Assembly: GCA_963667465.2 (NCBI GenBank)
Contig: CAXXDN010000002.1
Span: 64,001 to 128,000 of the forward strand
Length of the DNA: 64,000 nt
Direction: 5' to 3'
Origin: Dehalococcoidia bacterium
GTDB lineage: Bacteria > Chloroflexota > Dehalococcoidia > UBA2979
Positions 1-64,000 of the stretch are shown piece by piece. The notes beneath the pieces were generated by a model that saw nothing but the letters and a program-made list of their open reading frames with translations, had not been told where the DNA came from and did no database searches. Position 1 is the stretch's first letter. Every line of letters begins with the position of its first letter. The translations under genes were made by a program, and so were the position numbers.

Positions 1-690
1 GACATCCTCGAACAGATCGGCAAACGTGCGAGGGTTTCGATCCAGCTCGCCCTGATGGCGATCGTCACCGCCGTCGTGATCGCCCTGCCGCTCGGCATCA
101 TTGCGGCGGTCAAGCAGGACAGCTGGGTCGACTACGTATCGCGCTTCTTCTCGGTGCTGGGCCTCTCGGTTCCGGACTTCTTCACCGCGACGCTGCTCCT
201 CTATTTCCTCTCGGTCTGGGTTGGGTGGGCACCCCCATTCGGCTACTTCTCCATCTGGTCCGACACGTGGACGAACCTGCAGGCGTACACCTTCCCCGCG
301 CTGATTGTCGGTTACCGGCTGTCCGCGATCAGCGCGCGCATGACGCGCTCGGCCATGCTCGAGGTGCTGCGCCAGGACTACGTACGCACCGCCCGGGCGA
401 AGGGCCTCAACGAGCGCCCCGTCATCCTCAAGCACTCGCTGCGGAACGCGCTCATCCCGGTCGTCACGATCATGGGCACGCAGCTCAGCTTCCTGCTCGG
501 TGGGATCGTGCTCATCGAGGTCGTGTTCTCACTTCCCGGACTCGGTTCGCTGCTGCTGAACGCCGTCGAGGTGCGTGACTACCCGGTGGTGCAGGGCGTG
601 GTGGTCCTCACCTCCATCACCTTCATCCTCATGAACCTGCTGGTCGATCTTTCGTACGCGTTGATCGACCCGCGGATCCGCTACAGCTAG
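1..690 (+). CDS. ABC peptide/nickel transporter permease (DppB/OppB family), 5'-truncated by window edge
   Basis: Frame open from base 1; EAA-type loop 'MLEVLRQDYVRTARAKGL' and C-terminal 'DLSYALIDPRIRY'. Confidence 0.93.
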   Translation, partial: DILEQIGKRARVSIQLALMAIVTAVVIALPLGIIAAVKQDSWVDYVSRFFSVLGLSVPDFFTATLLLYFLSVWVGWAPPFGYFSIWSDTWTNLQAYTFPALIVGYRLSAISARMTRSAMLEVLRQDYVRTARAKGLNERPVILKHSLRNALIPVVTIMGTQLSFLLGGIVLIEVVFSLPGLGSLLLNAVEVRDYPVVQGVVVLTSITFILMNLLVDLSYALIDPRIRYS

Positions 691-704
691 GGCAGGAGGC
701 GACG

Positions 705-1598
705 GTGGCCGCGAGCACGACCCGGACCGAGCTTCAGCAGTTCGCTACTCCCGCGCGGAACCCTATCGTCCACACGCTGTGGAACATTGTGCGGACACCC
801 GTCGGCGCGATCTCACTGGCGATCATCATCGTGCTCGTACTCGTCGCCGCGTTTGGCCCCTGGATTGCCCCCTACAGCTTTACGAAATCATCGATCGACA
901 CATACCAGGGCCCCAGCACCGCTCACTGGCTGGGCACAGACAATCTTGGCCGCGACACGCTCTCGCGAATCATGCAGGGCGCGCGCGTCTCGATTTATGC
1001 CGGCTTCCTGACGGTCACCTTCGGCACCCTGCTCGGCTCGATCATCGGCCTCGTGAGCGGCTTCGCCGGCGGCACGACCGACCTGGTGATGCAGCGCTTC
1101 GTCGACGCCATCCAGGCGATCCCGGCGCTGATGATGACAATCGCGATCATCGCGGTGATTGGTCCCAGCACCACCAACGCCGTGCTGGCGATCGCCGTCT
1201 TCATCTCCGCCAGCAACTCGCGCGTGGTGAGAGGCGCGGTCTTCTCCGTCAAGGAAAATGTCTATATCGAGGCCGCCGAGGTGGTCGGCGCCTCACCGAT
1301 CCGGCGCATGGTCCGCCACGTGTTACCCAATGTGATGCCGGTCATCCTGATCCTGATCTCCGCCGGCTTCGGCTCCGCGATCCTGATCGAGGGCGCGCTC
1401 AGCTTCCTCGGCCTCGCCACGCAGCTGCCCGATGTCTCATGGGGCATCATCCTGCGCGACGGGCGGATCTTCATGGAGGAGCAGCCCTGGATGGCCTTCG
1501 CGGCCGGCAGCGCCATCGCCCTCGCGGTGCTCGCCTTCAACCTGCTCGGCGACGTCATCCGCGACGTGCTCGACCCGCGCCTGCGAGGCTCGCGCTAA
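705..1598 (+). CDS. ABC peptide transporter permease (DppC/OppC family)
   Basis: 'HWLGTDNLGRD', 'YIEAAEVVGA', 'RDVLDPR'; AGGAGG before GTG start. Confidence 0.93.
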   Translation: MAASTTRTELQQFATPARNPIVHTLWNIVRTPVGAISLAIIIVLVLVAAFGPWIAPYSFTKSSIDTYQGPSTAHWLGTDNLGRDTLSRIMQGARVSIYAGFLTVTFGTLLGSIIGLVSGFAGGTTDLVMQRFVDAIQAIPALMMTIAIIAVIGPSTTNAVLAIAVFISASNSRVVRGAVFSVKENVYIEAAEVVGASPIRRMVRHVLPNVMPVILILISAGFGSAILIEGALSFLGLATQLPDVSWGIILRDGRIFMEEQPWMAFAAGSAIALAVLAFNLLGDVIRDVLDPRLRGSR

Positions 1599-1605
1599 CC
1601 GCGGC

Positions 1606-2709
1606 TCACGCGACCGCCGCGATCATCCCGTCGCCCGGCAGCGTCCCGCCTGCCTCGCCGATCCGCGCCGTCCAGTAACCGAAGCTGCGCGCCAGCGCCT
1701 CGAGGGCGTCGCGCTGTCCGCCCGCCGCGGCCGGCGAGGCGACGATCAGCGCGCGTCCGAGGTGACGCGCCAGCTCGCCCGGGTGCGCCGTCGCACGCAC
1801 CTCGGCGAAGCCCGCCCGTTCCAGCGCCTCGCGCAGCCATGTCGTGGTCCAACGCCGCAGCTCCACCACCGTGCTGCGCCGCGCGTGCGGAGCGAGCCGC
1901 TCGAGTAGCTCGACACCGAGCGCGGGCGCGCTCGCCAGCAGCGTCTCGCCGTAAGCGCGCCGACCGAGCGCTGCGGCCTCGAGGGCCTGCTGGTGCAGCC
2001 CGGCCGCCTCGCCCCCGGCGGGAAGTTCGAGGGTGTGGCGACGCTCCAGTGGCGGGTCCTGCAGCCGTCGCACGTAGGTGTAGAGGCGGATCGGGCGCGA
2101 GGCGGCGTCGACCCCCTCCCAGAGCAGCACGCTCTCGATCTCCGGCGCGGGAAGCCGCCAATTCTGGTACGAGGCGCGCAGCGCCCCGCCGGGCCGCAGC
2201 ACGCGCCGCAGCTCAGCGAAGACCGCCTCCGGTGCTGCTGCTTCCTCAAGCGATGCCGCCGCCGTCACGAGGTCGACCGAGCCGCCGGCGAGGGGCAGCG
2301 CCGCCGCGTCCGCCGTCGCGAAGCGCGCGTTGGCCAGCCCAAGCCGCGCGGCGTTCGCGCTGCAGGTCCGCGCGCGCCGCGGCGCCGGATCGACGCCCAG
2401 TACGGCGGCGTCCGGACGGGCGGCGGCCAGCGGCAGTGAGGGCCAGCCGTCGCCGGGGCCGATGTCGAGCACACGCAGCGGGTGCGGCGATCGGGCGGGC
2501 GGAGCGTGCGCCACGTAGTCGGCGATCCGGGCTGCGTCGGCCCAGTGCTGCTCGCGGCGCGGGTCGTAGGGGATATCGACGAAGGGGAGCTGGCCGTCGC
2601 GCTGGCGCTCCATGCGCTCGTAGAGCCCATGGGCGGAATCGAGCGGCTCGGGTGGCGCATTCGCCAGCAGCCAGCGCTCGATTGGCGAGGGGGACCCGGC
2701 AGACGGCAT
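1606..2709 (-). CDS. Class I SAM-dependent methyltransferase
   Basis: Motif I 'VLDIGPGDG', 'ADAAALPLAGGSVDLV', 'RRVLRPGG'. Confidence 0.8.
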   Translation of the reverse strand: MPSAGSPSPIERWLLANAPPEPLDSAHGLYERMERQRDGQLPFVDIPYDPRREQHWADAARIADYVAHAPPARSPHPLRVLDIGPGDGWPSLPLAAARPDAAVLGVDPAPRRARTCSANAARLGLANARFATADAAALPLAGGSVDLVTAAASLEEAAAPEAVFAELRRVLRPGGALRASYQNWRLPAPEIESVLLWEGVDAASRPIRLYTYVRRLQDPPLERRHTLELPAGGEAAGLHQQALEAAALGRRAYGETLLASAPALGVELLERLAPHARRSTVVELRRWTTTWLREALERAGFAEVRATAHPGELARHLGRALIVASPAAAGGQRDALEALARSFGYWTARIGEAGGTLPGDGMIAAVA

Positions 2710-2748
2710 CGGCGCGGCCCTCCGCCTCGATCGGCTCGGGCGCCGTGG

Positions 2749-2862
2749 CTAGAAGAGCCCGCCGGTGCGGATCGTGCGCTCGATCGCATAGAGGACGAGC
2801 AGGCCCACGGCGATGGCGATCCACTTCCAGTGGAAGCGGCCGGGATCCTCGAGCAGGTTCAT
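2749..2862 (-). CDS. Small single-pass membrane protein (37 aa, MNLLEDPGRFHWKWIAIAVGLLVLYAIERTIRTGGLF)
   Basis: ATG at 2862 with GGAG 9 nt upstream; one hydrophobic helix; GC3-rich codons. Confidence 0.6.
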   Translation of the reverse strand: MNLLEDPGRFHWKWIAIAVGLLVLYAIERTIRTGGLF

Positions 2863-3170
2863 CGAAGGCGTCTCCAGCTCCGGCCGCGGTCGTCGACAGA
2901 CCGCGTGGGGGCGAGCGTACGGCCTGCGCGAGCGGGCGTCACGCCCGGTGGGGGCAATGCCACGACGGGCTGGCCGCTGCGGACAGTCCCGGCGTTGCCG
3001 ATGCAGCAGGCCGGACGCGCTGTCTGCGTTCGGGGCGCGCGCGTTGCCAGCCATGCTGGTACGCTCTCACGACGTTAGGTGTGGCGAATATCGAGCCGTT
3101 GCCCGTACGATGTTCAGCGGGCAGGCCCGACAGCACGTCCGGCGCACCGCAGCAGGGCGCGGGGGTAACG

Positions 3171-4808
3171 ATGACAGCGCGGCTGATCGCACTGCCGGCT
3201 CGCCGTGCGCCGCTGATCGGCCACGGCTGGCCCCCGGCGGTGATCCTGCTGCCCGGCTTGCTGGTCGGCGCACTCTGCGCCATCCCACCGATCTACCTGC
3301 TGGTCCGCGCCGGACAGTCGCCCGAGGCCGCCTGGGAAGCCGTCGCCACGAGTTCGACGCTCGGCCTCGCGCTGCGCACGGCTGCCTTCGCTGCGGGCGC
3401 GACCGCGATCGCGACAGCGATCGCGCTGCCGCTCGCCTGGCTGACGACTCGTACGGATCTGCCCGGGAGGCGCGTGCTGGGGATTCTCGCCGCACTGCCG
3501 CTCGCCGTGCCGTCGTACATCGCCGCGATGCTGGCGGTCTCCGCCTTCGGGCCGACCGGGCTGCTGCAGGACATGCTCGCACCGCTCGGCGTGGAGCGGC
3601 TGCCCTCGATCTACGGCTACCCGGGCGCGGTGCTGGTGCTCGCGCTGTTCACCTACCCGTACCTGCTGCTGACGCTGCGCCCGGCGCTGCTCGGCCTCGA
3701 CCCGCGCCTCGAGGAGACTTCGCGCGGCCTCGGCTCCGGGCGCTGGACCACGTTCCGCCGGGTGGTGCTGCCGCAATTGCGGCCCTCGCTTGCGGCGGGC
3801 GGGCTGCTCGTTGCGCTGTACGCGATCTCGGACTTCGGGGCGGTGGCGCTGCTGCGCTACGACACGCTGACGAGGGCGCTGTTCGTGCGCTACGAGTCCG
3901 GCTTCGACTTCTCGGGCGCCTCGGCGCTCGCGCTCGTGCTGATCGGCATCGCCTTCACGCTCATCGCGATCGAGCTGTGGGCGCGCGGCGAGCGCCGCTA
4001 CCACAGCGCGCGAGGCGGCTCGCGGCCGGCCTCCGTCGCGCCGCTCGGCCGCTGGCGCTGGCCGGCGTTCGGGCTGGTGCTGGCGCTGCTGGCGTTGGCG
4101 CTGGTCCTGCCGCTTGCGCTGCTCGGCTTCTGGCTTGTGCGCGGGCTGGCGGCCGGGGAGGCGCTGCACGGCGTGGGCGGCGCGGTGCTGGACTCGCTGA
4201 CGGCGGCCGGTCTCGCCGCGCTGGTCGCGGCTGCGGCCGCGATCCCCGTCGCCGTGCTCTCGGCGCGCCATCGCCGCTTCGCGCTGACGCAACCGATCGA
4301 GCTGCTGAGCCACAGCGGCTTCGCGCTGCCGGGGCTGGTCGTCGCGCTTGCGCTTGTCTTCGCGGCGCTGCACAGCGAGTCCATCGCCGGCGGGCTGTTC
4401 GGCGGGTGGCTGTACCAGTCGCCGGGGTTGCTGGTCGCCGCCTACGCGCTGCTCTTCCTGCCGCAGGCGCTCGGCGCTACGCGGGCCTCGCTGCTGCAGA
4501 TCAGCCCCTCGATGGAGGAAGCGGCGAGCGGACTGGGCCGGCGTCCCTGGCAGGTGCTGGGCTCGATCACGCTGCCGCTCGCCAGCCGCGGCATCGCCGT
4601 CGGCATGGCGCTCGTCTTCCTCACCACGATGAAGGAACTGCCCGCGACCCTGATCCTCAGCCCGATCGGCTTCCAGCCGCTGGCGGCGCAGGTCTGGGGC
4701 GCCGCCAGCGAGGCGTTCTTCGCTCGCGCCGCGCTCCCGGCGCTGCTGCTGGTGCTGCTCTCCGCCCTCCCGCTCGCACTGCTCACCATCTGGAGGCGCG
4801 ATGCCTGA
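3171..4808 (+). CDS. Fe3+-type ABC transporter permease (FbpB-like, two BPD_transp_1 domains)
   Basis: Two EAA loops ('LEETSRGLG', 'MEEAASGLG'), 'MKELPATLIL'; true start inside the long 1839..4808 ORF. Confidence 0.88.
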   Translation: MTARLIALPARRAPLIGHGWPPAVILLPGLLVGALCAIPPIYLLVRAGQSPEAAWEAVATSSTLGLALRTAAFAAGATAIATAIALPLAWLTTRTDLPGRRVLGILAALPLAVPSYIAAMLAVSAFGPTGLLQDMLAPLGVERLPSIYGYPGAVLVLALFTYPYLLLTLRPALLGLDPRLEETSRGLGSGRWTTFRRVVLPQLRPSLAAGGLLVALYAISDFGAVALLRYDTLTRALFVRYESGFDFSGASALALVLIGIAFTLIAIELWARGERRYHSARGGSRPASVAPLGRWRWPAFGLVLALLALALVLPLALLGFWLVRGLAAGEALHGVGGAVLDSLTAAGLAALVAAAAAIPVAVLSARHRRFALTQPIELLSHSGFALPGLVVALALVFAALHSESIAGGLFGGWLYQSPGLLVAAYALLFLPQALGATRASLLQISPSMEEAASGLGRRPWQVLGSITLPLASRGIAVGMALVFLTTMKELPATLILSPIGFQPLAAQVWGAASEAFFARAALPALLLVLLSALPLALLTIWRRDA

Positions 4809-5892
4809 GCGCGCACCCACCGCCGCGCACGAGGCGCACGCGGTACCCGGGGAGGTACCCGGGCCGCCCGCACTGCGCGCGCGCGGCCTCGTACGCAGCT
4901 TCGACGGCGCGCGGGCGCTCGACGGGCTGGACCTCGACGTCGCAGCCGGCGAGCTCTGCGTCATCCTCGGCGCGAGCGGCTCCGGCAAGACGACCGCGCT
5001 GCGCCTGATCGCCGGCTTCGAGCGCCCCGACGAGGGCGCGATCGAGCTGTTCGGCGAGCGCGTGGCCGGCGCGGGCGCGTTTGTGGCTCCCGAGCGCCGC
5101 GGCGTGGGCATGGTGTTCCAGGACTACGCGCTGTTCCCGCACCTCTCGGTGGAGGACAACGTCGCCTACGGCCTCCCGCGCGGCGCGGACCGCGCGACGC
5201 GCGTGCGCGAGGTGCTGGAGCTGACCGGCCTCGGCGGCCTGGACAGGCGCGCCGTGCATGAGCTGTCCGGCGGCGAACAGCAACGCACCGCACTGGCGAG
5301 GGCGCTCGCGCCGCAGCCGCGGCTGCTGCTGCTCGACGAACCGTTCTCCAACCTCGACCCCTCGCTGCGCGCGCGGGTACGCGGCGAGCTGCGCGAAATC
5401 CTGCGCCGCGCGGGCACGACGACGATCCTCGTCACGCACGACCAGGAGGAGGCGCTCTCGATCGCCGGCCGTGTCGCCTTCCTCTGGGAGGGGCGCGTTG
5501 AGCAGTACGGCACGCCGCGGGAAATCTACCTTGAGCCGGGCACGCTGCGCGTCGCGGAGAGCATCGGCGACGCGATCGTGCTGCGGCTGCCCGCCGCGGG
5601 CGGCCTCGTGCGTACCCCGTTCGGCGACTTGCCCGCGCCGCCCGAGGCGAGCCGCTGCGCCGTGGTGATCCGTCCCGAGGACGTGCTGCTGCGTGAGTCC
5701 GGAACGCCCGCCGAGGTCTGCGGCCACGAGTTCTACGGCCACGACCAGATGCTGCACGTGCGCCTGGCCGGCGGCGAGGAGTTGCGCGTCCGCGTCGGGC
5801 CCGGCGAGGAGTTCGCGGGTCTCGATCGCGTCGCCTTGCAGCTGCGACGCTCCCCGCCGGTGTTCGCCGAGTCGCCCGCGGCGACGCGCTGA
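4801..5892 (+). CDS. ABC transporter ATP-binding protein (FbpC/PotA-like, C-terminal TOBE-like domain)
   Basis: Walker A GASGSGKT, LSGGEQQR signature, LLLDEPF; overlaps permease stop. Confidence 0.92.
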   Translation: MPERAPTAAHEAHAVPGEVPGPPALRARGLVRSFDGARALDGLDLDVAAGELCVILGASGSGKTTALRLIAGFERPDEGAIELFGERVAGAGAFVAPERRGVGMVFQDYALFPHLSVEDNVAYGLPRGADRATRVREVLELTGLGGLDRRAVHELSGGEQQRTALARALAPQPRLLLLDEPFSNLDPSLRARVRGELREILRRAGTTTILVTHDQEEALSIAGRVAFLWEGRVEQYGTPREIYLEPGTLRVAESIGDAIVLRLPAAGGLVRTPFGDLPAPPEASRCAVVIRPEDVLLRESGTPAEVCGHEFYGHDQMLHVRLAGGEELRVRVGPGEEFAGLDRVALQLRRSPPVFAESPAATR

Positions 5893-5935
5893 GCGCTTCG
5901 CCCTCCTGACGGTTCCCGAGCAGGCTCCGAGGCGG

Positions 5936-7516
5936 CTACACGTCTCCGCGCAGGCTGGCGAGCAGCACCTTGCGCTGGACCTTGCCGTTGCGCGTGCGAG
6001 GAAGCTCGTCGACGAGGCGGTACTCGTGTGGCTGCTTGTAGCTCGCCAGCTTCGTCTCGGCGTGGGCGCGGAGCGTGTCCTCCTCGACCCGCACGCCGTC
6101 CTGCGGCACCACGCAGGCGGTCACCAGCGTCTTCGTCGGGTCGATCGGCACGCCGACGACGGCGACCTCGGAGACGCCGGGGCAGGACTCGATCGCCGCC
6201 TCGATCTCGACCGGGGAGAGACGGAAGCCGAACGACTTGATCACATCGTCGGAGCGGCCGTGGAACCAGATGTAGCCGTCCTCGTCGAGCGCCGCGAGGT
6301 CGCCGCCGGTGAACCACTCGCCGCGGTAGACCGTGGCTTCTTCGTCCGGCCGCCGCCAGTAGCCGAGCATCAGCCCGGGGTCCGTGCGGTGGACGGCGAG
6401 TAGCCCGACTTCGCCGGGCGGCAGCGGCTGGTCGGCGCCCGGCGCGGCGCCGTCCTCGGGCAGGATCACGACGCGGCGTCCGGGCTGCGGCTGCCCCGGC
6501 GAGCCTGGTCGCACGGGGGTGGCCGGGCCCGAGGAGATGTAGGTGCTGACCTCGGTCATGCCGAGCGCCTCGAACATCTCCGTGCCGACCCTTGCCGCCC
6601 ACTCGTCGGCGAGCGCGGGCAGCAGCGGCTCGGCGGCGCAGAGGCAGTGACGCAGCGAGGAGAGATTGGTCTCCTCGGGCGCTCCGTACTTGAGCAGCTG
6701 GCGGTAGACGGTGGGGACGGCGGTGAAGACGTTGACGCCGTGCCCGGCGATCAGGCGTGACCAGATCGCGGGGTCGGGCGGGCCGCCGTAGAGCATCGCG
6801 TGCCCACCGACCGCCCAGACGTCCATCAGCCCGACGCCGAGGGTGTAGGACCAGTTCAGCGTGCCTGCGTGCAGCGCGACATCGCCCGCCTCGAAGCCCT
6901 CCCACGCGCCCCACATCAGCGCGCGCCCGTAGAGCGTGCGCTGGGCGTGCAGGACGCCCTTCGGGCTGGCCTGCGTCCCCGAGGTGTAGATCAGGAACGC
7001 CGGGTCCTCGGCCTGGGTCTGTGGCAGCTCCGCGTCGCCATCGAGGCTGTCGAGGTCGGCCGCGTCGATCCGGAGGCCTTCGAAGCCGGGCAACGGCAGG
7101 TCGGCGGAGGTGACGGCTGCGCGCGGCTCGGCGTCGGCGCAGAGGAAGGCGGCCTCGGCGGGAGTGAGCTGCGGCGAGGCCGGGATCGGCGCCAGCCCGG
7201 CGGCGTTCGCGCCGAAGAAGGCGAAGGCGTAGTCCGGCGAGTGCGGCGTGCGCACCAGCACGCGGTCGCCCGGCTTGAGACCGCGCGCCAGCAACCCGCG
7301 CCCGATCCGCGCGACCCGCGCCCACGCCTCGGCGTAGGTCCAGCGCTCCGTGCGGTCGCCGTAGAGGAAGCTGAACGCGGGCTCGTTGGCGAACGCCGGA
7401 TCGAGCGCGCGCTGCTCGAGGCAGGCGCGCGCGATGTTGAGTGGCCCCTCGACGGGCGCGCGCACGACCGTGCCGGGCGCGATCACGCCGGGCTCCGCGG
7501 GCTCCTCGTGCGTCAC
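5936..7516 (-). CDS. AMP-binding acyl-CoA synthetase / aryl-CoA ligase family
   Basis: 'IYTSGTQASPKG' P-loop, 'GDLA...GRSDD', 'LPRTRNGKVQR'. Confidence 0.92.
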   Translation of the reverse strand: MTHEEPAEPGVIAPGTVVRAPVEGPLNIARACLEQRALDPAFANEPAFSFLYGDRTERWTYAEAWARVARIGRGLLARGLKPGDRVLVRTPHSPDYAFAFFGANAAGLAPIPASPQLTPAEAAFLCADAEPRAAVTSADLPLPGFEGLRIDAADLDSLDGDAELPQTQAEDPAFLIYTSGTQASPKGVLHAQRTLYGRALMWGAWEGFEAGDVALHAGTLNWSYTLGVGLMDVWAVGGHAMLYGGPPDPAIWSRLIAGHGVNVFTAVPTVYRQLLKYGAPEETNLSSLRHCLCAAEPLLPALADEWAARVGTEMFEALGMTEVSTYISSGPATPVRPGSPGQPQPGRRVVILPEDGAAPGADQPLPPGEVGLLAVHRTDPGLMLGYWRRPDEEATVYRGEWFTGGDLAALDEDGYIWFHGRSDDVIKSFGFRLSPVEIEAAIESCPGVSEVAVVGVPIDPTKTLVTACVVPQDGVRVEEDTLRAHAETKLASYKQPHEYRLVDELPRTRNGKVQRKVLLASLRGDV

Positions 7517-7851
7517 GGGGCCTCCTCGACCAGCGCCGACATCGAGCCCTGCGAGGTGGGGATGCGCGGGTCCGCGCCGTAGCCGTGGATCTTCTCCTGG
7601 TTGCGCGTCACCTGCTCATGCCCCGCTGTCTCCACGATCACCCGCCCCTCCGTATCGACGATGCGGGCGAGGGCGAACGCCTTCTCTTTCGCGTATCCGA
7701 AGATGCGCCCCAGCATCTCGATGACGTAGGCGTAGCTGTGGTAGTCGTCATCGAGCAGCACCAGGTGGTAGCGGGGCGCGAGTTGCTGCCCGGCGTCCGG
7801 CGTCGCGATCTCCGCCGGTGCGGTGGGGGTGGTCGTCTCGGAGGCGGTCAC
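7513..7851 (-). CDS. clpS: ClpS N-degron adaptor (paralog 1)
   Basis: 'YHLVLLDDDYHSYAYVIEML...VDTEGRVIV'; overlaps the synthetase start by 4 nt. Confidence 0.85.
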   Translation of the reverse strand: MTASETTTPTAPAEIATPDAGQQLAPRYHLVLLDDDYHSYAYVIEMLGRIFGYAKEKAFALARIVDTEGRVIVETAGHEQVTRNQEKIHGYGADPRIPTSQGSMSALVEEAP

Positions 7852-7906
7852 GCGCCCATTGTCCGCCCTCGCCGCCTCGCGTCAACGGCGCGGCGCCGCC
7901 AATCGG

Positions 7907-8722
7907 CTACGAGGCATGCCAGGCGCGCTGGAAGTAGCCCCAGAAGTCGATCATCAACACGCCCTGGCCGCCCTCGGTGACGGGCTGCGACTCGCGCTGC
8001 GGCCACGGGTCGACGCCCACCTGCTGCATCATGTCGATGTGCATCCGCTCACTCCAGGGCGCCTCCACCTCGTAGATGCAGAGGTAGGGCAGCGGGGTGC
8101 CGTCGATGCGGCGCTCGAGGATGTAGCGCGTCGCGCTGCGGAACGGGGGTGACTTGGCCACGTCGATCATGTGGTTCGTGGCGTACCAGTCGTCGAAGGA
8201 CCCGGTGTAGCCGAGGTCCGTCGGGTGCGTGAAGACGATCATCGCGCCCTGGAAGGCGTCGTCGCTCGTCGGGTCGGGGCGGCCGAAGTCGATCAGCTTG
8301 CGATACGCGCCGCTGCTGATCACCGAGCGTCCCGCGGCCTCCGGCATGGCGACGAGGGGATCGAAATCGTCGGCCGCAAGCTGGTAGGCGGCCCCGTAGA
8401 CGGCGGCCGGACGCGGGCGGTCGGGCACGGCGTCGCTCGGCGCCTCGCGATCCAGTTGATGCCAGAGCCGGTCCTCGTAGGCCTCGCTCAAGCCCTGGTT
8501 GATGCCGCGCGCGAGCGGCGTGGCGGGCACCTCCTGCTCGCGCAGCTCGAAGATGTTCGCCGCCGCCGCCGTGCCGCCGTCCAGCAGCGGGCGCGCGCGA
8601 TCCTCGAGGTAGCCCTCGAGGCTGGCGTCGCCGTCGACGGCGAAGAAGTCGAACAGCAGCGAGGCGACGGTCTTGTCGTCGTAGTGCGCCGTGAGGAGTT
8701 GCGGGTCCGCGGTAGTCGTCAT
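7907..8722 (-). CDS. Hypothetical protein with C-terminal EthD/DUF4286-like dimeric barrel domain
   Basis: Start MTTTADPQ at 8722; 'FDDWYATNHMIDV...FRSATRY...YLCIYEV' pattern. Confidence 0.6.
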   Translation of the reverse strand: MTTTADPQLLTAHYDDKTVASLLFDFFAVDGDASLEGYLEDRARPLLDGGTAAAANIFELREQEVPATPLARGINQGLSEAYEDRLWHQLDREAPSDAVPDRPRPAAVYGAAYQLAADDFDPLVAMPEAAGRSVISSGAYRKLIDFGRPDPTSDDAFQGAMIVFTHPTDLGYTGSFDDWYATNHMIDVAKSPPFRSATRYILERRIDGTPLPYLCIYEVEAPWSERMHIDMMQQVGVDPWPQRESQPVTEGGQGVLMIDFWGYFQRAWHAS

Positions 8723-8775
8723 AGTCGTGTGCCCTCTCGTCCGTCTCGGCGTCGGTGACGCCCTGGGCCCGTACT

Positions 8776-9486
8776 CTAGCCGACCTCGGTCGCCTCCTGC
8801 CGCGCCGGGAGCGCGAGACCGTGCAGCACGTGCAAGTCGTCGCTGATGATGCCGGTGACGCCCCACTCGACAAGCTCGCGGGCGTGCTGGCCACTCTCCA
8901 CGCCCCAGGCGAAGAGCTCCGGTACGCGCTCGCGCAGGCCAGCCACGCGCTTCGAGTCGAGGTTGCGGCGATGCGCTCCCACCGCCGGCAGCCCGCCCCC
9001 GCGTGCGAGGTCGAGCGCCCTCGCCAGGTCGTCGGCGGATCCGCAGGAGTAGACGGTGAGCACGTGGGGGAGCGCGCGGAAGGGAGTGAGCGAATCCCAG
9101 TGCCGCGCACTCACGATGTAGGGCTCGCCGGGGCGAAGCTGCGCCATGAGGTCGATCGTGGAGCCGGGCAGGCGGGGGTTCTGGCCCTTGAGATCCAGCA
9201 TCAGGCGCGTGCGCGGCCCGACGGCGTTGAGCACGCCGGCGAGCTGCAGGCGGCCCGGCCGTCCCGGCCGCAACCTCCAGCCCTCGCGCAGCAGCGGCAG
9301 CACGCCCGCCGCCCCCGCGTGCCGGACGTCGAGCCGCCCGCGGTGCAGCCACAGATCGAGTTCGACCACGTCGACACCCCAGCGCTGCGCCTCGGCCAGC
9401 CGCCGGAGCGTGTTGCCGCCACGATGCGCGATGCGTAGTGGACCGTGGAAGAGCGGGCGCGACGGGTGGCCGTCCGTAGCCGTCAC
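8776..9486 (-). CDS. Glycerophosphodiester phosphodiesterase family
   Basis: 'IAHRGG', 'VELDL', C-terminal 'GVTGIISDD'. Confidence 0.85.
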   Translation of the reverse strand: MTATDGHPSRPLFHGPLRIAHRGGNTLRRLAEAQRWGVDVVELDLWLHRGRLDVRHAGAAGVLPLLREGWRLRPGRPGRLQLAGVLNAVGPRTRLMLDLKGQNPRLPGSTIDLMAQLRPGEPYIVSARHWDSLTPFRALPHVLTVYSCGSADDLARALDLARGGGLPAVGAHRRNLDSKRVAGLRERVPELFAWGVESGQHARELVEWGVTGIISDDLHVLHGLALPARQEATEVG

Positions 9487-9618
9487 CAGATCATCCCATC
9501 CCTCATCGCGCCGGGCGTTGCGGGGGGAGTCAGGCGCTACGCGGAGGATACAGCGAGGGGGCGGTCCGCGCCGCCCCCTCTGTGCTGCTTCGTGGCGTGT
9601 CGGCGCCGCTCGGCTGCC

Positions 9619-10128
9619 CTAGGGCGGGTAGCTGTGCGGGATCTGCCACGCCTCGTGCTCGTCCGGCTCGCCGGAGAGCTTCCACTGTGGCAGCCCCCAG
9701 CCGTCGCCGAGGTCGACGATCGTGACCTCGACGCGCTTGCCGATGGCGACATCCTCGCGAGGGGCGGGGTTGCCGTCGTCGCCCAGCAGGTTGCCGACGA
9801 TGCGCAGGGCGCGGTGCTCGCCCAGCGCGCCGCGCTCCTCGTCGAGCTCGACGAGGATCACGGGGTAGGGGACGAAGTCCTTGAACGCGGGGTTAATCGG
9901 ATGCGGGACGATGTAGTAGGAGTAGATCGTGCCCTTGCCCGAGGCAGGAACCCAGGTCATGTCGCTGCTGCGGCACTCCGGGCACATCGTGCGTGCGGGG
10001 TAGATCTTCGCTCCGCAGTCGTCGCACTGCTGGAGCGGGAGGTAGCCCTTGCCCGCCTCCGTCAGGTACTCGCGATGCTGCGGGTCGTTCTCCGGGACGA
10101 ATACGCCCGCTCCGAGGTATTCAGCCAT
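9619..10128 (-). CDS. DUF35 Zn-ribbon/OB-fold protein
   Basis: CDDC...CPEC zinc ribbon, 'GKGTIYSY', downstream of thiolase-like gene. Confidence 0.9.
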   Translation of the reverse strand: MAEYLGAGVFVPENDPQHREYLTEAGKGYLPLQQCDDCGAKIYPARTMCPECRSSDMTWVPASGKGTIYSYYIVPHPINPAFKDFVPYPVILVELDEERGALGEHRALRIVGNLLGDDGNPAPREDVAIGKRVEVTIVDLGDGWGLPQWKLSGEPDEHEAWQIPHSYPP

Positions 10129-10158
10129 TGCTCTTGCTCCTCTTCGCCGGTCGCTCGC

Positions 10159-11403
10159 CTAGACCTGGTTCGTCATGACCAGCGACGAACCGGTCGGCGG
10201 CTGTGCCCAGCCGAGGTTCATCGTGATCTCCGGATCCCGAACCTGGCGGCAGGCGCCCTCGCTGTAGTCGTAGGTGTGGTCGCCGGTGCAGTAGTCGTCG
10301 ACCTCGCCGCGGAGCTGGCGCACGTTCTCGATGACCATGTTCATCCCGTGCGTGTAGCCCTCGCAGAGGTGACCGCCGGAGGGGTTGTTCGGCCGCTTCC
10401 CGCCCAGCTCGATGGTGCCGTCCGAGACGTAGTTGCCGCCCTCGCCGATCGGGCAGAAGCCGTAGGCCTCCAGCTGCAGCAGCGTGGTGAAGGTGAAGGC
10501 GTCGTAGGAGCCGGTGATGTCCACGTCCTCCGGGCCGATGCCGGCGTTCGGGAAGACCACGTCCTTCGTGTAGATCCCGCCCACCTGGTTGATCGGCCCG
10601 TGGTTCCAGTGGTAGTCGGGCGACCACTTGTGGGTGCGCCCGCCGGTCCCGAGGATCGCGACGTTCGGCCTCGGCAGGTCTCGCGCGCGCTCCGTGTTGG
10701 TGATCACGATCGCCGTCGCGTTGTCCGTCTCCACGCAGCAGTCCAGCAGGTGGAACGGCTCCACGATGTAGCGCGAGTTGAGCACGTCGTCGACCGTCAG
10801 GCGCTGCTTGTAGTAGGCCTTCGGGTTGTTCGAGGCGCCCTTGCTGTGCGCCACCTTGACGTGCGCGAGCTGCTCCGGCGTCGTGCCGTACTCGTACATG
10901 TGGCGCACGAAGGTGAGCCCGAAGTTCTGCAGCGCGCTGGCGATGCCGTAGATGCGGCTGTGCATCGTGTGGTCGCCGTGCCGCGTCATGAACGGAGGTG
11001 GCCCCGCCGGCGCGCCCACCGGCGTCCCGCCGATGCGCATCTCCGTGAAGCCGTTCATCGTCCGGTAGACGACCATCGCGTCACAGAGACCGGCCTCGAG
11101 CGCGCCGATCGCGAGCCCGATCAGTGTCTCCGAGGAAGATCCGCCGCCCCAGGTGTCCACCTGGTAGTCCATCCGCACGCCGAGGTCGGAGAAGATGATC
11201 TCGGAGCCGGCCGCGTCGCCGACCTGGTAGCAGGTCGTTCCCCAACTGGTGCTGTCGTAGTCGAGGCCGGAGTCGTCGATCGCCTTCTTGACCGCCTCCA
11301 CGCCCATCTGGCGCGTCGTGCGGCCGGAGTTGCGCGAGTACTCGGTCTCGCCAACGCCAACGACTGCGTACTTGCCTCGAAGCAGGCCATGACCTTTAGC
11401 CAA
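10159..11403 (-). CDS. Thiolase-fold SCP2/Ltp-type protein (lipid-transfer protein family)
   Basis: 'VVGVGETEY', 'LLDCC', 'YDAFT', 'NPSGGHLCEG'; TTG start after AAGGAAGG. Confidence 0.9.
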   Translation of the reverse strand: MAKGHGLLRGKYAVVGVGETEYSRNSGRTTRQMGVEAVKKAIDDSGLDYDSTSWGTTCYQVGDAAGSEIIFSDLGVRMDYQVDTWGGGSSSETLIGLAIGALEAGLCDAMVVYRTMNGFTEMRIGGTPVGAPAGPPPFMTRHGDHTMHSRIYGIASALQNFGLTFVRHMYEYGTTPEQLAHVKVAHSKGASNNPKAYYKQRLTVDDVLNSRYIVEPFHLLDCCVETDNATAIVITNTERARDLPRPNVAILGTGGRTHKWSPDYHWNHGPINQVGGIYTKDVVFPNAGIGPEDVDITGSYDAFTFTTLLQLEAYGFCPIGEGGNYVSDGTIELGGKRPNNPSGGHLCEGYTHGMNMVIENVRQLRGEVDDYCTGDHTYDYSEGACRQVRDPEITMNLGWAQPPTGSSLVMTNQV

Positions 11404-11546
11404 CTGTGCCTTCCTTCCTTATGCGTTCGCCGCGCCGCACTCTACAGCACGGGCGCGATGGTGGCGACGCGATCCGCGCCCCGGCGCGCGTGCTGCAGGC
11501 TGGACAAGCGCGGCCCCGTCGCCTACCAATGCCCGAGGGAGGACGT

Positions 11547-12560
11547 ATGCCCAACCGCTACGTGATCTACGGCGCAGGCGGCATCGGCTGCGCCATCGGC
11601 GCGCGGCTCTTCGCCAGCGGTCGCGAGGTGGTCCTGATCGCGCGCGGCCCGCACCTCGAGGCCATCCGCGAGCGCGGCCTGACCCTCAAGACGCCCGCCG
11701 ACACGCTGGAGCTTCGCATCCCGGCAGTCGGCAGCCCGCACGAGGTCGACTTCCGCGAGGGCGACGTCGTCTTCCTCACGATGAAGACGCAGGACTGCGT
11801 GGACGCCCTCGACGAGCTGCGCCTGGCCGGCGGGGCCGGCCTGCCCGTCGTCTGCACGCAGAACGGCATCGAGAACGAGCGCATGGCGCTGCGCCGTTTC
11901 GAGCGCGTCTACGCCGTCGAGGTGCTGGTCGCCACCTCCTTCGTCGAGCCGGGCCTGGTCCTCAGCTATGACAAGCGCGGCGGCGGCACGCTGGTGCTGG
12001 GCCGCTACCCCGAGGGCGCCGACGACCGCGTGCGCTCCATGGCCGCCGACCTGACGGCCGCCGGCTTCCGCGGCGAGGTCGAGGAGCAGGTGATGCGCTG
12101 GAAGTACCACAAGCTGATCCGCAACCTCGGCGCCGCCTTCCCCGCCGTCTTCGGCCCCGGCGCCGACACCGTCGCGCTGCGCGCGCGCCTCGAGACGGAG
12201 ACGGAGGCGGTCTTCGCCGCCGCCGGCATCGACTACGCCTCGAAGGAGGAGTCTGCGGCGGCCGGTCGCGCGCCCGGCTTCGAGTGGGGCGAGATCCCCG
12301 GCCACGGGGAGTTCACCAGCTCCGTCTGGCAGGGAGTGCAGCGCGGCAACCGCAGCGTGGAGACTGACTACGTGAACGGCGAGATCGTGCTGATCGGCGC
12401 GCTGCACGGCGTCCCCACCCCGTGGAACCGCGCACTCCAGCAGGCAGCCAACCATTGCGTACGCAACGCCATCGAGCCCGGCTCGATCAGCGTCGACGAC
12501 TTCGTCGAGGACGTCGAGCAGGAGATCGCCGGGGCGGTGGCGGAAGGGATTGCACGATGA
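11547..12560 (+). CDS. Ketopantoate reductase (PanE/ApbA) family oxidoreductase
   Basis: 'YGAGGIG', 'CTQNG', 'ETDYVNGEIV'; GGAGG RBS. Confidence 0.88.
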   Translation: MPNRYVIYGAGGIGCAIGARLFASGREVVLIARGPHLEAIRERGLTLKTPADTLELRIPAVGSPHEVDFREGDVVFLTMKTQDCVDALDELRLAGGAGLPVVCTQNGIENERMALRRFERVYAVEVLVATSFVEPGLVLSYDKRGGGTLVLGRYPEGADDRVRSMAADLTAAGFRGEVEEQVMRWKYHKLIRNLGAAFPAVFGPGADTVALRARLETETEAVFAAAGIDYASKEESAAAGRAPGFEWGEIPGHGEFTSSVWQGVQRGNRSVETDYVNGEIVLIGALHGVPTPWNRALQQAANHCVRNAIEPGSISVDDFVEDVEQEIAGAVAEGIAR

Positions 12561-13387
12561 CGGACATCGCCGGCAGCGTCGCGGTGATTACGGGCGGCGG
12601 CAGCGGCGCCGGCCGCGCCATCGCCCTCGAGTGCGCGCGCCAGGGGGCGCGCGGCGTCGTCATCGCGGACATCGAGGCCGGACCCGCCGGGGAGGCGGCC
12701 GCCGAGGTGCGCGAGGCCGGCGCGGCCTCGATCGCCGTCCAGACCGACGTGAGCGTTCGCGCCGCCGTCGAGGCCCTCGCGGCCCGCGCCTACGAGGAGT
12801 TCGGTGAGGTCAACCTGCTCTTCAACAACGCCGGCGTCAGCAAGCGCAACCCGATCGCCGAGGCCCCTGACGAGGACTGGGACTGGCTCACCTCGGTCGA
12901 CCTGATGGGGCCGATGTACGGCGTCTACGCCTTCGTTCCGCGCATGCGGGAGCAGGAGGGGCCGGGGCACATCATCAACACCGCCTCCGTCTCCGGGCTG
13001 GTGGCGCGCCCGAACGTGAACGGCATCTACACCTCGATCAAGCATGGCCTCGTCGGCGTCAGCGCCGTCCTCCACGACGAACTCGCCCCCGAGGGCATCG
13101 TCGTCTCCTGCTGGTGCCCCGGCGGGATGCTGACCAACATGCGGGACTCCGGCCGCAACCGGCAGGAGCGCTTCGGCGGCGCCTACCCGGAGCAGCCGCG
13201 GCCCGTCGCCCGCGAGCCCAACCCGATGACCGTCGACGACGTCGCGAAGCGCGTGCTCGCCGCCGTGCGCGAGAACCGGCTCTACATCTTCAGCCACCCG
13301 CACACGCGCCCCACCGTCGAGGCCTACTACCAGCAGATCCTCGACGATTTCGAGGCAGGCGAGCGCATCGCCGCCGAGCTGGGGTAG
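12557..13387 (+). CDS. SDR family oxidoreductase
   Basis: TGGGSGAG, NNAG, YTSIK catalytic motif; ATGA overlap. Confidence 0.92.
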   Translation: MTDIAGSVAVITGGGSGAGRAIALECARQGARGVVIADIEAGPAGEAAAEVREAGAASIAVQTDVSVRAAVEALAARAYEEFGEVNLLFNNAGVSKRNPIAEAPDEDWDWLTSVDLMGPMYGVYAFVPRMREQEGPGHIINTASVSGLVARPNVNGIYTSIKHGLVGVSAVLHDELAPEGIVVSCWCPGGMLTNMRDSGRNRQERFGGAYPEQPRPVAREPNPMTVDDVAKRVLAAVRENRLYIFSHPHTRPTVEAYYQQILDDFEAGERIAAELG

Positions 13388-13398
13388 CGCGCTCGCTC

Positions 13399-14280
13399 AT
13401 GTCGAGGCTCAGCGAGACCGTTCGCGTCGGCTCGCTCGAGGTTGCCGCGATCAGCGACAGCGCACCGGACGTCACCGACTTCCAGCGCCACCTCCCCGGC
13501 GTCGACCCGGCCGCCTGGATGCGCGAGGTCGGGATCACGGACCCCTCCGACCCGGTCCCGTTCAACCTCGGCAGCTTCCTGATCCGCGGCGACGGCCGCA
13601 CTACGCTCGTCGACGCCGGCTACGGCGTCTTCGGGCGCACGCTCGGCACGCCGGGCTGCGGTGCGCTGCTGGAGCGCATCGCCGAGCTGGGCGTCGCCCT
13701 CGAGGATGTCGACGCCGTCGTGCAGACGCATCTGCACCCCGACCACGTCGGTTGGCTGATCGACGAGGACCGCGACAACGCGCTCACGTTCCCCAACGCG
13801 ACGGTCTACGTCTCGCGGACCGAGCTCGACCACTGGCTCGGCCCCGAGGCGGACCCGCAACGCCTGGAGTTCGTACGCCGCTGCGTGCTGCCCGTGCACG
13901 AGGCCTCCCGCATCGAGCCCGTCGACGGGGAGGGCACGATCTCGCCCTCACTGACGATGGTGCCGACTCCGGGGCACACGCCCGGCCACTGTTCGCTGCT
14001 CCTCTCCTCGGGTGGCGAGTCGTCGGGAGTCGAGCGCCTGCTGATCACCGGCGACGTCGCCTATCACCCCGCCCACCTGGTGCGGCCGGAGTGGCGCACC
14101 TTCCTCGAGCACGACGCCGCCGAGGCGGAGCGGTCGCGCCGCAAGGTCGCGGAGCTGGCGATCGCGCGTGACGCCCTCGTGACGGGCGGGCACTTCGGCA
14201 TTCCCACGCTCGGACGGCTGCGCCGGGTGGAGACGGGTTACGCCTGGGAGGCGCTCGCGACTCCCGAGCCGTACACCTGA
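13399..14280 (+). CDS. Metallo-beta-lactamase fold hydrolase
   Basis: THLHPDHVG, TPGHTPGH, GD and GGH metal ligands. Confidence 0.9.
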   Translation: MSRLSETVRVGSLEVAAISDSAPDVTDFQRHLPGVDPAAWMREVGITDPSDPVPFNLGSFLIRGDGRTTLVDAGYGVFGRTLGTPGCGALLERIAELGVALEDVDAVVQTHLHPDHVGWLIDEDRDNALTFPNATVYVSRTELDHWLGPEADPQRLEFVRRCVLPVHEASRIEPVDGEGTISPSLTMVPTPGHTPGHCSLLLSSGGESSGVERLLITGDVAYHPAHLVRPEWRTFLEHDAAEAERSRRKVAELAIARDALVTGGHFGIPTLGRLRRVETGYAWEALATPEPYT

Positions 14281-14337
14281 GGCGACCGCGTCGGCCCTCG
14301 CGGGTTTCGTTTACCCTAGCGCGGCAGGAGGACGTCC

Positions 14338-15552
14338 ATGGACTGGCAAGACAGCCCCGATCAGGCCGCGTTCCGCAGCGAGGTGCGCAGCTTCATCGAG
14401 CAGCGCCTCCCCGAGCACTACCGCGACCGCCCGCCCGGCGCACCCGACGAGTGGGTCGCCGACCGCGGGGCGCCGGAGCCGGAGCGCCGCGAGGCCGCCC
14501 GCGCGTGGGCGGTGGCCCTCGGCGAGCGTGGCTGGGTCGCGCCGCACATCCCCACCGAGTACGGCGGGGGCGGGCTCTCCAAGTGGGAGCAGTTCATCTA
14601 CAACCAGGAGATGGCCCGCGTCAGCGCGCCCGTCGTCGGCAGCTCGCACTCGGTCGAGATGCTGACGCCCACACTCGTCGTCCACGGTACCGACGCGCAG
14701 AAGAGCGCGTACCTGCCGCGCATCCTCGGCGGCGAGATGGTGTGGTGCCAGGGCTACTCCGAGCCGGGCGCCGGCTCGGACCTCGCCTCGGTGCAGACGC
14801 GCGCCGTCCTCGATGGTGACGAGTACGTGGTGAACGGGCAGAAGATCTGGACGACGAACGGCCACCACGCCGACGCGATCTTCGCGATGGTGCGCACGGA
14901 CCCGGACGCGCCCAAGCACCGCGGCATCAGCTTCCTGCTGATCGACGACATGACCATCGAGGGCGTCAGCATCCGTCCACTCGTCAACATGGCCTGGGAG
15001 CACGGCTTCAACGAAGTCTTCTTCGAGGATGTGCGCGTCCCCGCCACCAACGTGGTTGGCGATGTGAACCGCGGCTGGTACGTGTCCATGACACTGCTCG
15101 ACTTCGAGCGCTCCGGCGTGCGCCAGGCGACGAACGTGCGCCGCCAGTTCAACCAGCTCCTCGGTGAGGTGATCGAGCCGCGTGCGCCGGGCTCGGTGCG
15201 CAGCCTGCCGACCGTGCGCGCGGAGATCGCCGACCGCGCGATCGACACGGCGGTCTGCGAGAACTTCTCGTTGCGCGTGATCTCGATGCAGGCGGTGGGC
15301 CTGATCCCGAACTACGAGGCCTCGATGGGCAAGCTGCGGATCAGCGAGACGCTGCAGGCGATCTCGCGCACGGGCGTGCGCGCGTTCGGGCTCTACTCGA
15401 ACCTCTGGGACCCGGAGGACGAGCGCTCCCCCGCGCGCGCCGACTTCACGCAGCGCTACCTGACCTCGATCCCGCACACGATCGGTGCGGGCACCTCCGA
15501 GATCCAGCGCAACATCATCGCCACGCGCGGCCTCGGCCTGCCGCGGGGATAG
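14338..15552 (+). CDS. Acyl-CoA dehydrogenase (FadE-like)
   Basis: 'WCQGYSEPGAGSDLAS', 'NGQKIWT', 'GAGTSEIQRNII'. Confidence 0.95.
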   Translation: MDWQDSPDQAAFRSEVRSFIEQRLPEHYRDRPPGAPDEWVADRGAPEPERREAARAWAVALGERGWVAPHIPTEYGGGGLSKWEQFIYNQEMARVSAPVVGSSHSVEMLTPTLVVHGTDAQKSAYLPRILGGEMVWCQGYSEPGAGSDLASVQTRAVLDGDEYVVNGQKIWTTNGHHADAIFAMVRTDPDAPKHRGISFLLIDDMTIEGVSIRPLVNMAWEHGFNEVFFEDVRVPATNVVGDVNRGWYVSMTLLDFERSGVRQATNVRRQFNQLLGEVIEPRAPGSVRSLPTVRAEIADRAIDTAVCENFSLRVISMQAVGLIPNYEASMGKLRISETLQAISRTGVRAFGLYSNLWDPEDERSPARADFTQRYLTSIPHTIGAGTSEIQRNIIATRGLGLPRG

Positions 15553-15573
15553 GGGCGCTACCGCTGGCTGCGG

Positions 15574-15897
15574 CTACCGGACCGCGCTGGCGATCGTCTC
15601 GGACAGCCAGGCGTTGAGGCTCTTGCCCTCGGCTCTTGCGGTCTCCGTCGCCGCGCGATGGACATTGGGCGGAATCCTGAGCGGAATCTTGCCGGAGAAC
15701 GCCTTGTCGGGTTGCCGTCCTCGCTCCGCACATACCTTCAAGTACTCGTCGACGGACGCGGCAAACTCCTCGCGAAGGCCCGACACCGACTCCGATTGGA
15801 AGGTGATCACATCGCGTGTGCCTATCACCTCGCCATGGAAGATGTCGGTTTCGTCATCGAAGGTGACGGTTGCCCGGTATCCGCGGTACTCAATCAT
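15574..15897 (-). CDS. hicB: HicB family antitoxin
   Basis: 'EYRGY...FHGEVIG..DVITF...SVDEYL...FSGKIPLRI...SLN'. Confidence 0.92.
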   Translation of the reverse strand: MIEYRGYRATVTFDDETDIFHGEVIGTRDVITFQSESVSGLREEFAASVDEYLKVCAERGRQPDKAFSGKIPLRIPPNVHRAATETARAEGKSLNAWLSETIASAVR

Positions 15898-16172
15898 GCT
15901 CGCTGCTCCACGGTCTCCTCAGGCGTGACCCCTGCTTCCGTCAGGAATCTCCTCATGCTCGCGACGGACCCCTTGTCCGCCTCCTTGCGCGGATGGGGCC
16001 GGTGGAAGATCGCCAGCACGTCATGCAACTCGATCGCCACTCGTGACCCCGCCCGCTCCTCGATGTCGGCACCGCAGGCCAGCAAGAGCGATTCGATGTC
16101 GGCCCAGCGGATCCCCGCCTGCGTGGGCTGCCGGAAGACGGCGGCCAACGTTCTACGGTGACGACGCCTCAC
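15894..16172 (-). CDS. hicA: HicA family toxin
   Basis: 'IRWADIESLL...EERAGSRV...FHRPHPRKE'; overlaps hicB start. Confidence 0.9.
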   Translation of the reverse strand: MRRRHRRTLAAVFRQPTQAGIRWADIESLLLACGADIEERAGSRVAIELHDVLAIFHRPHPRKEADKGSVASMRRFLTEAGVTPEETVEQRA

Positions 16173-16176
16173 GCGA

Positions 16177-16197
16177 TGATATCAAAAGACGATATCA
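16177..16197. promoter_or_regulatory. Probable hicAB operator/promoter: two GATATC palindromes
   Basis: TGATATCA (16177-16184) and GATATCA (16191-16197) in an AT-rich patch just upstream of hicA. Confidence 0.5.
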
Positions 16198-16215
16198 AGG
16201 GCCAGCCCCCAACCG

Positions 16216-17151
16216 CTAGAACATCGCGATCGGGTTGACGGGGGAGGCGGTGCCCTGGTCGAGGCGCAGCGGGGCGAGGGTGAGCAGGAACTCCCAGCGA
16301 CCCCGCTCCTCGCAGGCTGCGGCGAGGCGGCCGAGCTGCATGTTGTCGATCAGGTGGATGCCCATCGAGACGATCAGCACCTGGTGCAGCGGCGTGTCCC
16401 AGCCCTCGATCTGGTGCGGCATCGCGTCCGTGATCCCGTCGCAGCCGACGACGGCGACGCCGCGCTCGCGAATCCACGGGGCGCACGTCACCGACAGCCC
16501 GGCGATCCCCTCGACGCCCGAGGTCCAGTAGCCGTGCTCCTCGCGGCGCGCGTCGCGTCCGATGCAGACCAGCAGGATGTCGCCCTCGGAGACCGTGACG
16601 CCCTGGCGCGCCTCGGCCGCCTCGAGGTCCTCGACGGTGATGCGCGTGCCGAGTTCGAGGTAAGGCACACCGTGCAGGGCGGGGATGTCGAGCAGCACAC
16701 CGCGGCTCACCACGCCGTCCTGGCCGGACATAATGCTGTTCCGTCGCGCCCCGACGCTGGTGACCTCGGCCTGGTTGAAGCCGTTGTACATCTTGCCGTC
16801 GCGGAAGATGTGGCAGAGCGCGTCGAGGTGCGTGTTCGCCACGCCGTGCGGCGCGATCGAGAAGTAGTCGCTCGACCCTTGCAGGTTCTGAGGCCGCGTG
16901 ATGTCGCCGGCGACGAGCATCGTGTGCCGCACGGGCGTCGGGTTGTCGGCGTGCGGGTGCTTCGCGAGTTCGAGGGCGCAGCTGACGGTCACGCCCTCCT
17001 GGACGAGGGAGGCTGCTGCGGCGCGCTTCCCGGCGGTGATCAGGTTGAGCGCGCCGCGCTCGTCCTCGGGGCCCCAGCGGCCCCAGTTGGAAACCGCGTC
17101 GAAGATCGCCTGCAGCTCGTCCGGTGTGGTGGTCTCGGTGGAGATGGTGAT
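16216..17151 (-). CDS. Cyclase/kynurenine formamidase family metal hydrolase (apparent ATC start)
   Basis: 'NWGRWGPEDERGALNLIT' lies upstream of the called GTG (16992); HxxxxTHLDA motif; AAGGAGG 6 nt before ATC at 17151. Confidence 0.85.
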   Translation of the reverse strand: MTISTETTTPDELQAIFDAVSNWGRWGPEDERGALNLITAGKRAAAASLVQEGVTVSCALELAKHPHADNPTPVRHTMLVAGDITRPQNLQGSSDYFSIAPHGVANTHLDALCHIFRDGKMYNGFNQAEVTSVGARRNSIMSGQDGVVSRGVLLDIPALHGVPYLELGTRITVEDLEAAEARQGVTVSEGDILLVCIGRDARREEHGYWTSGVEGIAGLSVTCAPWIRERGVAVVGCDGITDAMPHQIEGWDTPLHQVLIVSMGIHLIDNMQLGRLAAACEERGRWEFLLTLAPLRLDQGTASPVNPIAMF

Positions 17152-17213
17152 GGTGCGCCTCCTTGCGTCGCGGGGCCGGGCGGCCCTCGAGGATGGCCCG
17201 TGCCGGGCGTCCT

Positions 17214-17264
17214 CGTGCGAGGCGAGGCTAGCAGCGGCTTGCGGGGCTGACTACGGCGAGGGCG
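17214..17264 (+). repeat. 51-bp direct repeat, copy 1
   Basis: cgtgcgaggcgaggctagcagcggcttgcggggctgactacggcgagggcg, identical to 17835-17885. Confidence 0.92.
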
Positions 17265-17309
17265 TGGCGGGCCGGCGAGGGGCGTCGGCGCAGGCGGCGC
17301 TCGTCGCGG

Positions 17310-17714
17310 CTACATCGAGCGGCGCGCGGCGCGCCATTGCGCGATCGCCTCGGAGGCCAGCAAGACGATCGCGATTGCAACGAGGTAGTCCCAGAGCCAG
17401 CCGACTTCCTGATCGTTCCAGTGCGCCATGTACTGCTGCAGGTAGCGCACCCCGACGATGGCAGTCAGCGCCGTGACGACGTCGCGGGGCAACTGCCGCG
17501 CCGTCGCGGCTTCGCTGGCCCCTCGTAAGCGCAGCGAGTCGCGGACGTTCACGAGGGTGGCGAGGGCGATGGTGACGATCGCCGCCGGATCGGCGATGTA
17601 GTTCCAGATGAACTCGGCCGTGTCGCCGCTGGCGGCGTTGATGAAGATATTGAGCAGCAGCAGGGCGGACGCCGCAGCGCACAGCAGGGCCAGTCCGACT
17701 CGCCAGGTTGTCAC
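17310..17714 (-). CDS. Hypothetical membrane protein (about 4 TM helices)
   Basis: Hydrophobic segments; likely GTG start at 17714 after a G-rich RBS; lies between the 51-bp repeats. Confidence 0.7.
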   Translation of the reverse strand: MTTWRVGLALLCAAASALLLLNIFINAASGDTAEFIWNYIADPAAIVTIALATLVNVRDSLRLRGASEAATARQLPRDVVTALTAIVGVRYLQQYMAHWNDQEVGWLWDYLVAIAIVLLASEAIAQWRAARRSM

Positions 17715-17834
17715 GCGCCGTCCCCCTGTCCCGCTCCCGTCGCGCTCGCGCAACGAATGTGCCTGTGCGCCAGCCGAATATCAAGCAGCGTGCGGCCGCC
17801 GTCCCGCCGGGTGGTGCGGTCGACTCGCCCTCTC

Positions 17835-17885
17835 CGTGCGAGGCGAGGCTAGCAGCGGCTTGCGGGGCTGACTACGGCGAGGGCG
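17835..17885 (+). repeat. 51-bp direct repeat, copy 2 (spans the LRR gene stop codon)
   Basis: Identical to 17214-17264. Confidence 0.92.
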
Positions 17886-18100
17886 CTTCTCGCCCTCGGA
17901 CGGCGCGGCGGACGCCGGCGCAGGCGAGTAGCAGCGCGAGGAGCGCGAGGCGCGGGGCCGCGCCGCCCCCGTCGCGTGGTGGCGGGAGCAGCCCGGCGTT
18001 GCCAGGCCTGGGGAGTTCGGGCGCCGTCTCGCAGAACCGTAGACCGGGGCCGGGCAAACCGCTGTACTCCACTGATTCCAGGCCAGGCGGGATACACCCG

Positions 18101-18676
18101 GTCAGCTGATTGTCTGAGAGCGACAACCAGATCAGCTCGACAAGGTTCCCCAACTCACGCGGGATTTCACCCGTCAGCTTGTTGTTGTTGAGGAACAGAT
18201 GCGCGAGGTTGGCAAGCTTGCCGAGTTCGCGCGGTATCTCGCCGGTCAGCTGATTATCTGAGAGCGACAACCATGTCAGCTCGGCAAGGTTCCCCAACTC
18301 ACGCGGGATTTCACCCGTCAGCTTGTTGTTGTTGAGGAACAGATACGCGAGGTTGGCAAGCTTGCCGAGTTCGCGCGGTATCTCGCCGGTCAGCTGATTA
18401 TCTAAGAGCGACAACCATGTCAGCTCGGCAAGGTTCCCCAACTCACGCGGGATTTCACCCGTCAGATTGTTGTTGTTGAGGGACAGATGCGTGAGGTTGG
18501 CAAGCTTGCCGAGTTCGCGCGGTATCTCGCCGGTCAGTTGATTGCCTGAGAGCCACAACCATGTCAGCTCGGCAAGGTTCCCCAACTCACGCGGGATTTC
18601 ACCCGTCAGATTGTTGTTGTTGAGGGACAGCTGCGCGAGATTGGTAAGCTTGCCGAGTTCGCGCGGTATCTGGCCG
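18101..18676 (-). repeat. Four near-identical 144-bp tandem units (pairs of LRRs)
   Basis: Units begin gtcag at 18101, 18245, 18389, 18533; 72-bp periodicity continues to about 18920. Confidence 0.9.
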
Positions 18677-19013
18677 GTCAGATTGTTGTTGGTGAGGTCC
18701 AGATGCTCGAGGTTCTCGAGATTGCCCAACTCACGCGGGATTTCACCCGTCAGATTGCTTCTCGAGAGGTGCAACAGCCCGAGGTTCTCGAGATTGCCCA
18801 ACTCACGCGGGATCTCCCCGATCAGATTGTTCCCCCCGAGCTGCAGTGAATCGAGCTTGGTGAGGTTGCCGAGTTCACGCGGGATCTCACCGGTCAATTG
18901 GTTGTCAGGGAGGCTGAGCCACTCCACACGGCCGTCCTCGCCGGTCAGAACCCCGTACCACTCGCCCAGCGGCGCCTCACTAATCCAGTTCCATTTGTTC
19001 GGTGATTGCACAC

Positions 19014-19042
19014 TTGACACAGGGTTGATCCTCCACTAGGAT
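19014..19042 (+). promoter_or_regulatory. Sigma70-type promoter in left TIR, directed at the transposase
   Basis: TTGACA (19014-19019), 17 nt, TAGGAT (19037-19042). Confidence 0.7.
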
Positions 19043-19176
19043 GGCTTCATGGGAGTACGCACACCGGCCAGCCGTTCGAGTTCCGCTGCGGCTTTCTTTC
19101 CGAACAGCATCTCGATCACGTCATGGTCGGTTGTGTTCTCGTCTACCTTCTTCGGCAGCTTCGGGGGCTGAGTCAT
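19036..19176 (-). CDS. 46-aa micro-ORF divergent from and overlapping the transposase start (MTQPPKLPKKVDENTTDHDVIEMLFGKKAAAELERLAGVRTPMKPS)
   Basis: AGGAGG 9 nt upstream, located in transposase codons on the opposite strand; helical-looking sequence; below the ORF-track cutoff. Confidence 0.55.
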   Translation of the reverse strand: MTQPPKLPKKVDENTTDHDVIEMLFGKKAAAELERLAGVRTPMKPS

Positions 19177-20065
19177 GGCAACGAACCTCCTAGATCTGAT
19201 GGACCGCTATAGCAGCGACGACGCTTGCCGCGACCTGCTCGAAAACCTGCGCTGGCCGAACGGCGTGGTCTGCCCTCGCTGCGGCTCACTCGGCATCAGC
19301 ACCATCAAAAAGCGCCGCGTCTACGACTGCAACGACTGCCGCTACCAGTTCACCGTTACGGCCGGCACCATCATGCACGACTCCCACCTGCCGCTGCGCA
19401 AGTGGTTCGTCGCCGTCTACCTGATGTGCGAATCCAAGAAGGGAGTCAGCGCCCTTCAGCTTCACCGCACGCTCGGTGTGGCGCGCCGGACCGCCTGGTA
19501 TCTCTCTCACCGCATCCGCGAGGCGATGGCCAACGACCCGCTCGAAGGCCCTACCCTGCTCGGCGTCGTCGAGGTTGACGAGACACTGGTGGGCGGCAGG
19601 AAGCGCGGGAAGGGCCACGGCTACCGCGGGAACAAGTTCTGGGTCGCAGGCGCTATCCAGCGCGACGGGCAGGTGCGCCTCGCACAGATCCCAAACGTGC
19701 GGCGCAAGACCCTGCACGGCTTCATCGAACAGACCGTGCGCGACGAGGCCGAGGCGATCTACACCGACGAACTTAAGTCCTACCTCGGCATCGGCGACGA
19801 CGACACGCGCCACGAGACGGTCAACCACGGCGCGGACGAGTGGGTCGTGGGCGACGCGCATACGAACTCGATCGAGGGCGTATGGTCGCTGTTCAAGCGC
19901 TCGATCATGGGGAGCTTCCACAAGGTCAGCGTGAAGCACATTGACCGCTACCTCTCCGAGCTGGAGTGGCGCTTCAACAACCGGGGCAACGAACACATCT
20001 TTCTTGACACGCTGCGGCGCATCGTCCGTACCGAGACCATGACCTACCGGGAATTGGTGGCCTAG
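19175..20065 (+). CDS. IS1595 family transposase
   Basis: Zn ribbon CPRC...CNDC, HTH 'GVSALQLHRTLGV', 'VEVDET', 'IYTDE', 'HTNSIEGVWSLFKR', 'YLSELEWRFN'. Confidence 0.96.
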   Translation: MATNLLDLMDRYSSDDACRDLLENLRWPNGVVCPRCGSLGISTIKKRRVYDCNDCRYQFTVTAGTIMHDSHLPLRKWFVAVYLMCESKKGVSALQLHRTLGVARRTAWYLSHRIREAMANDPLEGPTLLGVVEVDETLVGGRKRGKGHGYRGNKFWVAGAIQRDGQVRLAQIPNVRRKTLHGFIEQTVRDEAEAIYTDELKSYLGIGDDDTRHETVNHGADEWVVGDAHTNSIEGVWSLFKRSIMGSFHKVSVKHIDRYLSELEWRFNNRGNEHIFLDTLRRIVRTETMTYRELVA

Positions 20066-20490
20066 TCCCAGCCGGTGATCGTGGCCGAACAATCCACGTG
20101 AGAGATGTAGCCAGTAACGAAAAGCTGATGCGCGTCTTGCGAGCGGCCCTGGAAAACTCCCACGACGTACTCCGCGATGTAGCGCCAGTTGTTCCCACTC
20201 AGGTAGCGAACGGTTGTCGCGCGCGTATCCAGGCTGAGCCTGACATCGGGGTAGCCCCCAGCGGCGTACCCGACTCGTAACGCCTCGATCAGAGCGGCGT
20301 CGAATTCGAGGCTTCGTCCGTCGATGAGGCAACGCTCGATTGGTAATGGAGTGGGTGCCGCAGTCGGGGTGCGAGTGGGCAAAGCATTGGGAGTGGGCGT
20401 AGGCGTGGCGATTGGCGTCGCGCTCGTGCAGGCCGTGAGAGTGAGGGCGAGAGTGAGGGCGAGAGCGAGAGCAAACGCGATCGGGCGCAT
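20062..20490 (-). CDS. IS passenger: predicted lipoprotein with Pro/Thr linker
   Basis: Lipobox LTAC, PTPTP linker, small two-Cys domain; GGAGG RBS; overlaps the transposase stop. Confidence 0.75.
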   Translation of the reverse strand: MRPIAFALALALTLALTLTACTSATPIATPTPTPNALPTRTPTAAPTPLPIERCLIDGRSLEFDAALIEALRVGYAAGGYPDVRLSLDTRATTVRYLSGNNWRYIAEYVVGVFQGRSQDAHQLFVTGYISHVDCSATITGWD

Positions 20491-20571
20491 GGCCCCTCCC
20501 TGTGGCGGACGGTTGACCGCCCACGATAGAGTGCTCTGTGCTACACGCCATGTTGTTCTCAGCCGCCTTCT

Positions 20572-20928
20572 TCATGGGTCGGAAGGATCGCGCCACCAAA
20601 ATTTCCACCAGCGACGCCCAAAAAGATGGTCAATCTGCTGACCCAAATCGTCCATAAAATCAGCAGTCGAGTCGCACCGGGGAGGATGCTGCTCCCCTCG
20701 CCTACCTTCCGAGAGCGCCTTCTCCATAATGTTACGAAAGCCTTCTCGATCTTTAGATTTTTCGCGCTCATGGGTCCATTGTAGGGCTGCGACGATTACA
20801 GCAGTCACAACGAACGCTCCGATCGCCAACCGTACAAGCAGGTTTACGTCGGCGGTGGAGCCCACGGCCAAGACCTCAATTGCCGCTGTGCCTAGACCGC
20901 TCAATGAAGGCATGATGACCCTGTGCAT
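20572..20928 (-). CDS. IS passenger: hypothetical membrane protein with Trp-rich C-terminus
   Basis: Lower GC than host; TM 'LLVRLAIGAFVVTAVIVAAL'; ends 'RRWWKFWW'; start 6 nt after the right-TIR -10. Confidence 0.55.
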   Translation of the reverse strand: MHRVIMPSLSGLGTAAIEVLAVGSTADVNLLVRLAIGAFVVTAVIVAALQWTHEREKSKDREGFRNIMEKALSEGRRGEQHPPRCDSTADFMDDLGQQIDHLFGRRWWKFWWRDPSDP

Positions 20929-20934
20929 CGAAGC

Positions 20935-20963
20935 ATACTGCCGTCCGCTCTATCCTGTGTCAA
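20935..20963 (-). promoter_or_regulatory. Sigma70-type promoter in right TIR, directed at passenger genes
   Basis: TTGACA (20963-20958), 17 nt, CAGTAT (20940-20935), 6 nt, ATG 20928. Confidence 0.55.
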
Positions 20964-21527
20964 GTGTGCAATCACCATTTGTTCACCCAGTTCGGCCCGT
21001 CGGTCGCAAGGTAGAGCGCGATTAGCGCCTCGCGGTCCGAGGCGACCGAGCCGCCCGCGGTCTGCGCCTGCGCGCTGCGGGCGCCGAGGGTCAGTGCGGC
21101 CACGAGGATCGCGACGAGAGCCGCGGCTCGTGCAGTCCTCGCGCGGGTGGTAGGCCCTCGACTCATGCGCCTGCCTTTACGGCTTCGGGGAGGCCAGACT
21201 AGCAGAGCGGCAGCGGTACGGTTCCTGGCAGCGGGGCTACGCGTGGGCCGGCGAGGACTCGCTCACTGTTGGCGGGGGGGCCGAGCCCCCGCCGGCTTCC
21301 GCGTCGCGGGAGGAGGGACCGCGTCTTTGCCGCTGTCCCGTCCGTCGCGGCGGTTCGTCCACCTCGGACGGACGGGCGCGACACTCCTCTGACGACGCGC
21401 ACCCCGCTTTGGTTCCCGGCCCCTCCCACGAGGCCGAACCAGGCCGTCGCGGTGGTATACAGGACGGCGGAATCCGGACCTCCGCCGGTCCGGTTGCCTC
21501 GATCGATGCGCGCGATGGGAGGGGACG

Positions 21528-22820
21528 ATGAGCAAGACCACCGAGGGCCCGCGAGGCCCGCTGCACGGGGTGCGGGTGCTTGAGTTCTCGCTGATCTTCT
21601 CGGCGCCGTTCGCCGGACTGCAGCTCGCCGACCTTGGGGCGGACGTGGTCAAGGTGGAGCCGCCGGGCGGCGAGCCGTTCCGTAGCCTCTTCGCCGCGGT
21701 ACCCGCCAATTCGAAGATCTTTCAATCGGTCAATCGCGGCAAGCGCAGCCTCGAACTGAACCTGCGGGCGCCCGAGGCGCGCGAGGTCGTCTACCGGCTG
21801 TTGCCCGAGTTCGACGTGGTGCTGATCAACTACCGCCCCGGCGTAGCGGAGCGGCTCGGCATCGGCTACGAGACGCTGCGCGAGATCCGGCCGGACCTGA
21901 TCTACGCCGAGATTAGCGGCTTCGATCGCGGCGGGCCGTACGAGCGCAAACCTGCGGCCGACATGATCGCGCAGGCCTACGCCGGCAGCATCGCCCTCGA
22001 CGGCAAAATGACCGACGACGGCGCACCCGTCTGGCCGCCGATGGTGATCGCCGACTTCCCGTCCGGGCTGGCGGCGGCGATCGCGCTGACCTCAGCCCTC
22101 TACCACCGCGAGCGTACGGGCGAGGGCCAGCGCGTCTCCGTCTCGATGCTGCGTTCGATCCTCGCGATGCTCTGCTACCACGTGAATGTGGAGCCCGTGC
22201 ACGACGCTTACGCGCGCGACCTGATCCGCGAACAGTTGGAGAGCGCACGGGCGGCCGGCGCCGACTACCGCGGGCTGGTCGAGGCGCGCGAGGGCTCGAC
22301 CCGTTCCGGTGGGCCGCTGGTCACCTACTGGCGCGGCTACTCGGCGTCCGATGGCGGGCTGGTGATGGGCGCGGTCACCAGGGAGGGCCGCGACGCACTA
22401 CGCGGCGTCCTCGGCATCGACGATGATCCGACCGACGATCCCGACTACAACCAGTTCGCCGAGGACAGCGCCGACATTGTCGAGGCCCTGCAAGTGCGCG
22501 TCGCGGAGATCGTGCGCCAACGGCCGGTCGCCGAGTGGATCGAGCGCTTCGAGGCGGTCGGCGCGCCGGTCGCGCCCGTGCTGTTCCCGGAGGACGTCGC
22601 GGACCACGAGGAGGGCAGGCGGCACTTCGTGGAGCTGGAGCACGCGATCACGGGGCCGCAGCGCTTCGTCGGCCCGATGTTCGACCTGGAGCGTACGCCG
22701 ACCTCGGTCGCCGGTCCGTCGCCGCTCCCCGGCGCACACAGCGACGAGGTGCTGGCCGCGCTCGGCGGCTACAGCGCCGAGGAGATTGCGGCCCTCCACG
22801 AGGCGGGCGTCATCGGCTAG
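21528..22820 (+). CDS. CaiB/BaiF family III CoA-transferase
   Basis: 'GPLHGVRVLE...LADLGADVVKVEPP', 'NRGKRS', 'NYRPG'. Confidence 0.93.
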   Translation: MSKTTEGPRGPLHGVRVLEFSLIFSAPFAGLQLADLGADVVKVEPPGGEPFRSLFAAVPANSKIFQSVNRGKRSLELNLRAPEAREVVYRLLPEFDVVLINYRPGVAERLGIGYETLREIRPDLIYAEISGFDRGGPYERKPAADMIAQAYAGSIALDGKMTDDGAPVWPPMVIADFPSGLAAAIALTSALYHRERTGEGQRVSVSMLRSILAMLCYHVNVEPVHDAYARDLIREQLESARAAGADYRGLVEAREGSTRSGGPLVTYWRGYSASDGGLVMGAVTREGRDALRGVLGIDDDPTDDPDYNQFAEDSADIVEALQVRVAEIVRQRPVAEWIERFEAVGAPVAPVLFPEDVADHEEGRRHFVELEHAITGPQRFVGPMFDLERTPTSVAGPSPLPGAHSDEVLAALGGYSAEEIAALHEAGVIG

Positions 22821-23872
22821 TCGCGCAGCCCCTCGAGGTCGGCGCGCACGCGCGGCAGCACCTCGCGCGCGACGAGACCCATGTAGTCCGGGGGCGCGCC
22901 GGGGGCCTCGTGCACGGGGTCGGGCGCCGGGTGCAGCACCACAATCTCGAACACGGGCAGCGCGCGCAGCAGCGCGGTCAGCTGTTGCGAGACCACCTCG
23001 GCGTCGCCGTGCAGGCAGAACGCCTCGGCGGCGGCCGGGGGGAGGAACTCGAGGAGGCGGCCCGCGCCCTCGAGGTCCGGCGTGTGGTGGAAGTCCGGGC
23101 TGACCCGCCGCTGCAGATCCTCCACGGGCGGGCCGTCCCAGCGCAGGCCGGGCGCCTCGAACAGCGTCGGCGAGTACTCGTAGTACCCGGCGGCCATCGA
23201 GCGGCCGATGCGCAGCGCGCGCTCCGCGTCGTCGACGAGCACGGTGTGGAAGACCACGCCGAGGGCGACCTCGTCCGGGTTGCGCCCGGCCTCGGCCGCG
23301 CCCGCGCGCACCGCCTCGATCGCGGCCTGGAGGTTCGCGGGCGACGTGCCGGCGCGGATGAAGACGCCGTCGGCGACGCGCCCCGCGGCGCGCAGCATCC
23401 GGGGGCCGCCTGCGGCGATCCAGACGGGCACGGGGCGGGCGTGCGGCAGCCGCGCCGGGTCGCGCGCGCCGACCTCGATCGCCTCGCCGTGCAGCAGGGC
23501 GCGGGCGAGGCGCGTCGCCTCCTCCAGCTCACGCACGCGCGCCGGGCGCAGCCCGGCCAGCCGCACGGCCGTGTCGCCGATGCCGAGCCCGAGCAGCATG
23601 CGGCCCGCGGCGAGCTCGTCGACGGTGGCGATCGAGGAGGCGGTGACGCTGATGTGGCGGTTGATCGGGTTGGCGATCAGCGGGCCGATGCGGATGCGGC
23701 TGGTCGCCCGCGCCGCCTCGGCGAGCATCACGTAGGTGTCGCGCCGGCGCAGCTGCGAGTCCGGGATGAAGCCGTAGTCCCAGCCCAGCTCCTCGGCGCG
23801 GCGCACGTCGGCGGCGAAGGCCGCGACGGAGCCGAACTCGAAGCGATTCAGGCCGAAGGCGGGCGCCGGCAT
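22817..23872 (-). CDS. Luciferase-like (LLM) flavin-dependent oxidoreductase, Mer-like
   Basis: 'AEELGWD...PDSQ', 'GRMLLGLGIGD', 'VWIAAGGPRML'. Confidence 0.88.
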   Translation of the reverse strand: MPAPAFGLNRFEFGSVAAFAADVRRAEELGWDYGFIPDSQLRRRDTYVMLAEAARATSRIRIGPLIANPINRHISVTASSIATVDELAAGRMLLGLGIGDTAVRLAGLRPARVRELEEATRLARALLHGEAIEVGARDPARLPHARPVPVWIAAGGPRMLRAAGRVADGVFIRAGTSPANLQAAIEAVRAGAAEAGRNPDEVALGVVFHTVLVDDAERALRIGRSMAAGYYEYSPTLFEAPGLRWDGPPVEDLQRRVSPDFHHTPDLEGAGRLLEFLPPAAAEAFCLHGDAEVVSQQLTALLRALPVFEIVVLHPAPDPVHEAPGAPPDYMGLVAREVLPRVRADLEGLRD

Positions 23873-23916
23873 GCGGCGAGGGTGTCCGAGGGCGCGCCGC
23901 CGCGCAAGGCGCAAGG

Positions 23917-24288
23917 TCAGGCGGGGAGGATGCTCGCTTCGTAAGACTCCATCCGGGGGTCGCGGGTGACGAGCACCAGGTCGTGTGTGAGCGCCTGAGC
24001 GATCAGCATCCGATCAAACGGATCGCGGTGGTGATCGGGGAGAGCGCCGGCCATCCGGGCGTCGGCGTGGGTGATTGGGAGCGGCTCGAAGTCATCGTTG
24101 CGCACGTCGAAGATGGCATCGTCGACGCGCAGCTTCCCGCGTGCCCGCTTGATGCTGATCTCCCAGATGCTGGCCGAGCTCACGTAGACGACGTTGTCCG
24201 GGTTGGCGATCTCGCTGAGCGCCTCGCCCGACAAGTCCCGCTCCCCGCTCCACCAGAGGAGTACGTGGGTATCGAGCAGGAGGTTCAC
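23917..24288 (-). CDS. vapC: VapC/PIN domain toxin
   Basis: 'LLLDTHVLLW', 'SIWEISIK', 'HRDPFDRMLIAQA'. Confidence 0.93.
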   Translation of the reverse strand: MNLLLDTHVLLWWSGERDLSGEALSEIANPDNVVYVSSASIWEISIKRARGKLRVDDAIFDVRNDDFEPLPITHADARMAGALPDHHRDPFDRMLIAQALTHDLVLVTRDPRMESYEASILPA

Positions 24289-24530
24289 TCAGCACCCTCG
24301 AGGTCGCCCTCGAAGGCGGCGATGATGTCCTCGGGCGTCTCGTCGAAGTCCGGGGCGATCCAGATCTTGCCCGCCAGGCGCCCCGGCTTCCGGGGTTGCC
24401 GAGGCTCCCCGTAGGGCACGAGCCGGGCCAGCGGCTTGCCGGACTTGCCCAGCACGATCTCCTCGCCGCTCGCCGCCCGGTCGAGCAGCCTCGACAGGTG
24501 GGTCTTTGCCTCGTACACGTTGATCACCAT
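24285..24530 (-). CDS. Phd/YefM family antitoxin
   Basis: 'NVYEAKTHLSRLL...GEEIVL...GKPLARLVP'. Confidence 0.92.
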   Translation of the reverse strand: MVINVYEAKTHLSRLLDRAASGEEIVLGKSGKPLARLVPYGEPRQPRKPGRLAGKIWIAPDFDETPEDIIAAFEGDLEGAE

Positions 24531-24536
24531 GGCAGC

Positions 24537-24570
24537 ATTCTACATCAGTTGGTCTGACCAGACCAGACTA
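24537..24570 (-). promoter_or_regulatory. Leaderless promoter and operator of Phd/VapC pair
   Basis: TAGAAT 6 nt before ATG; palindrome TGGTCTGACCA (24550-24560) and GACCA/GACTA repeats. Confidence 0.55.
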
Positions 24571-24662
24571 AGCAAATACGCGGCGCGGTTGACTCCTGTG
24601 CAAGAGCCGCTACCGCATAGACTGTGCACGCCCGCGACCCGCGGGCGCGGATGGAGGGTGCA

Positions 24663-25496
24663 ATGCGGGAATTTCGGGACAAGGTCGCCGTCGTCACCGG
24701 GGCCGCGCACGGCGTCGGGCGGGCGCTGGCCAACGAGTGCGCGAACGAGGGCATGCGTGTCGTCATCGCCGACATCGAGGGCGAGCCGGCCGAGGTAGTC
24801 GCCGCCTCGATCCGCGATCGCGGCGGTGAGGCGATCGCCGTCCAGACCGACGTCGCCGAGCGAGCGCAGGTCGAGGCCCTCGCCGAGCGCACCTACGCCG
24901 AGTTCGGCGCGGCGCACCTGCTCTTCAACAACGCCGGCGTCTCGATGCACAAGACGATCGAGGAGTCCGCGGTCAACGACTGGGAGTGGGTGCTCGCGGT
25001 CAACCTCTGGGGCCCGCTCAACGGCATCCACGCTTTCCTCCCCCGCATGCGGGCCCAGGGCGGCGAGGCGCACATCGTCAACACCGCCTCGATGAGCGGG
25101 CTGATCGCGCGCCGCAACCAGCGAGGCATCTACCAGGCGGTGAAGCACGGCGTCGTCGCGCTCACCAACGCGCTACGCCACGAGCTGGAAGCCGACGCCG
25201 GCGAGATCTCGTGCTCGGTCTTCTGCCCGGGCGGGATGCTGACGGACATCGAGGACGCCGGGCGGCATCGCCAGGATCGCTTCGGCGGGCCGTTCACCCT
25301 CGGGCCGATGCCGGTGCCGCGCCAGCCCAACCCCGTCTACCCGGAGGACATCGCACCACGCGTGCTGGAGGCGATCCGGCAGGACCAGCGCTACATCTTC
25401 AGCCATCCGCACACCCGCGCCGACCTCGAGGAGCACTACGCCGACATTCTTGCGGGCTTCGACGCGGCGGCGCGTATCGCCGAGCAGGTCGGGTAA
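24663..25496 (+). CDS. SDR family oxidoreductase (paralog of 12557)
   Basis: TGAAHGVG, NNAG, YQAVK; shares 'CPGGML' and 'YIFSHPHTR' with 12557. Confidence 0.92.
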   Translation: MREFRDKVAVVTGAAHGVGRALANECANEGMRVVIADIEGEPAEVVAASIRDRGGEAIAVQTDVAERAQVEALAERTYAEFGAAHLLFNNAGVSMHKTIEESAVNDWEWVLAVNLWGPLNGIHAFLPRMRAQGGEAHIVNTASMSGLIARRNQRGIYQAVKHGVVALTNALRHELEADAGEISCSVFCPGGMLTDIEDAGRHRQDRFGGPFTLGPMPVPRQPNPVYPEDIAPRVLEAIRQDQRYIFSHPHTRADLEEHYADILAGFDAAARIAEQVG

Positions 25497-25502
25497 GGCG
25501 CC

Positions 25503-26474
25503 ATGCGCTACGTCGTCTACGGAGCGGGCGCGACCGGCGGGGTGATGGGCGCGGCGCTCGCGCGGATCGGCCGCGAGGTGGTGCTGATCGCGCGCGGGCG
25601 GCACCTCGACGCGATTCGCGCCAACGGCCTCACGCTGCGCACGCCGCTCGAGACAGTGCAGACCGACCTGGCCGCGGTCGAGCGCCCCGAGGAGATCGAG
25701 TTCCGCGAGGGCGACGCGGTTCTGCTCACCGTGAAGACGCAGGACGCCTTCGACGCCCTCGATGATCTGCGCGCAGCGGCGGGCGACAACGTGCCGGTGG
25801 TCTGCGCGCAGAACGGGGTGGTGACGGAGCGCGAGGCGCTGCGCCGCTTCCGCCGTGTCTACGGCATGGTGGTGCGCTTCCCCGGCATGCAGCTCGAGCC
25901 CGGTGTCGTCGCGAACTATGAGCCGCAGGGCGGCGGCGAGATCGAGCTCGGGCGCTACCCGCAGGGCCTCGACGAGGTCGCCGGGCAGCTCGCCGCCGAC
26001 CTCACGGCCTGCGGCTTCGACGGGCAGGCCGAGGCCGACGTGATGCGCTGGAAGCACGAGAAGCTGCTGATCAACGTCGGCTCCGCGCTCGCCGGCGTCT
26101 TCGGGCCCGGCGCGGACACGGCGGCGATCCGCGAGCGGCTGGTCGCGGAGACGCGCGCGGTCCTCGAAGCGACCGGCATCGACCTGCCGACGCCGGAGGA
26201 GGCGCTGCGCCTGAACCGCCAGCCGCGCTACGACTGGGCGGAGATCGAGGGCGCCCCGCCGTTCGCGAGCTCGCTCTGGCAGGGGATCCAGCGTGGGCTG
26301 CGCACGGCGGAGACGGACTACATCAACGGCGAGGTCGCCCTGCTCGGCGCGCAGTACGGCATCGCGACGCCCTGCAACCGTGCGCTCAACCTGCTCGCCA
26401 ACCGCTGCGCTCGCGAGGGCACCCCGCCCGGTACCGTGACGACCGCGGACCTCGAGGCGCTCGTCGCCGCGTAG
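25503..26474 (+). CDS. Ketopantoate reductase family (paralog of 11547)
   Basis: 'YGAGATGG', 'CAQNG', 'ETDYINGEV'. Confidence 0.88.
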   Translation: MRYVVYGAGATGGVMGAALARIGREVVLIARGRHLDAIRANGLTLRTPLETVQTDLAAVERPEEIEFREGDAVLLTVKTQDAFDALDDLRAAAGDNVPVVCAQNGVVTEREALRRFRRVYGMVVRFPGMQLEPGVVANYEPQGGGEIELGRYPQGLDEVAGQLAADLTACGFDGQAEADVMRWKHEKLLINVGSALAGVFGPGADTAAIRERLVAETRAVLEATGIDLPTPEEALRLNRQPRYDWAEIEGAPPFASSLWQGIQRGLRTAETDYINGEVALLGAQYGIATPCNRALNLLANRCAREGTPPGTVTTADLEALVAA

Positions 26475-26540
26475 CGGCAGGCGGCCGCTGCGGCGTCCGC
26501 GCCCTCGCGCGATCAGGGGGAGGGCGGCGATCTTGTATCG

Positions 26541-26564
26541 GACTAGTCTGACTAGATAGACTAG
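26541..26564 (+). promoter_or_regulatory. Operator/promoter of Phd/PIN pair
   Basis: GACTAG x3 at 9-bp period; palindrome CTAGTCTGACTAG; TAGACT 6 nt before ATG 26569. Confidence 0.6.
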
Positions 26565-26568
26565 GGCC

Positions 26569-26847
26569 ATGCCGGGAAACACCTACTCGACGTACGAGGC
26601 GAAGGCGCGCTTCTCCGAGGTGCTGCGCCAGGTCCGCACGGGAACGATCGTCACCGTCACGTATCGGGGGGAGCCCGTCGCCGAGATCCGCCCGATCGAG
26701 CCCGGCCCCAAGACGATCGAGGAGCGGCTCGATGAACTCAGGCAGAGCGGCGTGCTGGTCCGGTCCCGCGAACCCAGAAAACCGTTCCGGCCAGTGGCGC
26801 ACATCCCGGGCGCGCTTGAGCGGTTCCTCGCCGACCGCAACAGGTGA
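26569..26847 (+). CDS. Phd/YefM family antitoxin
   Basis: 'YSTYEAKARFSEVLRQV...VTYRGEPVAEIRP'. Confidence 0.9.
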   Translation: MPGNTYSTYEAKARFSEVLRQVRTGTIVTVTYRGEPVAEIRPIEPGPKTIEERLDELRQSGVLVRSREPRKPFRPVAHIPGALERFLADRNR

Positions 26848-27224
26848 GCGTCGCCTACGTCGATTCCTCCGTGCTGGTCGCTCTCGCGGTCGGTGAGCCG
26901 ACGCGACCGATGCTGGAACGCCGGATGGGGGAATTCTCGACACTCCTATCGTCGAACCTGCTCGAGGCCGAACTCAGATCGGCCCTCAGCCGCGAGCGGC
27001 GAACCCTTGATCGCGCACTCCTCGCCGGCATCGAATGGGTGCTGCCGGACAGGCCTCTGACTTCCGAGTTCGAGGCGGTGCTGGCTGCCGGCCAGCTGCG
27101 GGGCGCCGACCTCTGGCATGTGGCGGCGGCGCTTTTCGTCGCGCACGAGCCGGGCAGCACTGCCTTTCTCACGCTCGACCAGCGGCAACGAGCGGTTGCC
27201 GAGGCTCTCGGCTTCGCGACCTGA
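26844..27224 (+). CDS. vapC: PIN domain toxin
   Basis: 'AYVDSSVLV', 'LRGADLWHVAAA', 'TLDQRQ'. Confidence 0.88.
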   Translation: MSVAYVDSSVLVALAVGEPTRPMLERRMGEFSTLLSSNLLEAELRSALSRERRTLDRALLAGIEWVLPDRPLTSEFEAVLAAGQLRGADLWHVAAALFVAHEPGSTAFLTLDQRQRAVAEALGFAT

Positions 27225-27266
27225 TCCGGCGCGCCTCGCGCCTCGCGCCTCGTGCCGCGCGCGCCC

Positions 27267-28901
27267 TCAGTCGCCGCGCGCGGCTGAGCGGCCGGCGAGG
27301 TAGCCGAAGGTGAGGGCGGGGCCGATCGTGCCGCCGCCCCCGCCGTAGCCGGGGCCGGTCGGCGCGGCGATCGTGTTGCCCGCGGCGTGCAGCCCGGCGA
27401 TCGGCTCGCCGCGCACGTCCAGCACGCGCCCCTCGGCGTCGACGCGCAGCCCGCTGCTCGTGCCGAGCACGGCGACATGCACCTCGATCGCATAGTAGGG
27501 CGGGCCGCCGATCGGGCCGAGCGTGCGGGCGCGGCCCTCGCGCGAAGAGTCGCCCGTCGCGCGGTCGTACGAGCCCTCGCCGCGCCCGAAGTCGGGGTCG
27601 GCGCCAAGCGCGGCCTGCTCGTCGAAGCGCGCGACCGTTTCGCGCAGGCTCGCGGCGTCAATGCCGCAGCGGGCGGCGAGCGCATCGAGGCTTGGCGAGG
27701 GCTCCAGCCACGGCGGGTCCGGCTCGCCGGGCGCGGCGCTGAGCAGACCATAGGCGCGGCGATAGGACTCGCCGAAGAGGAACCAGGCGGGGCGGTTCGG
27801 GTAGGTGAACGCGCCGGGGTCGAAGACGTGGAAGGCGCGCACGATGTCGTGGTAGTTCACCGCCTCGTTCACGAAGCGGCGTCCGAGGCGATTCACGAGG
27901 ATCGAGCCCGGCAGCGAACGCGGCCCGGAGAGGAAGCGCAGCTCGCCCTGCGCGTCGCCGGCGCTCGCGCCCTCGCCCGTGAGGCGCACGGCCAGCGTCC
28001 ACCACGCCTCGCCGAGGTTGGCGAGGGCCGCGCCGCGCTCCATGCCCATGCGGAGCGCGTCGCCCTCGGCGAGTCCCGGTGGGCTCAGCAGCGCGTCGAC
28101 GGGGCCGCGCAGCCACTCGCGGCGCAACTCGGCGTCCCACTCGAAGCCGCCCGCCGCCAGCACCACGCCCCGCCGCGCCTCGATGCGCAGCGTCTCGCCG
28201 TCGCGCTCGGCCTCGAGGCCGGCGACGCGCCCGGCGGCGTCGGTGAGCAGGCGGCGCGCCCGTACGGAGCGCTCGATGCGCACGCCGTGCCCGAGGGCGC
28301 CCGCGATCAGCGACCCGACGAGCCCGCGTCCGCCGACCCACTCGCCGGAGTCGAGCACGAGGCCGCCGCCGGACCAGCTCACGCTGTAGGGCAGCGGCCT
28401 GGTGATCGCCTCGGCGAGATCGCCGAGGGCGGATGGGTCGAAGGGCGCGGGGTCCAGCGAGCGGCCGTTGGCGGCCCCGCCGGGCAGGTCGGCCTGGTAG
28501 TCGGGGAAGGGCAGCACGCCGCCCGCGGGGTTGCCGCGCCCCGCCGCGCTGAAGCGCAGCGGCGTCTCCGCCTCCAGGAAGCGCGCGGCCTCCGGCGCGG
28601 CGGCGACGAATGCCTCGAGGACCGAGGGGTCGGCGCGGCCGAGCGAGATCGCGCGCAGGTAGTCGAGCGCGCGCTCCGGCGAGTCCGGCAGCTCCAGCTC
28701 GCGCATGTGGTCGTTGTTCGGCAGCCAGGCGACGCCGCCCGAGACCGCGGTGGTGCCGCCGAGGCGGTCCGAGCGTTCGAGCAGCAGCACCGAGCCGCCC
28801 TCGTGCTGCTCGTGCAGTGAAACCGAGGCGCTTACCGCGGCGCTGAGGCCAGCCGCACCCGACCCGACGACGACGACGTCAGCAGCCAGTTCGTTCGCCA
28901 T
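27267..28901 (-). CDS. FAD-dependent oxidoreductase, 3-ketosteroid delta1-dehydrogenase-like
   Basis: GSGAAG FAD motif, 'GGTTAVSGG', 'FPDY', 'RFVNEAVNY', 'YGGGGGTIG'. Confidence 0.85.
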   Translation of the reverse strand: MANELAADVVVVGSGAAGLSAAVSASVSLHEQHEGGSVLLLERSDRLGGTTAVSGGVAWLPNNDHMRELELPDSPERALDYLRAISLGRADPSVLEAFVAAAPEAARFLEAETPLRFSAAGRGNPAGGVLPFPDYQADLPGGAANGRSLDPAPFDPSALGDLAEAITRPLPYSVSWSGGGLVLDSGEWVGGRGLVGSLIAGALGHGVRIERSVRARRLLTDAAGRVAGLEAERDGETLRIEARRGVVLAAGGFEWDAELRREWLRGPVDALLSPPGLAEGDALRMGMERGAALANLGEAWWTLAVRLTGEGASAGDAQGELRFLSGPRSLPGSILVNRLGRRFVNEAVNYHDIVRAFHVFDPGAFTYPNRPAWFLFGESYRRAYGLLSAAPGEPDPPWLEPSPSLDALAARCGIDAASLRETVARFDEQAALGADPDFGRGEGSYDRATGDSSREGRARTLGPIGGPPYYAIEVHVAVLGTSSGLRVDAEGRVLDVRGEPIAGLHAAGNTIAAPTGPGYGGGGGTIGPALTFGYLAGRSAARGD

Positions 28902-28969
28902 GCGGCCATCGTACCCGCGAGCCGCGATACCATCGCTCCGGCCATTGCCCGCAGCCCCGAGGGGGAGTC

Positions 28970-30340
28970 ATGTCGCAGCCGTATCGCTACCCGGACCCGG
29001 ACTCGAGGTCGGCGCAGTTCTTCGCGCGTGCGCGGGGCGTGCTCGCCAATGGCTACAGCCGCGTCGTCGCCTCGGCGCCTGGTCCGGGGCCGTACGTGCT
29101 CTACGCGCGCTCGGCGCAGGGCGCGCGGGTGACCGACGCCGACGGGCAGGAGTTGATCGACTTCAACAACAACAACACGGCGCTGATTCACGGCCACGCG
29201 CACCCCGCGATCGTCGAGGCGGTCTCGAAGCAGATCGCGTCCGGCAGCGCCTACAGCTTCGGCAGCGAAGCCGAGCTCGACCTCGCCGAGTTGCTGCAGG
29301 AGCGCGTGCCGAGCTGCGATCGGCTGCGCTTCTCCAACTCCGGCACGGAGGCGGTGATGATGGCGATCCGCACCGCCCGCGCCTACACCGGCCGCCCCAG
29401 GATTGCGAAGATCGAGGGCGCCTACCACGGCACGTACGACTACTCGGAGATCTCCTACTGGCCGGGCTCCGATGTCTGGGGCGAGCCCGACCCGGTGCCC
29501 GTGCCCAACGCCGTGGGCGTGCCGCAGACCATCCTCGACGACACGATCGTGATCCCCTGGAACGACCCCGAGGCGGGCGAGCGCCTCCTCGAGCCGCACG
29601 CCGAACAGCTGGCGGCCGTCCTGCTCGACCCCGTCTCGGACGTGGCGGCGCTGGTCCCGCCGACGCCCGAGTTCATTGCGATGCTGCGCGACTTCACCCG
29701 CCGGCACGGCATCGTCTTCATCGTCGACGAAGTCGTCTCGCTGCGGCTCGGCTACGGGGGCGCGCAGGGCGAGTTCGGCATCGAGCCGGACCTCACCACC
29801 TTCGCGAAGATCATCGGCGGCGGTTTCCCTGTCGGCGGGATGGGCGGCAGCGAGGAAATCATGCGCGTCTTCGAGGGCAGCTTCTTTGCCCCCGACCCGG
29901 CCGACCGCCCGCGCATCTCGCACGGCGGCACCTTCAACGGCAACGTCACCTCGATGACCGCGGGGCTGGCGGCGATGGAGCTGCTGACGCCCGCGGTGTG
30001 CGATCGTTTGAACGCGCTCGGCGAGTACGCGCGCGAGGCGCTGCGTGGCGCCTTCGACTCCGCGGGCTATCCCGGCCAGGTGACGGGCATGGGCTCGTTC
30101 TTCCGGCTGCACCTCACCACGCGCCCGATCCGCAACTACCGCGACTCGTGGTGGCGGGAGGATGAGCGAGGCTGGATCTTCCAGCTGCAGGGCCACCTGC
30201 TGCGCAACGGCGTGTTCATGCAGCCGCACATGGGCTGCCTCTCCACCGCGATGACCGAGGCCGACCTCGATCACCTCGCGGGGGCCGTTGAGAGCGGCCT
30301 GCGCGACCTGCTCGCCGAGGGCAAGGCGCCGCAGGCGTGA
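28970..30340 (+). CDS. Class III PLP aminotransferase (GSA aminomutase-like)
   Basis: 'NSGTEA', 'GAYHG', 'DEVVS', 'TFAKIIGGGFPVG', 'HGGTFNGN'. Confidence 0.9.
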   Translation: MSQPYRYPDPDSRSAQFFARARGVLANGYSRVVASAPGPGPYVLYARSAQGARVTDADGQELIDFNNNNTALIHGHAHPAIVEAVSKQIASGSAYSFGSEAELDLAELLQERVPSCDRLRFSNSGTEAVMMAIRTARAYTGRPRIAKIEGAYHGTYDYSEISYWPGSDVWGEPDPVPVPNAVGVPQTILDDTIVIPWNDPEAGERLLEPHAEQLAAVLLDPVSDVAALVPPTPEFIAMLRDFTRRHGIVFIVDEVVSLRLGYGGAQGEFGIEPDLTTFAKIIGGGFPVGGMGGSEEIMRVFEGSFFAPDPADRPRISHGGTFNGNVTSMTAGLAAMELLTPAVCDRLNALGEYAREALRGAFDSAGYPGQVTGMGSFFRLHLTTRPIRNYRDSWWREDERGWIFQLQGHLLRNGVFMQPHMGCLSTAMTEADLDHLAGAVESGLRDLLAEGKAPQA

Positions 30341-30353
30341 GAGGCTGCCGCCG

Positions 30354-31298
30354 TCAGGCCGGAGCGACGGGGGTGAGCAGGCGGCGCGGATTGCCGACGA
30401 GCATCGTCTCGATCTGCGACTCGCTCACGCCGCGCTCGCGCAGCGCGGGCAGCACCACCTCGTGGATCGTCGTGAACTTCCAGAGCGGGTGGTCCGGCAG
30501 CTCAAGGCCGCGCGGCAGTGCATCGTACGAAGTGGCCGCGTCGTGCGAGAGCAGCACGCTCGCCTCGAGGCCGCGCTTGCAGAGCGCCGCGACCGTCTCG
30601 ATGCGCTCGGCGACGGGCAGCACCACGTCGAGCCCGAAGCGGTCCATCCCGATGAAGCTGCCACGCGCCGCGAGCCGTTCGAGATAGTCGAGGTCCGTGG
30701 TGTCGCCGACGTGCCCGACCGCGACCTGCGTGAGGTCGACGCCCTCGTCGACAAGGACCTCCTGCTGCCGCGCGCCGCTCTCGGTCAGCGCCTCGCTGTG
30801 GGTGATGATCGGGACGCCGGTGGCGAGGTGCGCGCGCGCGATCAGGCGCAGCAGGCGCTCGTTCTCCTCCGTCACCTCCTCGGCGCTGGCGATCTTGAGC
30901 GCTCCGGCGCGGATACTCGTACCGCCGATACCGCGCTCGATGTCGTCGACGAAGAGCTCGACGATGCGCTCGTCGGGCGCATGCAGCAGGAAGCGCGAGG
31001 GGCGGAGGTGCACGCCCGTGCAGACGACGATCTGGACCTCGGCGCGCTCGCCGATCTCCTGCTGCATCGTGACGTCGCGCCCGAGGTCGATGGTGGTCAG
31101 GTCGACGAGCGTGCGCACGCCGACGGACGCCGCCCGCGAGAGCAGGTCGACGGCGTTGGCGACCTCGGCGGGGCGGTCGAAGGCCTGCGGCCAGTTCAGC
31201 TCGAGGCCGGGCGAGACCATCGCAAGGTGCTCGTGGAAGAGCGTGACGCCGAGGTCCCCGGGAGCGACCTCGCCGGTCACGGTGGAAATCGTCGCCAT
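30354..31298 (-). CDS. Phosphotriesterase-like (PTE/PLL) amidohydrolase
   Basis: HEH, conserved Lys in 'LKIA', TH, GH and SHD ligands; GGAGG RBS. Confidence 0.9.
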   Translation of the reverse strand: MATISTVTGEVAPGDLGVTLFHEHLAMVSPGLELNWPQAFDRPAEVANAVDLLSRAASVGVRTLVDLTTIDLGRDVTMQQEIGERAEVQIVVCTGVHLRPSRFLLHAPDERIVELFVDDIERGIGGTSIRAGALKIASAEEVTEENERLLRLIARAHLATGVPIITHSEALTESGARQQEVLVDEGVDLTQVAVGHVGDTTDLDYLERLAARGSFIGMDRFGLDVVLPVAERIETVAALCKRGLEASVLLSHDAATSYDALPRGLELPDHPLWKFTTIHEVVLPALRERGVSESQIETMLVGNPRRLLTPVAPA

Positions 31299-31384
31299 CG
31301 GCAACCTCCGTCGCTTGCCCGCCGCGGCGGGCGACCGCTCGTACGGTAGCGCCTTCGGCGCTGGCGGGCATGCCGCGGCCGTGA

Positions 31385-32206
31385 GTGGGTGCGCCTGTGG
31401 TTGAGTGGGTCCTGCTGCTCCTGGTCGGCTTCGTGGTCGGCGTCTACGCCGGGTCCGTCGGGGCGGGCGGCGGCTTCCTGTTCGCGCCGATCCTGCTGTG
31501 GCGTTACCCGGAGGCGCCGCCCGAGGAGATTACGACGGCGACGCTGGCCGCGGTCGCCCTCGCGAATGCCGTGGCAGCGGCCTACGCCTGGCTGCACGGG
31601 CGTGTGGACCGCCCGCTCGCCGGGGCGCTGGTCGTCGCCGCGTTGCCGGCCGCGCTGCTGGGGGCCGCTGCGACGTCCCTGATGCCGCGCGCGGCGTTCG
31701 CGTTCGCCTTCGGGCTGCTGCTCGTCTGCACCGGGGTCTACCTGATCTGGCAGCCGGTGGCGCACTTCGTCGCGCCGCTGCGCTCCGGCTGGAGCCGCGA
31801 GTTGCGCGATCGGGCCGGTGTGAGCTTCAGCTACCGCGTGCCGGTCTGGCGCAGCCTCTTCGCCGCGGCCGGCGCGGCGGGCATCAGCACGCTCGTCGGC
31901 CTCGGCGGTGGGCTGTTTTACACGCCGCTCGCGGTGCGCGTGATGCGCATCCCGCACGCGCTCGCGGTGCCGACCGCGCAGGTGCTGATCACCGCGGTCG
32001 CGGCGGCCGGCGTTGGGCTGCACCTGGTGGCGGGCCACACCGGCGATCCGCTGAACGACATGCCGCCGCTGACGTTGGGCGTGATCGCCTCCGTACCGCT
32101 TGCCCGCAAGCTCCACGACCGGCTGGGCGAGGGCCTGCTTACGCGCGCGCTGGCGGCGGGGATCTTCCTCGTCGGCGTGCAGACGGCGGCATTGGCCTTT
32201 AGCTGA
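31385..32206 (+). CDS. TauE/SafE family sulfite exporter
   Basis: 'GSVGAGGGFL' and 'VGLGGGLF' internal repeats, multiple TM; start approximate. Confidence 0.85.
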   Translation: MGAPVVEWVLLLLVGFVVGVYAGSVGAGGGFLFAPILLWRYPEAPPEEITTATLAAVALANAVAAAYAWLHGRVDRPLAGALVVAALPAALLGAAATSLMPRAAFAFAFGLLLVCTGVYLIWQPVAHFVAPLRSGWSRELRDRAGVSFSYRVPVWRSLFAAAGAAGISTLVGLGGGLFYTPLAVRVMRIPHALAVPTAQVLITAVAAAGVGLHLVAGHTGDPLNDMPPLTLGVIASVPLARKLHDRLGEGLLTRALAAGIFLVGVQTAALAFS

Positions 32207-32786
32207 CGCCGTACTCCTCGAGGATCACGCTCGATTCGAAGCTGGAGACGGCGCGGCGCAGGATCAGCAGGTCGTACTTCTTGCCGTCGCGGTCGCGCAC
32301 GTGCTCGTGCAGCACCGCCTCGTTCTCGAAGCCGAGGTTCTGGAAGACCGTGATCGCCGTGCGCTGGTCCGTGGTCATCTGCGCGACCATCTTCTCCACG
32401 CCCATCTCCGAGGCGATGCGGAACGCCTCGGTGGTCAGCAACCGGCCCAGCCCCTGCCCGCGCAGCGAGTCGGAGACCATCACGCGCAGCTCCGCGACGT
32501 GCCGCATCCACTCGAGGCGGCTGCGATCGACGACGGCATAGCCGACCACCGCGTCCTCGCGGATCGCCAGCACCGTCGCCAGCTCGCCCGCGACGACGGA
32601 TGCGATCCAGCCGTCGACCTCCGCGGGGCGGGTGATGTCGCGACGCAGGAACAGCAGGTCGTGCGACGGCAGCGACCGCGCGAAGGCGAGGATCGCGTCA
32701 CGGTCGGCGGGCTCGGGCGGGCGCAGGAGCACCGCGCCCTCGCGCAGCGCCAGCTCGACGGGGTAGCGGTCCGCTGTCGTGGTCAT
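32199..32786 (-). CDS. GNAT family N-acetyltransferase
   Basis: 'RGQGLGRLL', 'FQNLGFENE'. Confidence 0.88.
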   Translation of the reverse strand: MTTTADRYPVELALREGAVLLRPPEPADRDAILAFARSLPSHDLLFLRRDITRPAEVDGWIASVVAGELATVLAIREDAVVGYAVVDRSRLEWMRHVAELRVMVSDSLRGQGLGRLLTTEAFRIASEMGVEKMVAQMTTDQRTAITVFQNLGFENEAVLHEHVRDRDGKKYDLLILRRAVSSFESSVILEEYGVS

Positions 32787-32893
32787 GCCAAGTCGATCTC
32801 GCGCCCTGCGCGCCCCGCTGTCAAGAGGGCGCGGCGGCTCGCCCTCGCTGGTGAGGCCGCCGCTGCCCCGCTATCGTGCCCGCGGGAGGGACC

Positions 32894-33892
32894 ATGGCCG
32901 GCATCCTGACGTCCGCGACGTTCCTGCAACGCTACGGCGAGCAGCTCCGCCGCGCGGCGGCCGCTGCCGCCATCGAGGCCGAGCTGATCACGCTGCCGAC
33001 CGACCCGGAGGCGCGGCTCAGCGACGAGGACTGCGAGCGGATCGAGATCGCCTGTTACAGCCTCGACCTGATCGACAGTCCGTGGGGGCGCAGCTTCTTC
33101 TCCTCGCTCTACCGCGCGCCCCGGCTGAGCTGGCTGCACACGCGCAACGCCGGGGTCGATCACCCCATCTTCGGGCGCTTCCTGGAGCGCGGCGTCACCC
33201 TCACCACCTCGGCCGGTGCGGCGGCCGAGCCGATCGCGCAGTCGACGATCGCCGGGCTGCTCGCGCTCTCGTGCGGCTTTCCGGAGTACGCCGAGGCGCA
33301 GCGGCGCCACGCCTGGGAGCAGGCCGACGAGGACGCGCGCCCCGACCTGCTCGACCAGACGCTCGTCGTCTTTGGCCTCGGTGCGATCGGGTCGGCGATC
33401 GCGCGCATCGCGCAGGCGATCGGGCTGCACGTCGTCGGCGTGCGGCGCAGCCCGGCTCGCGAGGGCGACCCCGTCGACGAGCTGCGCCATCCCGACGAAC
33501 TGCCCTCGTTGCTGCCGCGCACCGACTGGCTCGCGCTGGCCTGTCCGCTCACCCCGGAGACGCGAGGGCTGTTCGACGCCTCGGTGTTTGCGGCGATGCC
33601 TCGTGGCTCGCACGTGCTGAACGTCGCGCGCGGCCCGGTCGTCGACGAGCCGGCGCTGATCGAGGCGCTGCAATCGGGACAGCTCGGCGGCGCCTACCTC
33701 GACGTCTTCGAGGAGGAACCGCTGCCCGGGGAGTCACCGCTATGGGACATGCCGCGCGTGATCGTCACGCCGCACAACTCCGGCGCCTCAAGCGGCAACG
33801 ACCCGCGATCGGCGTCGATCTTTTTCGATAACCTCGGACGCTGGGAGCGCGGCGAGCCGCTGCGCAACGTCGTCCGCGAGGCCGGCGAGTAG
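32894..33892 (+). CDS. D-2-hydroxyacid dehydrogenase family
   Basis: GLGAIG, 'PLTPETRG', 'NVARG', 'DVFEEEP', 'TPHNS'. Confidence 0.92.
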   Translation: MAGILTSATFLQRYGEQLRRAAAAAAIEAELITLPTDPEARLSDEDCERIEIACYSLDLIDSPWGRSFFSSLYRAPRLSWLHTRNAGVDHPIFGRFLERGVTLTTSAGAAAEPIAQSTIAGLLALSCGFPEYAEAQRRHAWEQADEDARPDLLDQTLVVFGLGAIGSAIARIAQAIGLHVVGVRRSPAREGDPVDELRHPDELPSLLPRTDWLALACPLTPETRGLFDASVFAAMPRGSHVLNVARGPVVDEPALIEALQSGQLGGAYLDVFEEEPLPGESPLWDMPRVIVTPHNSGASSGNDPRSASIFFDNLGRWERGEPLRNVVREAGE

Positions 33893-33921
33893 CGCGGCGC
33901 GGCTCCGGAAGGGAGACGGCG

Positions 33922-34806
33922 ATGGAGAAACCATATCTGACGATCTGGGATCAGCCCGGCGGGCGCGCGGACCAGATCGCGTTCGTCCAGGAGCTCGAGC
34001 GGCGGGGTTTCCCCGGCGTGTGGGCGCCGAGCCGCGGCGACAACATCGCGCTGCTGCTCGCTATCCTCGAGCGCACCGAACGGATCACGGTCGGCACGGG
34101 CATCGCGCACATCTACCTGCGGCACCCGCTGCTGATGGGGCAGGCCGGCTCGCTGATCGAGGAGCTGCACCCCGGGCGGCTGCTGCTCGGGCTCGGCGTA
34201 TCGCACCAGCCGATGCACAAGGCGCTGGGGCTCAGCGTCGGCCGGCCGCTCGCGGACATGCGCGAGTACGTCGCCGCGATGCGCGCGGACGCCGAGGGTG
34301 CCCCCTTCCCGCGCCTCGTCCTCGCGACGCTGCGCCGCCGCATGACGGCGCTCGCGGGCGAGATCGCCGAGGGCGCGCTCTGGGCGAACGGCATCCGCTC
34401 GCACATGGCCAGCTCGCTCTCCGGGATCTCTCCCGAACGCCGTGAGGGATTCTTCGCCGGCAACCTGCTGGTTACGGCCGTCGACGACGACCGCGCGGCC
34501 GCCCTCGCCGCCGCGCGCGACGGGCTGCGCCGCTACTTTGAACTGCCCTACTACCAGGCCTACTTCGAGGAGGCCGGCTACCACGACGAGGTCGCCGCAG
34601 CCCGAGGGGCGATCAGGGCGGGCGACGGCGAGGCGCTGCTCGCGGCGATCTCGGAGCGCTTCATCGCTGACTGCTGCCTCGCCGGCACGGCCTCCGAGGT
34701 GCGCGACCAGGCGGAAGCCTGGGCTGAGGAGGGAGTGACGCTCGTGCTCTCGCCCTCGCTCCGCGATCCGCGCGGCCTCGAGCGGGCGCTCGCCGCCTTC
34801 GAATAG
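33922..34806 (+). CDS. LLM class flavin/F420-dependent oxidoreductase
   Basis: 'ITVGTGIA', 'GRLLLGLGVSH'. Confidence 0.85.
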   Translation: MEKPYLTIWDQPGGRADQIAFVQELERRGFPGVWAPSRGDNIALLLAILERTERITVGTGIAHIYLRHPLLMGQAGSLIEELHPGRLLLGLGVSHQPMHKALGLSVGRPLADMREYVAAMRADAEGAPFPRLVLATLRRRMTALAGEIAEGALWANGIRSHMASSLSGISPERREGFFAGNLLVTAVDDDRAAALAAARDGLRRYFELPYYQAYFEEAGYHDEVAAARGAIRAGDGEALLAAISERFIADCCLAGTASEVRDQAEAWAEEGVTLVLSPSLRDPRGLERALAAFE

Positions 34807-34863
34807 CGCGCAAGGCCGCCCGGCCGGGCATTCCGTTCGTTAACCCTCCGTCCCGTACGATGG

Positions 34864-36255
34864 GTGGCAATGGCGCTGCCCCCTCAGTTCGACGAACCGG
34901 CATTCGAGGGTCTCCACCGCATCGATCGCGCCCTCGACGCCGGTCAGGCGCACGTCTTTCGTGTCCTCTGGTTCTGGCTCCCCCCGGGGTCGGTGGCGAG
35001 GAACCCGCAGTTCCAGGCGCTGCTCGCCTCGCGCTTCCTCACCGACGTCGCAATCAACGCGCTGATCTTCGGTGCGCTGATCTCGACGGCGCGCGGGGAT
35101 GGTGGAGCCCTCGAGGCAGCGCTGCTCGGTACGGCCTTCCTGCTGCCCAGCCTCCTGCTCGGGCTCTACGGCGGCGCCGTCGCCGACGCCCTCCCGAAGC
35201 GTGTCGCCCTCGCCGGCGCCTACGTGGGGATGGGCGTGCTCACGCTCGCCGTCGCGTTCGCGCTCGGCTCGGACTTCGGCTCGCTGCTGCTCGTGATCTT
35301 CGTGGTGCGCATCCTCCACCAGTTCTCGCAGCCCTCCGAGGCGTCCACGCTCCCCCTGGTCGCGACGGCCGAGGAGCTGGCGGCGGCGAACTCGATGCTC
35401 GGCCTGGTTTCCTCGGCGGCGGACCTGCTGGGCAAGGCCGTGCTCGCTCCGCTGATCGTGCGCGCCTACGGGGTGGACCCGGTGACGATCATCGCCGGGT
35501 TCCTCTTCCTCCTCTCCGCCAGCCGCGTCTTCGACCTGCGCCCGGCGCCGTACCCCGGGCCGGTCGAGAGCCGGCGCGGAGCACTCCCGGCCTCGACGCT
35601 GGGCGTCGTGCGCTGGCTGCTCGCCGAACGGCAGGTGATGTGGATGCTGGTGCTGGCCGCGCTGGCAAGCACGATCAACGTCGTCCTCGCGATGCTCGGG
35701 CCGCAGTACGTCGCCGAGGTGCTCGATGTCGACCCGGTAAACACGCTCTACGTCTTCGCGCCCGCTCCGCTTGGGCTGCTGGCCGCGCTCGCCCTCGCGC
35801 CGCTGCTGATCCGCTGGGCGGGAGAGCGCCCGATCGCGATCCTCGGCTTCGTGCTCGTCTCCTCAGCGGTGACGGCGCTCGGCCTCGTCGCCACGCTGAC
35901 CGACCTGTTCGGCTGGCTGCTGTTCTTCGGCATTCCCGGCGTGGGGCCGCGGGTGGAGATGGCGGCGTTGCTCTCGATGTTCCTCGGGGCCGGCGTGACG
36001 CTGGCGGTCGTGGCCACGCAGACCTACATCAGCCGCACGGTCCCGCTGCGCATCCAGGGCCGCGCCTTCGCGCTGCTCGGCGTGCTCAAGGACGGCTTCG
36101 CGATCCCGCCGCTGCTCCTGCTCGGAGCGATCGCGAGCACGGTCGGCGTGGACACGGTGATCACCGTCGCGCCGATCTTTCTGCTGCTGCTCGCGGTGGC
36201 GATCGACCGCACGGTCAGCCGCTTCCGCGCGCCCGCGCCCGGCATGCTGCCCTGA
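34864..36255 (+). CDS. MFS transporter
   Basis: About 12 TM; 'GGAVADALPKR' motif A, 'IQGRAFA'. Confidence 0.85.
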   Translation: MAMALPPQFDEPAFEGLHRIDRALDAGQAHVFRVLWFWLPPGSVARNPQFQALLASRFLTDVAINALIFGALISTARGDGGALEAALLGTAFLLPSLLLGLYGGAVADALPKRVALAGAYVGMGVLTLAVAFALGSDFGSLLLVIFVVRILHQFSQPSEASTLPLVATAEELAAANSMLGLVSSAADLLGKAVLAPLIVRAYGVDPVTIIAGFLFLLSASRVFDLRPAPYPGPVESRRGALPASTLGVVRWLLAERQVMWMLVLAALASTINVVLAMLGPQYVAEVLDVDPVNTLYVFAPAPLGLLAALALAPLLIRWAGERPIAILGFVLVSSAVTALGLVATLTDLFGWLLFFGIPGVGPRVEMAALLSMFLGAGVTLAVVATQTYISRTVPLRIQGRAFALLGVLKDGFAIPPLLLLGAIASTVGVDTVITVAPIFLLLLAVAIDRTVSRFRAPAPGMLP

Positions 36256-36274
36256 CCGCCGCCGCGAGGACGCG

Positions 36275-37327
36275 CTACGGGTAGAGCGGGGTGCGCTCGA
36301 GGCCGGCCGTCTGGTCGAGGCCGAACATCAGGTTGAGGTTCTGTAGCGCGTTGCCGCTCTGCCCCTTCAGCAGGTTGTCGATCGAGGAGATCACGACCAC
36401 CCGCCGCTCGTCCGGCGAAGTCACGAGCGAGATGTCGCAGTAGTTCGAGCCCGCCGTCTGCTTCAGCGCGGGCGGCGCGTCCAGCACGCGCACGAACGGC
36501 GCGCCCTCGTAGAACTCGCGGAAGCGCTCGAGCAGCGCCTCGCGCGAGGCGCTGCGGCTCAGCGTCAGGTGCATCGTGCTGAGGATGCCGCGTGTCGTGC
36601 CGAGGAGGTGAGGTACGAAGAGGACGCTCGCCGTGCCGCCCGCGAGGCTGCCCAGCGTCTGCTCGGCCTCGACGACGTGCTGATGGCTGAACACGCGGTA
36701 GGGGACGACGTTGTCGTTGAGGTGCGAGAAGTGCTGCGCGGCCGCCGGCTTCTTGCCAGCGCCCGAGGAGCCCGTGAGCCCGTCGACCACGACCGAGCTG
36801 CCCTCGACCAGCCCGTCGGCGAAGAGCGGCGCGAGGCCGAGCGTGATGCCGACGGCGAAGCAGCCCGGGTTGCCGACGATCGGGGCCTCGGCCACCGCTG
36901 CGGCGTGCAGCTCGGGCACGCCGTAGCAGGCACTGCCGAGCAGCGGGGCGGCCCGGTGCCCGCCGTCGCCGATCGAGGGGTGCGCCGCCGCGTAGCGCGC
37001 GTACGAGGCCTCGTCGGGGAAGCGGAAGTCACCGGAGTAGTCGAGGAAGCGCACACCCGCCTCGGCGAGCGCCGCCGCGTAACCCATCGAGACCTGGTCG
37101 GGCGTGGAGAAGACGACCACGTCGCAGTCCGCGCCGATGTCGGCCGCGTCCGGGGCCTGCACGACGAGGTCCGTGCGGCCTGCGAGGTGCGGGTAGATGT
37201 CCGCGATCGGCCGCCCGGCGTCGTCGCGCGCGATCAGCGCCGAAGGCTCGAGCACGGGGTGCTGGAGCAGCAGTTCGAGGATGCCGAGGCCGCCGTAGCC
37301 GGTCGCCCCGACGATCTGCACGCGCAT
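36275..37327 (-). CDS. argC: N-acetyl-gamma-glutamyl-phosphate reductase
   Basis: 'VGATGYGG', 'NPGCF', 'SSGAGK', 'DNLLKGQSG'. Confidence 0.93.
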   Translation of the reverse strand: MRVQIVGATGYGGLGILELLLQHPVLEPSALIARDDAGRPIADIYPHLAGRTDLVVQAPDAADIGADCDVVVFSTPDQVSMGYAAALAEAGVRFLDYSGDFRFPDEASYARYAAAHPSIGDGGHRAAPLLGSACYGVPELHAAAVAEAPIVGNPGCFAVGITLGLAPLFADGLVEGSSVVVDGLTGSSGAGKKPAAAQHFSHLNDNVVPYRVFSHQHVVEAEQTLGSLAGGTASVLFVPHLLGTTRGILSTMHLTLSRSASREALLERFREFYEGAPFVRVLDAPPALKQTAGSNYCDISLVTSPDERRVVVISSIDNLLKGQSGNALQNLNLMFGLDQTAGLERTPLYP

Positions 37328-37400
37328 GGTGGCCTCCGTCGGTCAGGTCCGCCCCTTGCAGGATATGCGGCAGCCGCGCCTGCCGGAAGGTTCGGCCCGG

Positions 37401-38615
37401 CTACGAGCCTGCACCGGCCTCGTTGGCCGCCTCCTGGTCGCTCTCGAGCAGGTCCACCAGTTCGGCGGCCAGCCAGATGCGGCCGCGGGCCCGGCCGGTG
37501 ATCTCGGTCACGATGCCCGCGCGCTCGAGGTCGCCGATCGCCTGGTAGGCGGTCGGCGGGGTGACCCCGGAGCCGGCGCCGGCGAGCAGGCTGATGGCAC
37601 GCGGCGCGGTGACCGCGAGCGACTGACGCCGGATCAGCACCGCGAGGCGCAGTGCGGTCGGCGTCGCGCCGGCCTCCTCGAGCCGCAGCCGCCACTCGTC
37701 CTCGATGGCGATCAGGCGCTGCGCCGTGGTGACGGACGCCCGCGCCCGCGAGGCGACGGCGCGCAGCATGAACGCCAGCCAGCCCGCCCAGTCGCTGCGC
37801 GTGCTGACGGCGAAGAGGCGGTCGTAGTACTGCTGCCGGTGCTCGAAGAGGTAGGGGCTGAGATAGAGCAGCGGATGCTCCAGCCCACGCCGCCGGGCGA
37901 GCAGCAGCGGCATCAGGATCCGGCCGATGCGCCCATTGCCGTCCCGGAAGGGGTGGATCGCCTCGAAGACATAATGCGCCCAGGCGATCTCGACCAGCGG
38001 CGGCGCCTGTGGCTGCGAGTCGATGTAGCCGAACAGGCTCTCGAGGCAGTCGGACATTCGGGCGGGCGGCGGCGGGGCGTAGATCACCTCGCCGCCCCCG
38101 GCGATGTAGGCCTGGACGTCCCGGAACTCGCCGGGGGCGCTGCGCGCCTCGTCGCCAGCGCCCGCCATCAAGGTGCGGTGCAGGTCGCGAACGAGGTCGG
38201 CATCGATCGTCGCGCCCGCGCGGATGCGGTCCAGGCCCTCGTCGAGCGCACTGACGTAGTTGAGCGTCTCCTGCGCGTCAGCGTCGGGGAGCGGTCCGTC
38301 GGCTGCGGCCTCGAGGGCGGCGAGGTCGCCGATCGACGTCCGGGTGCCCTCGATCTGGGAGCTGCGGACGGCCTCGTGCCGGATGTATGGCACGGCCAGC
38401 GCGCTCGCGTCGTGGAGCACACCGCCGAGGCCGATCAATTGCCCGAGCCAGTACTCGGCGTCGGCGAGCAGCACGCCCGCGCTCGCGATGGCGGCCTGCT
38501 CGATCGCGGGCGGGGGCGGCAGCGGGTTGGGAACGAACGTGAGGTCCTGGCCGCCGCCGTAGCGGCGCTGCGTCACGAGCTCGCCCGATGGGTTGGTGAA
38601 TGCGGCTGCATCCAC
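37401..38615 (-). CDS. Fic family protein (class II, N-terminal inhibitory motif, C-terminal HTH-like)
   Basis: HPFRDGNGRIGR Fic motif; SSQIEG inhibitory motif. Confidence 0.92.
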   Translation of the reverse strand: MDAAAFTNPSGELVTQRRYGGGQDLTFVPNPLPPPPAIEQAAIASAGVLLADAEYWLGQLIGLGGVLHDASALAVPYIRHEAVRSSQIEGTRTSIGDLAALEAAADGPLPDADAQETLNYVSALDEGLDRIRAGATIDADLVRDLHRTLMAGAGDEARSAPGEFRDVQAYIAGGGEVIYAPPPPARMSDCLESLFGYIDSQPQAPPLVEIAWAHYVFEAIHPFRDGNGRIGRILMPLLLARRRGLEHPLLYLSPYLFEHRQQYYDRLFAVSTRSDWAGWLAFMLRAVASRARASVTTAQRLIAIEDEWRLRLEEAGATPTALRLAVLIRRQSLAVTAPRAISLLAGAGSGVTPPTAYQAIGDLERAGIVTEITGRARGRIWLAAELVDLLESDQEAANEAGAGS

Positions 38616-38911
38616 GGCGGTGGTCCCTTCTCCTGCTAGTTAAGTATAGGGCGTGATTCTTTATCTGCGTGCTTCGGGAGTGTACCAGAATGAATTAGCA
38701 TAAGCCCATGATCGAAAGAACTGGCAGGGGCCAATAATTAAACCGTGCCCGCTTCACTTTGCTAACGCCCTCGCTTGCTGTTGTTCGCTAAAACAGCATC
38801 AGCTGATACTCAGTTCCCTCCATCCCACGCCTGCCAGCCGGGGCGCGACGTATCATGCGACTCGCTCCTGTCCGCTCCACCTGGGCAGGCAGCACCAGGG
38901 GGAGGATGGCG

Positions 38912-41446
38912 ATGGCGGGTCCGCTCGAGGGTCTCCGGGTGCTTGACCTCACGCGCAACGTCGCCGGCCCGTACGCGACGAAACTGCTCGCCGACTACGG
39001 GGCCGACGTGCTCAAGCTCGAGGCCCCCGGGGGTGACCCGGCCCGTCGCTTCGGGCCGTTCCCCGGCAACGTCGAGGACCTCGAGGCGTCCGGCCTGTTC
39101 CTTCACCTCAACACCAACAAGCGTTCGGCGACCGTCGATCCCGAAACCGCCGGCGGAGCAGCGACGATTCGCCGCCTCGCCTCGGAGTGCGACGTGGTGA
39201 TCGAGGACTACGAAGCGGGGTGTGCCGCCGAGTGGGGTTGGGGCTGGGACAAGCTTACGCGCGACCGCGACGACCTCGTGATGCTCTCGCTCACGCCGTT
39301 CGGGCAGGACGGCCCGTACCGCGACTACCTCGGATCCGAGATCACCCTCCAGGCGCTGGGCGGCCCGCTGTGGATCACCGGGCATCGTAGCCGCGAACCG
39401 CTGAAGTTCGCCGGGCACGTGGCGCACTACTCGGCCGGAGCGACGGCCGCGCTTGCCATCCTGCTCGCCCGCTATCGCGTCGAGGCAGGAGGCTCCGGCG
39501 ACTACATCGACCTCGCGGTATACGAGTGCCAGGCCGGGTTTCGCGACCGGCGCGTGGTCGACCTCACCGGTGCGGCCTACGCGGGCTGCACGATGCGACG
39601 CCGCGCCGGCGGCCAGCTGCCGGCGAGCGGCGTCCGTCCCGCGCTGGACGGCTTCGTCAACCTGCACGGGTTCGGCCCCCGCCTTCCGGGCTTCCTCGCG
39701 TTGATCGGGCGTGAAGACCTGATCGCCCGCGAGGAGCTGTTCCAGGCGGTCAACTACGTTCCCGGCGAGCTCATCGAGGAGCTCGAGGCGTCCTACGCCG
39801 AGTTCCTCCAGCGCACGCCGAAGCTCGAGGCGCTGCGCCAGGCGCAGGAGCTGGGCCTCCTCGGCGGAGCACTGCTCACGTTCGAGGAGCTGCTGCAGAA
39901 CCCGCACTTCCGGGATCGCGGCGTCTGGGACACGGTCGAGCATCCGCGGACCGGGCCGCTCGAGTACCCCGGCAGGCCCTTCATCATGAACGCCTCGCCC
40001 CGCCCCGCCCCGCGGCGCGCGCCGCTGCTTGGCGAGCACGACGCGACCCTCACGGCGCCCTCGGCCTGGCCGCGGCGCGAGGCGGCGCGATTGCCGCGGA
40101 CGCCGCGAGCGGCGGAGGAGGGCGTGCTGCGGCGCCCACCCCTCGAGGGCATCCGGGTGGCCGCTGCGACGGTGGTCTGGGCAGGCCCGCACGCCACCCA
40201 GCTGCTCGCGGAGTGGGGCGCCGAGGTGATCCGCGTCGAGCCGATGAACCGCATCCACCCAAACACCCGCGGCGCAGAGGTGGGGCTCACGAAGGAGCAG
40301 ATCGAGGAACAACTGCTCGACGGCGCCAACCTCGCCGCGCTCTACCCCGGCCTCGATCCGAAGGACGACCGCTGGAACCGCTCCGCCAACTTCAACTCAC
40401 ACGGCCGCAACAAGAAGTCGATGACCGCCGACATCTCTGCGCCCGAGGGCCGCGAAGCGTTCCTGCGCCTGGTCAAGGTCAGCGACGTGGTGATCGAGAA
40501 CAACTCGCCTGGCGCGTTCGACCGCGCGCGCCTCGGCTGGGACGAGCTGCGCGAGGTGAACCCGCGGCTCGTGATGGTGCGGATGCCGGCCTTCGGCCTC
40601 TCCGGCCCCTACCGCGACTACCGCTCCTTCGGCACCCACGCCGAGGCGATGGTCGGCCAGACCCTGCTGCGCCGCTACATCGACGGAGATCCGCAGCTCT
40701 CCGGCGACGTGCTGACCGCCGACGCGATGGCGGGGGTCCATGGCGCGGTCGCCGCGATGATGGGACTGCGGCACCGCGAGCGGACCGGCGAGGGCCAGCT
40801 GATCGAGCTGCCGCTCGCCGAGGCGTATATCCCGCTGCTTGGCGACTTCATCCTCGACTACGTGATGAACGGCAACGACGTCACGGCGCAGGGCAACACG
40901 CACCGCTGGCACGCACCCCACGGGGTCTACCCGACCCGGGGCGAGGACCAGTGGATCGCGATCGATGTCGCGACCGACGGGCAGTTCGCCGCGCTGTGCA
41001 GGGTGCTCGGCAGCCCCGGGCTCGCCGCCGACCCGCGCTACACGAGCGCGGCGGGCCGCCGGAAGCATCGCGTCAAGCTCGAAGCGAGCATCGGCGCGCT
41101 GACCGCCACCCGCGACAAGGAGGCGCTGTTCCACGAGCTGCAAGGCGCCGGTGTCTGCGCCGCCCCGGTCCGTGACTCGCTGGAGATCCTCGAGGATCCG
41201 CAGCTGAACGCGCGGGACTGGTTCCGCGAGATCCACATGCCGGCGGTGGGTACGCACCGCTATCCCGGCTACCTCTTCAAGCTGCGCAACACCTCGGACG
41301 AGGTGCGGCTCCCGCCGCCCCGCCTTGGCGAGCACAACGAGGAGCTGTATCTCGACCTGCTCGGCTACTCCCGCGAGGAGTACGAATCGTTCATCGAGCG
41401 CGGTACTGTCGGGACGCGTTACCCGGACGAGATCCTGCCGGGCTGA
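38912..41446 (+). CDS. Tandem two-domain CaiB/BaiF CoA-transferase
   Basis: Two 'PLEGxRV' starts and two NKRS/NKKS motifs; GGAGG RBS. Confidence 0.92.
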   Translation: MAGPLEGLRVLDLTRNVAGPYATKLLADYGADVLKLEAPGGDPARRFGPFPGNVEDLEASGLFLHLNTNKRSATVDPETAGGAATIRRLASECDVVIEDYEAGCAAEWGWGWDKLTRDRDDLVMLSLTPFGQDGPYRDYLGSEITLQALGGPLWITGHRSREPLKFAGHVAHYSAGATAALAILLARYRVEAGGSGDYIDLAVYECQAGFRDRRVVDLTGAAYAGCTMRRRAGGQLPASGVRPALDGFVNLHGFGPRLPGFLALIGREDLIAREELFQAVNYVPGELIEELEASYAEFLQRTPKLEALRQAQELGLLGGALLTFEELLQNPHFRDRGVWDTVEHPRTGPLEYPGRPFIMNASPRPAPRRAPLLGEHDATLTAPSAWPRREAARLPRTPRAAEEGVLRRPPLEGIRVAAATVVWAGPHATQLLAEWGAEVIRVEPMNRIHPNTRGAEVGLTKEQIEEQLLDGANLAALYPGLDPKDDRWNRSANFNSHGRNKKSMTADISAPEGREAFLRLVKVSDVVIENNSPGAFDRARLGWDELREVNPRLVMVRMPAFGLSGPYRDYRSFGTHAEAMVGQTLLRRYIDGDPQLSGDVLTADAMAGVHGAVAAMMGLRHRERTGEGQLIELPLAEAYIPLLGDFILDYVMNGNDVTAQGNTHRWHAPHGVYPTRGEDQWIAIDVATDGQFAALCRVLGSPGLAADPRYTSAAGRRKHRVKLEASIGALTATRDKEALFHELQGAGVCAAPVRDSLEILEDPQLNARDWFREIHMPAVGTHRYPGYLFKLRNTSDEVRLPPPRLGEHNEELYLDLLGYSREEYESFIERGTVGTRYPDEILPG

Positions 41447-41460
41447 TCGCGAGTGGCGGC

Positions 41461-41997
41461 GTGAGCGCGGAGCAGCCGGACTGGCGCGAGTACCTGAACC
41501 TCGATGACGCGGCGCTGCTGCGCCAGTGCGATGTCGACCGCTTTCGCGCGAGCGGACCGGGCGGGCAGAAGCGCAACGTCACCGACTCCGCCGTGCGCCT
41601 GCGGCACCGCCCCTCAGGACTGAGCGCCGAGGCCAACGAGTCGCGCTCGCAGCACGAGAACCGGGCGCGCGCCCTGCGCCGCCTGCGCCACGCGATCGCG
41701 CTGCAGCTGCGCGCGCCCGTCAGCCTCGATGGCTACGCGCCCGCTCCGGAGCTCGCCGCCGCTCGCACGAAGGAGCGCAGGCTGTCGCTCGGCCGCCGCG
41801 ACGCGCGCTACCCGGCGGCGCTGGCGGCGCTCTTCGACCTGCTCGCCGCCAGCGGCTGGCGGCCGGGTGAGGCGGCGCGCGCCCTCGATGTCACAAATGC
41901 GTCGCTGAGCCGCTTCCTCGAGGGCGACCGCGCCGCCTGGCGCGCGCTCAACGAGCTACGCCGCGAGCACGGGCTGGCGGCGCTGCGTGGACGGTAG
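41461..41997 (+). CDS. Peptide chain release factor-like protein (GGQ domain plus C-terminal HTH-like region)
   Basis: 'FRASGPGGQKRNVTDSAVRLRH...ESRSQHENR'; no codon-recognition domain. Confidence 0.88.
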   Translation: MSAEQPDWREYLNLDDAALLRQCDVDRFRASGPGGQKRNVTDSAVRLRHRPSGLSAEANESRSQHENRARALRRLRHAIALQLRAPVSLDGYAPAPELAAARTKERRLSLGRRDARYPAALAALFDLLAASGWRPGEAARALDVTNASLSRFLEGDRAAWRALNELRREHGLAALRGR

Positions 41998-42000
41998 GGC

Positions 42001-43251
42001 CTAACGCAGGTCGAACGCGCGCGACTCGATCGCGACGATCTTGCCGTTGCGGTACTCCCAAATCTCGACGAACCCGGTGACGAGGTCGCCCGTGGCGTTC
42101 CAGTCGAGCGGCGAGGCCGCGCCGTCGTAGTCGATCTCCTCGCCGTTGCGCACGGCCTCAAGGGCCGCCGCGACGCCCTCGGGACCGGCGATCACGATGC
42201 GGCCGGGCGGCTGTACGACGTTGCGCAGCTGGTCGCGGATCGCGGCGCTGTCGGTGGAGCCGGCGGCCTCGGCGGCGAGCGCGATGGCGATCACGGCGTC
42301 GTAGCCCTCGCGCACGTAGGCGCGCGCCGGCTCCTCGCCGAACTGCACGACGTACGCGCGGTTCCACGCCGCCGTCGAGGGCTCGTCGGGTCCGCTGCCG
42401 GGCGCCGTGCCCTTCGAGCCGTCGAGGTGGGCGGGGCCGATCTTGGCGGCAAGGTCCTCGCTGCGGGTCGCGTCGGCGAAGACGAACTTCGTGAAGATGT
42501 CGTTCTCGATCGACTCGCGCAGGAAGACCTCTGCCTCGCCGGGGAAGGCGAGCACCACCAGCAGATCGGCGCCGCCGCTCGCCGCCTTCTGCAGCTCGGC
42601 CACGTAGGAAGGCTGGCCGAGCGCCGAGTAGGAGGCGGCCGCGGCCGTGCCGCCGAAGTGCTGCGTGAAGACCTCGGCCAGGCCCTGCCCGTAGGCGTCG
42701 TCGCGGTAGAGCAGGCCGACGTTGTCGAGCCCCTCTTCGCGTGCGAGCGTGGCGAGCACGACGCCCTTTGCCACGTCCGAGGGCGCGCTGCGGAACAGGA
42801 AGTCGTTGTCGTTCGAGGTGGAGAGCGCCGGCGAGGAGGCGGAGGGTGTGATCATGACGACGCCCGAGGGCCCGATCACGCTCTCCGTGACGGCGAGCGT
42901 GACCGTGCTGGAGATCGCGCCGACGATTGCCTGCACGCCCTCGACGTCCACGAGGCGGCGCGCCTCCTCGACGCCCTGCGTGGGGTTCACCCTGGTGTCG
43001 CCGGCGTAGAGCAGGACGTTCTGCCCGTTGACGCCGCCGGCCTCGTTGAGGTGCTGGACCGCGAGCTCCACGCCGACGCTGACCACGTCCCCGAGCTCCG
43101 CGAGCGAGCCGGAGCGATCGGCGAGGTAGCCGATTCGCAGTGGCGCGCTCGCCTCCTCGCCGTCGCCGTCGCCGTCGCCGTCGCAAGCGGCGGCGATCAT
43201 GGCGCCGGAGGAGAGCAGCAGGAGAAGCAGTACGGTGAACAGCTTGCGCAT
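42001..43251 (-). CDS. Branched-chain amino acid type ABC substrate-binding lipoprotein
   Basis: Lipobox AAAC, (DG)n linker, 'ITPSASSPAL', 'YDAVIAIALA'. Confidence 0.9.
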   Translation of the reverse strand: MRKLFTVLLLLLLSSGAMIAAACDGDGDGDGEEASAPLRIGYLADRSGSLAELGDVVSVGVELAVQHLNEAGGVNGQNVLLYAGDTRVNPTQGVEEARRLVDVEGVQAIVGAISSTVTLAVTESVIGPSGVVMITPSASSPALSTSNDNDFLFRSAPSDVAKGVVLATLAREEGLDNVGLLYRDDAYGQGLAEVFTQHFGGTAAAASYSALGQPSYVAELQKAASGGADLLVVLAFPGEAEVFLRESIENDIFTKFVFADATRSEDLAAKIGPAHLDGSKGTAPGSGPDEPSTAAWNRAYVVQFGEEPARAYVREGYDAVIAIALAAEAAGSTDSAAIRDQLRNVVQPPGRIVIAGPEGVAAALEAVRNGEEIDYDGAASPLDWNATGDLVTGFVEIWEYRNGKIVAIESRAFDLR

Positions 43252-43284
43252 GAGCACAGCCTAGGGCGTTCACGCGACCCCGTC

Positions 43285-43497
43285 TCATACGTGCTCGCTG
43301 ACGGTCAAGCCGTGCAACTCGAGGGGTCCGATGCGTCTCGAAACGCTGTGGGACTCTACTGCGCTGGGTCCGCTCGGTCCGCTCGGAGTAGAGGGGAGGC
43401 CTCCTACCTCAAGCCCGTCGACTGGCGACGGGGTTGGGGGGTACGAGGGCTCCGGGGAGGGCCTTGTCCACTGGTCGGAGCTGTTGGTGGTTGCCAC
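43285..43497 (-). CDS. Putative small Pro/Ser-rich protein (70 aa), or structured RNA region
   Basis: AAGGAG 6 nt before GTG 43497; AT-richer promoter-like region upstream; no recognisable family. Confidence 0.4.
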   Translation of the reverse strand: MATTNSSDQWTRPSPEPSYPPTPSPVDGLEVGGLPSTPSGPSGPSAVESHSVSRRIGPLELHGLTVSEHV

Positions 43498-43639
43498 CTG
43501 CAACTCCTTGATTCGCTTCCTGAGTGATACTGGGACTATTGAGCGGCTTTTGCTCTGTAGTTGTAATTCACTCGAACGTTACGATTCCGAGGGGGTGACT
43601 CCCCTCGCTGCGCGTGTGGCCAGGGCTGCGAGCTGCGGC

Positions 43640-43951
43640 TCAGATCCGCTCGATCGTCGCGGTCAGGCCGTGGGATTCGAGGCGGTCGCGGTACAGCTCG
43701 GCGCGTTCGAGCGGGCACGCGATCACCTGCGCGCGGCCCTGCAGGTGCGCCTCCAGCATGATCGCCGTTGCATCCCTGACGCTCAGTTCCGGCACCGAGG
43801 CGAGCAGCGCACGCACGACGTGCCCCATCTCGTTGACGTCGTCGTTGTGCAGGATCAGGCGATAGGGCGGCAGCGTTTCGTCAAGCGTGCGCTCGCGCTG
43901 TGCGGGCTCACGCACGGGGGCGGACGGCGTTGGCGCGGGCGGCGAGGTCAT
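43640..43951 (-). CDS. clpS: ClpS N-degron adaptor (paralog 2)
   Basis: 'YRLILHNDDVNEMGHVV...IMLEAHLQGRAQV...GLTATIE'. Confidence 0.88.
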   Translation of the reverse strand: MTSPPAPTPSAPVREPAQRERTLDETLPPYRLILHNDDVNEMGHVVRALLASVPELSVRDATAIMLEAHLQGRAQVIACPLERAELYRDRLESHGLTATIERI

Positions 43952-44087
43952 GGCGAGGTTCTCCCGCGAGCGGTGGTCCGTGGCCGACCGATGGTACGGC
44001 GCTGCTGCGGCCTCGGGATCGGCGCGACCGCGGCGCGGGTGGCGCAGCGCTGGATCGCACGGGCGCAGGTCGCAATGATCGGCGGCG

Positions 44088-45023
44088 ATGCTGGACGTGG
44101 TGCTGGTTGTCGCCGGACTGGCCGCGCTGATTGGCGGCGCCTGGATCCTGGTGCATGAAGCCGAGCGGCTGGCAGTGCGGCTCGGTCTGCGTCCGATGTT
44201 GGTCGGCCTGACGGTAGTGGCCCTCGGCACGTCGGCGCCGGAGATGATCGTCGGCGCTTCTGCCTCCGCCCGAGGCGCGGGCGAGCTGGCGGTCGGCGGC
44301 GTGCTCGGCTCGAACGTGGCGAACGTCGCGCTCGTGCTCGGCCTGGGGATCGTCATGCGCCCGCTCGCGGTGAGCTCGAGGCTGCTTCGCTGGGAGCTCC
44401 CCGCGCTCGGCACGGCGACGGTGCTCGTGCTGCTGTTCGGGGCGAGCGGCACGATCGGACGCATCGAGGGCGCCGTGCTGCTTGCCTTGCTCGTGGTCTT
44501 CCTCGTTGTCTCGGCGCAGCTCGGGGCGGAGTCCGGCCAGTCGCGGTCGGCGGAGGTCGAAGTCCTCCAACCGGCCGTATCGATACTGCGCGGCGCCGTG
44601 CAACTGCTCGTTGGCGTTGCCGCGTTGGCTGCGGGCTCGGAGTTGCTGGTGCGCGGTGCGACCGGTCTGGCCGAGCGCCTCGACATCAGCCAGGTCGTGA
44701 TCGGCGCGGTAATCATCGCCGTTGGGACCAGCTTGCCCGAGCTCGCGACAACGGCCGTGGCGGCGTTGGGGCGCCGGAACGCGATCGCGGTGGGCAACGT
44801 GATCGGCTCGAACGTCTTCAACCTCCTGGGAGCGCTCGGCCTCGCGGCGCTGGTCGCCCCGCTGCCGATCGATGGCCGCCTCTACGAGCTGGAGTTGCCG
44901 GCGATGGCGCTGAGCACGGTGCTACTGGTCCCGCTGGCCTGGCGTGAGGAGAACGGACGCGCCTTGGGAGTCGTGCTGCTCGTGCTCTATGCGCTCTTCG
45001 TGGCGGGCCTGATGAGCCACTGA
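44088..45023 (+). CDS. Ca2+/Na+ antiporter (YrbG family)
   Basis: Two alpha repeats 'GTSAPE'/'GTSLPE', 'GSNVAN'/'GSNVFN'. Confidence 0.93.
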   Translation: MLDVVLVVAGLAALIGGAWILVHEAERLAVRLGLRPMLVGLTVVALGTSAPEMIVGASASARGAGELAVGGVLGSNVANVALVLGLGIVMRPLAVSSRLLRWELPALGTATVLVLLFGASGTIGRIEGAVLLALLVVFLVVSAQLGAESGQSRSAEVEVLQPAVSILRGAVQLLVGVAALAAGSELLVRGATGLAERLDISQVVIGAVIIAVGTSLPELATTAVAALGRRNAIAVGNVIGSNVFNLLGALGLAALVAPLPIDGRLYELELPAMALSTVLLVPLAWREENGRALGVVLLVLYALFVAGLMSH

Positions 45024-45037
45024 CGCCAGGCTGGCGC

Positions 45038-45095
45038 GCTCTCAGTAGCGCCAGGTGCTCTCAGTAGCTCCAGGTGCTCTCAGTAGCTCCAGGTG
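45038..45095. repeat. 3 x 19-bp tandem repeat containing the stop codon of the PPOX-family gene
   Basis: gctctcagtagc(g/t)ccaggt at 45038, 45057, 45076. Confidence 0.9.
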
Positions 45096-45502
45096 ATCGT
45101 GCGGCGGGGGCGCAGCCGCAGGATCACCTCGCCCTCGCGCGGTGCGTCCGGCAGCTCGTCCTCGGACACGCCGCGCTGACGCCGGCCCGCGCGCTCGATG
45201 GCGAGCCGCTCGTCATAGTCGCGCACGATCTCGAGGTCGCCCTGCACAAGCACGCCGCTCCAATCGCCGGACGCCTTCGAGCCCGCGACCAGCAGCGAGC
45301 CGAGCGGGTTCGCCGCGGCGTTGCGCACCTTGCGCGTGCGCGCAGGGGTGCCGACGTAGAGCACGGCGCCGATGCGGTAGTAGCCGAGGGCAACGCTGTG
45401 CGGGTAACCGTCCGCGTCGAGCGTGGTGAGCACGGCCCACTCGCTGCGGCGGTCCAGGTACTCGGCGATCCCCGGCTCGTCGATCGTTCGCTCGCTACTC
45501 AT
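45080..45502 (-). CDS. Pyridoxamine 5'-phosphate oxidase-like (PPOX/F420-binding) protein
   Basis: 'AVLTTLDADGYPH', 'KVRN', 'GVLVQG', ends 'ITWSY'. Confidence 0.82.
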   Translation of the reverse strand: MSSERTIDEPGIAEYLDRRSEWAVLTTLDADGYPHSVALGYYRIGAVLYVGTPARTRKVRNAAANPLGSLLVAGSKASGDWSGVLVQGDLEIVRDYDERLAIERAGRRQRGVSEDELPDAPREGEVILRLRPRRTITWSY

Positions 45503-46004
45503 GGTCGCGGTCCGTCGGTTGCGCGCGGGTGGACGCGCAATCTGCCACGTCGCGCGCGGCGCGGCTACTCGGGCGGCCCGCCCACCCGTTGACCTCGTCG
45601 ATGACGGCGAAGAGGTCGCCCGTGCGGTAGAAGTTCACCGCCACCCGGTTCGGCGTCAGACCGCGCTCCGAGACGCACTCGCGCAGCCGCGTAAGCAGCA
45701 CGTCCCGCGCGTTGAGCAGCTCCGCGTCCTCCGGCTTCGGCGCGATGTCCTCGATCCAGTGGGTGACCAGGAACCACGGCGCGCCCGACGCGCCACGGTT
45801 GGGCTCGCAGCTGCGGTCGTCGGCGGAGTGGAAGGCGAACGGCGTATCCTGCGTCAGCTCGAAGCCGCGATGTAGCCACGGGACGGGCGCGCGACAGGCG
45901 TTCTCCGTCATCACGATCAGCCGCTCGTTGCGCCTGACCAGCTCGCCCAGCGTCGGCCACGGCGTAGCGCGGCCGGGATGCGCGCAGGCCGATCGAGGCC
46001 AGCG
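45495..46004 (-). pseudogene. C-terminal fragment of a PI-PLC-like phosphodiesterase
   Basis: 'WPTLGELVRRNERLIVM', 'SCEPNRG', 'PNRVAVNFY..GD' preserved; in-frame TGA at 46005-46007 with no start codon before the conserved block. Confidence 0.6.
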
Positions 46005-46112
46005 TCACATCGACGGGAGCATTCCCGGCAGCGCCGGCCGGCTCGGGCGCCGCGCGGCTTCGTATACGCGCTCGCCCGGCAGCGGGTAGCATCGCCCTCG
46101 AGGACGGCGCCC

Positions 46113-46883
46113 GTGGACGTGCTGCTCGAGGTCTCCGGTCTGGTCAAACGCTTCGGTGGCCACGTCGCCGTCGCTGGCGCGGGGTTCGAGGTCGAGCGCG
46201 GTTCGATCACCGGGCTGATTGGCCCGAACGGCGCGGGTAAGACCACCTGCTTCAACTGCATCGCGGGCGCGCTCCGGCCGGACGGCGGCCGGGTGCGCTT
46301 CGCCGGCGAGGACATCACCGGCCTTCCCTCGTATCGCGTGTTCCGCCGCGGCCTGACCCGCACGTTCCAGATCCCGCAGGAGCTGGGCGCGCTCACCGTC
46401 CTCGAGAACCTCATGCTGGTGCCGGAGGGGCAGGCGGGCGAGCGTATCCAGGAGAGCTGGCTGCGGCCCTGGCGCGTCGCCGCGCAGGAGCGCGCGATCG
46501 CCGAGCGTGCACACGAGGTGCTGGCCGAGGTGGACCTCGGTCACGAGGTGCAGAGCCGCGCCGGGAACCTCTCCGGCGGCCAGCGCAAGCTGCTGGAGCT
46601 GGGGCGCGCGCTGATGTCGAGCCCCAGCCTGATCCTGCTCGACGAGCCGAGCGCGGGCGTGAACCCCTCGCTCTCGCTGCGCCTGATCGAACGCATCCGC
46701 GCGCTGCGCGATCGCTTCGGGATCACCTTCCTCGTGATCGCCCACGACATGGACCTGATGCTCCGCCTCTGCGAGCGGCTGATCGCGATGGCCGACGGCA
46801 GGGTGCTCGTCGCCGGCGAGCCGCAAGCCGTGCTGGAGAACGCCGCGGTGCAGTCCGCCTACCTCGGAGCACAGGCGCTGTGA
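46113..46883 (+). CDS. livG: Branched-chain ABC ATP-binding protein
   Basis: GPNGAGKT, 'RTFQ', LSGGQ, 'DEPSAGVNP', 'AYLG'. Confidence 0.88.
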   Translation: MDVLLEVSGLVKRFGGHVAVAGAGFEVERGSITGLIGPNGAGKTTCFNCIAGALRPDGGRVRFAGEDITGLPSYRVFRRGLTRTFQIPQELGALTVLENLMLVPEGQAGERIQESWLRPWRVAAQERAIAERAHEVLAEVDLGHEVQSRAGNLSGGQRKLLELGRALMSSPSLILLDEPSAGVNPSLSLRLIERIRALRDRFGITFLVIAHDMDLMLRLCERLIAMADGRVLVAGEPQAVLENAAVQSAYLGAQAL

Positions 46884-47614
46884 GCGCGCTGCTCGAGGTC
46901 GACGCCGTCCGCGCCGGCTACGGCAGCGTGATGATCGTGCACGACGTCTCGCTGCGCATCGAGCGCGGCGAACTGGTCACGATCATCGGACCGAACGGGG
47001 CGGGCAAGTCCACGCTGCTCAAGGCGATCTTCGGGCTGCTGCCGGTCAGTGAGGGGCAGGTGCGCCTCGCGGGTAGCGAGGTCACGGACGAGCTGCCCTC
47101 GCGCATGGTCGGGCTCGGCGTCTCGTTCGTGCCGCAGACGGAGAACGTCTTCCCGTCGCTGACGATCCGCGAGAACCTCGCGATGGGCGGCTACCAGCGC
47201 AGCGGCGACGTCGCCGATCGCATCACCGAGGTGCTCCGGCTCTTCCCGGAGCTGGCGGAGCGCCCGGGCGCGCGCGCCTCGCACCTCTCGGGCGGGCAGC
47301 GCCAGGCGCTCGCGATTGCGCGGGCACTGATGCTCGACCCGAAGGTGCTGCTGCTCGACGAGCCGACGGCCGCGCTGTCGCCCGTGCGGCGCGGCGAGAT
47401 CTTCGATCGCCTGCAGGGGGTGCGCGAGGGCGGCGTGGCGCTGCTGATGGTCGAGCAGAACGCCCGCGAGGCGCTGGCGATCTCGGACCGTGCCTATCTG
47501 CTCGTCGACGGCCGCAACGCGCACGAGCAGCGCGGCCCCGAGATGCTCGCGAATCCGGAAGTTGGCCGCATGTTCCTCGGCCTCGACAGCGCCGACAGCG
47601 AGGACGGCGCATGA
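46880..47614 (+). CDS. livF: Branched-chain ABC ATP-binding protein
   Basis: GPNGAGKS, 'DEPTAALSP', 'VEQNA'. Confidence 0.88.
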   Translation: MSALLEVDAVRAGYGSVMIVHDVSLRIERGELVTIIGPNGAGKSTLLKAIFGLLPVSEGQVRLAGSEVTDELPSRMVGLGVSFVPQTENVFPSLTIRENLAMGGYQRSGDVADRITEVLRLFPELAERPGARASHLSGGQRQALAIARALMLDPKVLLLDEPTAALSPVRRGEIFDRLQGVREGGVALLMVEQNAREALAISDRAYLLVDGRNAHEQRGPEMLANPEVGRMFLGLDSADSEDGA

Positions 47615-48531
47615 CGGAGATCGCGCAGCTCGTCCTTGTTGGCCTCGTCGTCGGCTCGATCATCGGGCTCGGCGCGATGGGGCTGACGCTCGTCTACGGG
47701 GTCTTCAAGTTCGCGAACTTCGCGCACGCGGACCTGATGACTCTGGGGATGTACCTGGCGTTCTTCGTGTACGTGGACATCGGCCTCGCCGGGGGGCACA
47801 TCGGGCCGTTCTCGTTTGGCTGGGGGATGATCGCGGCGGTGCTGTTCGCCTGGGCGGGGGTCGCGGCCGTCTCCGTGGGCGCGGACCGGTTCGTCTTCCG
47901 GCGGCTGCGTGCGCGCCAGACCGGCCTGCTCAACCTCGAGATCGCCGCGCTCGGCATCGCGATCGCGCTGCAGGCTATCGTGCAGGCGATCTGGGGCTCC
48001 GCGCCGCTGCGCTACCACAACGAGATCCACCAGGCGTGGACCTTCGCCGGCGGCCTGAAGCTCAAGCCCGACCAGTTGCTGTTCATCGTGCTCATGCCGC
48101 TGCTCGCCGTGGCGCTCTACCTGCTGCTGCACCGCACCCGCCTCGGCACGGCGATGCGCGCGACAGCGGACAACGCGCCGCTGGCGGAGGCAAGCGGCAT
48201 CGACACGGAACGGGTGCGAATGGCGACCTGGGTGATCGCCGCGGCGCTGACTGCCGTGGCCGGCGTCATGTTCGCCCTGCAATCGCAGCTGCGCTTCGAC
48301 GCCGGGTTCGAGTTCCTGCTGCTGCCGATGTTCGCGGCCGTCATCCTCGGTGGCATCGGGAACCCCTGGGGCGCGCTCGTGGGTGGGTTGATCGTCGGCG
48401 TCTCGCAGGAGCTCTCGACGGAGTGGATCAACACCGGGTTCAAGCCCGCTGTGCCGTTCGTGCTGCTGATCGCGATGCTGATCGTGCGGCCGCGAGGGCT
48501 CTTCGGCTCGTCGATCGGAGGGACGGGCTGA
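47611..48531 (+). CDS. livH: Branched-chain ABC permease
   Basis: 'GLTLVYG...NFAH', 'AVILGGIG'. Confidence 0.88.
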   Translation: MTEIAQLVLVGLVVGSIIGLGAMGLTLVYGVFKFANFAHADLMTLGMYLAFFVYVDIGLAGGHIGPFSFGWGMIAAVLFAWAGVAAVSVGADRFVFRRLRARQTGLLNLEIAALGIAIALQAIVQAIWGSAPLRYHNEIHQAWTFAGGLKLKPDQLLFIVLMPLLAVALYLLLHRTRLGTAMRATADNAPLAEASGIDTERVRMATWVIAAALTAVAGVMFALQSQLRFDAGFEFLLLPMFAAVILGGIGNPWGALVGGLIVGVSQELSTEWINTGFKPAVPFVLLIAMLIVRPRGLFGSSIGGTG

Positions 48532-49640
48532 TGCTGTCGCTCGAGGTGTTGACGCCGTTCGCGGGGGAGCTGCCGCTGCTGGTTACCTTCGGCGGAGGCG
48601 TGAACTGGACGGTCGGTTTCCTCACGACGGCGGCGATCTTCGCGATCGTCGCGCTCGCTCTGAACGTGCAGTGGGGCTACGCGGGAACGACCAACTTCGG
48701 CGTCGTCGCCTTCTTCGGCATCGGCGCCTATGTCAGCGCGCTGCTCACGCTCGACCCGCCTGGCCAGTTCGAGAACTACGTTGGCGGCCTGGAGCTGCCC
48801 GTCCCCGTCGGCTGGATCGGCGGGATGATCGCCGGAGGCGTGCTGGCGCTGCTGGTCGGCCTCCCGACGCTGCGGTTGCGCGACGACTTCCTCGCGATCG
48901 CCACCATCGGCATCGCGACCATCCTGCGCAGCATCGCCAACACGCAGGAAGGCCTCGTCAACCGCGCGCGCGGCCTCAACGGCATCCCCCGCCCCCTCGA
49001 GGGCGCGTCGAGGGAGCTGAGCATCGACTACGACCTCGTGCTGCTCGTGATGACCGGGCTGGTGCTGCTGGCGGTCTTCCTCGTCGTGCGCGGCGCGACC
49101 GCCTCGCCGTGGGGCCGCGTCCTGCGTGCGATCCGGGAGAACGAGGCCACCGCGCAGTCGGTCGGCAAGATGACCACCAGCTACCGCATCCAGAGCTTCG
49201 TGCTCGGCGGCGCGCTGATGGGCCTCGCGGGCGCGATCTGGGCGCACCGCATCGGCACGATCGCACCCGACTCGTTCGACAACCTGACGACGTTCCTCGT
49301 CTGGACGATGGTGATGGTGGGCGGCAGCGGCAACAACCGCGGCGTCATGCTCGGTGCGTTGGTGGTCGGCTTCGTCTGGTTTGGGCTGCCGCTCATCCAG
49401 GAGGAGCTGCCCGACGCTCTGGGGAGTCGCGTCTTCATGCTGCGGCGGATCGCGATCGGGCTGCTGATCGTCGGCTTCATCCTCGCGCGCCCGCAGGGGC
49501 TGATCGCCGAGGAGCCGCGCGTAAGCCGCTTCGCGCCGCGCGGCGAGGGCGGAGGCGGGGGCGGGGGAGACAGCGGCCGGTCATGGCTCGGCGCGCTGCG
49601 GACGCGCTTCCGCGGGCAGCCCGGCGGGGGTGCGGGGTAG
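48531..49640 (+). CDS. livM: Branched-chain ABC permease
   Basis: 'LNVQWGYAG', 'LRLRDDFLAIAT', 'SPWGRVLRAIRENE'; TGATG coupling. Confidence 0.88.
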   Translation: MLSLEVLTPFAGELPLLVTFGGGVNWTVGFLTTAAIFAIVALALNVQWGYAGTTNFGVVAFFGIGAYVSALLTLDPPGQFENYVGGLELPVPVGWIGGMIAGGVLALLVGLPTLRLRDDFLAIATIGIATILRSIANTQEGLVNRARGLNGIPRPLEGASRELSIDYDLVLLVMTGLVLLAVFLVVRGATASPWGRVLRAIRENEATAQSVGKMTTSYRIQSFVLGGALMGLAGAIWAHRIGTIAPDSFDNLTTFLVWTMVMVGGSGNNRGVMLGALVVGFVWFGLPLIQEELPDALGSRVFMLRRIAIGLLIVGFILARPQGLIAEEPRVSRFAPRGEGGGGGGGDSGRSWLGALRTRFRGQPGGGAG

Positions 49641-49726
49641 CGCCGCCGCGGCGGCCGCGGCGGTCGCGGACGTGAAGCGGGCGGCCCAACGGCCGCCCGC
49701 TTGCTGCTGCTTCCGGCTACTCCGGC

Positions 49727-50968
49727 CTACTCGAGGCTGAACGGCTGGATCTCGATCGTGACGAGTGCGCCATCGCGGTAGCCGTAGATCTCCATGAAGC
49801 CGGAGGTCACGTCTCCCGCGGCGTTCCAGTCGATCGGCGTCGCGGCGCCCTCGTAGTTGATGTCGTCGCCGTCCCGCACGGCTTCGAGCGCGGCCTGCAC
49901 GCCCGCCGCGTCGGCGACATACGCATCACCCGGAGCTCCGGCGACGCGCACCAGCTCGTCGCGGATCGCCTCGCCGTCGGTCGAGCCCGCCGCCTCGGCG
50001 GCAAGGGCGATCGCGATCACGGCGTCATAGGCCTCGCGCACGAACGGCAGCGAGGGCTCCGCCCCGTACTCGGCGACGTAGGCAGCGGTCCAGGCCTTGG
50101 TCGAGGCGTTGTCCGGGTTGCTGCTCGGCGCCGTGCCGACGACGCCCTCGAGGGCGTCCGCACCGAGTTGCTCGATCAGGTCCTCGCTCTTGTTGCCATC
50201 GGTGAAGATGAAGCGCGTAAAGATGTCGTTCTCGATCGACTCGCGGAGGAAGACCTCGGTCTCCGCGAAGCCCATCGCCACCAGCACCTCGGCGCCACCG
50301 CCGGCGGCCTGCTGCAGCTCTGCCAGGTAGCTTGGCTGCCCGTCGGCCGAGTACGAGGCGAGGGTCGTCGTGCCGCCGAAGTTCGCGCTGAAGACCTCGG
50401 AGAGGCCCTGGCCCCAGGCGTCGTCGCGGAAGATCACGCCGACGTTCGTGTGGCCTTCGCTCTCCACCAGCTTGGCGAGCACCACGCCCTGCACCGCGTC
50501 CGACCCGGTGGTGCGGAAGAGGTAGCCGTCATCGTCGGCGTCCGTGAGCGCGGGCGAGGTCGCCGAGGGCGAGATCTGCGGGATGCCGCCCGGTCCGGTG
50601 ACGCTGTCCGCCACCGCGAGCGTCGCCGTACTGGCGAGCGGCCCGACGATCGCGTGTACGCCCTCGACGTCGACGAGGCGGCGAGCCTCCTCGACGGACT
50701 GGGTCGGGTCGACACGTGTGTCGCCGGTCACATAGACGACGTCCTGGCCGTTGACGCCGCCGCCCTCGTTGATGTGCTTGATCGCCAGCTGCACGCCGGT
50801 CTCGATGTCCGCGCCGTACTCGGCGAGCGGACCGGAGAAGTCGGCCAGATAGCCGATCTTCAGTTGCTCGCCCTCGTCCTCGCACGCGGCGGCGCCCAGC
50901 GTTAGTAGAGCGATCAGTGCAATCAGTAGCGAGAATCGCCCCGGCGCGCTGGTCCAGAATCGTCTCAT
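49727..50968 (-). CDS. Branched-chain type ABC substrate-binding lipoprotein (paralog of 42001)
   Basis: Lipobox AAAC; long shared blocks ('VEEARRLVDVEGV', 'FLRESIENDIFT'). Confidence 0.9.
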   Translation of the reverse strand: MRRFWTSAPGRFSLLIALIALLTLGAAACEDEGEQLKIGYLADFSGPLAEYGADIETGVQLAIKHINEGGGVNGQDVVYVTGDTRVDPTQSVEEARRLVDVEGVHAIVGPLASTATLAVADSVTGPGGIPQISPSATSPALTDADDDGYLFRTTGSDAVQGVVLAKLVESEGHTNVGVIFRDDAWGQGLSEVFSANFGGTTTLASYSADGQPSYLAELQQAAGGGAEVLVAMGFAETEVFLRESIENDIFTRFIFTDGNKSEDLIEQLGADALEGVVGTAPSSNPDNASTKAWTAAYVAEYGAEPSLPFVREAYDAVIAIALAAEAAGSTDGEAIRDELVRVAGAPGDAYVADAAGVQAALEAVRDGDDINYEGAATPIDWNAAGDVTSGFMEIYGYRDGALVTIEIQPFSLE

Positions 50969-51102
50969 GGCATCCCCCTCATATTGCCTGCCGATGGCTG
51001 TATCGGGCGACATTATCGCAAACCCCCGGGACTTGGCACCAAGGCGCAGGTCCCGTGAGGCCCGAAACGGCACGTCCTTGGCAGCAGCCCGCTCCCTCAT
51101 CG

Positions 51103-52128
51103 TCACCCGGCGAACGCGAGGTCCATCCAGCGGTGTTCGATGCCGGCATCGAGGAACAGCCCGCCTCGAGCGACATAACCGAGGCGCGCGTAGAAGGGCA
51201 GCGCGTGCTCCTGGGCGGCGAGCGTGATGCCGCCGTGGCCGCGCCGTCGCGCTTCCTCGTGCAGCGCCTCCATGACCTGCTCGCCGTAGTGCCGCCCTCG
51301 CAGCTCGGCGAGGACGGCGACGCGGCCGATGTGCGGGTAGCCGTGCGGCGGCTCGCCCGCCTGGTCCAGCAGCAGCCGCGCCGTCGCCACGGGCCGCCCG
51401 TCGAGGCGGCCGAGGACATGCACGACGCGCTCGCTCCTCCCGGGGGAAGCAGGGTCGGCGTCGTAGTCGTCGATCTCCTCGTCCTCCGGGACCTGCTGCT
51501 CCTCGATGAAGACCGCGCGGCGGACCGTGATCGCCTCCGCGAGCTGCTCCGCCGTCTCGATCGTGAGAACGCGGAAGCCGGGGGCGACGAGACGTTCGAA
51601 TTCCTCGGCGGGCTGGAGCAGCAGTTGCACCTCGACGGTGTCGAGCCAGCGGCCGTGCTTGTAGCCGGTCTCGCGCTCGAACCCCACCTCCTCGAAGCCG
51701 AACTCGCGCGCGAGGGCGCGGCTGGCCTCGTTGCCCGCCTCGATCCAGCCGACGAGCGCATGCAGGTTGCGCGCCCGCGCCCGCTCGATCAGCTCAACGA
51801 GCAGGCGCCGTGCGACACCCCGGCGATGGAACGCCGGATCGACGTAGATGCTGCACTCGCGCGTGAAGCGGTACCCGGACTTGCCGCGGTAGGGTGAGAG
51901 GTAGGCGAATCCGGCGACCGAGTGCGGCCCGACGGCGACGATCAGCACCTCGTCGCGGTGCTGCTCGTACCACTCGCGCCGCCGCGCGCTGCTCCAGGGC
52001 CACTCGTCCCAGTTCGCGAGGCCCTCGCTGATCTCGCGGTTGAGGATGCGCTGGATCGCCGGCAGGTCGTCCGCGCGCGCGTCACGGATCAGTACGTCGG
52101 GCGGGCCAGCGTCCGCCGTCTCAGTCAC
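51103..52128 (-). CDS. Tandem GNAT fusion (phosphinothricin/MSX acetyltransferase-like plus ElaA/YjcF-like)
   Basis: 'SIYVDP...GYKHGRWLD' followed by 'RRAVFIEEQ...IGRVAV...FLDAGIEH'. Confidence 0.85.
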   Translation of the reverse strand: MTETADAGPPDVLIRDARADDLPAIQRILNREISEGLANWDEWPWSSARRREWYEQHRDEVLIVAVGPHSVAGFAYLSPYRGKSGYRFTRECSIYVDPAFHRRGVARRLLVELIERARARNLHALVGWIEAGNEASRALAREFGFEEVGFERETGYKHGRWLDTVEVQLLLQPAEEFERLVAPGFRVLTIETAEQLAEAITVRRAVFIEEQQVPEDEEIDDYDADPASPGRSERVVHVLGRLDGRPVATARLLLDQAGEPPHGYPHIGRVAVLAELRGRHYGEQVMEALHEEARRRGHGGITLAAQEHALPFYARLGYVARGGLFLDAGIEHRWMDLAFAG

Positions 52129-52516
52129 CGCTCGCTCCACCGCCGCGGAGGCGATCGAGCAGCGCCTCGAGGTCAACGTCGGGGGCGATCGGGACGACGA
52201 TGCTGCGGCGCGGCGACTCCACGGTCCGCGAGACGTGCCCGTGGCCGGTCAGGTCCTCGGCGAGCATCGCGTCGCCGGCGCCGAGGCGGCGCGTCTCGCC
52301 GCCGGCGATCTCGATCTCGAGCGCGCCACTGGTGGTGATCACGAACTGCCGCCGCGAGGCGTTGTGCCAGCCCGGGTCGTGCTCCTCCGGCGCCTCCCGG
52401 AAGTCGAGCGTATCGACGGGAAACGCCATCGAGAGTCCGCCCGCGATGGGGATCTCGAGGTCCTCGAAGTGGGACTCGCCGTCGTCGCCGCTGTAGAGCC
52501 GGACCACGCGCACCAT
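52121..52516 (-). CDS. Cupin-like protein
   Basis: 'RLYSGDDGESHFED', 'WHNASRRQFV', 'AEDLTGHGH'. Confidence 0.8.
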   Translation of the reverse strand: MVRVVRLYSGDDGESHFEDLEIPIAGGLSMAFPVDTLDFREAPEEHDPGWHNASRRQFVITTSGALEIEIAGGETRRLGAGDAMLAEDLTGHGHVSRTVESPRRSIVVPIAPDVDLEALLDRLRGGGASGD

Positions 52517-53550
52517 CAGGCGCTCCATTCCGCGGGCTGGGCCCGCCTCAGCTCGGGGAGCAGTTCGTCGGAGATCAGCCGCATGCTCGCGAGCGAGTCC
52601 TCGGCGGGCAGGCCGGCCCAGTGCGTGCGGATGATCAGCTCGGTCACCCCCAGCTCCTCCCAGAGCGGCCGCAGCTGCTCGTAGCACTCCTCGGGAGACC
52701 CGAGCACGAAGCGATCCGAGAGCAGATCCTCGAACGGGGCGCTGAACTGTTCCTCGCCGGGCATCACCTCGTCCTGGCCCCAGCGCGAGTAGTCGGCGTA
52801 CTTGCCTCCGAGGGCGGGACCGGCCAGCCGCAGGGCCGTCGCGCGGTCCGGCGCGCAGAAGACCTCGCGCATCGCCGGCAGTGCGGCTGGCGCTCCGAGT
52901 CCGGCTGCGGCGCGCTCCTCGCGGTAGAGCGCGAGCTGGCGGCGCACGGTCTCGAGGGTGGCGTGCGGGTTGACGAACCAGGCGTCGCCGAGGCGCGCGG
53001 CCCGTCGGACGGCGGCGTCGCTGTTGGCCGCGATCCAGATCGGCGGGTGCGGCTGCTGCACAGGGCGCAGGTTCATGCGCACGCCGTCCAGCCTCGTGAC
53101 CTCGCTCTCGTGGCTGACAGAGTCCTCGGTCCACAAGCGCTTGACCAGCGCGAGCGTCTCCTCGAAGCGCGCGACGCGCTGGCCTCGAGGCACGCGGAAG
53201 GCGTCGAACTCGACATCGCGATAGCCAAGGCCGATGCCGAAGACGAAGCGGCCGCCGCTGATCACGTCGAGCGTCGCGACGGTCTCGGCAACGTAGACGG
53301 GGTTGTGGAGGTTGAGCAGCAGGATGCCGAGGCCGACCGTCATCTCGCCGGCCTCGGCCTGCAAGCGGGCGAGGAAGGGCACGAGCTGGAGGCCCTGGTT
53401 GTCGCCCTCGTTGAGGTAGTGCTGGCCGCTGAACAGCGAGTCCCAGCCGGCGTCGCGCGCCAGCCGCACCATCGCCGCCTGCTCCTGGAAGGCGGCGACC
53501 ATGTCCGTTTCGAGGTGCTGCTGGCTGGTCAGGAAGAGCCCGACGCGCAT
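52516..53550 (-). CDS. LLM class flavin-dependent oxidoreductase
   Basis: 'GQHY', 'AETVATLDVISGGRFVFGIGLGYR', 'PVQQPHPPIWIA'. Confidence 0.9.
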   Translation of the reverse strand: MRVGLFLTSQQHLETDMVAAFQEQAAMVRLARDAGWDSLFSGQHYLNEGDNQGLQLVPFLARLQAEAGEMTVGLGILLLNLHNPVYVAETVATLDVISGGRFVFGIGLGYRDVEFDAFRVPRGQRVARFEETLALVKRLWTEDSVSHESEVTRLDGVRMNLRPVQQPHPPIWIAANSDAAVRRAARLGDAWFVNPHATLETVRRQLALYREERAAAGLGAPAALPAMREVFCAPDRATALRLAGPALGGKYADYSRWGQDEVMPGEEQFSAPFEDLLSDRFVLGSPEECYEQLRPLWEELGVTELIIRTHWAGLPAEDSLASMRLISDELLPELRRAQPAEWSA

Positions 53551-53587
53551 CGTGCCTCCAGTCGCGCGGCGATCAGGCGAGGCCGCT

Positions 53588-53989
53588 TCAGCTCATGTAC
53601 ACGTGCTGCACGGCGACGCCCAGCCCCGAGGCCCGCGAGAGCCGCCCGTCGGTGGTCAGCAGGGGCAGCGCGAGGGCGTCGGCGACGGCCACGTAGAAGG
53701 CATCATAGGCGCTGACGTTGTGGCGATGCTGCCAGGCGGAGCGCGCGAACTCAGCGTGCGGGAGGCGCTCGACCGGCCACAGCTCGAGGTCGTCGATCGC
53801 CATCAGCGCGCGCGCCTCGTCGAGGCGCCCGTGCAGGACGGCCTTGCGCAGCACCGATACCACCTCGACATCGATCAGCTCGGGCGCAGCAAGGGGAGCG
53901 CTCGCCATGGTGTCGGCGAGCGCGAGTCCGAGCGGGGTCTTCAGGAGGTACTCGACGGCGACCGAGGCGTCGACGACGTATCCGCTCAC
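53588..53989 (-). CDS. vapC: VapC/PIN domain toxin
   Basis: 'VVDASVAV', 'YDAFYVAVA', 'LLTTDGRL'. Confidence 0.9.
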   Translation of the reverse strand: MSGYVVDASVAVEYLLKTPLGLALADTMASAPLAAPELIDVEVVSVLRKAVLHGRLDEARALMAIDDLELWPVERLPHAEFARSAWQHRHNVSAYDAFYVAVADALALPLLTTDGRLSRASGLGVAVQHVYMS

Positions 53990-54219
53990 CCAAGCTCCGT
54001 CTCGCGTTCGGAGCGCTCTGCGACGAGCAGGTCGGCAGCAGCGATGCCGAGATAGGTCGTCGGGCGCTGCGCCAGGCGGCGGTGCCACTCCGCCCTCGCC
54101 AGCTCGCGCTCGACGGCGTTGAGCACGGCGGCGCTGAGCGTGATCTGCTGTTCGCGCGCGTGGAGGCGCAGACGTTCGTGGAGTGAGTCGGGTACGTTCT
54201 TCACCTGCAGGTTCGCCAT
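53986..54219 (-). CDS. Ribbon-helix-helix (FitA/Arc-like) antitoxin
   Basis: 'MANLQVKNVPDSLHERLR'; overlaps vapC start; AGCATGC-N5-GCATGCT palindrome at 54231-54249. Confidence 0.85.
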   Translation of the reverse strand: MANLQVKNVPDSLHERLRLHAREQQITLSAAVLNAVERELARAEWHRRLAQRPTTYLGIAAADLLVAERSERETELG

Positions 54220-54265
54220 GTCATGATACTAGCATGCGCGAAGCATGCTCACAACACCCCAGCAG

Positions 54266-54853
54266 CTACCCCGCAGGCGCCGGGCCGTAAACCGTGAACC
54301 CGTCCGCCGTGTCCTCGAAGCGCGCGTCCGCGGGGTACGTCAGCACCGTGCGCATCATCATCGCGTCCCCGGCCGAGCCACCCACGCTCAGGATGACGGC
54401 GAGGAAGGCCGCGCCCTCGATGAGGCTGCCCGACGGCGCTACGGCAATCACCGCCAGCAGCACGACGGTCAATCCCACCAGCGGCGCGAGGCCGGCCACG
54501 AGGTAGCCGCTTCTCCTGAGGTACGAACCGGGAGCCGCTGCGTACAGGACCGGGCCGAACCGCGCGGTCCACTTCGCGCCGAACTTCGGCCGCGCGCCGA
54601 GTGCGAGGAAGGCGACGGCGTGTGCTGCCTCGTGCAGGGCGAGCCCGCACACCAGCCCGAGGACCAGGCTCCCGAGGTCGAGGCTGATCGAGGAGACGCC
54701 CGACGCCAGGTAGTTGATCGCGATTGCGACGTTCGCCGTCAGGACCATCGCGACCAGGGAGAGCACGAAGAGCAGCAAGATCACCCGGCGCCGCACCTGG
54801 CCGAGGTCCCAGCGGCCGATCTCCTCGTAGCCCTGCGGCAGGCGCGCCTCCAC
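54266..54853 (-). CDS. DUF3267-like membrane zincin peptidase
   Basis: 'LHEAAH' HExxH motif, TM helices, 'GSAGD'. Confidence 0.8.
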   Translation of the reverse strand: MEARLPQGYEEIGRWDLGQVRRRVILLLFVLSLVAMVLTANVAIAINYLASGVSSISLDLGSLVLGLVCGLALHEAAHAVAFLALGARPKFGAKWTARFGPVLYAAAPGSYLRRSGYLVAGLAPLVGLTVVLLAVIAVAPSGSLIEGAAFLAVILSVGGSAGDAMMMRTVLTYPADARFEDTADGFTVYGPAPAG

Positions 54854-54875
54854 CTCGCCGGACCCGCTCGTCCGG

Positions 54876-56261
54876 CTACCCGGCCACCGCCGCGTGCGCG
54901 CCCTCGGCTACCGTCGCCGTCAGGTCGGAGACGCCGGCGACGCTGTCGAGGTCGGCGCAGAGCGCATAGAGGCGGTCCGTGGCCTCGCTGCTGATCACGC
55001 GCGTGCAGCAGTCCTCGAACTTCGTGCGGAAGTCAGCCTCCGGGATCGGCGAGCGCGCGCCGCCCGTGCCGATTGCCTCCTCGACGCGCCAGTCGTGCCT
55101 CGCGCCGTCGCGGGTCGCGATCTCGACGCGCACCGCGAGGCGCTCGTCGGACTCGCGCGGGACGCCCGGCTCGATGCTCACGCCGGGCATCAGCGCCTGC
55201 ACGGCGGCGTCGGTCGCCGCGCTGTCCTCGAAGTGGGTGAGCCGCAGCGCGCCGTCGTGTACGGCGCGGGCGACGCAGTACTGGACCGAGAACTTGCCCT
55301 CGAGGCCGGTCCGCACCTCCGGGCGGTCGATGTGCGGGATGCGGCTCGGGTGGGCGAGCACGCGCACGGAGACGACGTCCTCGGGGGCGATGTTCCTGGC
55401 CGAAACGAGCGCGCGCACGGCGTCGATCGGCGCGTGCGTGCTGCCGCAGCAGGGGTACGGCTTCACGCCGACGCCCGGCTCGACCACGGAGAGCGGATCG
55501 GCCCACTCCCCAAGCACGCGCGAGGCGTCGTACGTTCCCGCGCCGTTGTAGACCTCGAAGAAGCCCATCTCGTGCTCGAAGGCGGCGTCACCGGCGGTGA
55601 AGCCCTCGCGTGCGAGCTGCGCGGCGAAGGCACCGTTGCGCGAGGCGTGCCCGACGTGCAGTGGCTTGGTCATCGTCCCGAAGTTGGCCTTCAGCCCGCT
55701 TGCGAACGAGGCGGCGATCGCGAGCGCGGTTGCCGTCTCCTCCTCGCTCAGCCCGAGGATCTTCGCAGAGGCGGCGGCGGCCCCGAAGACGCCGAGCGTG
55801 GCGGTGGGGTGCCAGCCCTTGTCGTAGTGGTGGAAGTTGACGGCAAGGCCGATCTTGCACTCCGTCTCGAAGCCCGCGACGTAGGCGAGCAGCAGCTCGC
55901 TTCCGCTCGCCCCGTAGGCCTCGCCGAGGGCGAGCAGGGCGGGCACGAGTGGCGCCGAGGGGTGCCCGCCGAGTACGTCGTTCACGTCGTCGAAGTCGAG
56001 CGCGTGCGCCGCGACGCCATTGACGAGCGCGGCGCTGAGCGGCCCGCTGCGGCGGCCGAGGCCGAGCAGCAGGCACGGCCCCTCCTCGCGGTCGGCGCCC
56101 ACGGCGGCCATCGCCAGCCGCGGCGCGGCCTCCTGCGAGCCGGCGATCGCGCAGGCGATCGCGTCGGCGATGCCGAGCTGGGCCCAGCTCACCGCCTCGC
56201 CGTCGAGGTCGGTGCGGTCGAGCGCCGAGATGGCGGCTGCGAGGTCGCGTGCGAGGGTCAT
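54876..56261 (-). CDS. MmgE/PrpD family protein
   Basis: 'AHALDFDD', 'GHPS', 'GWHPT', 'GTMTKPLH', 'KPYPCC'. Confidence 0.93.
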   Translation of the reverse strand: MTLARDLAAAISALDRTDLDGEAVSWAQLGIADAIACAIAGSQEAAPRLAMAAVGADREEGPCLLLGLGRRSGPLSAALVNGVAAHALDFDDVNDVLGGHPSAPLVPALLALGEAYGASGSELLLAYVAGFETECKIGLAVNFHHYDKGWHPTATLGVFGAAAASAKILGLSEEETATALAIAASFASGLKANFGTMTKPLHVGHASRNGAFAAQLAREGFTAGDAAFEHEMGFFEVYNGAGTYDASRVLGEWADPLSVVEPGVGVKPYPCCGSTHAPIDAVRALVSARNIAPEDVVSVRVLAHPSRIPHIDRPEVRTGLEGKFSVQYCVARAVHDGALRLTHFEDSAATDAAVQALMPGVSIEPGVPRESDERLAVRVEIATRDGARHDWRVEEAIGTGGARSPIPEADFRTKFEDCCTRVISSEATDRLYALCADLDSVAGVSDLTATVAEGAHAAVAG

Positions 56262-56388
56262 GTTTGGGCCTCCGTCCGTGGAGCGCGGCGTGCCCTCGAT
56301 TCTACGGCCTCGGCATCGCCCGGACCCCGCGGCCCCACCGGGCTAGAATCACCGCCGTGCGGACCCGGCAGTCCGCGAGGAGGGCGCA

Positions 56389-57711
56389 GTGACCGAGGCG
56401 CAACCGGCCGAGGCGCAACGGGCGGGGCCGCTGGCGGGCACGCGGGTGCTCGACATCTCGCAGATCATCGCGGCGCCGCTGGCCGGGATGCTGCTCGCCG
56501 ACATGGGCGCCGACGTCGTCAAGGTCGAGTCGCCTCGCGGCGACCGCACGCGCCGCAGCGGCAGCATCGCGCCGGGCACCAGCAAGCGCTTCCAGTGGCT
56601 CAACCGCGGCAAGCGCAGCCTCGTGCTCGACCTCGAGCGGCCCGAGGCGCGCGAGCTGCTCTACGAGCGGCTGCTGCCGCGCTTCGGGGTGGTCATCAAC
56701 AACTTCCGGCTCAACGTCGCGCGCTCGCTCGGCATCGACTACGAGACGATCGCGGCGCACCGGCCGGACGTGATCTACGCGCGCATCACCGGCTTCGGCG
56801 CGAGCGGCCCGCTCGCCGCCGACCCGGCGATCGACCTGATCGTGCAGGCCTACTCCGGGATGATGGCCGACGAGGGCCGCCTCGACGCCGAGGGCACACC
56901 GATCGGCACGCAGTCGATGTGGGTGGCCGACCTGATCGCCGGGGTCGGGACCGCCCTCGGGGTGGTCGGGGCGGTGCACCACCGCGCGCGCACGGGCGAG
57001 GGGCAGCTCGTCGACGCCTCGCTGCTGCGCGGGGCGATGGCCGCGATCGGCAGCTCCGTGATGCGTGAGCCGGTCTCCGACGCCGTCTTCAGCGCGCCCG
57101 CCTTCGAGCGCGTGCGCGGCCTCATCGAGGACGGCGCGGGCTTCGCCGACGTGGCCGACGCCTGGGGCGAGGGCAGCCCGTTGCGCCAGCTCGGCGCCGT
57201 GCGGCGGCTCTACCAGTCCGTCTACATGGCAAAGGACGGCCCACTCGTCCTCGGCGCTACCTCGCCCGGGCACCGCGAGGCGATTCGCGGTGTCCTCGGC
57301 ACCCGCGACGAGGGCGGCGACGACCCCGACTTCGACCCGCTGGATCCGGCGCTGCTGGCGGATGTCGAGGAGCTGCGGAAGGAGCTGGCGGAGCTGATCC
57401 GCGAGCGCCCGGTTGCCGAGTGGGTCGAGACGTTCCGCGCCGCCGGCGCGCCGGTCGCGCCGATGCACTTCTCACCGCAACTCGCCGACGACCCGCAGGC
57501 GGGCCCGCTGTTCGCCGGGATCGAGGACCCGATCACGGGAGAGCAGCAGCAGCTCGCCTCGCTGTTCGAGATGTCCGCCACGCCCGTGCGGGCCGCCGGC
57601 CCCGCGCCGCCCCTCGGCCGCCACGGCGCCGAGGTGCTGCGCGAGGCGGGGCTCAGCGACGCGGAGATCGAGGCGCTGCGGGCATCGGGGGCCGTGGGCG
57701 AGGGCGCGTAG
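56389..57711 (+). CDS. CaiB/BaiF CoA-transferase (paralog of 21528)
   Basis: 'GPLAGTRVLD', 'NRGKRS'; shares an acidic insertion (DDPDFDP / DDPDYNQ) with 21528. Confidence 0.93.
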   Translation: MTEAQPAEAQRAGPLAGTRVLDISQIIAAPLAGMLLADMGADVVKVESPRGDRTRRSGSIAPGTSKRFQWLNRGKRSLVLDLERPEARELLYERLLPRFGVVINNFRLNVARSLGIDYETIAAHRPDVIYARITGFGASGPLAADPAIDLIVQAYSGMMADEGRLDAEGTPIGTQSMWVADLIAGVGTALGVVGAVHHRARTGEGQLVDASLLRGAMAAIGSSVMREPVSDAVFSAPAFERVRGLIEDGAGFADVADAWGEGSPLRQLGAVRRLYQSVYMAKDGPLVLGATSPGHREAIRGVLGTRDEGGDDPDFDPLDPALLADVEELRKELAELIRERPVAEWVETFRAAGAPVAPMHFSPQLADDPQAGPLFAGIEDPITGEQQQLASLFEMSATPVRAAGPAPPLGRHGAEVLREAGLSDAEIEALRASGAVGEGA

Positions 57712-57751
57712 TGTAGAATAGACCGGTCAAAACGACTGGTAGGAGAGAACC

Positions 57752-58003
57752 ATGCGCGAGATTCAAGCGACCGAGGCGCGGACACGGTTTGCCGAGATCC
57801 TGCGCGATGTCGAGCACGGCGAGACCGTCGCTATCACGCGCCACGGGAAGACCATCGTTCACATGGTCCCCGCTCAGGATCAGGAGCGGGCTGAGCGCGA
57901 AGAAGCGGTAAACCGATTCCTCGAGTGGCGGGCTAGTCGGGCGCCCACGGGGATGACCCGGGAGGAGATTCTCGCGGCTCGTCATGAGGGGCACCGCATG
58001 TGA
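57752..58003 (+). CDS. Phd/YefM family antitoxin
   Basis: 'IQATEARTRFAEILRDVEHGETVAITRHGK'; TAGAAT and GACCGGTC upstream. Confidence 0.92.
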   Translation: MREIQATEARTRFAEILRDVEHGETVAITRHGKTIVHMVPAQDQERAEREEAVNRFLEWRASRAPTGMTREEILAARHEGHRM

Positions 58004-58407
58004 GCCGTCTCGTTCTCGACGCTTCTGCCGCAGCGTCATGGCTCCTCGAGGATGAGTTCGATCCGGGCGCCGAAGCAGCCATCGCGCAGCTCAGCGAGGA
58101 AGGGGCTGTTGTGCCGCTGCTCTGGCACTACGAGGTGCGAAACACACTGCTGGTCGCCGAGAGACGGGGCCGTCTCGGCGGAAGTGACGCCGTTCAACTT
58201 CTGGACAAACTGACATGGTTGCCCATCGAAACGGATCGAGAGGCCGATCTGCAGGTGGCCCTCAACCTGGCACGGGACCACGGTTTGTCCTTCTACGACG
58301 CGATGTACCTGGAGCTGGGCGTGCGCCGCGGAGCGCCGCTGGCCACGCTTGATGCGGAATTGGCTCGTGCCGCCACTGCTGAGGGCCTGGACGTCTCGCC
58401 GTCGTAG
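58000..58407 (+). CDS. vapC: VapC/PIN domain toxin
   Basis: 'LVLDASAA', 'EVRN', 'FYDAMYLELG', 'LATLD'. Confidence 0.92.
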   Translation: MSRLVLDASAAASWLLEDEFDPGAEAAIAQLSEEGAVVPLLWHYEVRNTLLVAERRGRLGGSDAVQLLDKLTWLPIETDREADLQVALNLARDHGLSFYDAMYLELGVRRGAPLATLDAELARAATAEGLDVSPS

Positions 58408-58451
58408 CCGCCAGGCTGCCGGTTCTGTGTGGCCGTCGAAGGAGGAGCAGC

Positions 58452-59324
58452 ATGAAGGTCGGACTGCGGGTGCCGATGTTCGGCTGGCGGGCGACGCGGG
58501 AGCACATCGAGGCGCACGCGCGCGCCGCCGAGGCGCACGGCTTCGACTCGCTCTGGGTCTCCGACCACGTCGTGATGCCGCGGCAGCACGACAGCGAGCA
58601 CCGCGCGCCCTTCAAGGTCGATGAGGCGTTCCTCGAGCCGCTTACGACGCTGGCCTTCCTCGCCGCCGTGACCGAGCGCGTCGAGCTTGGCGTCTCCGTG
58701 CTCGTCGTGCCGATGCGCCAGCCGGTGCTGCACGCCAAGATCCTCGCCAGCCTCGACCACCTCGCCGGCGGCCGGGTGATCCTCGGAGCGGGCGTGGGCT
58801 GGGCGCGCGAGGAGTTCGAGGTGCTCTCGATGCCCTGGGACCGGCGCGGGCGGCGCACCGAGGAGATGCTGCAGCTCTACCGCGCCTTCTGGACCGGCGA
58901 GCCGGTCGACTTCGAGGGCGAGTTCCACCAGGTGGACGGCTGGATCTCGCGGCCGGTCCCGCCGCGACGGCTGCCGATCTGGATGGGCGGCAATAGCCCT
59001 CAGCAGTTCCGCCGCGCGGCCCGCTGGGGCGACGGCTGGATCTCCCGAGGCGCGGAGGCGCCGCTGCTGCGCAAGCACATCGGCATGCTCCACGACGCCG
59101 CCGAGGCCGAGGGCCGCGATCCCGCTGAACTGACGGTCGCGATCCACTCGCACGTCGTGATCACCGCCGACGGGATGGAGGCTGCCGCCGAGGGGTTGGC
59201 GGCGTTCCGCGAGATCGGCGTACAGCACGCCTTGACGACCGTCGACTTCCGCGAAACGGACCGCGTTCCCGAGCTGATCGAGCGCTTCGCTCAGGATCAC
59301 CTCGCGGAGTTGCAGCGCGACTAA
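58452..59324 (+). CDS. LLM class putative F420-dependent oxidoreductase
   Basis: 'GFDSLWVSDHVV', 'LDHLAGGRVILGAGVGW'. Confidence 0.9.
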   Translation: MKVGLRVPMFGWRATREHIEAHARAAEAHGFDSLWVSDHVVMPRQHDSEHRAPFKVDEAFLEPLTTLAFLAAVTERVELGVSVLVVPMRQPVLHAKILASLDHLAGGRVILGAGVGWAREEFEVLSMPWDRRGRRTEEMLQLYRAFWTGEPVDFEGEFHQVDGWISRPVPPRRLPIWMGGNSPQQFRRAARWGDGWISRGAEAPLLRKHIGMLHDAAEAEGRDPAELTVAIHSHVVITADGMEAAAEGLAAFREIGVQHALTTVDFRETDRVPELIERFAQDHLAELQRD

Positions 59325-59353
59325 GCGCGTGCTGTCAAAGGCGAGGGGGCGCG

Positions 59354-60061
59354 ATGGGCATCACGGTCGGCCTCGACGGTTGTCCCGGCGGCTGGATCGC
59401 CGCCGTCGTCGACGACGGACGGTTGGCTGCCATCGAGTACCGCGAGTCGGCGCGCGCCGCCCTCGAGGCGTACCCGGACGCCGAGGCGTTCGCCTTCGAC
59501 ATCCCGATCACCCTCAGCGCGGAAGGCAAGCGCGAGGCCGACAGGGCGGCCCGCGAGTTCCTCGGCGAACGACGGAACAGCGTGTTCTGGTCGCCGCTCC
59601 GCGCGGTCCTCGACGTGGACCGCAGCGCGTTCGCGACGCATCGGGAGGCGTACGCCGAGGCGCGACGGGTGTCCATGCGCGCCAGCGGAGGCGGGCAAGG
59701 CCTCTCCTCCCAGAGCTTCATGCTCGTCCCGAAAATTCGGGAGGTAGACGCCGTCGCCGCTGGGGATGCACGCGTCTACGAGGCGCATCCCGAGGTCTCG
59801 TTCACGGCGCTCGCCGGCGGACGGGCGCTGCCCTCGAAGAAGACCTGGGACGGGCTGATGGAGCGGCGTGCGCTGCTGACGGCGGCTGGCCTCGGGCTGC
59901 CCGACCTCGTCGGCGAGGCGAGCCGCCGCGGGGCGGCGGACGACATCGTGGACGCGGTGGCCTGCGCCTGGACGGCCGCGCGCATCGCCCGCGGCGAAGC
60001 CCGCTCGCTGCCCGATCCGCCTCAGCGCCTCGCGGGCCGCGAGGTGGCGATCTGGTACTGA
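59354..60061 (+). CDS. DUF429 family (RNase H-like) protein
   Basis: 'VGLDGCPGGW', 'DIPI', 'EAHPEVSF', 'DDIVDA', ends IWY. Confidence 0.88.
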   Translation: MGITVGLDGCPGGWIAAVVDDGRLAAIEYRESARAALEAYPDAEAFAFDIPITLSAEGKREADRAAREFLGERRNSVFWSPLRAVLDVDRSAFATHREAYAEARRVSMRASGGGQGLSSQSFMLVPKIREVDAVAAGDARVYEAHPEVSFTALAGGRALPSKKTWDGLMERRALLTAAGLGLPDLVGEASRRGAADDIVDAVACAWTAARIARGEARSLPDPPQRLAGREVAIWY

Positions 60062-60073
60062 GCCCCGCACTCC

Positions 60074-61027
60074 TCAGTAGGCGCCCTGCGTCTCGAAGAC
60101 CCGGCGCGGGTTGGTGACGAGCAGCTGCTCGAGGTGGGCCTCGCTGATTCCGGCATCGAGCATGGCGGGCGCGATCACGTCCGGGATGTAGGTCGAGGTC
60201 CAGTTCGGGTTGGCCTGGCGCAGCGCCTGCACCTGCCCCCAGTGGATGCAGCACATGCTGTCGTGCGAGAGCACGATGCGATCCGCGTAGCCGTCCGCGC
60301 AGAGCTCGGCGATCACCTCGATGCGGCCCTGCGAGTCGTGCCAGTCCGGGCTGCCGATCTCGATGCCGAAGTTGTCGATGCCGATCAGGCTGCCGGCGTC
60401 CATCAGCTGGCGGTAGAAGTCCGGCGTCGGCTCGTTGCCCTGGTGCCCGATGATCGTGCGCGAGAGGTCCACTCCCTCCTCGCGGAAGATGCGCTGCTGC
60501 TCCAGGCCGAACGCCTGCGGCATCGCGTGCGTCGTGATCGGCACGCCGCTGCGGCGGTGGGCGCGCGCCCCGGCCCGCAGCACGGCCTCGTTCACCTCGT
60601 CGAGCGTCATGTGTGAGGCGAGCTTGATGATGCCCGCGCGCACCGCGCTATCACCGATGCCCTGCTCGATCTCGCGCACGAAGGCGTCGGCCATGTCGTC
60701 CGGGTCGCGGCCGTGCCAGTAGAGCGGGACGTTCCAGTACATCCCCGTCGCCACGATGATGTTCACATCCGTCGAGGCCTGCACCTGCTCGATCAGCGCG
60801 ATGTCGCGCCCGAGGTTGGCCGGTGTCACATCGACGACGGTCCCGACGCCGCGCTCGTCGAGCTGGGCGAAGCGCGTGGTCGCGGCCTCGAGGCAAGCCG
60901 GGGCATCGTTGAGTTCGGGCCAGTTCGCGAAGACGTCCGTCCCGCCGAGCGAGATGTGCTCGTGCATGAACGTGCGGCCGAGGTCGGAGGTCTCGACCGG
61001 GCCGCGGGCGGTGTTGACGGTGGGCAT
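60074..61027 (-). CDS. Phosphotriesterase-like amidohydrolase (paralog of 30354)
   Basis: MHEH, 'IIKLA', TTH, IGH, SHD. Confidence 0.9.
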   Translation of the reverse strand: MPTVNTARGPVETSDLGRTFMHEHISLGGTDVFANWPELNDAPACLEAATTRFAQLDERGVGTVVDVTPANLGRDIALIEQVQASTDVNIIVATGMYWNVPLYWHGRDPDDMADAFVREIEQGIGDSAVRAGIIKLASHMTLDEVNEAVLRAGARAHRRSGVPITTHAMPQAFGLEQQRIFREEGVDLSRTIIGHQGNEPTPDFYRQLMDAGSLIGIDNFGIEIGSPDWHDSQGRIEVIAELCADGYADRIVLSHDSMCCIHWGQVQALRQANPNWTSTYIPDVIAPAMLDAGISEAHLEQLLVTNPRRVFETQGAY

Positions 61028-61134
61028 CGTGTCGCTCCTCTCGCCTGTCGCGATCGCGATCCTCCCGCAGCATAGCGCCGGCGATCGGCCGTCGGGCCCG
61101 GCCCGGAAGGGAGTGCGGACCTACAATGGAGGGT

Positions 61135-61222
61135 GGAGGGGTGCCCGAGTGGCTTAAGGGAGCGGTCTTGAACACCGTCACAGCGCAAGTTGTCGTGGGT
61201 TCGAATCCCACCCCCTCCGCCA
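61135..61222 (+). tRNA. tRNA-Ser (anticodon TGA)
   Basis: Acceptor stem GGAGGGG/CCCCTCC, G73, encoded CCA; anticodon loop CT-TGA-AC; long variable arm; TTCGAAT; TACAAT -10 upstream. Confidence 0.95.
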
Positions 61223-61303
61223 CCCGCCTTCCTCGTCCGCCTCGGCGCGCTATGCTCCGCCGGACGAATTGAGGCGCGGTCGCTGTTCGCAGGAGGGCGT
61301 GCG

Positions 61304-61828
61304 ATGGCCGAGGGAGTCGATACGCTGGTCACGCCACAGATGCGCGAGGCGCTCGGCGTCTGGAGCGAGCCGTCGTGGTCGCTGCCGATCGAGACGTCCG
61401 ACATCCGCCGCTGGGCGATCGCGACCTACTACCCGGAGCAGCCGCCGCGCCTCTTCTGGGACGAGGAGTACGCGAAGACGACGCGCTGGGGCGGGATCAT
61501 CGCGCCTCCCGAGTTCAACCCCTTCGCCTGGATGATCGATACGCCGAAGGAGCGTCGGTTCTGGGACGCGGACAACAACCTGCCGCGCCCGTCACTCCCT
61601 CCCGACCCGAACCTGCCCGGTCAGCACGGCATGAACGGCGGGCAGGAGGATGTCTACGGGGTTCCGATGCGGCCCGGCGACACCATCGCGGAGACGTTCG
61701 CGCTGACGAAGTGGGACGAGCGCACGGGCCGCCTCGGCCTGACGCTGTTCACCTACACGAGCATTCGCTGGGAGAACCAGCACGGCGAGCTCGTGCGCCT
61801 GCGCACCTCGATCAACATCCGCTACTAG
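61304..61828 (+). CDS. MaoC-like (hot-dog) dehydratase N-terminal domain protein
   Basis: 'IRRWAIA...WGGIIAPP', 'NGGQE...MRPGD', 'NQHGELV'. Confidence 0.85.
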   Translation: MAEGVDTLVTPQMREALGVWSEPSWSLPIETSDIRRWAIATYYPEQPPRLFWDEEYAKTTRWGGIIAPPEFNPFAWMIDTPKERRFWDADNNLPRPSLPPDPNLPGQHGMNGGQEDVYGVPMRPGDTIAETFALTKWDERTGRLGLTLFTYTSIRWENQHGELVRLRTSINIRY

Positions 61829-61835
61829 GTTCCGG

Positions 61836-62090
61836 GCGACCCGGCTCCCCCGCACCCTTGCCCTCTCCCGCCAGGGGAGAGGGGACTGGAGGGCGCTGCG
61901 GCGACCGGGGTCCCCCTCTCCCTCGCCCTCTCCCGCCAGGGGAGAGGGGACCGGAGGGCGCTGCGACCGGGATCCCCTTCACCCGCGCCCTCTCCCGCCA
62001 GGGGAGAGGGGACTGGAGGGCGCTGCGGCGACCCGGCTCCCCCGCACCCTCGCCCTCTGCCGCCAGGGGAGAGGGGATTCGGAGGGCGCT
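61836..62090. repeat. REP-like palindromic array, 4 units
   Basis: CCCTCTCCCGCCAGGGGAGAGGG hairpins at 61861, 61926, 61988, 62053 (last with one mismatch), each followed by (a)cYggagggcgct. Confidence 0.9.
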
Positions 62091-62183
62091 CCCGCCCGGC
62101 GCGCCGCAATTCAGCGCGGCGCTGGTGTAGCATCGCCGCGGGCTTGCGTGCGGGCGCGAAGCGGCGCTTGAGGAGGCCGGCTG

Positions 62184-63158
62184 ATGGGGACGCCACCTAC
62201 CCAGGACGAGGTGCTTGGCTACTTCGATTCCCTGAGCAACTGGGGGCGCTGGGGGGATGACGACCTCCTCGGCACGCTCAACCTGATCACTCCTGAGAAG
62301 CGCAGGCAAGCCGCCTTGCTGGTGCAGGAGGGCGTCAGCGTCTCCTGCTCCCGCCAGATCCCCTACCCGGGCCCGATGGCGATGGGCGCCTCCAACCCGC
62401 TGGTCCACATGGTCCAGACCGGCGAGCGTTACGCCCTCGGCGACAACCCCGGCCATCCGCTCTTTCCCGGTGTCGAGATGCTCGAGTGGGCCGCGGAGCA
62501 CGTTGCCTTCGTCTTCCACGGCATGGTCTTCACGCACATCGACGGTCTCGCGCACGTCTTCTTCAAGGGCCAGATGTACAACGGCCGCCCCGCCGCGCTG
62601 GTCAAGGCTTCCGAGGGCGCCACGGTCCAGACCTCGGACGTAATGAAGGACGGGATTATGAGCCGCGGCGTGCTGCTCGACGTTGCCCGGGTGAAGGGCG
62701 TCACCACGCTCGAGCCCGGCGATCACGTCTTCCCCGAGGACCTCGAGGCTGCCGAGGAGGCGCAGGGCGTGCGCGTGGAGCCGGGCGACGTACTGCTGCT
62801 GCGCACCGGCCACGGCGCGGCGGTCGATGCGGCCGCAGCCTCGGGCGCGGAGCCGCCGCACGAGCACTCCGGCTACAACGCGGCCTGCCTGCCCTGGATC
62901 CGCGAGCGGGACGTCGCGCTGCTCGGCTCGGACGTGATCCAGGACGCGACACCGCCCGGCGACTTCCCAAAGACGATGCTCCCGGTGCACCAGGTCTCGC
63001 TGGTCGCGCTCGGCCTGCGCCTGATCGACAACGGCCACCTCGAGCGGCTCGCCGAGGCCTGCGCGGAGCGCAACCGCTGGGAGTTCTGCCTGACGCTGAA
63101 CCCGCTGCGCCTCGCGCAAGGGACCGGCTCGCCCGCCAACCCGATCGCGACGTTCTAG
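62184..63158 (+). CDS. Cyclase/kynurenine formamidase family (paralog of 16216)
   Basis: 'SNWGRWGDDDLLGTLNLIT', 'FTHIDG', 'GSPANPIATF'. Confidence 0.92.
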   Translation: MGTPPTQDEVLGYFDSLSNWGRWGDDDLLGTLNLITPEKRRQAALLVQEGVSVSCSRQIPYPGPMAMGASNPLVHMVQTGERYALGDNPGHPLFPGVEMLEWAAEHVAFVFHGMVFTHIDGLAHVFFKGQMYNGRPAALVKASEGATVQTSDVMKDGIMSRGVLLDVARVKGVTTLEPGDHVFPEDLEAAEEAQGVRVEPGDVLLLRTGHGAAVDAAAASGAEPPHEHSGYNAACLPWIRERDVALLGSDVIQDATPPGDFPKTMLPVHQVSLVALGLRLIDNGHLERLAEACAERNRWEFCLTLNPLRLAQGTGSPANPIATF

Positions 63159-63170
63159 CCTCGAGGCGGC

Positions 63171-64000
63171 ATGTCGCCGGAAACAGCAGCGCCCGCCCCT
63201 GAGCCGTCGGCGATCTACGCGATCGCCAGCGACTACGTCGAGCGGCTCGCAGAGCTGCACCCCAACGCCGCGACCGCGATGGGCATCCCCGGCCATGAGG
63301 AGCGGCTGACCGACTTCTCGCCCGCGGGCCACGAGGCGCGGACGGCGCTCGATCGCGAGACGCTGAGCGCCCTCGAGGCGGCGGAGCCGGAGGACGACCG
63401 CGACCGCGTCGCCCGCGAGGCGATGTCCGAGCGGCTGCGACTCGCGCTCGAACTCGCCGCCGCCGGCGAGCACTACCGGGGCCTCAACATCCTCGCCAGC
63501 CCGTTCCAGGCGACGCGGCGCGTCTTCGACCTAATGCCGCGCGCGACCGAGCAGGATTGGGCCCACATCGCCCGGCGTCTGGCGAGCGTCCCGGAGGCGT
63601 ACAGTCGCTACCGCGACACGCTGGAGGAGGGCATCCGGCGCGAGCGCGTCGCGTCGCGGCGGCAGGTCGAGGCTTGCGCCCGGCAGGCCGAGGTCTGGAG
63701 CGGCCACGGCGAGGGCGCGGCCAGCTTTTTCCACGCCCTCGCCGACGAGTTCGAACGCTCCGGCATCGAGTCGCCGGGGCTGGCGGTGGAGCTGCGCAAC
63801 GCCGCCGGAGGGGCGAGCGGCGCCTGCGCCGCCTTCGGCCGCTACCTGCGCCAGCGCTACCTCCAGCTCGCGAGGCCCCGCGACGCCGTCGGACCGGACC
63901 GCTACGCCCTCGGCGCGCGCGTCTACAACGGCGACACGTTCGACCTGCACGAGACGTACGACTGGGGCTGGGAGGAGCTGCGGCGCATCGAGGGCCGCAT
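63171..64000 (+). CDS. DUF885 family protein, 3'-truncated by window edge
   Basis: Translated by hand from ATG 63171: 'HPNAATAMGIPGHEERLTDFSP', 'LNILASPFQ', 'YDWGWEEL'. Confidence 0.82.
   Translation, partial: MSPETAAPAPEPSAIYAIASDYVERLAELHPNAATAMGIPGHEERLTDFSPAGHEARTALDRETLSALEAAEPEDDRDRVAREAMSERLRLALELAAAGEHYRGLNILASPFQATRRVFDLMPRATEQDWAHIARRLASVPEAYSRYRDTLEEGIRRERVASRRQVEACARQAEVWSGHGEGAASFFHALADEFERSGIESPGLAVELRNAAGGASGACAAFGRYLRQRYLQLARPRDAVGPDRYALGARVYNGDTFDLHETYDWGWEELRRIEGR

What the first reader, a model, noticed from the sequence alone, without database searches (positions are those of the whole stretch)
19036..19200. Antisense micro-protein and leaderless uORF packed on opposite strands of the transposase leader
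Seen: the palindrome CATG (19174-19177) provides the transposase ATG on + and the ATG of a 46-aa ORF on -. That ORF has an AGGAGG Shine-Dalgarno embedded in the first transposase codons. On + the same DNA is a 40-codon ORF starting at the predicted TSS (ATG 19049), in frame with the transposase and ending TGA-GTC-ATG. Inference: a compact control module, in which uORF coupling drives transposase translation and an antisense transcript or small protein represses it. I know of no named equivalent in IS1595.
Basis: partly seen in the sequence, partly recalled or inferred. Interest (0 to 1): 0.7.

Follow-up and report, generated by a model that had tools for sequence, protein, structure and literature searches.

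The report
Two-strand coding leader of a transposase
The 140 bases in front of a jumping gene's transposase encode a conserved small basic protein on one strand and, on the other, a short reading frame that seems to start at the first base of the transposase messenger and stops three bases before the transposase; dozens of related elements keep this layout, and I found no description of it.

Summary
The setting is a complete 1976-bp IS1595-family element (19001-20976). It has perfect 23-bp inverted repeats and an 8-bp target duplication, and it sits inside an LRR gene.

I compared 77 related loci plus the window, which gave 56 distinct left ends.
- **Minus-strand 46-aa ORF:** this is a real, conserved small protein gene. 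CATG-overlapping starts occur in 53 of 56, and 48 distinct peptides align. Its amino-acid conservation is far above what the plus frame could impose. It matches no Pfam family, solved structure or named protein.
- **Plus-strand uORF:** its peptide is not conserved beyond the shadow of the minus gene, but its punctuation is.
  - An ATG lies 5-8 nt after the -10 box in 42 of 49 left ends whose left repeat could be located. The -35 lies inside the left repeat.
  - A TGA lies exactly 3 nt before the transposase ATG in 39 of 56.
  - That TGA is held by a synonymous T in the minus gene in 36 of 37 (4.3 expected).
- **Right end:** the same promoter-to-ATG geometry starts long passenger ORFs, which supports leaderless translation.

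Regulatory roles (coupling, antisense repression, what the protein does) remain inference. No RNA data were available. I rate it a new variant of insertion-sequence expression control.

The parts
18993..19000 (.). Left copy of the 8-bp target-site duplication ATTTGTTC
   Evidence: Identical 8 bases flank the right end at 20977-20984.
19001..19023 (+). Left inverted repeat (IRL), 23 bp, perfect match to the right repeat. It contains the -35 hexamer TTGACA at 19014-19019.
   Evidence: The own-genome search found a 100% inverted match of 23 nt, confirmed by the alignment. The repeat consensus is conserved in relatives.
19037..19042 (+). -10 hexamer TAGGAT, 17 nt after the -35. Its TA is part of the minus ORF's stop codon (CTA at 19036-19038).
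   Evidence: Found by the promoter scan. A TAnnnT hexamer sits 16-18 nt after a -35 with at least 5 of 6 matches in 42 of 49 relatives with IRL located.
19049..19171 (+). uORF of 40 codons. Its ATG lies 6 nt after the -10 (the predicted transcript start, so leaderless). It is in frame with the transposase and stops at TGA 19169-19171.
   Evidence: In 42 of 49 relatives an ATG lies 5-8 nt after the -10. In 35 of these the ORF runs to a stop 0-9 nt before the transposase ATG, and in 3 more to a stop 8 nt past it. The peptide is not conserved beyond the shadow level.
19036..19176 (-). Conserved small basic protein gene (46 aa here, 46-62 aa in most relatives). Its start codon overlaps the transposase start by 2 nt.
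   Evidence: A profile search found 192 database proteins, all unnamed or 'hypothetical'. AlphaFold2 gives two helices with pLDDT 80.
19163..19167 (+). Transposase Shine-Dalgarno (GGGGG here, GGAG in most relatives). It lies inside codons 4-5 of the minus gene and the last codons of the uORF.
   Evidence: A GGAG/GAGG/AGGA core occurs in 39 of 56, or 51 of 56 if GGGG/GGGA are counted.
19174..19177 (.). CATG palindrome that holds both divergent start codons
   Evidence: Present in 53 of 56 distinct left ends.
19186..19191 (-). AGGAGG Shine-Dalgarno of the small protein gene, inside transposase codons 4-6 (N-L-L)
   Evidence: An SD core occurs in 42 of 56 against an 8.6% baseline. The Leu5 codon is CTC in 32 of 43, with 16.1 expected from own codon usage.
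19175..20065 (+). IS1595-family transposase, 296 aa
   Evidence: Pfam Zn_ribbon_IS1595 (1.1e-17) and DDE_Tnp_IS1595 (1.7e-35). Relatives are 63-95% identical.
20062..20490 (-). Passenger ORF, 142 aa, lipoprotein-like N-terminus, no family
20572..20928 (-). Passenger ORF, 118 aa, hydrophobic N-terminal half. Its ATG lies 6 nt after a -10-like CAGTAT, which lies 17 nt after the TTGACA of the right repeat.
   Evidence: The same geometry with TAnnnT and an ORF of 60 aa or more occurs in 26 of 37 relatives with the right repeat located. No Pfam family reached its cut-off.
20954..20976 (-). Right inverted repeat (IRR), 23 bp
20977..20984 (.). Right copy of the target-site duplication ATTTGTTC

Best explanation
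The finding is the left-end control module of an intact IS1595-family insertion sequence (19001-20976). The module codes on both strands.

**Plus strand.** A promoter has its -35 inside the left inverted repeat. It starts the transposase messenger at, or within a base or two of, an ATG. Ribosomes can therefore load without a leader and translate a 40-codon uORF (40-57 codons in relatives). The uORF's sequence does not matter. It ends at a UGA lying between the transposase Shine-Dalgarno and the transposase AUG 3 nt downstream. Transposase initiation is thus tied to uORF termination. The tie is probably coupling or re-initiation, but the sign is not established.

**Minus strand.** The same DNA encodes a conserved basic protein of about 46-60 aa, with a lysine/arginine-rich N-terminus followed by two short helices around an FGKR motif. 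Its start codon overlaps the transposase start, and its Shine-Dalgarno lies in transposase codons 4-6. Any messenger for this protein is necessarily complementary to the whole transposase leader and start region. Making the protein should therefore oppose making transposase. The protein itself most likely regulates transposition by binding the element's ends or the transposase.

**Shown:** the anatomy, its conservation, protein-level selection on the minus gene, and nucleotide-level selection on the uORF's start and stop.

**Inferred:** the transcript start, leaderless translation, coupling, antisense interference, and the protein's role.
For: **Complete IS.**
- Perfect 23-bp inverted repeats and an 8-bp duplication.
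- IS1595 zinc-ribbon and DDE domains.
- Minimal relatives of 1150 and 1165 bp hold only the repeats, the small ORF and the transposase, so the module is core to the element.

**Minus gene.**
- It lies next to the transposase start in nearly all relatives, and 48 distinct peptides align.
- Mean BLOSUM62 is 1.665 in the minus frame. If only the plus peptide were constrained, 0.712 +/- 0.025 would be expected (maximum 0.771 in 300 resamplings).
- Codon-position differences are 0.476, 0.410 and 0.602 for positions 1, 2 and 3.
- dN/dS is 0.51, and is lower than in the plus frame in 361 of 480 pairs.
- The SD core is present in 42 of 56 against an 8.6% baseline.
- Forward linkage holds. Of 5 non-self matches in a sample of 301 genomes, 4 abut a divergent IS1595 transposase, three of them only 54-55% identical.
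- The protein core is kept in rearranged elements where it no longer overlaps the transposase start.
- A profile search found 192 database proteins.

**uORF.**
- ATG lies 5-8 nt after the -10 in 42 of 49, and exactly 6 nt after it in 35. The baseline is 9.6%.
- TGA lies exactly 3 nt before the transposase ATG in 39 of 56.
- Codon 2 of the minus gene ends in T in 36 of 37 peptides with Gln/His at residue 3, where 4.3 are expected from own codon usage. This is the most conserved T wobble in the gene.
- The codon before the conserved His ends in C in 21 of 21, which avoids a plus-strand TGA. For the Asp subset this is GAC in 18 of 18, with 13.2 expected.
- At the right end the same -35/-10/6-nt/ATG geometry starts ORFs of 71-298 aa in 26 of 37. 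These have no room for a Shine-Dalgarno, so the element family does use leaderless starts.
- In relatives with only 54-55% transposase identity and a different start arrangement, a uORF again runs from the predicted transcript start to a stop overlapping the transposase start.
Against: - There are no expression data. No RNA run holds the locus, so the transcript start, the minus transcript and translation of either ORF are all unobserved.
- No conserved sigma-70-type promoter for the small gene was found within 300 nt upstream of it. Only weak scattered hits appeared, in 10 of 52. Synonymous variation in the first 40 transposase codons is not reduced (0.48-0.49 against 0.448 overall).
- The uORF being open is what the minus protein's composition predicts anyway (38 of 48 open, 37.1 expected).
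- The uORF peptide's similarity (0.864 against 0.793 +/- 0.017) is no larger than the excess seen in the shadow frame of the transposase control (2.82 against 2.659).
- The transposase start region is not more structured than shuffles (mean z +0.52, n = 52), and the leader has no consensus structure. No hairpin therefore makes transposase translation depend on the uORF, and the transposase has its own Shine-Dalgarno.
- The counted elements are related to each other (7 clusters of the 48 peptides at 50% identity, 37 at 70%), so the counts are not independent events.
Confidence: 0.6

Rival explanations
1. Only the minus-strand small protein gene is functional. The plus uORF is an incidental open frame. 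On this view the ATG after the -10 and the TGA before the transposase ATG are kept for other reasons, such as preferred initiating nucleotides or the make-up of the Shine-Dalgarno-to-AUG spacer.
For: - The uORF's openness equals expectation given the minus protein (38 of 48 against 37.1).
- Its peptide is not selected.
- The two frames share third codon positions, so long antisense ORFs are expected here (derived).
- The transposase has its own Shine-Dalgarno and an unstructured start region.
Against: - A three-base ATG, not just a purine start, sits at the predicted +1 in 42 of 49, in a stretch where the minus peptide is otherwise unconserved.
- The same geometry starts real long ORFs at the right end.
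- The T that makes the TGA sits at a synonymous site in 36 of 37, with 4.3 expected.
- The codon before His ends in C in 21 of 21.
- The uORF recurs in the 54-55% relatives despite a different junction.
Confidence: 0.25
2. Only the plus strand matters, either as a leader peptide or uORF or as a 5' UTR. The minus ORF would then be an untranslated shadow of the conserved leader.
For: - No promoter for a minus transcript was found.
- The N-terminal residues of the minus peptide (M-x-Q-x-P) coincide with the transposase start, stop and Shine-Dalgarno bases. They could be dictated by the plus strand.
Against: - Minus-frame BLOSUM is 1.665, against 0.712 +/- 0.025 expected if only the plus peptide were constrained.
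- Substitutions in the core are conservative (I/L/V, K/R, D/E).
- The ATG is conserved in 53 of 56 and the Shine-Dalgarno in 42 of 56.
- The core is kept when separated from the transposase start.
- Gene callers predict it in many assemblies (192 database proteins).
Confidence: 0.04
3. Neither frame is translated. The stretch would be conserved as DNA (subterminal transposase-binding sites) or as a structured RNA leader.
For: IS ends commonly carry subterminal binding sites (general knowledge, recalled). A solo left-end remnant elsewhere in the genome keeps 78% identity over 127 nt.
Against: - Conservation shows three-base periodicity, and DNA has diverged far while amino acids are kept.
- There is no consensus RNA structure (0 pairs in 30 sequences).
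- The window's leader folds no better than shuffles (z -0.83).
- No Rfam family matches.
Confidence: 0.03

Closest known systems
IS1595 family of insertion sequences (ISfinder family; groups ISPna2, ISH4, IS1016, IS1595, ISSod11, ISNwi1, ISNha5)
   Same: It shares the N-terminal zinc-ribbon and C-terminal DDE_Tnp_IS1595 domains, the 8-bp target duplication and terminal inverted repeats starting GG. The family definition is taken from passages of PMC8101967.
   Different: That paper describes members as having a single transposase gene. This subgroup carries a second, conserved, divergent small gene and a conserved uORF. Most members also carry passenger genes. Three more distant IS1595 elements on plasmids (38.0, 36.7 and 40.4% transposase identity) lack the module. 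I did not assign the element to one of the named groups.
IS10/Tn10 RNA-IN / RNA-OUT antisense control (recalled, no call)
   Same: Opposed, overlapping transcription units at the transposase-proximal end. The opposite-strand RNA would be complementary to the transposase ribosome-binding site and start codon.
   Different: Here the opposite strand encodes a conserved protein. The complementarity spans the whole leader of 126 nt or more. No facing promoter was found, and no RNA data exist.
Small end-binding regulators encoded at the left end of IS elements, such as IS1 InsA and IS911 OrfA (recalled, no call)
   Same: A small basic protein is encoded between the left repeat and the transposase, and the transposase promoter lies partly inside the left repeat.
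   Different: Those are on the same strand as the transposase and share sequence with it through frameshifting, and they have recognised helix-turn-helix motifs. This one is on the opposite strand and matches no Pfam family or solved structure.
Leaderless short ORFs upstream of genes, and translational coupling by closely spaced stop and start codons (general bacterial mechanisms, recalled, no call)
   Same: An AUG at the 5' end of the transcript, and a stop codon a few bases from the downstream start, inside its Shine-Dalgarno-to-AUG spacer.
   Different: I found no report of this arrangement for a transposase, nor of one packed antisense to a protein gene. The transposase start region shows no occluding structure that would make coupling obligatory.
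Insertion sequences with passenger genes (transporter IS; the longer variants of the ISPna2 and ISNwi1 groups; recalled)
   Same: Relatives range from 1150 to about 3460 bp, with variable passenger genes between the transposase and the right repeat.
   Different: Here the passenger next to the right repeat is driven by a promoter whose -35 lies in that repeat, and it starts leaderless. In the three minimal elements without passengers the right repeat's -35 is degenerate.

Membership tests
IS1595 family insertion sequence | DDE_Tnp_IS1595 catalytic domain | tested here: met
   PF12762, E 1.7e-35, residues 128-268.
IS1595 family insertion sequence | N-terminal Zn_ribbon_IS1595 domain (all groups but IS1016) | tested here: met
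   PF12760, E 1.1e-17, residues 14-58.
IS1595 family insertion sequence | 8-bp target-site duplication and terminal inverted repeats beginning GG | tested here: met
   ATTTGTTC at 18993-19000 and 20977-20984, and 23-bp perfect repeats beginning GGTGATT. Matching 8-bp duplications flank 6 of the relatives (L005, L019, L025, L049, L057 and, offset by one base in that listing, the window).
IS1595 family insertion sequence | A single transposase gene (as stated in PMC8101967, passages read) | tested here: not met
   A conserved second gene lies on the opposite strand, and two passenger ORFs are present. This departs from the usual description. It does not put the transposase outside the family.
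Antisense-RNA control of the IS10 type | A promoter facing the transposase promoter that makes an RNA complementary to the transposase start region | tested here: inconclusive
   Complementarity follows from the geometry if the small gene is transcribed. No conserved sigma-70-type promoter lies within 300 nt, and there is no synonymous-site constraint in transposase codons 1-40. No RNA runs were available.
Leaderless messenger | The transcript starts at the A of the start codon | not testable with these tools
   Only the geometry is available: 6 nt between the -10 and the ATG in the window and in 35 of 49 relatives, and the same geometry before long ORFs at the right end.
Translationally coupled ORF pair | The upstream stop lies within a few bases of the downstream start | tested here: met
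   TGA lies 3 nt before the ATG in the window and in 39 of 56. A stop lies within 3-9 nt in 46 of 56. Dependence of transposase translation on the uORF was not tested.
Known small DNA-binding regulator folds (helix-turn-helix, ribbon-helix-helix) | A match to a family profile or a solved fold | tested here: not met
   - No Pfam family reached its cut-off for any of 46 members. Weak DUF3683 hits occurred in 9 of 46, best E 0.0018.
- No PDB sequence match at E up to 10.
- No Foldseek match at E up to 0.001.
- The model is two helices after an extended basic arm. A dimeric ribbon-helix-helix cannot be excluded from a monomer model.

The most novel reading that the evidence does not exclude
The module is a self-contained two-way switch of a kind not described for transposons. 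Two messengers, born from opposite strands of the same 140 bp, are each translated and are mutually antisense. The leaderless uORF acts as a birth certificate, so that only transcripts started at the element's own promoter carry a 5'-terminal AUG and deliver ribosomes to the transposase start. Minus-strand transcription arrives from the right-end promoter through the passenger genes, or from host genes outside. It both blocks that messenger by pairing and produces a new class of small transposition regulator. The element would then read the direction of transcription across it and move only when it is not being read from outside.
Probability: 0.25. Interest if true: 0.85.

Novelty: new variant of a known kind. 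Interest (0 to 1): 0.68.

Why it matters
Insertion sequences keep transposase synthesis low by many routes, including antisense RNA, frameshifting, inhibitor proteins and hidden ribosome sites. IS1595 is a large family with eukaryotic relatives (Merlin), and I found nothing in print on how its expression is controlled.

- **A new control layout.** This subgroup is found in metagenome-assembled genomes labelled Chloroflexota, Acidobacteriota, Gemmatimonadota, Gammaproteobacteria and others. It shows a conserved second gene and a conserved leaderless uORF packed on opposite strands.
- **A rare clean overlap case.** It is a natural case of overlapping antisense reading frames where each strand's constraint can be read at the other's free sites.
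- **A new protein family.** It adds an uncharacterised small-protein family, with at least 192 database clusters, that is tightly linked to a transposase.
- **Annotation.** Annotation pipelines name the protein 'hypothetical' or miss it. The single-sequence search found 1 representative, against 192 proteins for the profile search.

Tried and rejected
- **RNA structure in the leader.** RNAalifold on 30 leaders gave 0 pairs. The window's leader gave z -0.83. Rfam gave no match at E up to 1.
- **Hairpin hiding the transposase ribosome site.** I tested whether the transposase Shine-Dalgarno pairs with the complement of the minus Shine-Dalgarno. Over 52 start regions the mean z was +0.52, and only 4% had z below -1. 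Rejected.
- **Selection for uORF openness by resampling.** No excess was seen (38 of 48 against 37.1). For the elements whose uORF is in another frame, the chance of being open is also high (0.59-0.83), so this is uninformative.
- **dN/dS as a frame discriminator.** It is weak because the frames share third positions (0.51 against 0.63). I replaced it with the resampling tests and a transposase control.
- **Promoter for the small gene.** None is conserved.
- **Function of the small protein.** Nothing came from Pfam, PDB sequences, Foldseek, the ESM Atlas (hits only to unnamed clusters of 47-50 aa, score 0.88) or the search for longer fused forms (4 proteins, no domains).
- **Expression.** No RNA holder was listed. 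DNA contigs of 4 runs from 2 studies carry the locus with no differences and no joint across the element.
- **Binding of the small protein to the transposase.** The complex-prediction job never entered the queue, so there is no result either way.
- **The search for related loci with the peptide alignment.** It was unusable because no stretch is conserved enough. I used the genome search instead.
- **Rows dropped.**
  - L017 and L043 were dropped because the transposase 5' end is missing.
  - L072, L081, L033, L066, L027 and L062 were dropped from the peptide alignment. In these the small ORF is displaced, broken or does not start in a CATG.
Full report
**1.

The window has CATG at 19174-19177. 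The transposase ORF (19175..20065, 296 aa) starts at its ATG. A 46-aa ORF on the minus strand (19036..19176) starts at the complementary ATG, so the two start codons share two bases. CCTCCT at 19186-19191 reads AGGAGG on the minus strand, 9 nt before that ATG, and lies inside transposase codons 4-6. On the plus strand an ORF of 40 codons (19049..19171) is in frame with the transposase and ends TGA-GTC-ATG.

The scan of 18900-21100 found this one promoter-like site, against 0.4 +/- 0.5 in shuffles.

**2. The setting is a complete insertion sequence**

- The transposase carries the Zn_ribbon_IS1595 and DDE_Tnp_IS1595 domains (E 1.1e-17 and 1.7e-35).
- A search of the window's own genome returned a perfect 23-nt inverted match between 19001-19023 and 20954-20976.
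- Both repeats are flanked by ATTTGTTC, at 18993-19000 and 20977-20984.
- The element is therefore 1976 bp long.
- It interrupts a leucine-rich-repeat gene on the minus strand (Pfam LRR families). From the coordinates, the gene's two pieces are in frame once the element and one duplication copy are removed. I worked this out by hand.
- The transposase is single-copy in this genome. A solo left-end remnant with 78% identity over 127 nt lies elsewhere.
- The -35 hexamer lies inside the left repeat.
- The minus ORF's stop codon (CTA on the plus strand, 19036-19038) overlaps the -10 hexamer. The two small ORFs therefore fill all the space between the -10 box and the transposase start.

**3. Relatives**

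A scan of one genome per prokaryotic species found 247 stretches encoding a relative of the transposase. The best 80 were kept as 79 loci, at 63-95% identity. By their record titles they come from Dehalococcoidia and other Chloroflexota, Acidobacteriota, Longimicrobiales and other Gemmatimonadota, Gammaproteobacteria, Binatia and unclassified bacteria.

I dropped two loci that lack the transposase 5' end (L017, L043). That left 77 loci plus the window, with 56 distinct left ends.

Copies within one genome stay alike for about 180-210 nt to the left of the transposase ATG and then diverge. Repeat pairs give element lengths from 1150 to about 3460 bp. The two shortest (1150 and 1165 bp) hold only the repeats, the small ORF and the transposase. 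The module therefore belongs to the core element and is not cargo.

**4. The minus ORF is a real protein gene**

- tblastn with the 46-aa peptide hits the position next to the transposase start in nearly all loci.
- CATG is present in 53 of 56 distinct left ends.
- I set aside six left ends where the ORF is displaced, broken or starts otherwise. The remaining 50 give 48 distinct peptides, mostly 46-62 aa (two run on to 74 aa or more). They align over a lysine/arginine-rich N-terminus and a core with a nearly invariant G-K in an FGKR motif, and the substitutions are conservative.
- Differences by codon position are 0.476, 0.410 and 0.602.

The plus uORF and the minus ORF share third codon positions, so ordinary dN/dS barely separates them. 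It is 0.51 in the minus frame and 0.63 in the plus frame, with minus lower in 361 of 480 usable pairs. I therefore resampled synonymous codons instead.

| Scenario | Frame scored | Expected mean BLOSUM62 | Observed |
|---|---|---|---|
| Only the plus peptide constrained | minus | 0.712 +/- 0.025 (max 0.771 of 300) | 1.665 |
| Only the minus protein constrained | plus | 0.793 +/- 0.017 | 0.864 |
| Control: shadow frame of the transposase gene | shadow | 2.659 +/- 0.01 | 2.82 |

The small plus-frame excess is no larger than the excess in the transposase control, which reflects relatedness. Amino-acid selection therefore acts on the minus protein and not on the uORF peptide.

Further support for the minus gene:
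- A Shine-Dalgarno core lies 4-12 nt upstream in 42 of 56, against 8.6% of control positions.
- The transposase Leu5 codon that builds it is CTC in 32 of 43, with 16.1 expected.
- The linkage also holds in the other direction. In a sample of 301 genomes of the window's phylum, 5 carried a match (the window's genome and 4 others). Of the 5 non-self matches, 4 abut a divergent IS1595 transposase, and the fifth (E 6.5e-4) is probably spurious.
- Three of those four transposases are only 54-55% identical to the window's. Their start codons lie 12 nt apart, with back-to-back Shine-Dalgarno sequences in a small palindrome.
- In rearranged elements with another ORF inserted between the small gene and the transposase, the small protein's core is kept.

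**5. What the small protein is**

- A single-sequence search of 1.84 billion representatives found one relative.
- The profile of 46 members found 192 proteins at E up to 0.001. None has a Pfam domain, and the only names given are 'hypothetical protein'.
- A search among longer proteins found 4, without domains.
- No Pfam family reaches its cut-off, no PDB sequence matches, and the Atlas returns only unnamed clusters.
- AlphaFold2 gives an extended basic arm followed by helices at residues 17-25 and 27-37, with mean pLDDT 80. Foldseek finds nothing at E up to 0.001.
- The peptides average 55 aa and a net charge of +4.4, with about 5.4 Lys/Arg in the first 15 residues. They have almost no Tyr (0.1%) and no Trp.
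- Its function is therefore inferred from position only. It is probably a regulator of transposition that binds the ends or the transposase.

**6. The plus uORF: the punctuation is selected, the peptide is not**

*Start and reach.* The left repeat could be located in 49 left ends.
- 42 have a -35 with at least 5 of 6 matches and a TAnnnT hexamer 16-18 nt after it.
- 42 have an ATG 5-8 nt after that hexamer, and in 35 the gap is exactly 6 nt. Only 9.6% of all TAnnnT hexamers in the same loci have such an ATG.
- In 35 of the 42 the ORF from that ATG runs to a stop 0-9 nt before the transposase ATG.
- In 3 more it runs to a stop 8 nt past the ATG.
- In 4 it stops earlier.

*The stop codon.*
- TGA lies exactly 3 nt before the transposase ATG in 39 of 56.
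- That TGA needs the second codon of the minus gene to end in T. It does so in 36 of 37 peptides with Gln or His at residue 3, where each element's own codon usage predicts 4.3. This is the most conserved T wobble in the gene.
- Conversely, the codon before the conserved His ends in C in 21 of 21, which avoids a plus-strand TGA. For the Asp subset this is GAC in 18 of 18, with 13.2 expected.

*The right end as a control.* Where the right repeat was located (37 left-end representatives), 32 have a -35 with at least 5 of 6 matches. In 26, a TAnnnT is followed 5-8 nt later by the start codon of an ORF of 71-298 aa, usually with a basic, then hydrophobic, N-terminus. These genes have no room for a Shine-Dalgarno, so the family evidently uses leaderless starts. 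The window's own right end has the same spacing with CAGTAT as the -10 and the 118-aa ORF. In the three minimal elements without passengers the right repeat's -35 is degenerate. This argues that TTGAC in the repeats serves as a promoter element.

**7. What speaks against, or limits, the mechanism**

- The uORF being open is no more than expected from the minus protein's composition (38 of 48 against 37.1).
- The leader has no conserved RNA structure, and no Rfam family matches.
- The transposase start region is not more structured than shuffles, and it has its own Shine-Dalgarno. Nothing in the sequence forces transposase translation to depend on the uORF, so the sign of the effect is open.
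- No conserved promoter for the small gene was found in the 300 nt upstream of it, and the first 40 transposase codons show no synonymous constraint beyond the Shine-Dalgarno. The minus transcript may come from the right-end promoter through the passenger genes and the antisense of the transposase, from outside the element, or from weak promoters.
- No RNA run holds the locus. DNA contigs of four runs confirm the insertion and show no empty site.
- The elements counted are kin (7 clusters of the peptides at 50% identity, 37 at 70%).
- The complex prediction for the small protein with the transposase could not be run.

**8. Comparison with what is known**

The transposase and the ends meet the IS1595 definition. 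The family is described as having a single transposase gene (PMC8101967, passages read), and this subgroup departs from that.

Three more distant IS1595 elements on plasmids lack the module. Their transposases are 38.0, 36.7 and 40.4% identical to the window's, and the best of 503 matching records is 43.4%.

In working principle, the nearest systems are known to me from memory and not from any call:
- the facing promoters and antisense RNA of IS10;
- the small end-binding repressors of IS1 and IS911;
- leaderless short ORFs;
- stop-start coupling.

Five full-text searches returned nothing on such a module: IS1595 with leaderless; the IS1595 family and ISPna2; the group names with passenger genes; insertion sequence with leaderless, coupling and uORF; and IS1595 with antisense, small ORF, overlapping or divergent. 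For these I saw listings only. The founding description of the family (Siguier and colleagues 2009, recalled) is not in the library and was not seen, and ISfinder notes could not be consulted. Prior mention there cannot be excluded.

**9. Verdict**

The minus micro-protein is a real, conserved, unnamed gene (my confidence is about 0.9). The uORF is best read as a translated, leaderless spacer ORF whose start and stop, but not its sequence, are selected (about 0.65). The regulatory logic remains inference. I rate it a new variant of a known kind of system, namely control of transposase expression at an IS end.

Noticed in passing
window 20926-20976 (minus strand), and the right ends of L004-L078: The right inverted repeat carries an inward-facing promoter with the same geometry as the left one (-35 in the repeat, 17 nt, -10, 6 nt, ATG). 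It starts a leaderless passenger gene, the 118-aa ORF 20572..20928 in the window. In 26 of 37 relatives that ORF is 71-298 aa, usually with a basic then hydrophobic N-terminus. BLAST splits these proteins into 17 groups, so they are not one family.
   Followed up: partly
L063, L070, L080 (minimal elements of about 1150-1165 bp): Elements without passenger genes have a degenerate -35 in the right repeat (TTGTTA, TTGCTT), while the left repeat keeps TTGAC. This suggests that this part of the repeat is kept for promoter function rather than for transposase binding.
   Followed up: partly
window 17872-19000 and 20985-21166 (minus strand): The element splits a leucine-rich-repeat protein gene. The N-terminal signal-like piece and the repeat-rich piece are in frame across the insertion. 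With perfect repeats and an intact duplication, this points to a recent insertion.
   Followed up: partly
window 20062-20490 (minus strand); L004 3551-3907 (plus strand): The 142-aa lipoprotein-like passenger ORF has a stop that overlaps the transposase stop by 4 nt. The 95%-identical relative L004 carries a similar lipoprotein-like ORF on the other strand, so the cargo region has been rearranged between close relatives.
   Followed up: no
own genome G000:C2:898669-898793 (L002, about 1468-1614): A solo left-end remnant, comprising the repeat plus about 100 nt of the small-gene region, is 78% identical to window 18991-19117. It is cut off by a stop just before the conserved core.
   Followed up: partly
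L088, L089, L091 (transposase 54-55% identical): This is a variant junction. The small gene and the transposase start 12 nt apart, and their two Shine-Dalgarno sequences form one small palindrome. The uORF ends at a TAA that overlaps the transposase start. The small protein is a diverged form, with a basic N-terminus and an R-I-F-P-P core.
   Followed up: partly
L072-L074, L081: An extra minus-strand ORF of 74-119 aa sits between the small gene and the transposase. In L081 the old junction (Shine-Dalgarno, TGA, CATG and the first transposase codons) survives upstream as a relic.
   Followed up: partly
L029-L030, downstream of the transposase: One relative carries a 473-aa passenger on the minus strand whose sequence looks like a DNA methyltransferase with an HNH-like C-terminus. 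I judged this by eye from the translation, and no family scan was run.
   Followed up: no
the 48 aligned small peptides: Tyrosine is almost absent (0.1% of residues) and tryptophan is absent. Tyr codons are one of the two routes to a stop in the uORF frame. This could reflect selection for an open uORF or simply the make-up of a short basic protein.
   Followed up: no
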